This document shows, piece by piece, positions 1-64,000 of a stretch of DNA of 64,000 nucleotides. Source of the stretch: Isurus oxyrinchus (taxonomy: Eukaryota); contig JANJGN010000031.1 of the NCBI GenBank assembly GCA_026770705.1, positions 2,418,001 through 2,482,000 of the forward strand. Direction: 5' to 3'. Both the position numbers and the translations under genes were made by a program. The notes beneath the pieces were generated by a model. That model was not told where the DNA came from, searched no databases, and saw only the letters and a list, made by a program, of their open reading frames with translations. Within the stretch, counting starts at the first letter, position 1, and the number at the start of each line of letters is the position of its first letter.

Positions 1-301
1 GAAAGAGCTCCACAACCAAGATCCTACAGAGTTGAGACAGAGCAGGGAAATATCAGAAGGAATCGAAGAGCCTTGACATTATTGGGAAGGAAACCAATGG
101 AACCTTGGACATTCTATTTAGATCTGGATGGAGACAAGGAATAATAGAAACTCAGCAATCACCCAGGTGCAAGATACTCCTATCGAACAGCAAGAGAGTA
201 CAGTTTATCCTTAACCTCGAAATGAATTCAGGAACAGATCAGGAGATTGGTCAAGGTGCCACTGATATTAACACTATGAAGTTTGAGACTTTGGAGGGAG
301 A

Positions 302-560
302 TGTAGGAGTATGTATATAGTTGGAATAAAGACTTGGGAGGAGATGTAAAGGGTTAATATTAGGGGCAGCTGATACTGATGTAACTGTGATGCAGTGTCA
401 CATGACTAAGAGACTGGTGGGAAGCAATCTTGTGTAGAGTACTGAGGTGTACATAAACCTGTAAATAAACAAGAATGGTTTTTACAGATAACAGACTATG
501 GTACCATGCTTGAGGTAACAGGCAAACCCTAAAGAAACCCCATCTAGATCCCGAACACAA
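302..560 (+). mobile_element. Possible LTR of a Gypsy-like retrotransposon, preceded by a degenerate internal 3' end
   Basis: Purine tract GGAGGGAGA directly before TGTAG at 302; internal TGTAAAGGGTTAAT and AATAAA. Right end not clearly defined. Confidence 0.3.
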
Positions 561-639
561 AACAAAACAATTCCATTCCATTCTCACAATTTCTCTAACG
601 CCATTCTGTTCTGAAAATTTAACCTTCCATATCGATGCT

Positions 640-1673
640 TCAGATATGTCCTCCTTTTTCTTCAAATTGAGGATAACACCCCCTCCCCACCATGATTGAC
701 AGGGGCCTCAACTACGCCTGATCCATTTCCCACTCTTCTGCTTTCACTCTTTCCCTACCTCCCAGGATGATAGTGTTTCCTGTGCCCTTCCCTTCGACCC
801 TGCCAGCCTCTGTATTCAATGGATCATCCTTTGCTATTTCTGCCATCTCCAGCATGATGCCATCACCAAATACATCTTTCCTTCTCCCTTCAGCATTCCA
901 AGGGACTGTTGTCTCTGCAATACTCTAGTCCATTCCTCAATCACCCCCAACACCACATCCCCTTCCCACGGCAACTTTCCATGTATATGCAGGAGATGCA
1001 ATGTCTGCCCTTCCTCTCTCCTCATTGTCCAAGGCCCCAAGTACTCCTTCCAGGTGAAACGGTGGTTTATGTGCACTTCTTTCAATTGAATATAGTATAT
1101 TCACTGCTCACAATGCAGTATCCTGGGGAGACTGAACGCAGACTGCTTTGCAGAATATCTTCAAGCATGACCTTATGCTGCTGGTCACCTGAAATTTTAG
1201 TCCTTGTTCTATTGCTGACTTCTCTCTCCTCGACCTCCTGAAGTGTTCCGATGAAACTCAGTGTAAACTTGAGGAACAGCCCCTCATCTTTCAATTAGGC
1301 ACTTTACAGCTTTCTGGACTCAACATTGAGTTTAACAACTTCCGACGGTAAACTCTGCCCTTATTCTGTTTCCTTTTCTTTGAATGTTTTGGGTTTTGCT
1401 CTTGTTTTTGTTTTTGGACAGCAGCCGTCCCCATTGTTCTGCCATTCACACCTCCTCTAGACACATATTTTGTTACTTTTGTTTCTTACTTGTCCCATCC
1501 CCACTCCCTTTAACCTTGCATCATTAACCCTTTCGTCATCTAATCTCCATTTTCCACTCTATCACAGACCTTCCCTTTTGTACTTTTTCCACCATCTCCC
1601 CTTTCACTTGCTTAGAACCTATTGCATTTCTAGCTTTTCCCAGTTTTGATGACAGGTCACCGGCCTGAAACAA
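640..1673 (+). mobile_element. Degenerate Penelope-like retroelement (C-terminal/GIY-YIG region and 3' terminal repeat); continues at ~8436-8505
   Basis: Frameshifted Y.GET.RRL motif at ~1120-1145, similar to the PLE copy at 12447-13315. Hammerhead-like end TTGATGA-C-AGGTC..GGCCT-GAAAC resumes as GTTAACTCT..CAGATGCTGCCTGACCTGCTGAG after 8435. Confidence 0.7.
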
Positions 1674-1952
1674 TGGGCAGAATTTTCCATTCTGGAGACT
1701 GTGTTGGTGGGTGGGAAAGTCAGTGTGATTGCTGCTGGGTGGGGTGGGGTGAGATGGGGTGAGGTGCCACGCCAGATTGTCTGCTTTTCAGCTCATCATT
1801 TATACATAAATGAGCTACTCACCAAATCTTGTGGTGGGCTGCAATTCTTCCGCCCAGCTGTTAGGTCATGGGGCCCAAGGTCCAGCAGCCATATTTAAGC
1901 AGCACTCACACACACACACACATTCACTCTCTGCAGCCCAGCACTTGTTGTC

Positions 1953-3664
1953 ATGAGTGATGGCCCCAGGAAGAAGCAAGTCCTCTGCCCCAAAATTCTG
2001 CAACAAGTGCCCCGAGAGTCTCCTCCAGGGCAGTCCAGGACCAGCAGGAGGTGCTCTACCCTAGAGATGGCAGCAGGAGGTCCACCAACCTCACCACCTG
2101 GAAGGAGGTCACCAGAGAGGTCAGCGCATGTGGGCCTCAGAAGAGGACTGTTATCCAGTGCAGGAAGAGGATGAATGATCTCACCCGCTCCACTAGGGTA
2201 AGTCAACCTTCTCCTCGCTGTCAACTCACACACTCATAAAGCCATCAGGCATTGCAGGGTTACCGTCTACAGGGATCTCACACATTACCAGCACAAGGGG
2301 CATCATTACTGATCCTCTCACACACGCTTTAACATCATCATCTCTTGTGACATCTGGCACAAATTGTATCTTCAGTCCTTACATACGGCCACTCAGCACA
2401 CACAGCAGGGAGGCATGCTTAATATCTGATCTTGCAATCATGTTGCTCACAGTCCATTTGCCTGATTTATGCAGGACAAGATCGCACAGCAACAGGGAGA
2501 GGAACCAAATCAGAATGGGGGTGCCGGAGTTGAGGCCCCTCATCCCTTCGAGGAGCAGAGCTGGCTGGTGAAGACAGGCATCGTTCCTGTGTTGAAGGCA
2601 AGATTGGTGTCTCCCAACAAGCCAGTGTTGGTCCAGCCAGTAGTCATCACCTGCCTGCCAACACTGTGAGTGCTCTTTAATATGGGTGACTGTCTAGTCG
2701 ATGACTAATTATCCCTTCTCTCTATTATACCCACGAGCAAGAAAAGGCAACATCATACCATCAGCCAGCACATCAGGCCCAGTCCCCAGAACTCCTCAGA
2801 TGAGGAGGCTGAGGAAGCATCTGAGGAAGACCCATCAGTGCGTTCAACTGCACCCTCCACCAGCACAGAGACACACACTCCAGCGGGTCCTAGTTCTAGA
2901 GCAAGCTCCGGGTCACTATCTGGTGAGAACCTTACAGGCGGAGGCAGTGACAGCCAAGGTCTCCAACATGCAGAGGACTATTGGAGACCAGGACTTGCGA
3001 GTCCGATGGTGAGCCTCTGGAATCAGCCCTCATTGAGATGTTGGAGCTCCAAAAACAGGCAGAGGAATAGCAGGCAGGGTTGTCAGATGCATTCACCAGA
3101 ATCGAACGAAGGATGGAGGAGTCCGTCCACATCCTGTCTGATGTTGTGGCTCCGACATGAGAGTGCATCGAAGTCACCACTGGAAGACTGGGGTCTGCGA
3201 TGGACATCCTGGAACAGCAGTTTGTGCCGGATATGCGCTCAGACCTGCACACCATCGCTGTGGCCGTGAGTGGGATCCATCAGTGGCTAGTCAAGGGGGG
3301 GGTGCGGGAGACCTCAACCTCCCTTAGGTGCCCCTCCTCCTCAAGGGGTCAGGGGCCCTCAGGCTCCAACAAGGAGGAGGAGCCTCAGACGGACACCCCA
3401 TGGGAATTTGCCAGGGCTGTGCAGCTGGTGCAAATCCCCTCGGCCTATGACCCCAGCAACTCCAGCTGCTTGGCCAAGGAGGGTGCACCAGCCCCAGCCC
3501 CACAGCAGGAGACCCTTAGCAGGCCCCATCCCTCCAGAGGATGCCTGCCAAGGTCATGGCAGACAACAGGGTGTGGCAGGCAGCAGGCTGCCTCCACCTC
3601 TGCTGCAGATGTTGGGGTTGCACTTAGAAGTATTGGTAGGGTTAGAAAAATTAGTAAGTATTGA
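1953..3664 (+). pseudogene. Harbinger Myb/SANT-like DNA-binding protein gene (MSANTD/NAIF1-like), spliced and frameshifted
   Basis: VLYPRDG..WKEVTREVSACGPQKRTVIQCRKRMNDLTRSTR, donor GTAAGT at 2198, acceptor CAG ending 2474, then DKIA..NRERNQ..GVPELRPL. Ser/Pro/Glu-rich downstream region. Confidence 0.75.
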
Positions 3665-5281
3665 AAGTGCAATGGTGTCATGGGTGTTCACTCGCTGTAT
3701 ATACTTTGCACGTGTTTCAAAGTCTCATAGTGAATGGCTCTTCCACGTGATGCAACGCTCCGAGGTATCCAATCGGAACAGATGTCCCCTCATCCTCACT
3801 TATCTCCCATTATGTCCCTCAGATATATGGTGTCTCACTCAATGTCAGTTCAGTCAGTTGCCTTTGTGTCCACAGAGCAATATGAACAAAGCAAGTTGCT
3901 CTATGAACATGGTGATTGGACAGAGGGTCATATAAAGTGGCCTCATGAGTATAGATTTTGGAAAGTTTTTTATGATCCTGATGCTGCAGCACTGAAGTCT
4001 GTTCTCCGTGAAGGTTATTGTTTTTAAACACGATTTGCCTTGGAGTCATTCCAACCAAATGAACTTTTCAATGACCTCCATGTATTGTCTGCCATGTTTG
4101 GGTGTGGGTTACAGTGTAAGTAATCGTCGGGGACTTTAGCCTTTTATAGCAACCTGCAGTGTAACGCCGTGACCACGTTTACGACTAAACAATACCCCTT
4201 TAATAGTTCCCGTTCTCCATCTACATGATGCAGAGCAATGGACCTAGTTAGCACTTTGTGACTCCTGAAATATCAGATGGCCACAACGATGTAATGTTAT
4301 AGGAGCGTTATAGCCTCATGATGCTGACCTATTACATGTGAGGATGCTGAAGGTCTGGCTGGTGTGGCTTGACAGAATCCCTGAGCTAGCTCTCACATGG
4401 GCGATTGACATGGTCATCAGATGGTGATAGTGCCATCAGTGTCCCAGGCTTCCTCATGCATATCTCAATGTGCTAGAGTAAAAAGTGGAGGCCTCTACTG
4501 GGATGAGAGTGAAGCTTCAGTACATCTGCTGTGTGGTCTTTAGGATCAACAAACTTACTAAGTAATCCTTAAATGTTATGCCGAGACTGACTGGGCAATG
4601 TCACAACCAGATGCCATGGTAATGTTGGACGTGAACTTGGGAAGCTCCAGACGAAGGCTGGGTCATGAGAGCTTGTCAATGATCAGACGATGGTGCTGCT
4701 GAAGCTATCTCTGCGCACACAAAGGTGACCTAACTCACAGGCTCGCATCCATGAATGAATCCAATAGATCACTGCATCCTAAAGAGTGACCTTATGCTGG
4801 AGATTCGGTCAGAGGATGAGGGCCAGAGTATTACTCTTGCCTGAGAGATGGTCTGTGGAGAGATGCCGCATTCCAGGTTTAGATCAGTTCTCAGACAGTC
4901 AAGTGATAACCAGTGTTTGATGATTGTCCTCCTTGAGGTGCCTTGCAACACTCAGGCATAGTGCCATAAGTGTACTGATGTTTGCAGTGCTGTTCCTGCC
5001 TCTTAAAGGCTGCCATAGGTGGTGAAATGCTGGTGCAATGATTGAAAGGACTGCACCTTGTCTACTTGCTTCACAGTGAACACTGAAGGAGTTCTTATCC
5101 CATTACAGAATGGCCACATGCTCCAGAGCCTGTCTAGCCTTACAGTAATGGAGCCATCTTCAAGCAAGATTGTGACTACTCTTTCTGAGATTGATGTCCT
5201 TCATTGAGATGTTGAGGATAACAAAGAAGGTATTAATGTCTTCGCTACATCGAATGGACCGGTGAAATGGGTTTGTACGAG

Positions 5282-6590
5282 CTAATCTTCATTGCTCTGG
5301 AACCTTATTGCTATAAAGTTGCGCAGGCACGTGTGCTGTGTCTGGCCTGTGCAAGGACTTCTTCCCGTGGGGTGACACCATCCTCACCCTCTTCGATGCC
5401 ATCCCTCATCGGAGGAGACAATGCAGCTCCTTCATCTCTCCATGTGACAACTCATCCCCCTTAGGAGTGCCAGATTGTGTAGAGCACAGCAAACTGCTAT
5501 GATTCGGGACACCCTCCAGGGAGAGTATTGGTGGGTGCCACCTGACTGGTCCGGACATCTGAAACACATTTTCAACATGCCGATGGTCTGCTCAATCAAG
5601 GATCATGTTGCAGAATGAGCCGCATCGTACCTCTCCTCTGAAGCACTCTTTTGCGGCTGAATGGATGTCATTAGCCACATCTTTTATCACCGAGGAGCCA
5701 ACCTGAATATGCTGCGGGCCCCCAAAGATCCATGGTCCCTGTGAGTGACTCAAGCTGTAAGAGTCGTGTGAGCTCCTAGGGTACCACAGACATAGACCTG
5801 CATAACCTGCTTTTGGTGATCACAGACCAGCTGCATGTTGAGAGAGTGGAAGCCTTGTCTATTGATAAACCTCAGTGGCTGCTGCCAGGGAGCTCTTAAG
5901 GCCACATGTGTGCAGCCAATAGCACCCTGCACCTGTGGGAGGCTGGAGATTGCTGCAAATCCCAATGCTCTGGCAGCCCGGCTGACTTCATCTACTGGAC
6001 GTAATTGTGTACCTCACTGAATAGGGTGTCAGTCACCCAGTACTGTCGAAGGGTCATGAGGACTCGAAACGTCAACTCTTTTCTTCTCCGCCGATGCTGC
6101 CAGACCTGCTGAGTTTTTCCAGGTAATTCTGTTTTTGTGTCAGTCACCTCTTGGGAACATTTATGAGCAGAGGATTGTGATATTCTGCAAAGGTCTTCAA
6201 TGGAGCCCTGGAATGAGCCGCTTGCAAAAGTGTTGAGGGTGGTGGTCACCTTTAGAGGCACTGGCAATGGATGGTCTCCCAGTCCCTGCAGCGTGAGATC
6301 CTCCTGAAGAACGTGGCAGATGTGAGCCACTGCATCACTTGACAAACGAAGGTGCCTGCGGCACTCTCTCGCTGGTCTGTAAGTACGTGAGGCATCTTTG
6401 GTACATCCTGGGTCACGCCAAACGCCTCTGTGTAATTGGTCTCTCCTCAGCTTCTGGGTCTTCATGGGTCCCTGCTGGCCCATGTTCCTCAGGGTGAGGC
6501 TCTTCCCTTTGCCCTGTCAGATGGTGATGGGCCCTTCTTCTCCTCCTCAGTTGCATGAAAGCTATGAAGAAGACAGCATTGCCTGCTGCC
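5282..6590 (-). pseudogene. HARBI1-like Harbinger DDE transposase, disrupted
   Basis: ECRRHLRLS..LKVTTTLNTFASGSFQ..ISQSSAHKC; QVQGAIGCTHV (catalytic D of GAIDCTH replaced by G); FINRQGFHSLNMQLVCD; LIEQTIGMLKMCFRC; VCCALHNLAL. Stops, frameshifts and a 99-bp insertion. Confidence 0.88.
6038..6136 (+). mobile_element. 99-bp Penelope-derived terminal fragment inserted in the transposase gene
   Basis: Flanked by a perfect 12-bp TSD GTGTCAGTCACC (6026-6037 and 6137-6148); contains a hammerhead-like core. Confidence 0.85.
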
Positions 6591-9204
6591 TGCATTCTGC
6601 ACTCTGCCAAGCTCGGGAGTCATTGTGAACCCTTGGGCTGCCCTCATTCCGGACATTCCATCCCCAGGTCTTCCCTTGCAGCTGAGTTTCCCATGCACAC
6701 CCCATTCTGCACCCTCCCCACCCAGCCCCATGCATGACAGTGCATTCACATAGGGGTTGGATCTGGATGAGTGCAGCCAGGTGCTATCAACCTCAGGCAG
6801 GGCACTGTCAGACTGCCTCCTTTTGGAATACACTAGAGCCCTGCCTTGTGCTAAGTTAATGACTGCAATCATTGACCCATGTAAACACTGAACCTCCCAA
6901 CTGCAATGTGTAGGGTTGTCTGGAGCATGCTGCATATGTACAGTGGCTGTGGCCCCTTAATAGTTTGATCCTTCTGACCTTTTCATGTTCCCTTGTAAGG
7001 GGCAAATGGTCAATCAGACCAATCAAACGTTGTCCCAAGCCGACTGGATTCTCACAAGAGTGTGCACCATGAGTTAAGGTGTCCAAATCCTTCAATTGGC
7101 ATTTGAGGCTTCCTAACATGTCTCAGCTGAGCCTTGCTCTGCCTGTCCTGAAGCGGTAACTATTACGGTGCCCCTTCAATCAGCAGACAAGCACAGTCAT
7201 CAGCTCCTCCACAAACCCCCAGACCCCTCCCCTGGCGATTTTTTCCAAGCTTATTTCTCCTGCATCATTCCACCGACTGTCGAGATGGTGTGGCTCCAAC
7301 TTCCAAACCACACCTCCTTCACCCATCCTGTCCCTCCCATTGTCCTGGAAGAGCATCATGTGCAAATTTCCCTCCCTCCGATCACTCTCCTGCCTCCCAC
7401 TTTAACACTGGAGCCCATTGTTATTCTAGTCGATATCCCTGCCCTCCTCCCGAACTGTTTTCTGTTGACGTCCCCATGCCCCATGTCGACCGTGCCCTCC
7501 CCCACCTCGAGGCCCAATGCCCAGTGACCTACCGAGACCCCCTCAAATGCCCCCCTCTTATTTATGTTCCCCTTTGACAGGCTGTAGATGCCTCTCCTGA
7601 ATCTGACTGTGCCATCTGCCAACCCGTACCAAGCCACCAGCCCCCAGGATCCAAATGTGTGAGGGATTGACAACCCTCCACACACCATGCTGTGCACGAC
7701 CCACACAGGATGGATAGGGCCTCCTTCTCCCTGCATTGGGTCCAGGACATGCATGATAGGCATAGCCCGTTAGCATGGTGCACACAGCCCCAGGCCTGCC
7801 TTACACTTATCCCCCCTCTTCCTTGAAACCACTGCACCACCTCCCAGCCATGTGTCTCTGACCACCCTTTACCTCCTGGCCTCCAATCACCACCACCCCA
7901 CTCCCCTGCAGTCAAGTGTCTAACTTTCAACCCCTTCCCTCTGTCCAGTCAACCCTCCCCTCCACCCACCACCCCTGGTCAAGCTTGTGCCTTCCAACCC
8001 CTTCCCTTGCCTTCCCATCCCTGCTCTTCCCACCGGACACATTGACATGGAGTGGGAGCAACAGTGAGTACAGCACAGTGAAAGGTAGGTGAATGCTACA
8101 CGTCCGAACCTCAAAATCACGAGTGGTGCAGTTTGCCAGGTGCATGTCACTTATATCCAATCGTGAAACAGACCGGTTTAATTACCCGCTGGTGAGGCAG
8201 TGAGATTCAGAGTGTGGACATGATTCTGGCGAGCTGGGTTTTTAATGAGCATTTAGGAGATGCAAATGAGGTTCCTGACATGGAACAGCAGGAAATCCAA
8301 CCCAACAGGAAAGTCAGAGGGGAAAATTTCAAACAACTTTCCTGCTGGCGGAAAACGGATTCATGCCATCGCTTTAAATTTTGTCCCCGCGTCCACTATG
8401 ATTCCTACTGTTGGCAGGACTGGAAAATCCCGCCAGTTAACTCTATTTCTCCCTCCACAGATGCTGCCTGACCTGCTGAGTGTTTCCATCATTTTCCATT
8501 TTCCAAATCTGCAGTTGGTTGACCCATTGTCACCAAATGAGGTACAACTAATTAACTTAAACACAAAATCAAAGGAAATCTATCAGCTTAAATAATGGTA
8601 TTGACCACTATACATGTCAGTCTCTATGATGCTCACTGCCCAAGTCTAACCTGGACCTGTAGGCTACTTGTTTACCCACAAGAGCCTAGGTGTAGGCCAA
8701 TTGGCCTTTCAACCCTGCTGTACTATCCAATAAGATCATGGCTGATCTTCTACCTTAATTCCACATTCTTGCACTTATCCCCATATCTCTTAATTCCCTT
8801 GTACTCCAGTGGGAGTGCTGCACTATTGGAGGTGCTGTCTTTTGGACGAAACATTAATCTTGTGGTGGTACTTTGTATAGGTCACACTTGGAGTACTGTA
8901 CACAGTTCAGTTCCCCGTGTTACAAAAAGAATAAAGAGAGAGGTACCAGAGACAATGCAAAAAGGATTTACGAGATTCTCCCAGTAGAGAGGGTATAACT
9001 ATCAAGAAAGTCAGAATAGGCTGTTTTTGAGTTATCAGCTTGTCGGGGACAGTTTTTTGGAATCTGTTGTTCAAGTTTTTGTTAATTTTCTTTGTTGACA
9101 TATAATCCAAGATTTTAAGTGTTCTGTGCAATTATTTCCTAGTTTACTTACTTGTACCTTGATTTTATTTTTTTTACTCTTTACATTTTGCCAAAACAGA
9201 GAAA

Positions 9205-9570
9205 GACTTGCACTTCTATAATGATTTTCACAACATCAGGATGTCCCAAAGCAGCTTACAGCCAATGAAGTACTTTGGAACTGTTGGAATGGAGGAAACA
9301 TGGCAGCCAATTTGCACAATTGGCTATGTGATAGTGGCTGGATATCTGTTTCTAATGTTGGTTAGGAGATAAATATTGGCCAGAATGCTAGGGATAGCTC
9401 ACCTGCTCTTCTTCAAAATAATGCCAAGGAAACTTTTCCACCCACCTTAGAAAGCAGAGGGGGTCTCTGTTTAACCTCTCATCCAAAAGAAGGTAAATCT
9501 GACAATGCAGCACTCTCTCAATACTGTCAGCCTGGGTTTTTATGTCCAGGTCTCTGCAGAGGTGAGAATC
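9205..9570 (-). mobile_element. DeuSINE (SacSINE1/AmnSINE1-like) copy
   Basis: Similar to the copy at 14722-15135 (GCAGCACTC..CAATACTG, GTTTAAC.TCTCATCC; L2-type tail). Confidence 0.6.
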
Positions 9571-10614
9571 ACAGCCGACACAAATCTGAAAGGTTGATTG
9601 GAAGTGGCAGGATGTTCTGATTGGATTCCTGAAGTTTGATCATTCATGATCTATAAAGCATCAGGACATAATGGATCAGACAGAGTGGCCAGTTAGCTGT
9701 TTCATATTCAGTTTTTGTATGTTTGCTTGTTTGTATTTTCCCTTCCCTTGCCAAAGGAAGGTGGTGATGCGATATTTGACCCCTGGCTTGACGGCCTTCT
9801 TGACTAAACTCATTTCCTGGCTTCGGGATCATTGCCAAGATAGGGCAGGGTCCCAGCACAATCCCACCACAGTTGAGAAGGAGTGCTTCACACCAACGTG
9901 AATGGGAGGGGAAAATCCTAGGCCAGGGATGGGAATATGGCAGTAGGCCATGTTGTTTCACGGATGTCGACTGCCCCTTGTATTCTTCATACATAGCGCT
10001 TAACAATGAGCATCAGGGAACTATTTGGTCAGGGAGCTATCAAATTCAAACTCAACACTGCTTTCAATTGATGTCCTTGCACAGAGGGACACTTTCAACA
10101 ACAATAAAAAATTGCATTAATAGAGTGCCATCAACACGGTCAAATGTCCCAAGGCACGTCACAATAGTATTATCAGACAAAATTTCATACCAAGCGGAGT
10201 GAAGGAGATGTTAGGATAGGTGACCAAAAACTTGGCCAAAGAAACAGGTTTTAAAAAGCATCTTAAAAAAAGGAGGATGCAGTAGAGAGATGGAGAGACT
10301 TGAAGAGGGAGTTCCGGAAATGAAGACTTCGGCAGTGTAGTGTTGGGGTTTGTAATGGTTAATGTGTGGGACTGTGTAAGTAAGCACCTCCCATACTGAT
10401 GATGTAAGAGAATAAATGAGAAGGATCGAGAGGGAGGATGTTTATGGCTTTAGCAGTGTGACACCTAGTTGTGGGTAGCTGTACATGGTTCAGTTGTATA
10501 AAATAAACCAGTTATTGTTTGGACATATCAACATCTCAGTGCTTGTTGTGAATGGTGGCTGAGTTGGTACTATTGATAGAGTTGACCTGCACAGACCTTT
10601 CTTGGGTGGAAACT

Positions 10615-11100
10615 TTGTGGAGGATCTTCCGCTCACTGACACGTAAAATGATGCGGGATGACATTGGGTGGAAATCCCGACATCAGCCCGCATCATTTCC
10701 ATTTGCAGGTCGGCGGGGGCGTGGCCGAATCAGCTGTGTGCCCGCCGACCTATCATCGGCCTATTGAGGCCATTGAAAAAGTAATTGACATCATTAATGG
10801 ACCTGCCCGTCCAACCTTAGGGTTGGCAGGCTGTAAGTCCTGGTGGGCTTCGGAAAAAGCATGAAACCTCATCCACGGGCGGGACGAGGATTCATGAAGG
10901 TCTTTAAATATTTAATTAAGGTTTCAGTAAAAGTTATGGAGATGTCCCAACTCATGTGACAGTGTCACATGAGAGGATGTCAGGGAAATCTTTCTATCAT
11001 TCGTTTAACAATTTTTAATTTGGAGCCGATCTCCCTGAGGCAGCACGTAGCCTCAGGGAGATCAGTGAGCTCTTTCACGCGCATGCCAGTGCCTGTTCCT
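10615..11100. mobile_element. Truncated Harbinger-type MITE
   Basis: Reverse-complement similarity to internal sequence of the MITE at 22105-22793 (GAAACCTCATCCA.GGGCGGGA, GGCCATTGAA). Confidence 0.55.
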
Positions 11101-11329
11101 GCACTCCCTCCCCACAACGGGGAGAACATTTTTCCCTTTAAGTTTATTTACATGGTGCTCAGCAGCAACTACATATGTGCTTTCAACTCCAACTCTGTAT
11201 CAATACAACCAACTACTGAGGTAGCCGGCGCTACTCTGCTATTGGTTACTATAGATCATGTGATCTTCCCTATCAAATATTATTCTTAAAGTTTCATTAC
11301 GCCTAAATAAAACCATAATTACTACAGTA

Positions 11330-11610
11330 ATCATTCTGAAGCTAGACTATCCAACATACAAGAGGTGCCTGAAGTCAGACAGCAGAATTGGAGGAGTGCA
11401 GAGTGCTGGAATGATTGTAAGGCTGTTAGGGGTTGCTGAGATAGTGGGGGGTGAGGGGTGGGTGGGGTGAGGCCTTGGAGGGCCTTGAAGACAAGGATGA
11501 GAATTTTAATTTGGAGAGACAATGTGGGTCACTGGGTGATGGAGGTACGGGATTTGGTGTGAATTAGGATACAGGCAGCAGAGTTTTGGATGAGCTCAAG
11601 TTTACAGATG
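11330..11610 (-). mobile_element. L2-clade LINE 3' fragment
   Basis: Minus-strand KLELIQNSAACILIHTKSR and KILILVFKALQGL, typical of the L2 ORF2 C-terminus. Confidence 0.7.
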
Positions 11611-12234
11611 ATGAACCTGGGAGCCGAGGTTACTGCAGCTAACTGGACTGCCTCTCCCACTGCCTCATTATCTAATCCCCACACTGATTTGGGGTTGAAG
11701 CTGAAACCTTTGGGCCTGAATGATTCAGCAGCTGAACCTGTCGAACCGTCAAGGGAGATTGACAAATATATTAATTATTTTAATTGCTATTATGAGGGAT
11801 CTATTCAATTTAGCAAGGATCTATTCAATTTAGCAATGATTCAATTGACTTAACTGACAAAAGCTCTTCTCACCCCGGAGAATCTTATTATAATTTCACA
11901 TTGCCTGTGGTTCTCTAATCAGATATGTTCACTTAACCAATCTCTTCTAATTACTATCACGGCTTATGTGAGAGAACCCGGGAGTCACAATGATATTTAA
12001 CATCAAAGCTTTCAATTAGAAAAAATCATGTTCTAACTAATTACGTTGGTTTGGGGGGCAAAATGAATATGTAGGAAAATATCACTTTTAACAATGTCTA
12101 ATGGGTAATCGGGCAACTTGTTTAATCTCTGAGACCCGACATTGTGCTCCTTTACACTGTCCCTCCGTAACAAACATCTGGCCTCTTCACTGAGTGGTTT
12201 CTTCATTCCTGAATTTGGATTCCAGTAAACCAAG

Positions 12235-13392
12235 TCTGCCCTCTCAGGTGGGTATGAGAGATCCCACGATAATATTTCTAAGGAGAGTTGTAGAGTTCTC
12301 CCTGGTGCCCGAGTGAATATTTATTCCTCAACCAATATGATTAAAACAGATTATGGTCATCAACACATTGCTGATTGTGGGAGCTTGCTGTGCACACTCT
12401 GGCTGCCACATTTCCAACATTACAATAGTAACTCACTTCAAAAGTATCTTTCAGATGCTTTTCACTTGCGCCTCCTTAAATTTGGTCTGCTACATTTGCT
12501 GCTCCCAATGCGGTTTCTTCTACATTGGAGAGACCAAACGCAGACTGGGTGACCGCTTTGCGGAGCACATTCGGTCTGTCCGCAAGCATGACCCAGACCT
12601 CCCTGTCGCTTGCCATTTCAACACTCCACCCTGCTCTCATGCCCACATGTCTGTCCTTGGCCTGCTGCAATGAGTGAAGCTCAACGCAAACCGGAGGAAC
12701 AGCACCTCATCTTCCGACTAGGCACTTTACAGCCTTCTGGACTGAATATTGAGTTCAACAACTTCAGACCATGAACTCTCTTCCATCTTCACCCCTTTTT
12801 ATCCCTTTTTTAATATTTATTTTTTATTTTTCATTTGTTTATTTTTAATTTTAGTTTTATTAGTTTATTCATTGTTTTATCCCTTTTTTATCCTTTTTTC
12901 TATCCTTTATCCTGAACCACTGCCCCTTCCCCAACCCCACCCCCAAAAGGGCCACCTATCACTTGTCCCATGTTGTTCTTCCACAGGGTGCTGACCCTTG
13001 TTCTGCTATTCACACATTCTGCTTTCTTACCTTTATGTCATTATCAGCACCTTCTTCAGCTCTAACATTACCATTAACACTCCCTTTGTCTTGTGTCCAT
13101 GACATCTTTGTCAGTATGTCCTTTGCCTCCACCTATCGCTGACCTTCTATCCTGTTTTACCTGCTCCACCCCCGTTAAACAGTTTAAGTTCCATCACATT
13201 TCTGCTTCCCTTTAGCTCTGAAGGAAAGCCATACGGGCTCGATACGTTAACTCTGTTTCTCTCTCCACAGAGGCTGTCAGACCTGCTGAGTTTTTCCAGC
13301 ATTTTCTGTTTTTATTTCAAAAGTACCTTGTTGGCAGTAAAGTGCTTTGAGATGTCCTGAGGCTGTGAAAGGTGCTATACAAATGCAAGTTC
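12235..13392 (+). mobile_element. DeuSINE 3' part interrupted by a Penelope-like element
   Basis: SINE body 12235-12446 resumes at 13316 and ends with the L2-type tail GAAAGGTGCTATACAAATGCAAG. Confidence 0.6.
12447..13315 (+). mobile_element. 5'-truncated Penelope-like element (GIY-YIG endonuclease fragment plus terminal repeat)
   Basis: FTCASLNLVCYICCSQCGFFYIGETKRRLGDRFAEH..PVACHFN; TSD TTCAAAAGTA at 12437-12446 and 13316-13325. Confidence 0.9.
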
Positions 13393-13461
13393 TTGCTTCC
13401 TTTCATGGCAGTTGTCTCTAAGCAGTTCCATCATGGCTACTAACGGTCCACACTTGACCGA

Positions 13462-13590
13462 GGGCTGGGATTCTCCAGCCCTGTTGTGGGTGGGACCCGC
13501 AGTGGGAGAGGTGGCGGCCCAACTAGGATTCCGGTGACTTGCGGCGCGGCCGAAAGATCCCAGCAGTGGCCGGTGAGGAAAATCCCACCA
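13462..13590. mobile_element. Short Harbinger-type MITE remnant
   Basis: GGGCTGGGATTCTCC ... GGAAAATCCCACC imperfect inverted ends resembling the Harbinger TIRs in this window. Confidence 0.4.
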
Positions 13591-13959
13591 AGATTTAAAA
13601 ATCAACAATCCTGAGTATATCGGTTGTTTCTAGGGCAGGGTCAGAGAAGGCCTTTAACCAACATTGGGCTTCTAACCCACCTAATTGCTGGACACTGTTC
13701 CCCTTTCACTTATTTCATTTCACCCAGTGTCGTTCTCCATAATCCCACAGAATTCCCATTCAGATTTGGAGATCCATGTCTTGGTTCCTGAGGTCAAGGT
13801 CACCATGAACCTTCATTTTTACTGTTTTAACACTGACCCTTTTAACATTTCCTTGTATCATAAAGTGACTGAGATTACATCAAGTACGTTTAACTGGTTT
13901 CTGTTTCATTCTGCTACCTGAGCCTCAGGTTGTTTGCTTTGCCAGTTTTCTCTCCTTCC

Positions 13960-14204
13960 ATTATATACAGACATAAAAGCAAAGAACTGCGGATGCTGGA
14001 AATCCAAAACAAAAACAGAAACAGAAATACCTGGAGAAACTCAGCAGGTCTGGCAGCATCGGCGGAGAAGAGCACAGTTGACGTTTCGAGTCCTCATGAG
14101 GTTCTGTTGAAGGGTCATGATGACTCGAAACGTCAACTCTGCTCTTCTCCAACAATGCTGCCAGACCTGCTGAGTTTTTCCAGGTATTTCTGTTTCTGTT
14201 TCTG
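13960..14204. mobile_element. Palindromic Penelope-derived mini-element (inverted terminal-repeat pair)
   Basis: Inverted arms 14008-14099 and 14115-14206 (~90% identical, 15-nt loop); 12-bp TSD TTCTCTCCTTCC at 13948-13959 and 14205-14216. Confidence 0.85.
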
Positions 14205-14273
14205 TTCTCTCCTTCCGTTTCTCCCCTTGCTCATTCACAACCTGTACCGGGTATTCACATGCTCTGGTCGGGA

Positions 14274-14279
14274 TGTGTA

Positions 14280-14313
<34 letters not shown>

Positions 14314-14316
14314 GGA
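14274..14316 (+). repeat. Compound (GT)n(GA)n microsatellite
   Basis: Read directly from the sequence. Confidence 0.9.
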
Positions 14317-14721
14317 GGGGCCCAAATTTTCACTCCTGAGTTGGGTGTGTAGAGATGGGAGAATTCCCGGCTCAGCGAATCCGACTATTAAAGAGTTGGC
14401 CAGCTGCAGCAGGAATCGGGCTGAAGGGTCCTGCTAGCACCAGAACCAGTGCAGAGGCTGCCGGCTGCTGAGGCTGGTCTGAAGGCCTGTCTCAGTTACC
14501 CCTGTGGGTGTGATCGTTTGTGAAAGTGAGGAAGACAAGTGTAGCTGGTGACTTGAGCGATGCGCAGAAACCTAGAGGACAGGTAGAGTCCTGTGCCTGA
14601 ATTTTACATCGTAAATATCTGACTGAATATTTACTGATTTTTTCTCTGAGGAGGGGGTACAAAGCAGCAATTAAATGCGATGCTCTGAATGGAGTTTAGC
14701 CCACGGCAGCTGGTAAGAAAA

Positions 14722-15135
14722 GGCTTGCATTTCTATAGCGCCTTTCACAACCTCAGGACCTCCCAAAGCACTTTACAGACAATGCGGTACTTTAGAAATG
14801 TAGTCATTGTTGTCATTTAGGAAAGAGGGCACCTAATTTACAGACAGCAAGATCCCACTAACAGCAATGTGATAACGACCAGATAATCTGACTTTTTAGT
14901 GAACTTGACGAGGAGTTGAGGGAAAAATCCACTTTGAAATAGTCGGCATGGGACCTTATATATGCAACTGAGAGGGCATTCAGAGTCAGGGTTTAACATC
15001 TGCATCCCGAAGATGGCACCTCCGACAGTGCAGCACTCCCTCAATACTGCACTAGGATTATCAGCCTGGGATTTTTGTGCATTTAGTTCCTGGAGTGGAA
15101 TTTGAATCCATGACCCTCTGACTCAGGGACAAGAG
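14722..15135 (-). mobile_element. DeuSINE (SacSINE1-like), near full length
   Basis: Minus strand: tRNA-like head (CTGAGTCAGAGGGTCATGGATTCAAATTCC), then GAGGGAGTGCTGCACTGTCGGAGGTGCC..GATGTTAAACC core and L2-type tail. Confidence 0.7.
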
Positions 15136-15439
15136 TGTTAACTTTGTGTAGCTGTTTTTTTCGGTGTATATGTAGGCTCATGTGAAAGTTCTTATTGTTC
15201 CTACATTAACTGGGATTCCTATATCGTTCAGGAATAAAGTATCTGTATATGGACATAGGAAGGAGACATAAGGAGGCCTTAAAGAAAAATATCAAAAAAT
15301 GATTTGGGAACTCTTGTTAATGAAAACAGTTCCCATGCAAGATATCAGTTCATGTCAGGGTGTGTCACTTCCAGTTACTTTATCTAAAGGCGTTAGCCAT
15401 GACTCATGGAGCAGTTCTCCTCTGACTCAGGAAGGTTGT

Positions 15440-16545
15440 GGATTCAACTGATTTGAGGATGGTTAAGGCTGTACCATTTTTTAAAAAGGGAGAAAGGGAT
15501 AGGCTGAGTAATTACAGACCAGTCAGGCTAACCTTAGGTGGTGGGCATATTATTGGAAAACATTCTGTGCGACAGTATAAATGGTCATGTAGAAAGACAC
15601 AGATTAATGAAGGACCGACAGCGTGGATTTGTGAAGGGAAAGTTGTGTCTGACTAATATGATTGTATTTTTGGAGGAGGTAACATGGAAGATCCATGAAG
15701 GTTGTGTATTTGATCGAGTCTTTATTGAATATCAGCAAGGCTTTTGACAATTCTTGCATGGCAGATTGGTCAGGAAAGAAAAACCCATGGGATCCAAGGG
15801 AAAGTGGATCCAAAATTGGCTCAGTGGCAGGAAGTGAAGGCTAATAGTCGATGGGTGTTTTTGTGACTGAAAGGTTGTTTTCAGTGGAGTTCTGCAGGGC
15901 TCAGTACTGGATCCCCATATATAATATGTATGTATGTATATTTTTCAATGAGTTATACTTAAATGTAGAGAACATGATTAAAAAGTTTGCGGGCGATACA
16001 AAAATTAGATGTGTGTGGTTGATAGTGAGGAAGAAAACTGCTGCCAGACCTGCTGAGTTTTTCCAGGTATTTCTGTTTCTGTTTTTGTTTTGGATTTCCA
16101 GCATCCGCAGTTTTTTGTTTTTATCTCTGTGGAAAATATCAAAAGACTGGCCTAAAGGGCAGAAAAGTACAAAGTAGCATTTAATATAGCGAAGTTGAGG
16201 TAATGCATTTAGGGAGGGCAAACAAGGCAAGGGAATAGACAATGAATGATGGTTGATACTGGGAATTGTAGAGGAACATTGTAAGAGTGCATATCCACAG
16301 GTCCCTGAAGGTAGCAGGGCAGCTAGTTGAGGTAGTTAAGGAAGGCATAACGGTATACTTTCCTCTATTCACCAAGGCATGGAAGATAAGAGCAGGGAGG
16401 TTATGCTGGAACTGTATAAAACACTGGGCCACAACTAGAGTATTGTGTGTAGTTTTCGTCCCCTCATTACAGGAAGGGTCTGGTCACACTCGAGAGGGGA
16501 TAGAGAAGATTTACAAGAATGTTGCCAGGCCTGGAGAATTTGAAA
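15440..16545 (+). mobile_element. CR1 LINE RT fragment, degenerate; contains a short PLE-tail insertion at ~16040-16125
   Basis: FKKGERDRLSNYRPV; QRGFVKGKLCLTN; KFAGDTK. Confidence 0.85.
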
Positions 16546-16960
16546 TAAAAACAGTAAATGTTGGAAAAACTCAGCAGTTCTGACAGCATCTGAGGAGAAA
16601 TGGGTATTGTTCTGAGTCTGTATGACTCTTCTTCAGAGCTCAAGAGAAGTGGAAATGTGATGGAATTTATATTGTTTAAGGGACGGTGGAGCAGGTAAAG
16701 CAGTACAGAAGGTCAGTGATAGGTGGGGGCTGAGGAGAGATTGACAAAGACGTCATGGACATAAGACAAAGGGAGTCTAAATGGTGCAGAGGGAGGAGGT
16801 AAAGGGGCAGGTGTTGCACCTTCTGCAGTTGAATGGGAAGGTGCTGTGGGAAGGGAATGAAGTGTTGGGGATGATGAAGGAGTGGACAAGGGTGTCACTT
16901 TCTAACCTTTATACCACTATCTATGCCTTCTTTAGTCTCCATCACTACCATTAACACTCA
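16545..16960. mobile_element. Penelope-like terminal and 3' fragments
   Basis: Reverse-complement similarity to 13050-13315. Confidence 0.6.
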
Positions 16961-17039
16961 ACTAGAAAGTGGGATTAGGGTAGGTAGGTTTTATATCGCT
17001 GGCACACACAATGGGCCAAATGGCCTGCTTCTCAGAATT

Positions 17040-18400
17040 GTTACAGTTCAGAGGGAGGCCATTGTGTCTGCATCGGCTCTTCAAATAAGCAATTTACCTA
17101 TGCCACTTCCCCACCTTCTCCAAGTAATTCTACACATTCTTCCTTTTCAGAAAGTAATCCAACTCCCTCTTGAATGCCTCGATTGAACCTGACTCCACCA
17201 CATTCTCAGGCAGCGCATTCCGGACCTTAACCATTCACTGTGTGAAAGTTTCTCCTCATGTTAGCATTGCTTCTTTTGCCAATTACCTTAAATCTGTGCC
17301 CTCATTCTCAATCCTTTCACCAATGGGAACAGTTTCTCCCTATCTACTCTATCCAGACCCTTCATGATTTTGAACACCTCTATCAAACCTCCTCTCAACC
17401 TTCTCTAAGGAAAACAGTCCTAACTTCTACAATCAATCTTTATAACTGAAGTTCCTCATCCCTGGGATCATTCTGATCAATCTTTTCTGCACCCTCTTTA
17501 ATGACGTCACGTCTTTCCTAAAGTGCAGCGTACAGAACTGGATGCAATACTCCAGCTGAGGCCAAACCAGTGTTTATAAATTTCAAAATACCTCCTTGCT
17601 TTTGTACTCTATGCCCCTATTGATAAAGCCTAGGACACTGTTAACTGCACTCTCAACCTGTCCTGCCACCTTCAGTGACTTACACACATATACACCCTCT
17701 GCTCCTGTACCCCTTTAAAATTGTACCTTTTATTTTATATTGTCTCTCCGTGTCCTTCTTACTAAAATGAATTATTTCACACTTCTCTGCCTTGAACTTC
17801 ATCTGCCACCTATCTGCTCATTCCACCAACTTGTATATGTCCTTTTGATGTTCTACACTATGCTCCTCACAGCTCACAACACTTCCAAGTTTCATATCAT
17901 CTGCAAGTTTTGAAATTGTTCCCTGTATACCAAGGTCTGGATCATGAATAACTATCAGGAAAAGCAAGGGTACGAGCACTGACCCCTGGAGAACTCCACT
18001 ACAAACTTTCCTCCAGTCCTAAAAACATTCATTCACCATTACTTTCTGTCAATTTTGTACCCACGTTGCTACTGTCCCTTTTATTCCATGAGCTATAACT
18101 TCCCACAAGTCTGTTGTGCGGCACTGTATCAAATATCTTTTGGAACTCCATGTACACCAATATCGACAGTATTACCTCATCAGCGCTCTCTGTTACCTCT
18201 TTGAAAACTCCAGCAAGTTAAACACAATTTGCCCTTAACAAATCCATGCAGGGTCTCCTGCATTTGTATGTGTGACTATTAATTTTATCTCACTTTATTG
18301 TTTCCAGAAGCTTCCCCACCACTGAGGTTAAACTGACTGGCCTGTCATTGCTGGGCTTATCTTTACACCCTTTATTGTACAAGGATGCAATCTGTGCCAT
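17040..18400 (-). mobile_element. CR1 LINE 3' portion
   Basis: Reverse complement of CR1 RT/C-terminal sequence (GGAGTTCTCCAGGGGTCAGTGCTCG; CAGCTGGAGTATTGCATCCAGTTCTG). Confidence 0.85.
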
Positions 18401-18522
18401 AAATTTCTATGATTCCACAGTAGCTGTGTTAAAATGTAGTTGTTGACTAATCCTAGAGTGAATGTGAATCTCTGCTATAACAGTACATGTTCTATTTGTG
18501 CAGATTAAAGTATTAACAGGGG

Positions 18523-19913
18523 TTAGAAACTGGAAGGAGCGAGTGTCTACGGTGCAAAGGAAACTGGGCATGTGGGAGCGACGCTCCCTCTCCATTGTGG
18601 GTGAGAACCTGGTCATCAGGTGTGAGGCACTCTCGCTGTTGCTGTACGTGGCGCAGGTCTGGCCCATTCTAGACTCCTGCACAATGGCGATCATCCAAGC
18701 CATCTTTCGCTTTATCCGCAGAGACACGATGTACAAGCCTCTAGATAAAATGTGCCCAACATCACCCTCATACTGATGGCCACCTTTGTGTGTGGCTGCA
18801 TCAAGCTGTGCGTAGATCCTCAGTACGCAAACATCGAGTGTCACTACGTGCTGAGGTTCTACCTGTCCCTGGTGTTGCGAAGGATGGGTCTGGCCACGCT
18901 GCCGCAGAACGCTCCAAGTAGTTGGAATGTGCCGTACCACCTGTCCCTCATGGGAAAATTTATGCAGAGACACACCTTTGACCACAAGTCCATCAGGCAG
19001 TGGTCGGCATGTAATGTCTTAGAGGCCCTGAGGGAAAAGGAGAGGGTGGATCCAGTGGGATGGTTCCCCGAGCAGACTGTCAAAGTCATTTGGCAGAATG
19101 CCTCATCACCAGAACTTTCCAACAAGCACCAAGACGTAGCTTGGCTGGTGGTGAGAAAGGCCCTCCCTGTAAGATCCTTCCAACACGCCAGGAGTCTCAT
19201 CCCCTCTGCACGTTGCCCTCGAGGTGGCTGTGGTGGGGATGAGACTGTTGTTCACCTCCTTGTGGATTGTGCCTTTGCAAAGAAGGTCTGGAGAGAGATG
19301 CAGTGATTTCTGTCGAGGTTCATCCCGAGCAGCTCTGTGACACAGGACTCTGTGCTCTACGGGCTGTTCCCAGGGACACACACCGAGACAAACATCAGCT
19401 GCAGCTGGAGGATCATCAACTCGGTGAAAGATGCTCTTTGGTCTGCCCAAAACTTATTGGTCTTCCGGCGCAAAGAGTTGTCCCTGACCGAGTGTTGCAG
19501 ACTGGCACATTCCAAGGTCCAGGGCTACGTGCTGAGGGACGCACTAAAGCTTGGGGCAGCCGCTGCAAAGGCGCAATGGGGAAGGGTCGCTGTCTTTCTG
19601 TCATAGTGCACCGAGGGGCTGGAAATTGTTTAGACCCCTCGGGCTGTACAGCTCAAAATGAATGTCTGTATTGAATAATAGTTGTATTATAATTGTATCG
19701 AAGCCACTCAGAGTGCAACATGATGTACGTTGATAACTCCAATACCATTGTCTGATAGTCTATAATGACCATATTGAAATGATTGTAATATTCATTGATT
19801 ATATTGAAGCACCTCATGATCCATGAATAAAAGTTGAATCTGATTGTACTTTTTGAAATGTTTTGTGATGTTCTTCCAGATATTTTATGAATAAAGTATA
19901 TTTTTAAAAAAAA
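18523..19913 (+). mobile_element. 5'-truncated Tx1/L1-clade non-LTR retrotransposon (ORF2 C-terminus with zinc knuckle)
   Basis: WERRSLSIVGENLVI..LLYVAQVWP; CPRGGC..ETVVHLLVDC (CCHC); AATAAA and short poly(A) end; imperfect TSD AACAGGGG/AGCAGGGG. One frameshift and a premature stop at 19304-19306. Confidence 0.85.
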
Positions 19914-20451
19914 GCAGGGGAATCACTTTAAAGAATCCAAACAATGAATTACCAGATGAGTAATTGTGATGAAGGCGTGCCTGCCTATTAACACATACCA
20001 TGAGGCTGATGCACTGTTAATAATGGCTTCCTCCCAAATCATTATGTGTAGTGTTTAAAAATCGAGACTTTAAAGAAGTGTTGATTTGAAATTCTTTACT
20101 TTAACAATGTATGGGTTAATGCCTCCATGAACACAGCATATCAGCGAATTCACTATGAATGTGTTAAGTGTTTGTGCATTAACGTCAGCACCTGGGAAAT
20201 TCAAGGCCTGTGTATGTGGATGTGACATTGGATGTTATAGAATCCTTTCCCTTTCACCAATTAGATTGGAATTGAGGTACAGATCAGCCATGATCTAATT
20301 GAAAAGCGGAATAGTCTCTGGGGGCTGAATGGCCTCCTCCTAGCTGTGCCCATGTTCCTGGAAAGAGAGACCTCTACCCTGTCAAACAATTGTATTTATA
20401 TAGCGCCTTGAATGTGATGAAACGCCCCAAGACACGTCACAGAAACATTAT

Positions 20452-21639
20452 GGGCAGAATGTTGCCCTCATTGAGTGGGAAGCTGACCGCTGCCTGTGAT
20501 CGAGGCCAGAATGCAATTCCACGCTGGTGAGCCAATTAAGCCCCGCCCAGTATGAAACGCGTGCAACAGCACTCAGCACCGCCTGTGTGTTGGGGGGGGC
20601 GGGGGGGGGGGGGCGGGGGTTTGGTGGTTGGGGAAGAGGGTGGGCGCACAAGTCCATGCATGAGTTTGAAAATCCCCCTGAGGTACAGAGCTACCTCAGG
20701 CCTATGAAGATATAAAAAATTAATAGAGCATTTTTAGATGTTAAAAGACATGTTCCTTCACATGATTCAATTAGATTGTTAATGTGTTAACGGCCTTAAA
20801 TCGGCCTTTTAATTGTCAGCAGGTGCTCTGCCGACTACCGCGCCTGCACACCGACCGAAATATCACGCGAGTACCCGATGATTTAATTCGCTCGCGCATC
20901 ATTTTCTGCTCATTCGGGTCGGGCGCACACCTGCCCGTCAATCACAGAATCACAGTGCAGGAGAGGCCCTTCGGCCCCTTGAGTCTGCACCCACACATGT
21001 GAAACAACTGACCTACCTACCTAACCCCATTTACCAGCACGTGGCCCATAGCCTTGAGTGTTATGTTGTGCCAAGTGCTCATCCAGGTACTTTTTAAAGG
21101 ATGTGAGGCAATCCGCCTCCACCACCCTCCCAGGCAGCATGTTCCAGACCATCACCACCCTCTGGGTAAAAAAGTTTTCTCTCACTTCCCCCCTAAACCT
21201 CCTGCCCCTCACCTTGAACTTATGTCCCCTTGTGACTGACCCTTCAACTAAGGTGCTCCCTATCCACCCTCTCCATGCACCTTATAATCTTGTACACCTT
21301 ATAATCTTGTACACCTCCATCAGGTCGCCCCTCAGTCTTCTCTGCTCCAACGAAAACAACCCAAGTCTATCCAACCTCTCTTCATAACTTAAATGTTTCA
21401 TTCCAGGCAACATCCTGGTGAATTTCCTCTGCACCCCCCTCCAGTGCAATCACACCCTTCCTATAATGTGGCGACCAGAACTGCACACAGTACTCCAGCT
21501 GTGGCCTCACCAAGGTTCTATACAACTCCAACATGACCTCCCTGCTTTTGTAATCTATACCTCGATTGATAAAGGCAAGTGTCCCATATGCCTTTTTCAC
21601 CACCCCACTAACATGCCCCTCAAGCAGAAAATTCTGCCC
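20452..21639. mobile_element. Harbinger-type MITE with a nested CR1 insertion
   Basis: TIRs GGGCAGAATGTT and AAAATTCTGCCC; 3-bp TSD TAT on both sides. Confidence 0.85.
20941..21615 (-). mobile_element. CR1 LINE 3' end nested in the MITE
   Basis: [19 protein letters not shown]; NFFTQRVVMVWNMLP; TTCTGTGAT-type tail. Confidence 0.9.
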
Positions 21640-21699
21640 TATAAATCAAAATATGCCAGCAAGCCGCATGAATCGATATTAATGCATATATGCTTGGTC

Positions 21700-23000
21700 A
21701 AAGGGATAGATTTTATATCTTAGTCTTAAAGGAGGAGAGGGGAAGATGATGCGGAGAGGTTTAGAGAGCTTGGGGCCCAGGCACTCAAAGGCACAGCCAC
21801 CGATGGTGGAGCAATAATATTCAGGGGATGCCCAAGAAAGGACTGTAGATATCTCGGAGGTTTGTGGGGCTAAAGGAGGTTGGAAGGGGGCAAGGCCATG
21901 GAAAGATTTGAAAACAAGGATGAGAATTTTTAAAATGAAGGCGCTGCTTAACCGGGCACCAGTGTAGGTCACCAAGCACAGGGAGGATAGGTGAACAAGT
22001 CTTGGTGGGAGTTGGGACATGGACAGCAGAGTTTTTGATGATTACAAGTTTACAGGTGAGGGTAGGATGAGTGAGGCCAGTCTCGAGTGCATTCGAATAA
22101 CCAAGGGCAGAATTTTCAGGTCAGCGGGAGGCTGCGATTGGCAAGCCTGGGAGTGGCTGGGGAACAGACTGTGATCAGCCCCCACCCGCGATTCCACACT
22201 GGCTGTGCCAATTAACAGCCAGCTAGCATGAAGTGCGCACTGGAAGGCGCAGCGCTGCCAGAGTGGGGGCAGGAGGAGAGCCAGAGCTGAAGTCAGTGCA
22301 GGTGTGGGGGATGGTGGATGGAAAGCTCCTTGAAGGCAGAGAGCTGCCTCCGGGAGCTGACAAATTTAAAATCAATAAAGACGGAATTTAAAACCTGGAA
22401 AAATTGTCCACACCTCAGTATGAGTCACCTCAACATACGGATGATGAAAACTTTTTCAAAATATTTTAATCTTTTTTAAATGAATCATAGAAACACCATC
22501 CCGCCCCTGGATGAGGTTTCCTCAAGAATGCAAAGGCTGCCCGGCCGATTTTTTCGCCCGCCAACTGTAATGTTGGATGGGCAGCGAAAAATTGCTGTCA
22601 ATTGCTGCTTCAATGGCCTGAATGGGCCTCTTAATTGTTGGCAGGCGTGCTGCTGACTCTCGCGCACGCCCGCTGACTGAAATACCGCCCGAGTACGCAG
22701 TGATGCTGGGACACTCGCCCAACATCATTGCGCGCTGTCTCACACTCGAGCGCGTCAGGTGTGCACCCGCATGCTGAGCCGAAAATTCTACCCCAGGTCT
22801 AGAGATAACAAAGGCACGAATGAGGGTTTCCATAGAAGATGAGCTGATGCAGGGGTGGAGTCGGGCAATGTTACAGAGTTGGAAATATACAGTCTTCATG
22901 ACAGAGGTGTGGTTGAAGGTCACCTCATGTTCAAATATCACATTAAAGTTGCAAACACTCAGGGTTAGGTTCAGACAGTTGCCAGGGAAAGCACAGTTTG
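21700..23000 (-). mobile_element. L2 LINE fragment interrupted by a MITE
   Basis: YFQLCNIARLHP..ETLIRAFVISR and KILILVFKSFHGLAP on the minus strand. Confidence 0.75.
22105..22793. mobile_element. Harbinger-type MITE (689 bp)
   Basis: TIRs GGGCAGAATTTTC and GAAAATTCTACCC; TSD CAA/CAG. Confidence 0.85.
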
Positions 23001-25219
23001 TCATGGTCCACCTCCTGCCCACTGCTGGGAAACTTCCCTGGCGGCAGGACAGCATTGGGAAGTCAACCCAACACAGCTCCCCATTATTACCAGCAGCCCC
23101 CCACCACCCCCCCCCCCCCCCCCCCACCCCCCACCGCCACCTCCATTCCCACCACCTGGAGGATGGTAAAATCAACCCCATGGTTACAAGATGACCAGGG
23201 TATGAAAATAAATATTCCAGGCTACTCAACATTTTGAAAAGACAGTCAGAATGGAGGAGGGGGAGGAGTTTCCCTGATAATAAAAGGACAACAAAAGGGG
23301 ACCAGTGAGAAAGGATCTTGACTCACAAGGTCATGAAGTCAAATCAGTATGGGTTGAGATTAGAAATGACAAGAGCCAGAAAACACTAGTGAGAGTTGGA
23401 TGTAGACCACTAATTGTGGTTATCTTGCTAGACACAGCATTAAGCAATAAATAATTGGAGCTGGAGCAAAGGCAATGTAATAATCATGGGGACTTCAATC
23501 TTCATAGACCAGGTAAGTCAATAGCAAAATTAGTCTGGAAGATGTTTGTTGAATGCTTTTGCAACAATTTACTAGAACCAACATTGCAGAACCCAGAAGA
23601 GATAACGCTATCTTAGATCTAGTATTGTGCATTGGGCCAGGGTGAATAGTAATCTAATAGTAAAAGATACAATTGAATTCCATATTAGGTTTGAGAGCAA
23701 CATACTCCAATCCCAAACAAAAATCTTAAACTTAAACAAAAATACACAGATATGAGGGGAGAGTTGGTTAAGATTAATTGGATAAATAGACTAAAAGGTG
23801 TGGTGGTAAATAAATAGCCAGAAGCATTTAAAGAAAAATTCAAAATGTTCAACAAAAATACATTCCATTAAAAAAAAAGCAAGAAAGATCCATCCATTAC
23901 AAGGGAAATTGAGGATAGGATTAGAATAAATGATGAAGCTTATGATGTTATGAAGCATCCTAGTAAGCCTTAGGATTGGCAGAGTTTTAAAAACCAGCAA
24001 AGGGTGACCAAAAAGGGAAAAAATAGAATATGAGAGTAAACTAGCCAGGAATATACAAACAGATTGTAAGAGCATTTACAAGGTTTGAAAAGGAGGGAAG
24101 TAGCTAAAGTAAATGTTAGTGCTTAGAGGCAGAGAGAGGGGAAATTATCGTGGAGAATGAGCAGAGATAGCAGAGATGCTGAATAAATATTTTGTCTGTC
24201 TTCACAGTGGAAGACACAAATTACATACTGGAATTACAGGATAACCAAGGGGATAATAAAAGTGAGGAACTGAAGGAAATTAATATGAGCACAGAAAATC
24301 TTGGAGAAACTTAAGGGGTGAAAACCCAACAAATTACCAGTACCTTGTGACCTACATCTTTGCTTCAAAAAGAGGTAGCTGAAGAACTAGAAGATGCACT
24401 GGTTATGATTTTCCAAAGTTCCAGGATTCTGGAATGGTCCCAGCAGATTGGAAATGAGAAAATTTAACCCTGCTATTCAAGAAAGAAAGCAGGTCTGATA
24501 TCTGTGATCAGGAAAATGCTGGTATCTATAGTTAAGGAGGTCTTAACAATGCACTTAGAAAATCATACCATTATCAGGCAAAGTCAACATGGTTTTACAA
24601 AGGGGAAATTGTGTATGACAAATTTATTGGAGTTTTTTGAGGATGTAACTGATAGGGTAGATAAAGGAGACACAGAAGATTTAGTAAACTTGGGTTTCCA
24701 AGAGATACTCCAAGGGTTTTTAAAATTCTTTCCTGGGATGTGAGTGTCACTGGCAAGGCCAATGTTTGTTGCTCATCCCAACTGGCCTTGAAAAGACCTT
24801 GAGAAGGGAGCACACAAAAGGTTAATAGGTAAGATAATGGCTAATGGAGTGGAGGATAACACATTAACATGGATAGAGGATTGGTTAACAGATAGCAAGC
24901 AGAGAGTAGGGATAAACAGAGTATTTTCAGGTTGGTAAGCTGTACCTAATGGAGTGGTGCAGGATCAGTGCTGGGGCCTCAGCTATTTACAATCTATATT
25001 AATGACTTAAATGAAGAGACTGAGAGTAATGTATCCATGTTTGCTGACTATAAAAACTGCGTGAGATTGAGAAGGACAGAGAGGCAATAAGATGGCAAAT
25101 GAAATATATTGTGGGGAAGTGTAAGGTTAGTTACTTTGGTGATAATAGTAAAGGTATTTTATTCAAGAGACATGATCACAGCCCAAAGGCTGTATTGCAG
25201 TATAGCTTGCATGGAAAAG

Positions 25220-25910
25220 AACACAAGAAGTAGCAGGAATAGACCATATGGCCCATTGGGCTAGTTCCACTATTCAATACGATCTGGGCTGATCTTGGGC
25301 TTCAACTACATTTTCCTGTCCATTCTCCATATCCCTCAATTCCCTGAGAGACCAAAAATCTGTCTATCCCAGCCTTAAATGGATTCTATAGTGAAGTATT
25401 CACAACCCTCGGGGTAGGGAATTCCAAAGATTCTTTGAGTGAAGTAATTACTCCTCATCTCAGTCCTAAATGACCGGCCCCTTATCCTGAGACTTTGGCC
25501 CCAAACCCATGTTTTAGATTCCCTGACCACCTCTCAGCATCCACCCTACTGAGCCCCTTCAGAATTTTGTAGGTTTCAATGAGATCACCTCTCATTCTTA
25601 TAAACTCAAGAGAACATAAGCCCAATGTACTCAGCCTCGAGCATAGAACAACTCCCTCCTCCCAGGGAGCAATTTAGTGAAACTTTGCTGTACCATCTCC
25701 AATGTAAGTATAGCCTTTCTTAAACGTGGAGACCAAACCTGTACACAATACTCCAGGTGCGGTCTCGCCAGAACCCTGTACAACTGTAGCGAGATTTCTT
25801 TATTCTTGTTCTCCCAGTTCCCTTGCAATAGAGACCAACATTCAAACAAAAAATTCATACATAGGCTAAGCAATCAGGTTAAAAACATGTAAACTTGTGA
25901 CAATAATGTA
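25220..25910 (-). repeat. Inverted copy of 27170-27910 (non-CR1 head of ~75 bp plus CR1 3' end)
   Basis: 25833-25910 is the reverse complement of 27171-27248 (5 differences in 78 nt by eye). Both CR1 parts encode RKAIL..EMVQQSFTKLLPG. Confidence 0.8.
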
Positions 25911-26212
25911 GTAACAAAAATAGACAAAGAACAAATAGGAATAGAGAAGCTGAATTTTTTTAAAAGATGTGAAACTTGTAAATGTTGATGTTCAGAGGGA
26001 TTTAGTTATGTTCATACAAGGAACACATACATGCAGGTACAAGAAGCAATTAGGAAAGCAAATGGCATGTTGACCTTTATTGCAAAGGGATTAGAGTACA
26101 AGAATAATGAAGTCTTGCTACAATTGTGTATGACTTTGGTGAGACCACACCTGGAATGCTGTGCAGAGTTTTGGCCTCCCTATTTAGGGGAGGATATACT
26201 TGCATTGGAGGC

Positions 26213-26911
26213 TGTAAGAAATTAAGGCTCCTAATAAACTGGTATTTTCTGCATAGTATAGAACTCACGAGATTAGCTCAAAGGCATTGATTCTCTATTT
26301 GGAAAAGCAATTTCTTAACAAGCAAGAATTCGAACAGTCTCTGGAAACATCAGGATCACTTGGTTCAGGCTCCCATGTTGACACTCCTAAGTTGGTAGGA
26401 TGGTATCTTGTGTACCCCCCTTCTCTAGGCAAGTGTTTAGAAAGGGCCAGGAAATGACCCTCAGCATGACATAAACTAAAAAGCTGACCTTGAGCAGGGT
26501 GACACTAGGTAAGCTACCAGCTCCCAGAAAAAGGGTATATTAACAAGTCCTTGGGTCCCTGTGAGGTGGCAGTGCTCGTCAAGCAGCTGCTTATTCAGAT
26601 GGAAGAGGAAGAGGAAGAGGAAGAGGAGGAGGAGGACGAGGAAGGCCGAGGGAAGAGTTCCCTAACACTGTGACTAGAGACTAACATTCTGCTATCACAA
26701 GCTACTGAGGTCAACACACTCTGTGTCAATGCCCGTTAATCCACCAAGATCAGTAAACCACTCAACTGTCGTGGGCCATATACTTTTTCTGTCTAATTAA
26801 TTAATGTATCATATCTAAACTGTTGCTTCTTAATAATCTATCTTAACATAACTTACTAATAGTCGACTGCCTATCTTGGGTATCTGTGACCCTGGAATCA
26901 AAGATCTTACA
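26213..26911. mobile_element. Solo LTR (699 bp)
   Basis: Perfect 7-bp terminal inverted repeats TGTAAGA...TCTTACA; 4-bp TSD AGGC/AGGT; splits the CR1 coding sequence; internal GAG/GAA repeat. Confidence 0.85.
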
Positions 26912-27239
26912 AGGTGGTACAGCAAAGGTTCACTAGATTGGTTCCTGCGACATGAAGCTGAGTAAATTGGGTCCATATTCCAGGGAGTTTAGAAGAAGAG
27001 ATGATCTAGTTGAAACACACAAGATTCTGCAGACCACTTGACAGGGTAGATACCGAGAGATTATTTCCCTTGGCTGGAGAATCTAGAACACAAGGGCTCA
27101 GTGTCAGGATAAGGGGCCAATCATTTAGGATGGAGATGAGGAGAAATTACTTCACTCAAAGGGTTGTGAATATGTTATTGTCACAAGTTTACATATTTTT
27201 AACCTGATTACTTAGCCTATGTATGAATTTTTTGTATGA

Positions 27240-27910
27240 ATGTTGGTCTTTATTGCAAGGAGATTAGAGTACCATAATAAAGAAGTCTTGCTACAGTTGT
27301 ACAGGGTTGTGGTGAAACTGCAGCTGGAGTATTGTGTACAGTTTTGGTCTCAACATTTAAGAAAGGCTATACTTGCAGTGGAGATGGTGCAGCAAAGCTT
27401 CACTAAATTGCTCCCAGGCATGACGGGGGTTGTTCTATGATGAGAAGCTGAGTAAACTGAGTTTATATTCTCTTGAGTTTATAAGAATGAGAGGTGATCT
27501 CATTGAAACCTACAAAATTCTGAAGGGGTTCAATAGGGTGGACGCTGAGAGATTGTTTCCTCTGATCAGGGAATCTAAAGCATGGGGTGGTGGGGGGGGG
27601 GGGGGGGGGGGGGGGGTGGGGCACAGTCTCAGGATAAGGGGCCAATCATTTAGGACTGAGATGAGGAGAAATTACTTCACTCAAAGGATTGTGAATCTTT
27701 GGAATTCCCTACCCCAGAGGGCTGTGGATGCTCCATCATCGAATGCATTTAAGGCTGGGATGGACAGATTCCCAATCCCTTGGAATCGAGGGATATGGGG
27801 AGTGGGTGGGGAAGTAGTATTGAGGCTGAAGATCAGCCATGATGGTATTAAAGAGTGGAGCAGGCTTGATGGACCATATAATCTACTCCTGCTTCTATTT
27901 GTTATGTTCT
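27240..27910 (+). mobile_element. CR1 LINE 3' end with expanded G-run
   Basis: [26 protein letters not shown]; TTATGTTCT tail. Confidence 0.85.
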
Positions 27911-28359
27911 TGTAAAGGCTTGGCCAACAATTGTGGAGTATTGAAACTTGGGGATATACAAGAGGCTGGAATTGGAAGAGCGCAGAGGTCTCAGATCATA
28001 AGGAGTTCTCAGAGTTAGGGAGGGGTGAGGCCAAGGAGAGATTTGAACACAGAAATAGATTTTTAAAATTGAGGCTTTGCTGAACTGGAAGACAATGAAA
28101 GTCAATAAGCACAGGGTGAAATGGATGAACAGCACTTGGTGTTATTTAGGAATTGGTGTGAATAAGCAAGATCACAGTAGGAGTTACCATCCTATGGATC
28201 ACACCTCAAACTGATGTCTGTCTGTTAGATGCTTCACTTTGATATTAACTATTCCATCTCACTTTTTCAGGAGCAGAGAGTTGACTCTCATATCTTGGCC
28301 ACCCTCAACCAAAGCTTTGTCTATCCAGTCATCTGATTGGTGTCCGCAGAATAGATACT

Positions 28360-28860
28360 GCATCTGCCTACATAACATAATATTACATAGCATTTTTAGT
28401 CCAGAAACACACCATTTGGTTTAACAGGTCCATGTCAGTGTTTATGTTCCACCTGAGTCTTCTCTCACCCCTCTTTGTCTCACTCAATGAACATATCTTT
28501 CTATTCCTTTCTCCCTCATGTTTGTCTAATCACTTCTTAAATGTATTGAATCTTCACTTCAAACCAGTTCTTGTGGTTGTTAATTCCACGTTCTCACCAC
28601 TTTCTCAGTAAAGAGGTGTCTCCTGAATTTCTGATTAGATTTATTAGTGACTGTCTTATATTTATAGCCTCTAGTTTTGGTCTCTCCAACCCCCCAGCCC
28701 CACAGTTGGAGACATCTTCTCTGTCTACCCTATCAAACCCTTTAATAATCTTAAAGGCCAACATTAGGTCACCCCTCAGTCTTCCCTTCTCCAAAGAGTT
28801 CCAGCCTCTTTAACCTAGCCTGACGGCTATATGCTCTCAGTTCCAGTACCATCTAGCAAT
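28360..28860 (-). mobile_element. CR1 LINE 3' fragment
   Basis: RLRGDLMLAFKIIKGFDRVD on the minus strand. Confidence 0.75.
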
Positions 28861-28865
28861 TTTTT

Positions 28866-29130
28866 GGGGTGGCATAGTGGTAGCATCATTGGCCCAGTGG
28901 TCTGGGTTAATGCTGTGGAGACATGGGTCCAAATCCCACCGCGTCTGGTGGAATTTAAAAATCAGTAAATAAAATCTGGAAGTGGAAGCTAGTCTCAGTA
29001 AAAACCCACCAGAAATACTCGTGCCCCTTTAGGATAGGAAATCTGCCATCCTTACCTTGTTTGGCCTACATGTGACTCCATACCCACAGCAATGTGGTTG
29101 ACTGAAATCTCTTAGCAAGCCACTCCGTTG
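28866..29130 (+). mobile_element. tRNA-derived SINE just upstream of the CAPNS1 promoter
   Basis: A-box-like TGGCATAGTGG and B-box-like GGTCCAAATCCC; body shared with 44985-45342 and 46068-47340. Confidence 0.65.
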
Positions 29131-29239
29131 TATCACTGTTACAAAGAATGCTACAAAGCCTACAAGACACAAGTCAGGAGTGTGAGGGAATACTCTGCAT
29201 TTGCCTGGAGGAGTGCATGTTCAATCCACAGAGAGGGTG

Positions 29240-29380
29240 CGTTAGGACCCAGTGGCGGATATGCCTGCGCAGTAAGGGAGTGGACACAAGCAGCAGAACC
29301 GGATTGACAGCTTTCCACGCACAAATCCGGTTGCAGAAGCGGAGACACTGCGCCATTTATCTCCAGCTGGACCCTTATCG
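29240..29380 (+). promoter_or_regulatory. CAPNS1: CAPNS1 CpG-rich TATA-less promoter and non-coding exon 1 (TSS not determinable)
   Basis: Local CpG enrichment; NRF1-like TGCCTGCGCA (29262-29271); YY1-like CGCCATTT (29351-29358); donor CG|GTAAGG at 29380/29381, upstream of the exon 2 acceptor. Confidence 0.6.
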
Positions 29381-29461
29381 GTAAGGAGGAAATCCTTTGG
29401 TGACTTTTTCTTCTGTGCAATATTCTGAACATTGGGGGGAATTGTTTTTAGAATCCTCTGA

Positions 29462-29587
29462 AACATTGTATCGAGTTAACCCTGACACTGACGCGTTCGT
29501 AACATTGTATCGAGTTAACTCGGCCTGAAACCTGAAACTGACGCGATCGTAACATTGTATCGAGTTAAACTCGGCCTGAAACTGACG
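29462..29587 (+). repeat. Three imperfect tandem copies of a 37-50 bp unit in intron 1
   Basis: AACATTGTATCGAGTTAA..CTGA.ACTGACG starts at 29462, 29501 and 29551. Confidence 0.9.
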
Positions 29588-29675
29588 AGGAGCTGGTCTC
29601 TGATCAGCAATTGATCCAACCTTTTTCTCTCCCGCAGCTCTTTCCTTCTATTTGTTTGAATCTCCACATTTCACC

Positions 29676-29764
29676 ATGTTTAACATGAAGAACATCTTGG
29701 GTGGAGGCGGCGGGGGCGGCGGCTTGGCTGGCCTACTACTGCAGGGACTGTCCGGCGTTATCAG
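29676..29764 (+). CDS. CAPNS1: CAPNS1 exon 2, coding part (exon starts 29638)
   Basis: Acceptor CCCGCAG; CACCATG start context; MFNMKNIL-G8[13 protein letters not shown]; donor AG|GTAAAT, phase 2. Confidence 0.93.
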
Positions 29765-32700
29765 GTAAATTACTTTATTAAACGCCTCGCTTAGTTAGGT
29801 TTGGGATTAAAAAAAAACGAAAGCGCCTCTCCCGAGCTGTTTCACTTCTCCCCTCCATTTTCTGAAGATTATTTTGTAAAATAAGTTCAACAGAATAAAG
29901 TCTGTACTTAATGTCTCGATAAGATTCATTCACTTGGTGTTAATTTGTCCGCATCCCGTTCCAACTCATTTGTATCCATTAGACTTCGAGTTTCACTCGC
30001 TCCGTGTGTGCTCAATGGGCGCGGTTCGCCAACTCTCAAACTATGGCTCCATCACCCAATAGTGTGAAAGGGTTGCTGAAGAAGTTGTTAAAATATTCAG
30101 ATCCGTCAGTGGATCAACCCCAAGGACATTTTTATCACCGGCCCTGCAGGTTCCATCCTGGGATCACGGGGTTTAAACTAAGATAGTTTTCATTTGGCAG
30201 ATTGTGGTACTGAGTGTATCTGAGCACTTGGTCCCTCCCAGTTTAGAGTGCGGTCACCAAGTATGCCAGACCTGCTGAGTTTTTCCAGGTTATTCTGTTT
30301 TGTTTTACCAAGTATACCCACTCTGTTTGGGTCGATCATTCTAAAGATGATAACAGCTAGTTGTGTGAGGTATAAGCCACCTCATAGCATTTCCCTGTGT
30401 AGGTTGTGCTCACTCACAAATGAAAACCTTACAAATTAAACTTTTAACCTGATGGGGAGATTAAAAAATATTGTTGAACTTCAAACTGCTGCGAAGGCCC
30501 AATTGCCTTGAATTACACTGGGGCCATGTGCCAATGGTGGGTGCCCGGTTAAGACTCTCACCATTAACTATCATCTGAGCTGAGTGGAGTGCCCGAGGTG
30601 GTGGCTGCGGCTAAGGGCTGTGCAAGATTTCAAAGCAGTCAGTGACCAAAGTCACCAAGAAGCGGAGAAAATCTGGCAAGCAGAGCATGTACAGAGGGCT
30701 AACCCAAGTCCACCCTTCCACCAGGATCTTGTACAAGGTTATGATTGTTATAAATTCCTTCATTGTCGACATTTTTGAGCGCATCAACTCTGAGGCCTCG
30801 CACCTGATTCACTACAAGTGTCATGCCATCGCGGCCAGGGAGATCCAGAGCGCCGTCTGCCTCATGCTGCCAGGGAAACTGACCAAACACGCCGTCTCCA
30901 AAGGCACAAAAGCGGTCACCAGATACACCAACTCCGTTTAGGTTGATCCAGTGTAAAGATTATTTCCCATCATTAGTCCAATCAGTTGATCCACTGAATT
31001 GAGGACTTTAGCAAACAGCAGGTGTCAGCTTCTTGTTACATTTTACAAATGGTTCATTTCTGATTAACCCCTTGCTGCACACAAATCAAAATACATTGTA
31101 TTAGTAGGATGGGCTTAGAAGGTCAGTTTGGCCAAGTTTGTTTGGTTACAAAGGTAAGAAACTGGAGCTGTAGTTTGTCAGTGAAATGTGTTTTATGGAA
31201 CCTTCATGTTGTCATTATGGCTTGGGACAGCTGGGGTAGCAGCAGTGTGGGAGTTGCCTCCCGTTTGGTAATATTCTATTCCTGATAATTATGAATGGAG
31301 ACCATTAGACAGGATTCACCAGATCATTTGATGTTGTGAACTGTTCACTGAATGTGTTGAATGTAGATTTATATCCACAGACTCCTTAAAAAGAGAGGCC
31401 TGCATTTATATAGCATCTTTTACAACTTTAGGTCATCCCAAAGCATTTTACAGATTTATTTAAAATCTGGGAAATGCAACAACCAATTTGTACGCAGTGA
31501 GGTCTGCCAGTTAAGGTAAAATGGAGTGAAGGGGGTCATGTGACCTCTGCCTGACATGAGGTCTGGGTGGCTTGGTCACTATAAGGAGGTTGATTTATTG
31601 GGAAGAAAACACAAGATGTTCACTCTTGTAGACAATAGCAGGAGCAGTTGTGCTGACTGTGGGTAGACTGGTAGTTTCCTAGTCTTGCAGGGAGCTGTTA
31701 GGAATGTCACATTTAAACTTTAAGCTGTCTGTTTAATTCCAAGATAGAATGGAGGTGGGGGAATCTAGAATATAGCTAATTAGCATTTCTACCTGGATAC
31801 AAGCCCCATGTGATTCATGTTGCCATGGAGATAGGTTTTGGGAAGGGAAAAGTCAATAAGGAAGCCAGGTTTTGGGAAGGGAAAAGTCAATAAGGAAGCC
31901 AGGTTTTGGGAAAGGAAAAGCCAATAAGGAAGCCAGGTTTTGGGAAGGGAAAAGCCAATAAGGAAGCCAGGTTTTGGGAAGGGAAAAGCCAATAAGGAAG
32001 CCAGGTTTTGGGAAGGGAAAAGCCAATAAGGAAGCCAGGTTTTGGGAAGGGAAAAGCCAATAAGGAAGCTAGGTTTTGGGAAGGGAAAAGCCAATAAGGA
32101 AGCCAGGTTTTGGGAAGGGAAAAGCCAATAAGGAAGCCAGGTTTTGGGAAGGGAAAAGCCAATAAGGAAGCCAGGTTTTGGGAAGGGAAAAGCCAATAAG
32201 GAAGCCAGGTTTTGGGAAGGGAAAAGCCAATAAGGAAGCCAGGTTTTGGGAAGGGAAAAGCCAATAAGGAAGCCAGGTTTTGGGAAGGGAAAAGCCAATA
32301 AGGAAGCCAGGTTTTGGGAAGGGAAAAGCCAATAAGGAAGCCAGGTTTTGGGAAGGGAAAAGCCAATAAGGAAGCCAGGTTTTGGGAAGGGAAAAGCCAA
32401 TAAGGAAGCCAGGTTTTGGGAAGGGAAAAGCCAATAAGGAAGCCATTGTAATATTGGGTGATAGAGTTTCTAAGATATCCCTGAAACTCAGACACAGGTC
32501 CATCCATCTGCAGCAATCTGAGAAAAGGAGGCAGAGGCAGCCGTCCTGTACCTGAAGCAGAGAAAATTCACCATTCGAATGTGGGTGAGAGCTCATGCTC
32601 AGATTCAAGAGACCAAGTTCCTGACAATTTAAAGGAGGCTGGGAGATTTGCCTAGCTTAGGCTAGAGAGAAGCAATCTTCAGTGTAACCCTTGTATTAAA

Positions 32701-35700
32701 AGTCAGTTTGTGATTAGAAGTCACCCAGCTGGGAAAAGAAAGGAAGCAGGTTGTTTGGAGTTGGGAGTTGCTTGGGACTGGTTCCTGGAGAATGAAATAG
32801 ACTTAAGGGATAGTGTAAAGTACAACCATATCAGGAGAGTTTTGGTCATATTTAAAGCTAAATGGGGAATTTCTTTTATGTAGTTCAGTGTATAAATTGC
32901 CTACTGAATATTGTTTGGATGATATTGCTTTTAGTTTTTTGTTACAATAAAATTTGGGCAATTTCAATACTCCCCAAAGATTGGATACAGAGCTTACACT
33001 AGAGGAGGAATGTGGAATAAAAGCAAAATACTGCCGATGCTGGAAATCTGAAATAAAAACAGAAAATGCTGGAAAAACTTAGGTCTGGCAGAATCTGTGG
33101 AGAGAGAGAAAGAGTTAATGTTTCGAGTCTTTATGACTCCTCTTCAGAGCTAAAGAGCTTTAGCTCCTGTAGAAGAGTCCATACGAAGGAATGCTGGAGG
33201 CTGCTACCTGATGGAATAATACATTGTGGGGTGAAATCCAGTGAAGGAGAAAATAGCATTCCCTGTGGCTCAGTGGCTAGTTCTCCCAGGACTAATTCCT
33301 AATCTTATACTGTTAGCTAGTCTTTGCTTGGGTGACAGTAGGATTGGTTTCAGGTCCCCAGAATAGAGGGGTGGAAATTTAGCCAAGGTTCCTGCTCACT
33401 GTCTCCTGACAGCTCCTGGCTATCTGCTTCCATTGGGAAGTAAACTTGTTCTGTTGGTGGAGGAGAGGCTCTGACAAAATCCAGCTGCTACATCTTGGGT
33501 TCCATGATTGGAAAATAGACACTTGAACAGAGGACTGGAGGATTGTGTTGGTGTGTACGGGTAGGCTCAATAATAGGAAGTGAGGAAATTGGCAGGAAAG
33601 TTGTTGTCTTGTGCATCTTCCTCCCTGGGAATACCTGAATCTCAGTTTTGAAAGTGTGTGCGTTTCAATAATTGTTTGAGTCCCTTAAAGCAGGTGTAGC
33701 TATTACCAGTTGAGTTTTTCCAGCTACTTTTGTTTTTGTGCCTATTACCAGGGTTGGTTCTCCTGCATTATATTGTCACTAGCTGCCTAGCCCTTCCCTC
33801 AGGTTAGTTACATCACACCTCATGGAGAACAAGTTCTGACAGCCTTGTCACTGGGAGTTTGGGGCAGCACTAGTCAAACTGTCGCCATTGTCTACAATAA
33901 GGCAAAGAATCCATTGTTTTAATAAACTAGAAATTTATACCTTGTGATGGACGTGCATCCTTTTAAGTGACCACTGCTTCATTTGTCTAATCAATTTAGC
34001 TTTGTGAGGGAACTGTGCAGGTTTGGAAAACGTTTGTAAACTTCAGGCAGTGCCCGGCTTTAAGTAACTGGAAGTTTTTTTTTCTGCCTGAACCTCGGAG
34101 GTGTAATAAATTATTGCCTAACGATCCAGCTCTGGATACTGCATGTTGCTGATACAAACTTCATTTTGAGGTTATGGAAGAATAAATAAGCATGCCTTTT
34201 GCAGTCTCCAGTGAGTCAGCCTATGGGTTACTGTCAAAGTGTAAGTCACTTGATAAGTGAACGTCACAGACAATACAAAGCAATATGGAACCTGTGTTAG
34301 TAATGCTGGCTGAGGGATGAATGTTGGCTAAGACACCACAGAGACTGCCCTGCTCTTCAAAATACTCTCATTTCCTCATTTCTGAGCAACTAAGGACAGG
34401 GCCCCAGTTTTGGTGTACCGCCCAGTGCAGCACTCCCACGGCGCTGCAGTGAAGTGTCAGTCTAGCTGTCGAGTGCGACTTCAACCCACAACCTCTACCA
34501 CAGAGCCACTGCCCTGTTAAAGGCTGTTGGAAGACCATAGTGATCACATCTTGAGGTGTTGGGCTTGGCTGCATTTGCAGAGTCTCGGTTTAAGGTCTAT
34601 TCCAGAGACCTGAACACAATTGAGGTTAAGATTCCACTGTGGAACTGAAGGAGTGACTGAACAACTTTCCCAAGACTTGTTTTTCTCATCTCCTTCATTT
34701 TGCACCCTGGAAATTTACTACTTCAGTTAGTTTCTGCAGAACTGGTTCAAGTAGGTGTAAAATTTTAGTTTTGACTGGTTGACCCTGAGGTAGAATCTCT
34801 GGAATGTGCACAATTGTTTGAAAGGAGAGTTTGTTAATTTGACCCCCAAGCCAGTTAAGTATGAAACTGGACACTAACACTTTTTTCTTGATAATAGGTT
34901 TATTACAGCATTACATGTCTGTATCTGACCACCTACACCTGTGTCCCAGCAGTCAATCTTTATACTCTTTTGGCTAAATCAGTAAATAAAACAAATTAAT
35001 TAATCAAATTAACCAATTACAGAATTAAATAAAAGTGATAGCCCCAGTATCTCTTCTCTTCATAAGTACTTAATTAAACAATGCCCTTCACCTATATATC
35101 TTAACATAAATAACAGGGTTGAATTTCAATCTTCTCTTTCACCCCTTTTATCCTTTTGCTTCCATTACAATCTCTCCCCTCTCCTCCCAATGATTACTTG
35201 TCCAGACCATCTCGAGCAATAAACACATTGGCCAGTACCTCTAAGACCATAAGACGTAGGAGCAGGATTAGGCCATACAGCCCATTGAGTCTGCTCTGCC
35301 ATTCAATGAGATCATGGCTGATCTGATAATTCTCAACTCCACATTCCTGTCTTTTCCCCATAACCTTCATTCCCTTACTGATTAAAAATCTGTCTATCTC
35401 AGCCTGAAATATACTTAATGACCTAGCCTCTACAGCTCTTTCTAAAGAATTCCACAGATTCACTTCCCTCTGAGAGAAGAAATTCCTCCTCATCTCTGCC
35501 TTAAATGGGTGACTCCTTACTTTGAGATTATGCCCTCTGGTCCTAGACTCTCCCACAAGGGGAAACAACCTCTCAGCATCTACCCTGTCAAGCCCCCTCA
35601 GAATCTTTTGTTTCAATAAGGTTGCCTCTCATTCTTCTAAACTCCAATGAGTACAGGCCCAACCTACTCAACCTCTCCTCATAAGAAAATCCCTCCATAT

Positions 35701-38700
35701 CTGGGATCAACCTAGTGAACCTTCTCTGGACTGCTTCCAACACCAGTATATCTTTCCTTAGATAAGGGGATCAAAATTGTTCACAATATTCCATGTGTGG
35801 TCTAACTAGTGCCTTGTATAGTTTTAGCAAAACTTCCCTATTTTTATACCCCATTCCTTTTGAAATAAAGGCCAACATTCCATTTGCCTTCCATATTACC
35901 TGTTGTACTTGAATGAATCACAAAAAGCTAGCATTCATGCATCTTTTTCCCCCCAAAAAAACAATTGATATGATTAGGCTATTTGGGCAAGCTGATGATT
36001 TAAGGGGTCTGTCATTTTAGTTGTGCAGGGTGTTTGCCTCCAGAACTTGATGCACTTCAGTGCTTTGAGCTATTAAATACATGAGGGAGAAGGTACCGGA
36101 GGATATCTCAACGGGATGAGGTGAAGTAAAGAGATTGGGGGAGGTTTGTGTGCAGCATAAACACGGTTGAATGACCTGATTCTGTGCTGTACATTCTATG
36201 TAAATCTGTTAAAATTACATATTTAAATGTGTTTAATGTTTGCTGCATTTAAATATATTCTTTTTTCTTTTCCATGTTCTGCCTTCAGCCAAATGGCAAC
36301 TGGTCCGGTAAGTAGCTTGAATCTTCCTTAACTGTTTTAAGTTAATAAGACTGTTTGTACACAAATTAAATGTTAAATATTTTACTTATGTTCAGTAGTT
36401 TGCTGTAGCCTTGGGTTCTGCTTCTGATCAGAGCTTTAAAAAAAAAATTTATCTACGCTGCTATTTCAGCCAGGATTGTTCCATTGCCTTCTGTCCAGTG
36501 TCCCTTTTTAAAGTTCAAGTATTGACTGATGTCACCAACATTTCACTTCCATGCTCAAATATGTTTGAGCTGTTTTGAGAACAACTGGTGCTATGAACTT
36601 GTCTCGATGTGAGTTAGTGCCTTCAGGAAATCTGAGATGCTGAGAAGTGGGGACAGCACCTGGAATTGTATAAATGCATGTTGAACAGCTGCACTGGATA
36701 TCAGTCTTCAGAGGGTTTATGTGCAATGGAGGGCACAGTGTCAGTGTTGTGCAGTGCCACTACCCACACTTGTGCCTGTGGTTCACTTGTCTGTACTGTT
36801 CAAGGAAAGATTTATGTGAATTCTACCACGGATAGTGAAAGCCAGACTGGATGGAGTCCTCAATGATGACTTTTGTTGACTTGGTTAGCGGCCTGCAGGC
36901 AAGATGCCTGGAAACGGATTCAATTATCTTCAAGAACAGTGAGAAATGAGAAGCACTGATGGCCAATCCTCTTCACCGCCCCATCCCTAGCAACCATGCC
37001 CCATGTTTGGAGAGCCAGCCAGTAATCCTGGAAGGACTTTTCTTCCTTCTGGAAATAATGCCAGGGATGAAGGATGTTAGTTACTTGAAGAAGCTGGGAT
37101 TGTTTTTGAAGCAGGGAAGCTTGAGATTTCATAAAGATGTTCAAAACTACGAATGGTTTTGATAAAGCGAGGGAGAATCTGTTTTCCATTGACTGATGCT
37201 GGTAATTCAGCTCTTGTCCTGTCCTGCATTTAAGGCTGCCAACACTCTCTAGGATTGTCCAAGAATTAAAGATTAATCTGCAAAATCCATGATGGACCAT
37301 TAATTAATTTTTGAACACTTGTTATCAAAACACTATAGATGGGTAAAATAAAAAATAAGTTTAACTGGGTGCATGTGGGCAGGTTGTGTGATAGTCTCCA
37401 GGAAGAGATCAAACCAGAGCTGGCAGTCACTAGCCTTGGGCTTAAGTAAATTTCTCAAGGTTTTTTAAAAAAAACTATAACTGAACCTTTGATTATTGAC
37501 AGTGGGGAACTAAGTTTCTTGTAATGACACTCTAGTCTGGAATTTTTTGACATTATGTAAAGGGCTTATGAGTTGGGCTCTGACCTTTCTGACAATCTGT
37601 TGACTTTTTTTTATAGGCTGAGCAGCCCCGCCACGTTTCACAGGTTGAGGCCTATGAGAACGATGAAGAACGAAAGTTTCGTCAGATCTTCAAAAGTCTG
37701 GCTGGAGATGTAAGCGTTAAAAGTGTATTTGTGAACTATTTGTGCATTTGGAGGTTTCTCCCAAATTAACTTTCTGTAGTTAACTGAAAGTTTTGGATAC
37801 TAAGTTTCTGTTAAATAACTCTTACACCTGGGAGACTCGGCCAGTATCTTCACTTGAACTGCATGGACCAGGATGGGCATGGGGAGATATTGGTCCAGGG
37901 TTCTACAGTTGTACTCCCCAAAGGTTCAGAGGGGAGAGAAATTGGATAGGGCTCAAAATTGTCCAATCACCATTGCTCAAAAGGTGTGTGGGGCACACTG
38001 GGGCCAGCTGTGATGACTCAACTTCCCCTATACGGTGCAGCAAGTTGCCAGCACTTACTGAGGCTTAAGCATGAATAATGACCCCCCTGTGCAAGATACC
38101 AGGGTTTATGTGTCTTTCAATTTCATACCTTGAGTTTGTGTGCCAGTCTAAAGCAGGGGTGGATTTTATCTTTGAATGGTCTGCTTTTAAGGAGAGGGAG
38201 TGGTGGTGGTTGTCTTGGCACCTTGACCTATGACATTGAAGAATTAATTTATTGGTTTCCTTGTGTAAATTAAAGCACCTTCTCTCTTTCTCCTCGTCTG
38301 TTTTTCACTCTCTCTCGAGGTAGAGATTTAAGGCCTCGCCCATTATCTACAGTTGTGATTGAACCAATTTTGTTGGTTTGCTTCGAAGCCCCACCCAGAC
38401 TTGCTGGTGTGCTTCTGAATGAGTATTAATCCCTGCCTCTTCTAGAGTATCCCTTGGGTTCTCCTGTGCTGGATTTCTCTCAAAAGATCCACCTTTAAAA
38501 CTAGATATTTCCTTGTTCAATTCTTTTCTTTTTAGGTTGTCAGGGTTTTTTCTTGACTGCAGTGCATTAAACAATATGGAAATATATGCACATTTGTACT
38601 GATCTTGACCTGAGTTTCTGGTCACTTAGGCTGGGCAGTGAGATGTAATTTCACTTTGATGTCACTCTGAGTTGTCTCTTGCAAGTTCCCTTATGTTAAA

Positions 38701-41700
38701 ATGTATCTCTATAAAGTCTTTATGTTTAAAAAATCTCAAACCTATACCTTTTGGAGTATTGGTTCCCAGATTAGGAGTGTTGAGTCCTGGTGTTTAAAAA
38801 GGGGGATGTCGGCTGCTGTTAGACATGTTGACAGTTTTTGTGGGGTGGTGGAGGAGGGGGAGGTGATGGCATTCAGCAGACCCCTCCACACCCATCATCT
38901 CGGGGCTCCAACTCAACTATTTTTGCGGTAAGCTGCTAGACTTTGTCTGATTCTTATTTTTGTTAGTGAGGATGAGGGGCAGCAGGAAGGAGAGGAACTG
39001 CTGGGCTCCAATTGCATGTCCCTTTTTCTTCTGTTAGAAAGTAGAGACCTCAGGGGGACCTGTCGACCATTGCAGTTGACCCAGTCAGTGCCTTCCCCTC
39101 GCCTTTTACATATATTACAAAATTAATTGAGATATTCAACAATAGTTAGGGCATCGACTTCAAGAGGGAGGGGTGAATGTTGCTGGAGTGCAGCAATAGT
39201 TGACTAGTAAGCATTTTGGAAGTGTGTGGGTGATTCACCACCAGGTCTGCCCTAAATATCTACTCACTAAGGTGTGGTCACAAACCCATTGGTCCTCAGC
39301 TGCTGAAAGAGTTGTCTGATCCTAGTTTTGGATCGCTTTCCTGTGATTTGAGAGAATTAAATACGCCAATGCCTCACATCGAGGGACAAACTGTTTAAAA
39401 ATGAAGAGATTTGATTTTTTTTTAAATGAAGTTGCTTTTTGTTTTCAAACATCAACCAATATAGATTAACAGTTGGTTCATAAATCTCAATGGTGGGTTA
39501 GAGCTCTTTTCAAAAAAACTATTGTTGCATCTGGCAATGCCTTACACAAAAAAAACTATATACCTGTTATCCTCCTTTAACATAGGCATCTGCTGCCCTC
39601 CCACAGTCACTACTGGCTGAAACATTGCCTCCTTATGCAACCTAACCCACGTGGCACAGCTTAATGCATTAAAAATACATTTTATTTGTACTGTAACTGC
39701 CTCCAAACCGGAGTTCATCAAAATGTGAAGGCAGTCAAGTGAATACGATAACTGGCTGGTCCAGCCACCTGTCTCTCACACTTGTGATACCCAATGTATC
39801 ACTGTGCTACACACCTATAAATTTCAATGATCAGTTTTAATCATTATTCTCATTTGTGACATCTCAAAATAATTTAACAAATTGACGTGGTAATGTAGAA
39901 CAGTAAATACTTGATAACCAAAGGAGCAGCAGAATTGTTCACCAGTAGACAATTTGCAATTCTACAGTGCTCCTAATGCAGGGATGCACCTGAAAGAACT
40001 TTACTTTGAGAAGTACAAAACATTGCACACTGAGCAGGTGGGGTAAATTTTAAAATTGGAGTAGGGCAATGAAAGGCACAATAGAGAAGTGTTTTAGAGT
40101 ATCTTTTACAGGAGAGTGTGGTGAAAACTGAAGGGAGGGCAGGACTATAGTGACTAAATGTGGCACCATCGATAGTGAAGTGGGGGAAAAGAAACTCCTA
40201 AGCTTGGTGTTAGAGGCGTACAGAAACTTGAAAATTAGGCCAGAAATTTCAGTTAATGCTGCAGGACATTCCTAGATTGAGCCGAAGAGAGAGACAGGCA
40301 GTGCCCAGCCCTCTGACCCTCGGCTCACCACCTCTAGCCCTCCCCCTGTGAGATGCTTGGCTCTCTCAGAAATAAGAGCCAGTGTTAGCTCTGGCAGCAA
40401 CTCTGTAACCAAGCTGCTTATCAGTAGACAGATTTCAGTTGCCTGTGGAAAGAAACAATGAGCAAAGGCACTGGAGTACTAAAACACCCTTTTTAAAATA
40501 ATATTTGTAAGTGTCATGTAATATGTATCACATGATTAGACATTGCAACACTTCCTACCAGAATTGCCAACCTACTAGAAACCCTAGACCTGCATTAACA
40601 TAGATGCTGTAATTTATGGTTTCAGCATTAGTGCAACAGCCTTTGGGTTTTCATGAGCCTGGCATATATAGGGTTAAGCAGCACTTTTCTCCTGCTGATG
40701 CCAGGCGTGAGACTTTGGGCATCATCATATGTCAGATTTGGAATTCTGCTATTTTGCTGAAGGAAGGAGGTGGTGGGGCTGTGAGTGCAGCTAGAGCTGT
40801 TTTATCAGTATAACTCGGGCAAGGAATGAAAGAGCTGGTGGTGGTATAGCTGACTATCTCATTCTCCTCCCGGTGCGCTGCATATCTAATGAAGCAACCC
40901 TGATACAGCATACTTGCTGTGTTCCTTGGGGGCAGGGGGGGGTGGGGGGTAGAAAGAGAGAGATCCAATCAATGTCTGGGATGAAGTCCTGAGTTTTCAC
41001 AGCCCTTCATGTGATTGAGTTTGATTGAGATCGCAACTTGTGGTCAATTCTCGTGTTGGCAGGTCTGGAGAACAGTCACATGGGGCTGTGTGTGAGGAAC
41101 ATCTTCTCGCCCAGGCTACCTCCAGTTTGCTTCCACTTGTCATTTTTCCCAAACAATAATTTACCATGAATCCAGTGGCTTCTATTTGCCCCCCTCACTG
41201 CCTGGGTTCCTTGCTGCTTGTGCATTACTGCAGGAAGATACTAAGCTGAGGCCCAGCTCCTTTTGGTTAGGATTAGGGGGTGGGGAGAAAACTGAATTCT
41301 CTTTGCACATCCTAGTGACCCAACAAAGTTAGAAGATTTATGCCTGAGAGAAAGTTGCTGATGGTGAGTAGTGGTCAGGGTTGACTAGTAAGGGAGCTAG
41401 CCTGAGGGAATAGGGAACCAGACTCTTGATTTCTGTAGGGTTGAATTTCAGTTATTGCATCGAGATGACATCCAATAGCAGCATCTGGACTAATTCTACA
41501 TTTCATTACAAGAAACCCGTAAATTTGTAGGCCTAGGAGAAATGATCCTGTTCAGTTTTTCCAGTTAAACGGTAACTTCTCATTAAGACGTTACTGGGAG
41601 TAGGGAAGCGAAGAGAGAGCAAGATATCTCAATATGGATATTCATGTTTATTTAGTGTTGAAAATGCAATGTTCTGGGGTTAGGAGAAATTCTTGCCACC

Positions 41701-44700
41701 TGGTCCTTGTGTCCCTCCTGTAAAGCGATGAGAGTCGGAATATTCTCTTGGAATAAATTGTGTCTGTTGCGATCTAAGAAGGATCTGGTTCCTTGCAGGA
41801 CATGGAGGTGAGTCCAGTAGAGCTGAAGAACATCCTCAACAAAATTGTATGCAGACGTAAGTAGCGGTTTTGTTTTTCACAGCTGCTTCTCTGTATGATG
41901 TGACAATACCAAATCGGCCTTGTAGGTATCAACATGGCTCAGGTGGTAGCCCTTTCAAGTCTGAAACAGAAATTTATGGGTTTAAGTGCTACTCCAGAAC
42001 TGTGACCTAATTCTACATACTCGTTATTCCTAGTTATCTAGGGCTAACACAAATCTACCTTTAAAATTAATAATTAATCTAGTATCATTTATGGAAAAGA
42101 GTTCCAAACATCTACCACCCTTTTCCAAGAATTGTTTCCTAATTTCATTCCTAAAAAGTCTGACTCTTATGTTATCAGACGACTGCCTGCTAACCGTGGA
42201 GAATATAAAGAAAGTAGGAAGAAGCTTAAGCAAGGAGTCAGGAGGGCTAAAAGGGGTCATGAAAAGTCATTGGCAACCAGGATTAAGGAAAATCCCAAGG
42301 CCTTTTATACATATGTAAAAAGCAAGAGGGTAGACAGGGAAAGGGTAGGCCCACTCAGGGACAGAGGTGGGAATCTGTGTGTGGAGCCAGAAGAAATGGG
42401 AGAGATACTAAATGAGTGCTCCTCATTAATATTCACCAAAGAGAAGGACTTAGCGGTCGATTTGTCTAGGGAAGAGTGTGTAGATAGCCTGGATCATGTT
42501 AAGATCAAAAAAGGTGTTAGGCGTCTTGAAGAATATTAAGGATAAGTTCCCAGGCCCAGATGGGATCTACCCCAGAATACTGAGGGAGGCAAGGGAGGAG
42601 ATTGCTGGGGCCTTGACAGAAATCTTTGTATCCTCACTGGCTACAGATGAGGTCCCAGAGGACTGGAGAATGTTGTTCCATTGTTTAAGAAGGGTAACAG
42701 GGATAATCCAGGAAATTACAGGCCGGTGAGCCTTACGTCGGTGGTAGGGAAATTATTGGAGAAGATTCTTCGTGACAGGATTTACTACCATTTGGAAGCA
42801 AATGGGCGTATCAGTGAGAGGCAGCATGGTTTTGTGAAAGGGAGGTCGTGTCTCACTAACTTGATTGAGTTTTTCGAGGAAGTGACAAAGATGATCGATG
42901 GAAGGGTAGTGGATGTTATCTATATGGATTTCAATAAGGCCCTTGACAAGGTCCCTCATGACAGACTGTACAGAAGGTAAAGTCGCACGGGATCAGAGGT
43001 GAGCTGGCAAGATGGATACAGAATTGGCTTGGTCATAGAATACAGAGGGTAGCAGTGGAAGGGTGCTTTTTTGAATGGAGAGCTGTGACTAGTGGTGTTC
43101 TGCAGGGATCAGTGCTGGGACCTTTGCTGTTTGTAGAATACGTAAATGATTTGGAGGAAAATGTAACTGGGCTAATTAGTAAGTTTGCAGATGACACTAA
43201 GGTTGGAGGAGTTGCAGATAGTGAAGAGCATTGTCAAAGGATACAATGGGATATAGATCGGTTGGAGACTTGGGCGGAGAAATGGCAGATGGAGTTTAAT
43301 CTGGACAAATGCAAGGTAATGCATTTTGGAAGGTCTAATACAGGTAGGAACTATACAGTAAATGGCAGAACCCTTAAGTGCATTGAAGGGCAGAGGGATC
43401 TGGGTGTACAGGTCCACAGGTCACTGACAGTGGCAACGCAGGTGGATAAGGTAGTCAGGAAGGCATATGGCATGCTTGCCTTCATTGGCAGGGGTATTGA
43501 GTATAAAAGCTGGGAAATCATGCTGCAGCTGTTTAAAACCTTGGTTAGGCCACACTTGGAATATTGTGTGCAATTCTGGTCACCCCATTACCTGAAGGAT
43601 ATGGAGGCATTGGAGAGGGTGCAGAGGAGGTTTATCAGGATGCTGCCTGGTCTGGAGGTTATTAGCTGTGAGGAGAGGTTGGAGAAACTTGGATTGTTCT
43701 CACTAGAGCGATGGAGATTGAGGGGCGACTTGATAGAAGTTTACAAAATTATGAGTGGCATGGACAGAGAAGATAGTCAGAAGCTTTTTCCCAGGGTGGA
43801 AGAGTTAATTACTAGGGGACATAGATTTAAGGTGAGAGGAGAAAACTTTAGAGGAGATGTGCGGGGCAAGTTTTTTTATGCAGAGGGTAGTGAGTGTCTG
43901 GAATTCGCTGCCAGAGGAGGTGGTGGAAGCAGGTACAATAGTGGTGTTTAAGAGGCAGCTTGACAAATACATGAATAGGATGGGAATAGAGGGATATGGA
44001 GCCCGGAAGTGCAAAATGTTTTAGTTTGACAGGCAATATGATCAGTGCAGGCTTGAAGGACTGAAGGGCCTGTTCCTGTGCTGTACTTTTCTTTGTTCTT
44101 TGTTCTAGCCTTAGACCTCCCAGCAAGCAGAAATAATTTCTCACAATCTGTTCCTCTTAATATCTTAAACTTTGATCAAATCACCCATGAACCTAAATGC
44201 AAAACAACCATGGTCTGTTTAATCTCTTCCCATAGCTTAACCCTTCGAGTCCAGGTATAATTCTAGTAAAACCACACTACATTTGAAGAGCTGCATTTTT
44301 GGAGGTGTTGTTTTTCAGATCAGATGTCAAATGCCCTTCTGGCATCCTGACCAACACTTGTTCCCAAACCAGCATCAAACAGAATCACTGGTGATTGCTT
44401 ATGGTGGGGTTTTGATCAGTTTTAATTGACTGTTTGCCCACAGTGACTGAGCTTCAAATTCATTAGCTGAAAATGTTCTGAAAGCACGTTTTTCTGTAGA
44501 AACAAAATTGAAATCTTGTTTGAAACCTTGTCTGAATAAATTAGTCATGGGCAGAGGCTTTTGGTCTCTGCAGTTCAGAGCAGAGCTTGATGAGGACCTG
44601 TTGCTTTCATTGTAATGAATATTCTCATTATTGTGCATAGGGTTGTGCAGTAATTGTAGCTCTAAGGAATGTGGTGACTGTAGCTGCAATTACTATAGGT

Positions 44701-47700
44701 TGCCAGCCCTCCAGGATTGAAGATCAATCTGCAGGACACCGCTGTGTGTGCAATCCTGAAGAAAAATCATCCAGAGATTCAAAAAGACTTTTCAATTTTC
44801 TTTGAGCATTTCTCCTTTACTGAATATGAAAATGGAGGGGAGGGGGGGTGCAGTGGGTAGGGGGAGGAGTCTGTTTGGCTGATAGTCAAGCATCATTCAA
44901 TTGCATAATGAATGTTTTATTTTCTAATTGGCATAGGAAGGCAGTATGTCAGATCGAAGTGTTGGAGCATGGGGCATTTTTTTAAAATTCACTTAAGGGA
45001 TGTGGGGGTTGCTGACTAGGCCAGCATTTATTGCCCCATCCCTAACTGCCCTTGTTCAGAGGGCATTTTAAAGAGTCAACCACATTGCTGTGGGTCTGGA
45101 GTCACATGTAGGCCAGACCAGCTAAGGATGGCAGATTTCCTTCCCTAAAGGACGTTAGTGAACCAGATGGGTTTTTATGACAATCACTAATGGTTTCATG
45201 GTCATCATCAGACTTTTAATTCCAGATATTTATTGAATTCAAATTCAATCAATTGGGTGGGATTTGAACCCTGGTCCCCAGAGCACTACCCTGGGTCTCT
45301 GGGATACTAGTCCAGTGATACCACTATGTCACCACCTCCCCCTCATCGTGTGATGAAACCTCCAGGGATACATTTAATCACAGTTGGCAACCCTAATTGT
45401 GCAATAATTAAGTATTTTGACATGTTCAAGAATTACAATATTCAATAGGTTAAGAGGGTTTCTGTTTTTGTTAGGGCAGAGGAAGTGTGGGGAATAGGGT
45501 ACACAGTACATCACCCTATTGGAGTCTCTGATCTTCACAGCCCTGTCTCTGGGTGGAAGTTTGTGTTTAATTATCACTGCTTTAAAAGGGTAGTTATTCT
45601 GGAAGCAGATTTCTTCTAATTCATTCACTGGATGTGGATGTCACTGGCAAGGCCAGCAGTTGTTGCCAATCCCTAATTGAGAAGGTGGTGATGAGCTGCA
45701 GCCTTGAATGTTTGGCTGATTAGTGGTTTTTAATTACATCTGGCTAGTTATGCCATTGCTACATCCAATCCTGAAATCAGCCACACTGCTGTGGGTCTGG
45801 AGTAGCATGTAGGTCAGACTGGATGAGGATGATGGCTATCCTTTTCTAAAGGGTGTTAGTAAACCCATCTGGTTCACTGACACTAGCTTTTTATTCTAGA
45901 TTTAATTAAATTTGCCCTCTGCCATGGTGGGATTTTAGCCCGTGCCTCCAGATCATTAGTCCAGATCTTTGCATTCCAGGTCCAGTTACGTGACCAGCAT
46001 ATTAACATAGCCTTAAGGTTGTGTGTCTGCTTGCTTCACTAAAGCTAGTTGACTTCTGTGATGCTCAAGGGAGATAGTGGTAATGTCACTGGACTAATAA
46101 TAGAGGCCCAGGCTAATGCTTTGGGAACACAGGTTCAAATCCTACCACGGCATCTGGTGGAATTTAAATACAATTAATTAAAAAAGTGGAATTGTAAGGT
46201 AGTCTCAGTAATAGTGACCATGAAACTGTCACTGATTGTTGTTTTAAAATCCACTGAGTTCACTAATTGTTATGACGATAACAAATGATGTGTGCCAGGC
46301 AGACCAAATCCACGAGGGAAACTTGGTCGTGCCATCACAACGGTTTTGCAATTTGTATCTATTTTGAGATGTGTGCACTGAATTCAGAACTAATAGGTCC
46401 ACCAAGCCTTGAGATTTAAAAAAATTAAGTTAAAATATTTATTAACAAAATAAAAGGTGTCAAGCATATACATAAGACTACAATTCCTATTTAACCTGAC
46501 TCCCAGTTACACCTCCTTTAAGCCAACAGTCAAAACATAGATTTTATATTTTAAACAGATCCAGCAAATTAATGCATTATCCTGGACGGTGGAATTCCAA
46601 ATGGCTTTTCTCCAGTTTCAGTTTCGGTAAACAGCAGACTTACGCACAAATACTGGAGGCTTCATTAAGGCTATTTCATGCACTTCTGTTTGATCTGACA
46701 TGGCCCTCTCCTGACACTCTGCCTCATTCTCCTTTTATACACATTTCTCTTTTAATATGTAAATTCTATTGTTTCATATGTCTTTGAAACTATCTTTCTC
46801 ACAAAATGAAAACTTTCATGTTACTGCTATTTATTGTCAATAACCTTTGGGGGAAAGTAAACACATTCCTTAGCCTTGCTTAGCTGGCTAGTTGTAAACA
46901 GACTGAGATCCCTTTGAAATCCAAATCTCCCTTCATCTATCTAAAAATGCAAATTCCCTTTACACCTTACATGCTAAGCCAGCATCCATGTTTGCTCAGC
47001 ATGTCAGGCACCTAGCTTCTTTTGAGTTAAAGCCTGCAGTTTACTTGACTCCAAATGTAATTAAATCGCACACAGAACCAGCCATACTTACCTCCGTAAA
47101 CCCACTTTACAATAAACCAGAAAAAATGTTATGAAAATTATTGTACTTTCATGACATCAGTGTCCTCTTGAAGGAAGGAAATCTGCCATCCTTACAAGGT
47201 CTGGCCTACATGTGACACTAAACCCACACTGGTTGATGCTGGCCTCTGAAATGGCCTAACAAGTCACTCAGTTCAAGGGCAATTAGGGAGGGGCAGCAAA
47301 TGCCAGTCTTGCTAATGATGCCCAGATCCTATGAAAACAATAAAAGAAAGAAAATGGGGCTTGTCAGCCTGAATCTGACAGGCTATTAAATGTTCAGTGT
47401 AGCCTGTTTCATGAAGAAACATTAATAAGGGAAGAAGGACAAACCTGAAAGTATTTCATATGTAGACTAAAAGAGCACTGTGGACTATTCAGAACCCACT
47501 GCCTATTGTTGTTGAATAACCTATTACTATTCAGAAAATAATTTTAAGGATAGGACTCTGGCCAGTGTTTCAAATAGATTATTGTCATGGGCAATAAATT
47601 AAATTTCTTTAATTTCTAAAGCTAATTAATGGTAACAGATTGTCTGGCATGATAGAATGTGCTTTTAATTTCAGTAGCTAAACACTATAAAATAGTGATT

Positions 47701-50700
47701 TGTGTGGTACAGAGAAATGATCACAATGGTGTCAATGTGTTTTGTGTTGAATAAATCCAATGTTTAAAGAACCTGATCTGAAGCTAAGCAGGGTAAGAGT
47801 TTGGCTAATACTTGGCCGGGAGATGGCTCGAGAATAGCTGATGTAATAGGGTTCATCTTTTGCAACTAGTGGCCAATGAACATAATGTTACAATCTGGTT
47901 AGGGATGATTAACATTTAAAAGGAATTCAAATAGCTTGTTTTAACCAATAGAACTATGCCACAAAATTTCACTTTTTAGACGATAAACCTAGCAAACTTT
48001 ATATAAAATAGTTAAACTAAACAAGCACTTAACTTAATATGGCTTATAACTATATAGGTTATGCACTCAGGTTTACTTCTTACATTCCCCAAGAATTCTC
48101 TTAAGACACATCAATCTTAAATTTATTTACTTCTGTAGGGACCACCCACAGGTATACCATAGTTCTCTGGAGAATTCTCCTCCACTCCTGCTATTCTCGC
48201 AAGCAAAACTTTCATTTACCCTCACTTGACTGTGGAAGCCTCAGTCCCTTATCCTGGTTATCTTTCACTACTTGCAAGCTAATTCAGCTGATTGCAAAAG
48301 AAAGTAAAAATACACTGAGGACCACTGTAGATTCTTCCACTAATTTCAAACCAGGCAATCTTCCAGCTTCTGTCCCCTCAAGATTCAAACTGAGATTGAC
48401 ACACTGTGTTGAAGGCAGGCGAGGCTTAATGAGAAAGTTAGTGTTTTACTCTGCTTACAATGTACGTCTGACTAACTGTCGATTCCTTTGACTACCCTCT
48501 TCTGTGAGCTGCAAACTGTATGCACCAGTTCCAAGCTGCAACTAAAAGTGCTCTCAGCAAACACCCAGATAAACTGAAACCAGTGAACCTTCCAAAGTGC
48601 CACTCACCTCCAAATGACACCGCCTGCTCTGGGATTTCCTTGAACTGACCTTAGATTAATTATCCCTTACTTAAAATTTCTTTGACTACAAGTTATATTC
48701 TAAAATGCAAAGATATATTCTAAAAGGCATGATCATGAACTAGATATCATCTGCAAGAACACAAGAAGTAGGAGAAGACCATATAGTCTGTCGAGCCTGC
48801 TCTGCCAATCAGTACGATGGTGACTGATCTTGGGCTTCGTCTCCCAAAAACCTATCTATCCCAGCCTTATATATATTTAACGGTCGAGCATCCACAACCT
48901 GCTGGGGTTGAGAATTCCAAAATTCACAACCCTTTGAGCGAAGACATTTTTCCTCATCTTGGTCCTAAATGATTGGTTCCTCATCCCGAGACACTGCCCC
49001 TCACCCCCCCATGTTCTAGACTCCCCAGCCAGGGGGAAACAACCTCTCAGCATCCACCTTGTCAGAATCTTGTATGTTTCAATGAGATAACCTCCCATTC
49101 TTCTAAACTCTAGAGAATACAGACCCAATTTACTCCACCTCTCAGTGTGGAGACTGGAGTGAATAGTGGACGCGAGTAACAACAAGAACAACTTGTATTT
49201 CAAAGCACCTTTAATGTGATGAAATGTACACAGACTCATCATAAAGCTACGCGTAATGCCAGGCCACTGAAGGAGATATTAGTTCAGAAGATTGAAAGCT
49301 TAGCTGAAGATATGTATTTTAGAGTGTCTTAAAGGAGGGTGGCAAGGTTCAGGGAGGCTACTCCAAAGCTTGGAACAATAAGTTCCTGAAAAAGGAAACA
49401 TGCTGTTGAAGCTTTCTGTCTTGCACTCATTGGGATAGATGCAAGAATGCCAAATTTCAAAGGGAACAATGACTGAGACTGCATGAGAAGGGCACTGACT
49501 GGCTGGCAAGTTGACTCTGGTTGAGGTGTTGCCATGACAAATGCACAAGGGAATTATTGTCCCCCCCCCCCACCCCGTGCATTTGTTTAGTTCAAAAAAA
49601 GACACAATGACTGATGTGTTTCTTTTACCAATGGAGCACAGCCTATGAGTATATGTAGCTTCCAGCAAGTGTAACTGAGCCACACTACGAGCGCAACTGT
49701 TGATTTTAAATTGGTTTCTAAAAAATATTATTGAAAAAGGACACTTGTTTGATTACACTGGTTATTTTGGAAATGGATTCACTAAAAGTAAAGTGATAAA
49801 CAGAGTTTAATTTTGAACAATGCAGTATTCAGAGATGCCAATCTTTGATCTGGCTAGATCTCTGGTTTCCTCCTTTCCTGTGGGCCCAATTGTTTTTTTT
49901 GGATGGAACAGATTCCTGGTTTTAATTTTGATGTTTTGTTCTCTGCCACAGATGCCGACCTAAAGACTGATGGCTTCAGCCTGGAGTCCTGCCGCAGCAT
50001 GGTTGCTGTTATGGATGTATCCTCCTGCAAAAAGCAAAACTAACTTTCAGCTCCAGAACATGAGCCGAGAGTCTTGCCTGTTCCTAACATCCCAGTTTTT
50101 AAGTTCCCCTGAGGGATTGAATACTGATGTATGATTCCATGTTTCGTTGCTGGCCTGTCCTGAGCCAGCTGATTTTCATCAGGGGGAGCAGGGGGTGAGG
50201 GGGTTGTGGACGGTGGGGGGATGGGAGTGGGTATGGGGAATTTTCCTTGAGAGAGAATCAAAGCTGGTTTAGGTTAGAGGAGTTTAACTCGGATAAACCA
50301 AAGTCATAAATGATATCATATGTGACAAAAGTAAGCTAACCCATCTCCTCTTTGAGCTTCTGCAGCTTTTAATCCAGTTGTTTACACCATCCTCCTTCAA
50401 CACCTCTTCACCACTGTCCAGCTGGTGGAATTGCACCCGCCTGATTCCATTCTTCTCTAATTGTAGCTGGAGAGCTGCTATCGTACCAAATCCTACTTGC
50501 CCATCACCCCTGTGCTCGCTGAGCTACATTGGTTCCTGGTTGAGCAACGCCTCGATTTTTGAATTTCTCTTCCTGATCCTGAACCGTTACCTGTGGTGTT
50601 CCCTCCTATTTCTCATCTACGTGCTGTCCTTTGGCAACATTATCCAGAAACACTGTTGGTTTTCATGTGTGCTGACAACATCCAGCTCTACCTCGCCACC

Positions 50701-53700
50701 ACCTCTCTCTGCTCTGCCAATGTTAAATTATCACACCGTTTAGGATGAGCAGATATTTCCTCCAGTTAAATATTGGATAGCCTGAAGCTATTGTTTAGGT
50801 TTCCTGTTCCAAACTCCATTCCCTACCTAGCAACTCCATCTCTCTCCCTGGGAATAGTGCAAGACTAATCAGTCTGTTTGCTATCTTTGGTGTTATGTTT
50901 GACCTTGCTGATGAGCTTCTGCCCACATATCCATGCTGTCACCAAGACTGCCTATTTCAATCTCTCAAATCACCCAATTCTGCCATGCCTCCATTAACGT
51001 ACTGTGCAAACCCCTCTTCATGTCTTTGATACCTCCATGTTCGAACCTTTGGTCATCCAAAACTCCCTTATCTAAACTTGCATCAAATCCCATTCACCCA
51101 TCAGCCCTTGCTTGCTGACCTACACTAGCTCCTGGTTAAGCAATGCCTCTAATTTAAAATCATCCTTGTTTTCAAATCCCTTCATGGCCATGTAATCTTC
51201 TCCGGACCCACAACTTTCTGTTGTGTGTTTCTAATGTACTCCTGAGCATCCAGAATTGTAATCACTCCTCCACTGGTGGCTGTGTCTTCAACTGCCTGGG
51301 CCCTAAGCTCTGGAATTCTCTGTTAACCTCTTTGCTTCTCTATCTCACTTTTCACCTTGGTACCTTCTCCATTAAAGTTGCTATGTAAATGCAAGTTCTG
51401 TGTAATGATTTCTGCTGAACTTGCATCCAGACGCCGGGACTGAATTGGACTTGACAGTGATTAGCTTGACTCCTTTGCAGTCAGTGCTCCCTTTATCAGA
51501 TAGCTTGCTGACACTCGATGTCCAGTTCTACCTGTAAATGCTTCTATGGGTAAGGTATTGGGCATCCATTCAGAACCGTGATTGAGCCTCCCGAAGAGAT
51601 CTTCTCAGAAATCTGCTTTTTGAACTGCTGACTAGGGAGATTGAGTGCTGAAAGGGGCTGGGCTAGTATTATTCAAGTATGAATATGCTTGTATCTGTAT
51701 TTCCAACATTACAATAGTGACTACATTTCCAAAAGTACTGCACTGGCTGTAAAATGTTTTGAGATGTCCGGTGATTGTGAAGAGCACTATATAAATGCAA
51801 GCCTGTCTTTTGTATTGAAGTTCAGGAGAACTCCAGCTCAAGGCCTGTTTGAACTTTGTTTGAGTGTCTGATTGTGTTTGTTACGCTTGCCTTAACAAAA
51901 TGGTTTAGGCTGACAGCACTGGGAGGCTGGGATTTGAAGAATTTAAGTTCCTTTGGAACAAGATTAAGATGTGGCAGGTATGTATATGTCAGCAGAATGT
52001 GTAAGTAACTAAGGCCACGTACATGTGTCTATATCTGGCTCGGTATATGCTGGGCAATTGCTTCTCTCGGGCTCATTGGCCACAATCACAGTATAGCCAG
52101 GGCACATTGTGTTGCTAAGCCATATGCATTAGAAAGCTCCGTGTTCGATGGGTAACCAAAACAATCACCTTGCTTTTAAATATAACTTAGGCTCAGACTC
52201 ACTTAATTGTGCACAATTGGCATAAAATGAAATTAAGTGAATCTTAAAGGCTGATTTCAAATATATCAGCAAAGCTTTACCCTAGCAGTAGGAGAAAGTA
52301 CTCGGGACACAGATTTTGTACGGGCACCATGTCAAGCAGGTTACTTTCTGTAAATAAAGTTATTCAATAATGGCTGCCTGCAGTTCAGCATATGTTAGTT
52401 TAAACAGTACTATACACAAACTTTCTTATGTGGAGGACTTGCTGCAGTTTTCTATCTAAGTGTAGCACTTCTTCTTTCATACCCTTTCTCATCACTTCTG
52501 TTTTACTGCTTCATTGCAAATCCCTTGTTCCTCATGGTCTACATGAATCTTGCTAAATTTGTTCAGTCAGCAACCCTCTAACAATACACTGGTATCCCTG
52601 CAATTAGCATCTGAAAGCTTGAACTATCTTTGACCCAGCACATTCTCTCCCTCTGATAACTATTTGTCTTTGAGGTTCTTTCAACATGCAGGTCCCCGGA
52701 CCCCTTTCACGTATCCACCTCAGTGCTTCCCACCAGGTTACTGGCACTCAATCTTTGTCTCCATGGGCTTCTTTCTCAAGTGCCATCACTAAATGTTCTA
52801 GACGTGGAATTGTACAGTGGTTACAGCAGAGAAAGAGGCTGTTTGGCCCACTGTCTTTGCCAACTCTGCAAAAGCTGCTCGCCCAGTGCTACTCCCCTGC
52901 CTTTACCCATGGTACTGCAATTTTTTTCTTTTCTGACAATGATCCAATTCTGTTCTGAAGGCCTCAGTTGAATCTGTCTCCATCACATCCTCGGGCAGTG
53001 TGTTTACTGGGTTGTTATTTTAATAAAGTTTGCCGTGGTGGCTCCATTGCTTCTTTTGCCAATAGTCTTAAACCTGTGTGCTCTTGTTCTCAATCCTTCC
53101 ACCAATGGGAACAGTTTCTCCCTATTTATTCTATTCAGACCCCTCCTGATTTTAAACACTTCTATCAAATCCCTCCTGAACCTTCTCTTCAAGGAAAAAC
53201 TGAAGCTCCTCATGCCTAGAAACATTCTTGTGAATCTTTTGCGCGCACACAAACGCTTTCTCATTCTTCCTAAAGTGTACTGCCCACAATTGAACACACT
53301 ACTCCAGTTGAGGCTGAAACTTAGTGTTTTATAAAGATTCGCCATTACTTCTGAAGAAGTTGTACAGATTTGTCACCTTCACTCTGTTTTTCTCCCCACA
53401 GGCGTTGCCGGACCTGCTGAGTTTTTCCAGCATTTTCTGTTTTAATTCATCATAACGTTTTTGTACTGTGTGCTCCTATTTATAAAGCCCAGGATCCCTT
53501 GTACTTTACTAAGCATTCTGTCATCCTACCCTACTGCCTTTAAATGACTTATGCATATATACCCCCAGTCCCTCTGCTCCTGCGTTCCCTTTACAATTGT
53601 ACCCTTTATTTTATATTGCTTTGCCTCATTCTTCCTCCCAAATGAATCATTTCTCACTTCTCTGCATTAAATTTAATTAGCCATTTCTCAAATTTCACAT

Positions 53701-56700
53701 GAATTAACTATTTCAAAGTGTTGATGTTTAAAGCTGCACCATGTTTCTGATAAGAAAAATTAACATCACAATTTTTACAAAGAGAGCATGGAAATAGGAG
53801 CTCATTTAGCCCCTCTGGACTGCTCCACAATTCACCTTTGTCTTGGCTGATCTGTATCTTGACTCCATTGGTTCCAAATCTCATTAAAACCCTCTTCCAA
53901 CAAAAAATCTCTGCCTTGTTTTTGACATTTTAAACTACCCCCAGTCCCAGCAACTTTGGGTGGAAAGAGTTCCAGATTTCTATTTCCCTTTTGTAAAGAA
54001 ATGTTTCCAGGCATTTTTGAATGGTAGAAATGGAGCTGCATTTCTATTAATGACTGTCCACTGAGCCCTGCTGAGACATGTACATCTCCTAATCAAATGC
54101 CACGTAACACGTTCTAGCTCAGTTTTTGCACACATGTAAAGTGTAGACATTTGGGCTGAGGTATGGTTTAGGGTGAATAATGTAATTGTTTTTCCACTGA
54201 ATCTGTGCCCTGACCAGCTACTCTGGCCACTTGTGTTTAAACTAACTGCATGATTCACCTTCCCAGGGTATCTACAAAAGATTCGACGCCGACAAATCGG
54301 GAACAATTAACAGCCAGGAGCTGCCTGGGGCATTCGAAGCTGCAGGTGAGATGTATGACCGGCTGGTCAGCAGCTCCACGATGGGGCATTGGGGAGAAGG
54401 TGGTGCCAAGGGCACATTTTGCAGCATTTTTCAACACTTCCCAATGTAACATGTCTACCTTCAATTGCAAATGATCCTTTATCCAGGTAGTTTATTATGT
54501 CTCTGCACCCTAATCCTTTAAAAGCCTTTCAAGTGGAACCTTAAGTGATTTCTGTAAATTGAAACATTATGAAACAGGCAGCCCACCTCTACTAATTGAA
54601 ATATCTCAGCAATATTTGAGATTCATCATAACTGCTTTGTGACCATTCTGAATGCCTGCTATCCTCTGCCCTTAAGATAAACATAGGTATTTATAATAAC
54701 CATTTGATAAATTAGTGGATTCTATTTAAAAACTTCCCCAAGGCCATCTGGCTGTTTTAGTACCAAACTCTCAACGGCTTCTTCAACAACACCCCCCCCA
54801 ACCCCTCAGACCTGTAACTTCCACCTAGAGGGCAGCAGATGCTGACCATCCTGACTAGGAAACATATCGCTGTTCCTTCTTGCTGGGTCAAAATCTTGGA
54901 ATTTCCTCAGCATAGCAACACAATGGGCATACTGTCATCACCAGCATGTCAAGGGAGCCTAGGGATGAGCAATAAATGCTTGTCTTGCTATTGAATCCCA
55001 CATCCTGAGAATAGAATTTTTAAAATAAAAAGCTGAACCGCCCCCCACCCCCTGCAGGATGTTGTACCTTGGGTTGCCGACTAGTTAATGATCTGTGTTG
55101 TACTGTTCAGAGAAGAGTTGACGGCCGAGGTTCTTGCAAACATGACTGCTATTGGAAAGGGTGTTGGTGTGTCTTCAGGTGAATAGAAACTAGCAGCAGT
55201 AGGCCATTCGGCCCCTCAAGCCGAAACGGAAAAAATGCCACTCATATTTGTCTGCACACTGTCAATTTCCAAACAAAGAACTTGTGCTTGGGTAAGGTTT
55301 GGAAGGGCAGTGTACCCTAGCATGGATTCTCAGAGGAGTGCAGTCAACAGTGAAGACTAACCTGACAAATGTACCTATGTGGTTTAGAAGTGTCTTTATA
55401 TATCATGACTGCAGGTTGGAACTCTGAAGTGGGTTTGACAGTTAACCTTATTCTCTTTGTCTCCTCTCAGGATATCCTCTGAATGATCAACTTTACCGAT
55501 TGCTGTATCGCCGATATGCCAATGAATCTGGTGACATGGACTTTGACAACTACATTGCCTGCTTAGTCCGACTGGACGCAATGCTTAGTAAGTGGGGTTC
55601 TGTCACCTATTGAATATTTGGTAATTATATGGGCGCTGGACAATCCGGACTGAAATAAGTCTTGTGAAATTGTCTTTGGATTCTGTAGGGCAGCAATATT
55701 GAAGCTATTTGTGGGTTATTGCTGTGTTCGAAACATGTATTTTAGTCTGTTTTGTTTCAGGTACTGTGCACGCTAGTCTCAGTGCAAAATAGATTGACAT
55801 GGATAATTCCAAAGCTGGGATATTATAGTCACCAGGGAAGTCTGACCAGACTGGTGCTCTTTTTTTTTTTCTCTAATAAGGGAAGACAGGGTGACCTGAA
55901 AGAGGTCTTTAAAAGTTATTGAGCAAGTTTCTATTTGTGCAGGTGTCCAAAGCACCCCTTGCACTCTCGTAAATATGAGACACTCACCAATATTCCCAAT
56001 GGGGAATTCTATAGAAATATCTTTACCCCAGAGAATGGTAAGGATGTGGAACTTGCTACCGTGGAACAGGCTGAGGTGAATAGAATAGATGCATTTAAGG
56101 AGAAGCTAGATACGTACATGAGAGAAAAAAGAATAGAAGGATTTGTTGATGGAAACAGAAAAATGCTGGAGACACTCAGCAGGTTTGGAAAGAAAGAGTT
56201 TTAACAGGCGGAATCTTCTGTTGGTGGCGAGGGTCCCCCCCGCCAGCTGGAGAGCCAGTGGGAGACCTGCGCTCACTGACTCTTCATTGGAAGGCCTGTT
56301 GGATCTTATGCTAATCGGGCAGATCTGGGGACATCACTGGGCCTTCCTCTCAGAATCCTGTCCCCAGAGGTGGAAGTGCTGCTCACCCAGAACAGTTGGA
56401 AAGTCAGAAACTGGCAGCTTGTGATCAATAGCGCCACAGAGGTGGCTGTGGTTGCTGCTGGAACAGCATCCCCCTGCCCCCCTGCTGGAGTCCCAGGAGA
56501 AAGGTAAGTGATGTGGGGTTGGTGCAGGTGCTCTTGCAGCTAGCTCCCTGCCTGATGCCGTTGCCCTCAATTAGGCATTGAGTGCCTTTGATCGAGGGAA
56601 CCCCCAGTCCAGGTGGCAGGTGTTGCACACACTCTTGCCAGTTGTCCAGACTGCACGTTGGCAGCGCTGCTTAGAGCTGGGTTAACCCCAGCAGCAGCTG

Positions 56701-59700
56701 GAAGAGGCCATTTAAGTGGTCACTAACTGGCCACTTAAGAGTCTCGGTCAACCTTCTTGCCCTACCGCCATGCTAGGTGGTTGAATTGTGACACAGTAAA
56801 GGATGACCTTACCTCCACTGTGTTAACTCTGAACTTAATTCTGGTGGTACACCACCATCCCACCTAATTAAATGCCCTTCCTGCCTCCAAGCTCAACACC
56901 TCCAGGAACAGAAGATTCTGCCCACCGCCTCGGGTCTGAGTTCTGATGAAAGGTCATCAACCTGGAGCGCTAACTCTGTTTCTCTCTCTGCAGATGCTGT
57001 CTGACCTCCTGAGCATTTCTAGCATTTCATGTTTTTGTTACAGATTTCCAGCATCGGCAGTATTTTGCTTTGGTGTTTGTGATGCTTTGATGGGGTTAAT
57101 TGGAGGAATCGAAGGAACCATGTGGAATATAAACCAGTTGGCCCGAATAGCCAGTTTTCCTCTTGTAAATCGGACAGAGCCCTATCATATATAGGATTCC
57201 TTGGCTGGTCAATAGGTGCCAGGGTTCAGAGGGTCTAGTAGGACTCAGGTTGAAGGTTGGGGACCCAGTTCAAAGGGAGGGAAAGCTGTGTGACGGACCC
57301 TGCCTGTTTGTTGAGTTTTTTTTAGGAGTTGACTGAGATCCAAAGCATGTGATTTCCCCAAATGGGAATGAGTTGTGTGTTTTTGTTTTTGTTAGCAGAG
57401 CCTTTGTTTCACATCTGCTCTGGGTTTTATCCAACCTACTGGAAGTATGTGGTTAAAAAAAGACATTTTTCTGCAGTGAGCTGTACTCATAATTGCAACC
57501 TTGAGTTGACTTTTTTTCAAACTTTTTTTTTGTCTAAATTTGTTTAGAGAGGAAGGATGGAACTTCTAAAATCTGCAAACAGCAGCAGTCCAAGTTGCTG
57601 TGTTCAGTCGCTTTTTAAAAATAATTGGGTTATTAATCCTGGAACACAGGAGGGGGCCATTCGGTTCATAGTATCTGTGCTTCTTTGAAAAAGCTTTCCT
57701 ATTAGTCCCAGTCCCTCTGCCCGCTCTTTGCAAAATTTGCCATTTTGCGTATTTATCCAATTTTCATATGAAAGCTATAATTGAATCTGCTTCCGTTTCA
57801 AACAGTGCATTCCATAATGATTAATTTAAAGATTTTTTAAACTAAACTACACTTCTTCGTCTATTTCACTCCCCTGTTCCCGTTTCCCTCCCCAGTCTGG
57901 TCATTTAAAAGTTTTTAAACCACTGTACCTTTTCAGCTTTAGAAGCTTCTGAACAGCACTAATTAACCCCTGTATTTAAAATAAAAATATAAGCTTGAGC
58001 TCATTCTAAACTTTAAGATAAAAGCAAAATACTGCAGATGCTGGAAGTCTGAAACAAAAACAGAAAATGCTGGAAGAAAACTCAGGTCTCACAGCGTCTG
58101 TGGAGAGAGAAACAAGATAATGTTTCGAGTCAGTATGACTCAGAGCTGAAGAAGAGTTGTAAGGACTTGAAACGTTAACTCTTTTTCTCTCCACAGATAC
58201 TGTTAGGCCGGCTGAGTTTTGCCAGCATTTTCTGTTTTTGTTTCATTTAAAACTTTGTCTGTCTGACCTAATTCACACCAAAAGTCCAGTTGTCATATAT
58301 CACCCTGTCCTCACTGACAGACAAAGACTCCGACATCAACTCTTAGGCAGTGCCTTGATTTTTAAAATTCGCTCCTTGTTTTCAAATTCCTCCGTGATCT
58401 CGCTCCTTTAGAGTCTCTGTAACCTCCAATGGCCCAGCAACCTCGGGATCTCTGTGCTCTTCCAATTCTGGCCTCTTGTGCAGCCCTGGTTTGCTTTGCT
58501 CCATTATTGGTGGCCTTGCATTCAGTAGTCTGGGCCCTAAGCTCTGGAACTCCCTCACTCAACCTCTCCACCCCTCTTTCTTCCTTCTTTAAGCTCTTTA
58601 TAATCTATCTCTTTGGTCATCTCCTTACGTGGCTTGGTGTCAGGTTTGTTTGATGATTGCTCCTGTGAAGTACCTTGAGACATCTTATTCCATTAAAGAT
58701 GCTGCTTAAATGTGAGTCACTGTTGGGGAGAGCTGGTTGGGCTTCACTTCTTCTGTTTCACTTGCAGGATCATTCAAAACTTTGGATAAGGACAACAATG
58801 GCTCCATCAAAGTTAACATAGTGGAGGTAAGGTCATCCTTTACTGTGTTACAATTCAACCACCTAGCACCTGTTGGAGCTGATCTTCTTATTCCACCAAC
58901 TAATGGGAAGATGTGGAGGAACGAATCTGCAGTGAAAATTACAGAAAGATCCAAAAATTAGAGTAGTCACAATGGGGGACTTATCCTAATATAGACTGGG
59001 AAATTAATAGGACAGAAGAGAAGAGAGTAGGGAGTTCCTAGAGCGTGTTCAGGAGAATTTTCAACATCCAGTGTGTTTCCAGTTCGATGAGAAAGGAGGC
59101 TTTGCTGGATCTGGTTCTGGGGAACAAGGTGGGTCAAAGTGTGAAGGGGAACATTTCCAGGAGAGTAATCATAAGGTAATATGGAAAAGGACAAGGAGCA
59201 ATTCAGGGTAAAAATAATGAATTGGGTTGAGAACTGATCTGACCCAGGATAAATTAGAGTCAAAGATTGACAGGCAAAACTATTAAAGGTGCTATGGGCT
59301 GCCTTTTAAAGAGGAGAGAGCTCGAGTACAGGGGGCAAGGTAGGACAAACTAATCCAAAGCTCCCTGGATGATGAAAGAGAATGCAAGATGAAACCAGAG
59401 AAAAGTGCAAAATAAAGCTTTTGGATGGATATTACAATTGAAACAGACTGAAATATAAAAGACTCTAGAGGGGGAGATGAAACTTCTGATGATAGACTAA
59501 CTGGCCCGTGGCTGCAAGGACTTCCTCACACCCTTCCTTGTATAAGGGTGTCACATTTACCATTCTCCAATCGTCTGGCCCTCCCCCATATCTAGGGAAG
59601 ATTGAAAGAAGCGGCAAACCTTTCTGCTATTTCCAACCCCACAACCTGGGATGTAGCTATCTGGGCCGGGTAACTTATAAGCATAGCCAGCTTTTCCAGT

Positions 59701-61638
59701 ACTACCTCTTTCCAATTTTCACACTATCTATTGCCTCCTCTATCGCTCCTTCTACTGATACTTCAATTCCTTCACTTAGTAAACATGGATATAAAGAATT
59801 CAGTAAATATTCTAGCCTTGCCCTGCTCCTCTAAGTATATCAGCCTCTTTGTCTCTAATGGGACCCACTCCACTCACTTTAGTATCCACTTACTATTTAC
59901 ATGCTAGCAGAGAACTTTTGGGTTCCATTTTATGTTGACTGCCATTCTATTCTCCTACTCTTTGTTATGCTCATTTTCCTTTGACCTGGCTTTCATTTGA
60001 AGAGCTCACTTGACATGCATCATGCACCCTCTTTTTGTTTCATCTTAATCTCTGCCTCCCTGATCATTCAAGAAACTCTGGTTTTGGTTTCCCTACCTTC
60101 TGTCCTTGTTGGAACGTACCTAATCTGTATCTGAAGCATCTCTTCCTTTAAAGAACACCTATTGTTCTGTTACAGATTTTCCTGTCTGTTTTTGGTTCTA
60201 TTTTACCCCGACTAGACTCCTTCACTCCTATTGTTCTCCTGGGAGAAGAGAAGTTTGAAATGAGATTTGCTAGAGGTATTCAAAAGCATGAGGGTTCTGG
60301 ACTGAGCAGATAGGGAGAAACAGATCTCGTTGGCAGAAAGAACGAAAAGCACAGATTTAAGGTGATTTGACAAAATGAGGAAAATCTTTTTCACGCAATG
60401 TGTGGTTAGGATCTGGAATTCACTGCATATGTGTGGTGAAGGCAGATTCGACCATGGGTTCGAAAAAAAGTTGGTTAATTATCTGATGAGAAAATATTTG
60501 CAGGGCTACTGAATAACACCGAGTGGAACTAAATGAGTTACTTGTTCAGAGAATTGGCATAGACATCACAGGCCGAATAGCCACCTTCTGTGCTGTAACC
60601 ATTCTCTGATTCTATTCTATGATTCTGCTATGAGACCTTGGCTTAGCCCATGCAAATGCTATTTTGGCTGGTGTGTTTAGTCACTGGATTCAAAGAGAAT
60701 GTTGCCCAGTCAAATGTAGAGTTTCTATGGATCGTCCTTGACTCAATGTCATTCATTGGAGACTCAGTTTGGACTGTCACAGCCATCATTGGTGTAGGTG
60801 CTTGATCTACAACCAATAGAATTTGACTGGTCTATTCACTGTCCTATCACAGCTCTAAACTTTGATCCTCCTGCATTAAAGGCTGCTAATCTTTGGCTTT
60901 ATCAAACTGTATAGGAGGGTAAACAGGGAACCTCTCTATAGGGGAGTGTGTTCATTCCACATTGTCAAACACAAAATTCTTGGTAACTCTGTTTGAAGGC
61001 TCAAACATGGTGATGGGTTTGCTGCCAGTCAGACACCTGACCAAGATAAACTAGGGTTTATCTACTAGGGTGTGACAGATGGAAGTTGGTGTCAAATTGT
61101 CCATAACATTGAGATTGTTCCTTCAGGGATAGGAGTTTGTTTTTATATTTTTAATTTACTTTTCTGAATGTGGGTAAGGCTGGGATTTATTTTTCACCCC
61201 CTAGTTCACCCTAGATAGAACTGAGTGGCTGGTTAGGCACTTTGGAGGACAGATGAGAGTCTGTGGGGGTGGGACTGGAGTCTCATGGGGAAATCGGATT
61301 TCCTTCCCAAAGATAATGAGTGAACCAGTTAGTTCTTTAACAATCCAAAAGCTTTGGTGACTTCTGCCAGGTTTTGAATTTTATTTCCTGGTTTTTATTT
61401 TAAACTGAGTTGAGATTCTCTAGTTACCACGGTGGGATTCTCTGCATTTTTTTTTTGTTCTGGCCTCTTGATTGCTAATCTGGTAAATATAACCGACACT
61501 ATTCAGCATATATGCATATATGGTCTTCCACCATGATTAATGGAAAATGAGCATTGAGGATGTTACAAATAGACACTGGTGGCTAATGACTTTTCCCATT
61601 CTCTGTTCCAGTGGCTGCAGCTCACCATGTATTCCTAA
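29676..61638 (+). CDS. CAPNS1: Calpain small (regulatory) subunit 1, 224 aa; join(29676-29764,36289-36307,37617-37709,41799-41856,49952-50016,51909-51977,54267-54345,55471-55587,58768-58826,61612-61638)
   Basis: Spliced translation [224 protein letters not shown]. Gly-rich domain V plus penta-EF-hand domain; all introns GT-AG with consistent phases. Confidence 0.97.
30589..30941 (+). pseudogene. Histone H2B-like pseudogene in CAPNS1 intron 2
   Basis: [58 protein letters not shown]. Start appears as GTG, with an N-terminal frameshift and small deletions; no histone stem-loop after the stop. Confidence 0.85.
31833..32444 (+). repeat. Minisatellite, 18 x 34 bp (AGGTTTTGGGAAGGGAAAAGCCAATAAGGAAGCC)
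   Basis: 612 bp = 18 units; only 4 substitutions seen. Confidence 0.95.
33015..33190. mobile_element. Penelope-derived palindromic terminal repeat, degenerate
   Basis: Similar to 13960-14204 and 58020-58245. Confidence 0.65.
35240..35910 (-). mobile_element. CR1 LINE 3' fragment (intron 2)
   Basis: [33 protein letters not shown]; CTTATGGT tail on the minus strand. Confidence 0.9.
36289..36307 (+). CDS. CAPNS1: CAPNS1 exon 3, 19-nt microexon (S)QMATGP
   Basis: Long polypyrimidine tract and TTCAG acceptor; CCG|GTAAGT donor; bridges phase 2 of exon 2 to phase 0 of exon 4. Confidence 0.8.
37617..37709 (+). CDS. CAPNS1: CAPNS1 exon 4
   Basis: [31 protein letters not shown]; TATAG acceptor, GTAAGC donor. 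Confidence 0.95.
41799..41856 (+). CDS. CAPNS1: CAPNS1 exon 5
   Basis: [19 protein letters not shown]; TGCAG acceptor, GTAAGT donor. Confidence 0.95.
42170..44105 (+). mobile_element. Relatively young 5'-truncated CR1 LINE (RT domain) nested in an older antisense CR1 fragment
   Basis: [11 protein letters not shown]; [13 protein letters not shown]; [10 protein letters not shown]; KFADDTK; 298-aa open stretch at 43055-43951; TTCTTTG tail repeats. Confidence 0.95.
44985..45342 (-). mobile_element. tRNA-derived SINE; a second, older copy lies at ~45620-46000
   Basis: Reverse complement of the SINE at 28866-29130 (GGGATTTGAACCC B-box). Confidence 0.7.
46068..47340 (+). mobile_element. tRNA-derived SINE split by an LTR-like insertion
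   Basis: Head TAGTGG..GGTTCAAATCC at 46076-46142; body resumes at ~47160 (GAAGGAAATCTGCCATCCTTAC). Confidence 0.7.
46268..47156. mobile_element. Probable solo LTR (~889 bp)
   Basis: TGTTATGA...TCATGACA termini; interrupts a SINE; TSD degenerate. Confidence 0.6.
48755..49140 (-). mobile_element. CR1 LINE 3' fragment
   Basis: [28 protein letters not shown]. Confidence 0.85.
49952..50016 (+). CDS. CAPNS1: CAPNS1 exon 6
   Basis: (H)[21 protein letters not shown]; CACAG acceptor, GTATCCTC donor. Confidence 0.96.
50017..51908 (+). other. CAPNS1: U12-type (minor spliceosome) GT-AG intron 6
   Basis: 5' site GTATCCTC; branch site TTGCCTTAAC (51887-51896) with branch A 13 nt from the intron end; no polypyrimidine tract. 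Confidence 0.9.
50380..51400 (+). mobile_element. L2 LINE fragments within intron 6
   Basis: CADNIQLY (YADD-like), [18 protein letters not shown]; tail GCTATGTAAATGCAAGTT. Confidence 0.7.
51909..51977 (+). CDS. CAPNS1: CAPNS1 exon 7
   Basis: [23 protein letters not shown]; TTTAG acceptor, GTATGT donor. Confidence 0.96.
52810..53690 (-). mobile_element. CR1 LINE 3' fragment with a nested PLE tail (~53348-53445)
   Basis: [28 protein letters not shown]. Confidence 0.8.
54267..54345 (+). CDS. CAPNS1: CAPNS1 exon 8
   Basis: [26 protein letters not shown] (EF-hand loop [12 protein letters not shown]); ACTAAC branch site, CCCAG acceptor, GTGAGA donor. Confidence 0.97.
55471..55587 (+). CDS. CAPNS1: CAPNS1 exon 9
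   Basis: (G)[38 protein letters not shown]; CTCAG acceptor, GTAAGT donor. Confidence 0.97.
56206..56923. mobile_element. Harbinger-type MITE (718 bp) inside a PLE palindrome; carries an inverted CAPNS1 fragment
   Basis: TIRs AGGCGGAATCTTCTGTT and AACAGAAGATTCTGCCC (15/17); TSD AAC/ACC. Confidence 0.8.
56771..56828 (-). repeat. Inverted copy of the exon 10/intron 10 junction (58811-58868)
   Basis: 56/58 identical to the reverse complement; differences at 56790 and 56820. Confidence 0.95.
58020..58245. mobile_element. Penelope-derived palindromic terminal repeat
   Basis: Inverted arms around CTGAAGA..GAAACGTTAACTC. Confidence 0.75.
58260..58705 (+). mobile_element. L2 LINE 3' end next to the exon 10 acceptor
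   Basis: DFKI..LVFKFL; GGGCCCTAAGCTCTGGAACTCCCT; L2-type 3' end. Confidence 0.7.
58768..58826 (+). CDS. CAPNS1: CAPNS1 exon 10 (EF-hand 5 loop)
   Basis: (R)[19 protein letters not shown]; TGCAG acceptor, GTAAGG donor. Confidence 0.96.
58940..60630. mobile_element. Rearranged CR1 remnant: sense endonuclease part, antisense middle (~59490-60210), sense 3' end
   Basis: VVTMGD-like motif at ~58963; antisense CR1 sequence; [13 protein letters not shown] and TTCTATGA tail at 60385-60625. Confidence 0.6.
61612..61638 (+). CDS. CAPNS1: CAPNS1 exon 11, coding part (WLQLTMYS*)
   Basis: TTCCAG acceptor; the conserved CAPNS1 C-terminus; TAA at 61636-61638. Confidence 0.97.
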   Translation, partial: WLQLTMYS

Positions 61639-63347
61639 AGCACTCGTCTCGGGATCAGCCCTTCAAAGAGAATGGAAGACCTCATTTGCTACTCATCTAT
61701 CAGAGAGCTGGAGAAACGGTCCTTCGCTTGGCTGGGTGGGGGGGGGTGGGGGTGAAATTATATTTTTCTGCATGTCGGCTTTTTATAGTTACGGAGATAT
61801 CTGCGAATGTCAGCTTGTTGGGAAGGTTGTGGCTAATCTTGACCATTCTGAAATTCCGCACTGCTTCCTTCCTGATGGCTGCGATTGCCAAAATTTTTAA
61901 AACAACCATGTTTGAGGGGAAAGGTCCTTCTGTGAGAGCTTTGAAAATGGGAGGTGAAGGAACAGGGAATGCTGGAAACACAGATCAGGTCCCCTCTGTT
62001 CCCTCCACAGACGCTGGTAGACCTGCTGTTTTTTTTTTTTTCCTCCTCCTTGTGAATTTCCTGTTTCTGATTCCAGCGACTGCAGTAGTTTATCTCTTGT
62101 TTGAATCTGCTAACCTCAACGTTTCTGTGCGCATGCCTAAAAGGCAGTGCCTTTTTGAGGAAATCAACCTTTTTAAACAATGTAAAGGTCACTTGTCATA
62201 TGTAAAGTTGTAGTTTTACCCTGTCCCCTCTCACATTTGAACATTTGTTGGTCTCTCTTTGTGGGGAAGCCAATTTTGAAGCATTGCTGCGTAACTCTTT
62301 TAACCTGGTGGGGGATGTTGTGTGCCAAGCAGCATTAATGAAGGGGAAGAGCATAATTGTTTGAGACCAGGTCTCTCCCTATAGTAATTGGAGCTTTGGA
62401 AAGGTCAAGTTTATTTTTGCAAATCCTGTGCTCTGGGGAATGGTAAAGGTGCTTTAACTGCTGTCATCCGTCTGAACTGATCTATGGAATGCTGTCATCT
62501 GTTTGAATGCTATTGGATCTTGCTGGTTTATTTCTAATGTATAAACAAATTTATGATCCCATGGCACCAAGAGCCAGTATCGCTTCCTATGATTTCTTTG
62601 CAGCCTTTTTCCATTACCTAAAACATGAGACCCGGCAAAGGTCGGGTGGTGTTGCAAAAGGTGCAATGTTCCCAGAATCAGGAATTTGAAAATGCATTTC
62701 CTTCACCCTGTGAGGTTTTGAAGGATATGCTCTAAGTCAGACTGAGCTTATACCCTTCTCATTTCCAGAGACCCATCCAACATGGAGCTGATCATAGAGC
62801 CATAATGGCTCACTGTGGAGCAGTCTAGTCAGTCTGGTCAGTCTTTCTCTTTACACAGCTGGAATCCAACTGTTCAGTACCATGAGATGTCCATGCCAAC
62901 GGTTTTCTGTTTAGTTTTCACTCAATCTGCGATCTGTATGAAAACCCATACTCCATCCCTCTTTTAATTTCATCTGAAGGGAATAAGATAATCCCATTGT
63001 CTTGCAATGGAAGTTGTTGAGCATATTTAGCTAGTTGACCCTTTTAGCCACTAAAATGGGCCATGCTTTTTCTTACCTGAGGCTTCTGGATCATTGGTGA
63101 ATTAGTCCTTCTGTTACCTGTTCTTGGAGCATTGCCAAAGTGTGTGGTTCACTGGAATGTCTGCTGGAGTCTGTCAAAGATGAATCAGAACTGCTGATTG
63201 TTGAACTGGGAACATCAAGTCCCAATTGCTGTTTTGCCAAAATCGCACTTGAGGAAAGTTATCAGATCTTTTAATGCTGAGGTCTTATTGGACATTGAGT
63301 GATTGTACCTGCCAATGTGTAACAGACAACAGTGAAACTAGTGGGGT

Positions 63348-63442
63348 AATAAATAGATTCAAAATTGCTAACCTGCACTTGGTGCTGTAAACCTGTTTTG
63401 TGTTGTTCTCATTTCAACGGCCATGCTTTGGTTTTTAATAAA
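63348..63442 (+). terminator. CAPNS1: Candidate polyadenylation signals of CAPNS1 (3' UTR ~1.8 kb)
   Basis: AATAAA at 63348-63353 and 63437-63442, with GT/T-rich sequence downstream. Confidence 0.6.
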
Positions 63443-63594
63443 AGAAAATCTATTAACCTTTTTAAAAAAAAAAAGTGTATATTTTACCAAATGTACATGT
63501 ATTAAACAAACACTAAATTGAGATCACAACTGTGTATGGTTTTGGCTTTGCCGAAGGAAGGAGATATTTGAATGTGGTCCAGTGAAGGTTCACT

Positions 63595-64000
63595 CGATCA
63601 GAATCACAGAATTGTTATGGTGTAGAAGGAGGTCATTCAGCCCATAGTGTCTGCACCGGTTCTCTGAGCATTTTAACTTAGTGCCATTCTCCTGCCTTTT
63701 CCCCATAACCCTGCACATTATTTCTATTTAAATAATCATCTAATGCCCTCTTGATTGCCTCAGTTGAACCTGTGTCTTCCACGCTTCCAGGCAGTGCATT
63801 CCAGACCCTAATTACTCGCTGTGTAAAGAGTTTTTTCTCACCTCACATTTGCTTCTTTTGGAAAACATTTTAAAACTGTGCCCTTTGCTTCTCGATCAGT
63901 TTACGAGCGGGAACAGTTTCTCCCTATCTACTTTGTCCAGACCCCTCATGATTTTGAAAACTTTTTATCAAGTCTCCTTTTAGCCTTCTCCCCTCCAAGG
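63595..64000 (-). mobile_element. CR1 LINE 3' end, runs off the window
   Basis: AGAATCACAGAAT tail; reverse complement of CR1 C-terminal sequence. Confidence 0.8.

Follow-up and report, generated by a model that had tools for sequence, protein, structure and literature searches.

Two kinds of described system come closest to the locus reported here: short inverted sequences left when DNA repair or replication switches template, and RNA stems that cover a 5' splice site. Germline events of the MMB-TI type include classes termed “complex” and “in-place inversion,” with the program MMBSearch considering templates within 100 bp (Osia et al. 2021, PMC8421209), and related inversions and insertions are described under the four-point template-switch model and as templated sequence insertions. 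Stems over a donor are represented by Drosophila CG33298 and by the human PCCRs. Within the 64,000-nt window analyzed here (the whole stretch of DNA, to whose first letter positions refer), an inverted copy of an exon end and its donor, hereafter the arm, lies in the preceding intron of the same gene. Our analysis points to the arm being, in all probability, a microhomology-mediated template-switch scar from DNA repair or replication which is likely tolerated, not selected.

The host gene, the inverted copy and its pairing potential

By homology, the host gene is shark calpain small subunit 1b. Its upstream exon matches calpain small-subunit chains in the PDB (E 8e-13), and a homologue search returned 12 proteins with 93-98% identity over the query, 10 of which are named calpain small subunit 1b or 1-like and come from sharks and rays. 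Homology to the penta-EF domain and a conserved C-terminus are both present, and the canonical C-terminal end is found in all 12 relatives. Ten coding exons were mapped between 29676 and 61638 by tblastn with two of the homologues; the exon whose donor is copied is the ninth and penultimate of these, so that the label “exon 10” of the original prediction fails as a count of coding exons and would hold given one non-coding first exon. The exons needed for what follows are these:

55471-55587, plus strand: upstream coding exon of calpain small subunit 1b (exon 9 of the original prediction)
58768-58826, plus strand: penultimate exon, 59 nt, bounded by AG and GT and confirmed by spliced joints; encodes the EF5 loop, and its skipping shifts the frame
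61612-61638, plus strand: coding part of the last exon, from the tblastn exon map

The penultimate exon aligns to residues 147-165 of the 173-residue small-subunit chain 4phj_A, which is the EF5 loop. Loss of EF5 is reported to weaken heterodimers, with the heterodimer signal reduced to 58-64% by EF5 truncations and to 11% by full removal, and truncated CAPNS1 of that kind is described as not stably expressible (PMC12205653). Elsewhere in the gene, an intron holds a near-perfect tandem array with a period of about 34/68 nt (31829-32445).

Comparison of the window with itself reproduced the predicted copy exactly, both in its coordinates and in its 56 identical positions out of 58:

56771-56828, minus strand: the arm, an inverted copy of the exon end and donor region, reaching 56832 with one added mismatch
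58811-58868, plus strand: template and target, comprising the final 16 nt of the penultimate exon and the initial 42 nt of the last intron

The two differences, G56790 and G56820, each face T on the plus strand as had been stated, which makes G·U pairing possible. Gapped self-BLAST lengthens the match to 62 nt (56771-56832 / 58807-58868, 95.2% identity, E 8e-21). The target carries GAG|GTAAGG, with the donor at 58826/58827, and lies 1,982 nt from the arm. A genome-wide search with 56741-56860 gave two matches, the arm and the target, although the absence of a further match is no proof of rarity. At the position corresponding to 56820, where the arm reads Thr, Ile is found in 12/12 relatives, and the arm is therefore the derived copy at that site.

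Chimeric reads can give inverted local copies, and an assembly artefact was weighed on that account. The arm and its flanks are crossed without gaps by contigs of four sequencing runs (X1 and X10, which are DNA, along with X16 and X17) from two organisms, which rules this origin out and leaves it with next to no probability; the existence of the upstream copy, on which the original prediction depended, is thereby supported by sequencing. Of the two organisms, A is the one represented by the window (X1 possibly being the source sample) and B is a relative, with about 0.47 of sampled words in common.

The pairing potential of the arm also proved real at the level of prediction. Stable complementarity lies over the 5' splice site: the duplex of arm and target is predicted at -109.5 kcal/mol and extends over the whole U1 site, and in the minimum-energy fold of 56700-58950, 61 bases of the arm pair with the target. 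Within the loop lies another predicted duplex:

56977-58114, no strand assigned: nested pair of inverted short repeats (56977-57071 / 58021-58114), predicted duplex -126.6 kcal/mol

This nested duplex is compatible with that of arm and target, both being formed in the minimum-energy fold, and it shortens the effective loop. The probability that both differences are compatible with G·U pairing by chance is 6-14%.

The host transposon, the junctions, and the age and frequency of such copies

The arm sits in an old transposon copy, and its junctions are accompanied by further rearrangement:

56205-56925, no strand assigned: non-autonomous DNA-transposon (MITE-like) copy of ~720 bp hosting the arm, old
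56746-56769, minus strand: 24 bp of MITE sequence inverted in place, separated from the downstream arm by 1 bp
56771-56772, plus strand: left junction, a 2-nt TG that the inverted donor has in common with the MITE (ATG)
56826-56832, plus strand: right junction, where the inverted donor shows 6-of-7 microhomeology to the MITE
56842-56847, no strand assigned: site where a net ~25 bp is missing compared with sister MITEs, also in organism B (no gaps)

The MITE has terminal inverted repeats of 21 nt (56207-56227 and 56902-56922), and the longer matching segments of its family are 68-77% identical. A genome search with the MITE listed 69 matches (40 of 879 candidates scored), and none of the other 67 among these covers the arm. 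Of 29 sister copies fetched, the 12 spanning both ends were aligned, and the arm insert is found in 0/12. Judged by these alignments, the arm is a later patch inside one MITE copy and not a component of the family; the description of the arm as transposon-embedded therefore stands as to position and does not extend to the transposon family as its bearer. The same evidence bears on Pack-type capture, in which a gene fragment would be carried and spread by the transposon family: the arm does sit between intact terminal inverted repeats, but its two matches genome-wide, its absence from the 67 other matches listed and the 12 aligned copies, and a donor just 2 kb from the host MITE copy make such capture highly improbable.

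The inverted form of the 24-bp segment fits better in 11 of the 12 sisters (best 20/24 vs. 11/24), with a tie in the remaining one. About 12 bp of the MITE were replaced by the arm, the lost letters being reconstructed from sister copies. The junction microhomology (2 nt on the left, 6/7 on the right) is short enough for chance, and the letters before insertion come from sisters of ~70-77% identity. The ancestral form lacks the insert, whose sole template lies 2 kb off, and of the two copies the arm is the derived one; the 24-bp inversion 1 bp off adds a further switch to the replacement. Taken together, the arm, the 24-bp in-place inversion, the roughly 12 lost bases and the short microhomologies most likely make up a compound template-switch scar. 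The original prediction, while exact on the copy itself, did not include the adjoining inversion and small deletions. The ~25-bp net deletion near 56842-56847 may belong to the same event as the arm or to a separate one.

In a plausible sequence of events, a 3' end that had broken or stalled within the MITE would first switch locally and produce the 24-bp inversion. It would then use the 2-nt microhomology to prime 2 kb downstream on the same strand, copy about 58 nt backwards, and rejoin the MITE at the 6-of-7 microhomeology. Two observations were made beside these features. At 56767, within the micro-inversion, run X1 (organism A) has A in place of G, which is allelic variation next to the arm. 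The MITE also contains a strong cryptic donor-like motif, AAG|GTAAGT, at 56502-56511 that is present in sister copies too; among the joints listed, none uses it.

Comparison of the two organisms dates the insertion and gives a limited measure of its conservation. Since the arm is present in both A and B, the insertion is older than their split. Run X1 of organism A shows four differences, none of them inside the arm. Between A and B, 15 sites listed in the MITE differ, or about 2% (one of these, 56673, also differs in run X1), and the arm of B is identical in X10, X16, and X17, with no substitution over 56674-56860. The probability of 62 nt of arm without change is 0.24, and that of a gap-free stretch this long is 0.16, neither of which is significant; with one relative at about 2%, the arm is conserved no better than its MITE flanks. 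On the target side, contigs of organism B differ from the arm at 4/62 (X10) and 3/58 (X17) positions, where A has 3 and 2. One target site in B has thus changed while the arm stayed the same, and this site could still pair as G·U. Covariation in a relative, which had been proposed as a check on the predicted duplex, is not seen, as the extra target difference in B is left uncompensated by the unchanged arm.

How often such copies arise was estimated from the genome itself. In an initial scan of 464 kb, the arm and target were the only such pair within 20 kb. A k-mer scan was then applied to 1.664 Mb in seven hand-picked blocks, where a third copy was lacking from the sample for 39 of 1,156 candidate pairs and the inverted pairs within 10 kb merged into 15 events, the arm-target pair included. 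Genome-wide search of 8 of the 14 other events left three at a single locus, with five dropped as repeats and the remaining six uncounted. These three copies measure 135-325 nt with spacers of 0.25-1.2 kb, and their presence does not imply an origin as templated insertions:

Genome G000, contig C31:5048417-5050240, no strand assigned: single-locus inverted copy, 325 nt
Genome G000, contig C25:20042156-20043211, no strand assigned: single-locus inverted copy, 182 nt
Genome G000, contig C18:40043306-40043822, no strand assigned: single-locus inverted copy, 135 nt

Three such controls in 1.66 Mb correspond to 1.8 per Mb, or about 9,000 per genome (95% interval 1,850-26,000), so that tens of copies are expected to lie over a donor by chance (about 14-68, with extremes of 3-200, assuming 150-250 thousand donors).

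Other repeats showed local similarity in the course of this survey. The window positions 25821-25906 / 27175-27260 form an 86-nt patch of 95% identity within an inverted repeat pair whose identity elsewhere is about 80%, possibly reflecting gene conversion between the inverted copies. Repeat fragments 2 kb apart (13967-14058 and 14156-14206 / 16039-16130) are 96-98% identical, well above most pairs of their family, and may represent another local templated copy. Two further segments, L100:6553-6687 (C31:12076553) and L188:6976-7070 (C18:40156976), are terminal repeats of multi-copy elements whose ends at the same locus are closer to each other (87-97%, with one 70-nt stretch at 100%) than matches of equal length elsewhere, which possibly reflects homogenisation.

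Splicing of the penultimate exon and the rival readings

Three runs, X15 from organism A and X16 and X17 from organism B, were judged to be spliced RNA from their GT..AG joints, and in all three the dominant contig includes the penultimate exon. One contig of X15 carries the joints 55587>58768 and 58826>61612 at an equal contig depth of 1296.7. Both inclusion joints are present in X16 at depths of 758 and 304.5, and in X17 a contig of depth 938 extends 177 nt beyond exon 9, opening with the target exon and long enough to reach the last exon. The depth of the exon-9 bin equals that of exactly one contig in X16 and X17 (organism B only), and the skip joint is absent among the joints listed (15 of 844). 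Intronic contigs amount to 0.2-1.4% of the spliced depth for both introns; in X17, the contig that leads out of the exon into the last intron stands at depth 11, vs. 2-4 for the other intronic contigs there. Contigs drop rare isoforms, and a 30-nt skip overlap might be missed, so these data establish dominant inclusion and are compatible with minor skipping. The same reading applies to alternative use of the masked donor, for which dominant contigs include the exon in 3/3 runs and rare isoforms are invisible to contigs. Inclusion near 100% that stays unchanged on deletion of the arm had been named as the outcome that would overturn the predicted control of splicing; of this, the contigs show dominance of inclusion in every run, rare isoforms being lost from them. 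Some skipping or editing at a low level, without selection for it, may take place.

Retention of the exon in the main transcript of all three RNA data sets makes a tolerated scar the most likely reading of the arm. Its harmlessness would follow from timing: U1 and exon definition would act on the donor as soon as it emerges from the polymerase, ahead of annealing to a partner 2 kb upstream. Folding apparently reaches no more than about 50 nt behind the polymerase, according to PMC2077896, which cites Eperon 1988. If the donor is recognised co-transcriptionally first in this way, the duplex would form too late or too rarely to matter.

A feature of the last exon has to be set beside this. Skipping of the penultimate exon opens the following frame:

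61614-62213, plus strand: frame opened in the 3' UTR by skipping, 199 codons without a stop

Stops per frame over 61614-62213 number 13, 10, and 0. The chance of an open skip frame is 5e-5 to 2e-4 under Markov models and 2.3% in a genome sample, the latter presumably including retroelement ORFs. The frame holds a hydrophobic F/L-rich stretch and passes through runs of G and of T as well as a repeat fragment. A search against 1.84 billion representatives, which by its nature reveals only species with an open frame, found P0002, a single-member 190-residue protein from another assembly with 34% identity in the same frame (E 2.9e-8); this is probably the homologous UTR of another species. A second candidate relative, P0001 (ankyrin repeats), was rejected as a spurious short match. 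A fused isoform with the skip-frame tail was found in 0/905 and 0/131 candidates in two word-index searches, which is weak evidence. The open frame is unexpected and independent of the arm, and it leaves a slight chance to regulation through the duplex.

The alternative put forward originally was that the arm serves as an exapted cis mask, covering the donor and blocking U1 to give a regulated exon-skipped mRNA. By the frames found here, such an mRNA would escape NMD since its stop is in the last exon and would encode a subunit without EF5 and with a 200-residue tail. In its favor are the predicted duplex of -109.5 kcal/mol over the whole U1 site, with an effective loop shortened by the nested duplex, the arm unchanged between A and B (though not significantly so), the G·U pairing preserved by both old arm differences, the skip frame open over 199 codons with P0002 as one same-frame singleton, and, as a precedent, the masking of a donor from 185 nt away in Drosophila CG33298 (PMC2724269). 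Yet inclusion is dominant in 3/3 RNA-type runs, exon 9 bears no second contig in X16 or X17, the target change in B is uncompensated, the tail-fused isoform is found in neither candidate set (weak evidence) while 12/12 relatives end canonically, and conserved complementary regions are described as depleted at active splice sites (PMC8052449). Masking as a means of regulation is thus quite improbable, and the claim of control over exon 10 inclusion is not supported, given the dominant inclusion, the uncompensated target change and an arm no better conserved than its flanks. In a narrower version, the mask would act in some tissue or when transcription is slow. The isoform so released would be NMD-proof and would carry, in place of the dimerising EF5, a 200-residue tail read from the open 3' UTR frame and including a hydrophobic stretch; we consider this a long shot. 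Were it true, such scars, where they recur, would supply new splicing switches.

The same duplex could instead act as an editing-complementary sequence that recruits ADAR, which would edit adenosines in the last codons of the exon or in the donor before splicing. A near-perfect 58-bp duplex of exon and intron is the type of substrate described for intron-guided editing (PMC5291252), and adenosines are available (18 A in the target, 15 A in the arm). Against this, the arm contigs of X16 (depth 4.4) and X17 (depth 2.1) list no change, with the caveat that these are majority letters at low depth and possibly DNA, and the target-side contig of X17, with 3 differences in 58 nt relative to the arm, matches the DNA of B (4/62); editing is accordingly held to be improbable to much the same degree as masking. 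A different question is what served as template, since a neutral scar could have been copied from nascent pre-mRNA or a displaced R-loop strand instead of ordinary resected DNA. An inverted copy on the plus strand is expected from priming on any sense-strand molecule, the copy spans the unspliced exon-intron junction, and class 2 templated insertions are repair patches in a work with a heading stating that TSIs derive from RNA (PMC5110952). The adjoining in-place inversion points to DNA-level switching, however, and the locus offers nothing to tell RNA from DNA templates, which leaves an RNA or R-loop template unlikely, if less so than the functional readings. The neutral repair scar, mentioned in the original prediction as a fallback, gains support from the scar anatomy, the single locus and the inclusion of the exon.

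Comparison with known systems

The arm, read as a repair scar, offers a clean natural case of a multi-switch event, and it also provides a natural control in which a near-perfect 58-bp donor complement 2 kb upstream occurs alongside dominant inclusion in two related organisms. This cautions against predicting regulation from pairing energy alone. Were the arm found to control splicing or editing, a single repair event would have created a ready-made cis antisense switch on a calpain dimerisation motif. Among the literature matches listed for CAPNS1 splicing, editing-complementary sequences and antisense templated insertions, no title concerns this locus or class.

With donor-masking stems, such as those of Drosophila CG33298 (PMC2724269) and the human PCCRs (PMC8052449), the locus shares a complementary box over a 5' splice site. 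As described in these sources, the boxes of CG33298 are phylogenetically conserved, lie 185 nt apart, act on an alternative donor and are backed by mutational proof, and PCCRs are conserved elements; the arm, in contrast, is 2 kb upstream, recent, and uncompensated, and its exon is in the dominant transcript.

The likeness to repair-derived insertions is closer. As in the two MMB-TI classes named at the outset (PMC8421209), an inverted templated insert replaces a few bases and is accompanied by multiple switches, an in-place inversion, apparent junction microhomology and fixation in the germline, but the event is old, being common to two organisms, and the template of the arm is 2 kb away, so that the 100-bp limit of MMBSearch accommodates the 24-bp inversion and not the 58-bp arm (1,982 nt). 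The locus likewise resembles four-point template-switch mutations (Loytynoja and Goldman 2017, PMC5453318), which produce short inversions and new, unselected inverted repeats or hairpins; that model fits the 24-bp inversion, whereas the 2-kb jump of the arm departs from its local form and would need switching of the FoSTeS/MMBIR type or end joining. Finally, like class 2 templated sequence insertions (TSIP, PMC5110952), the arm has the character of a break that was patched, with neither a target-site duplication nor poly(A) in evidence. The template of class 2 insertions is distant, while that of the arm lies in the same gene, and for this reason the patch is antisense to its own source within one pre-mRNA.
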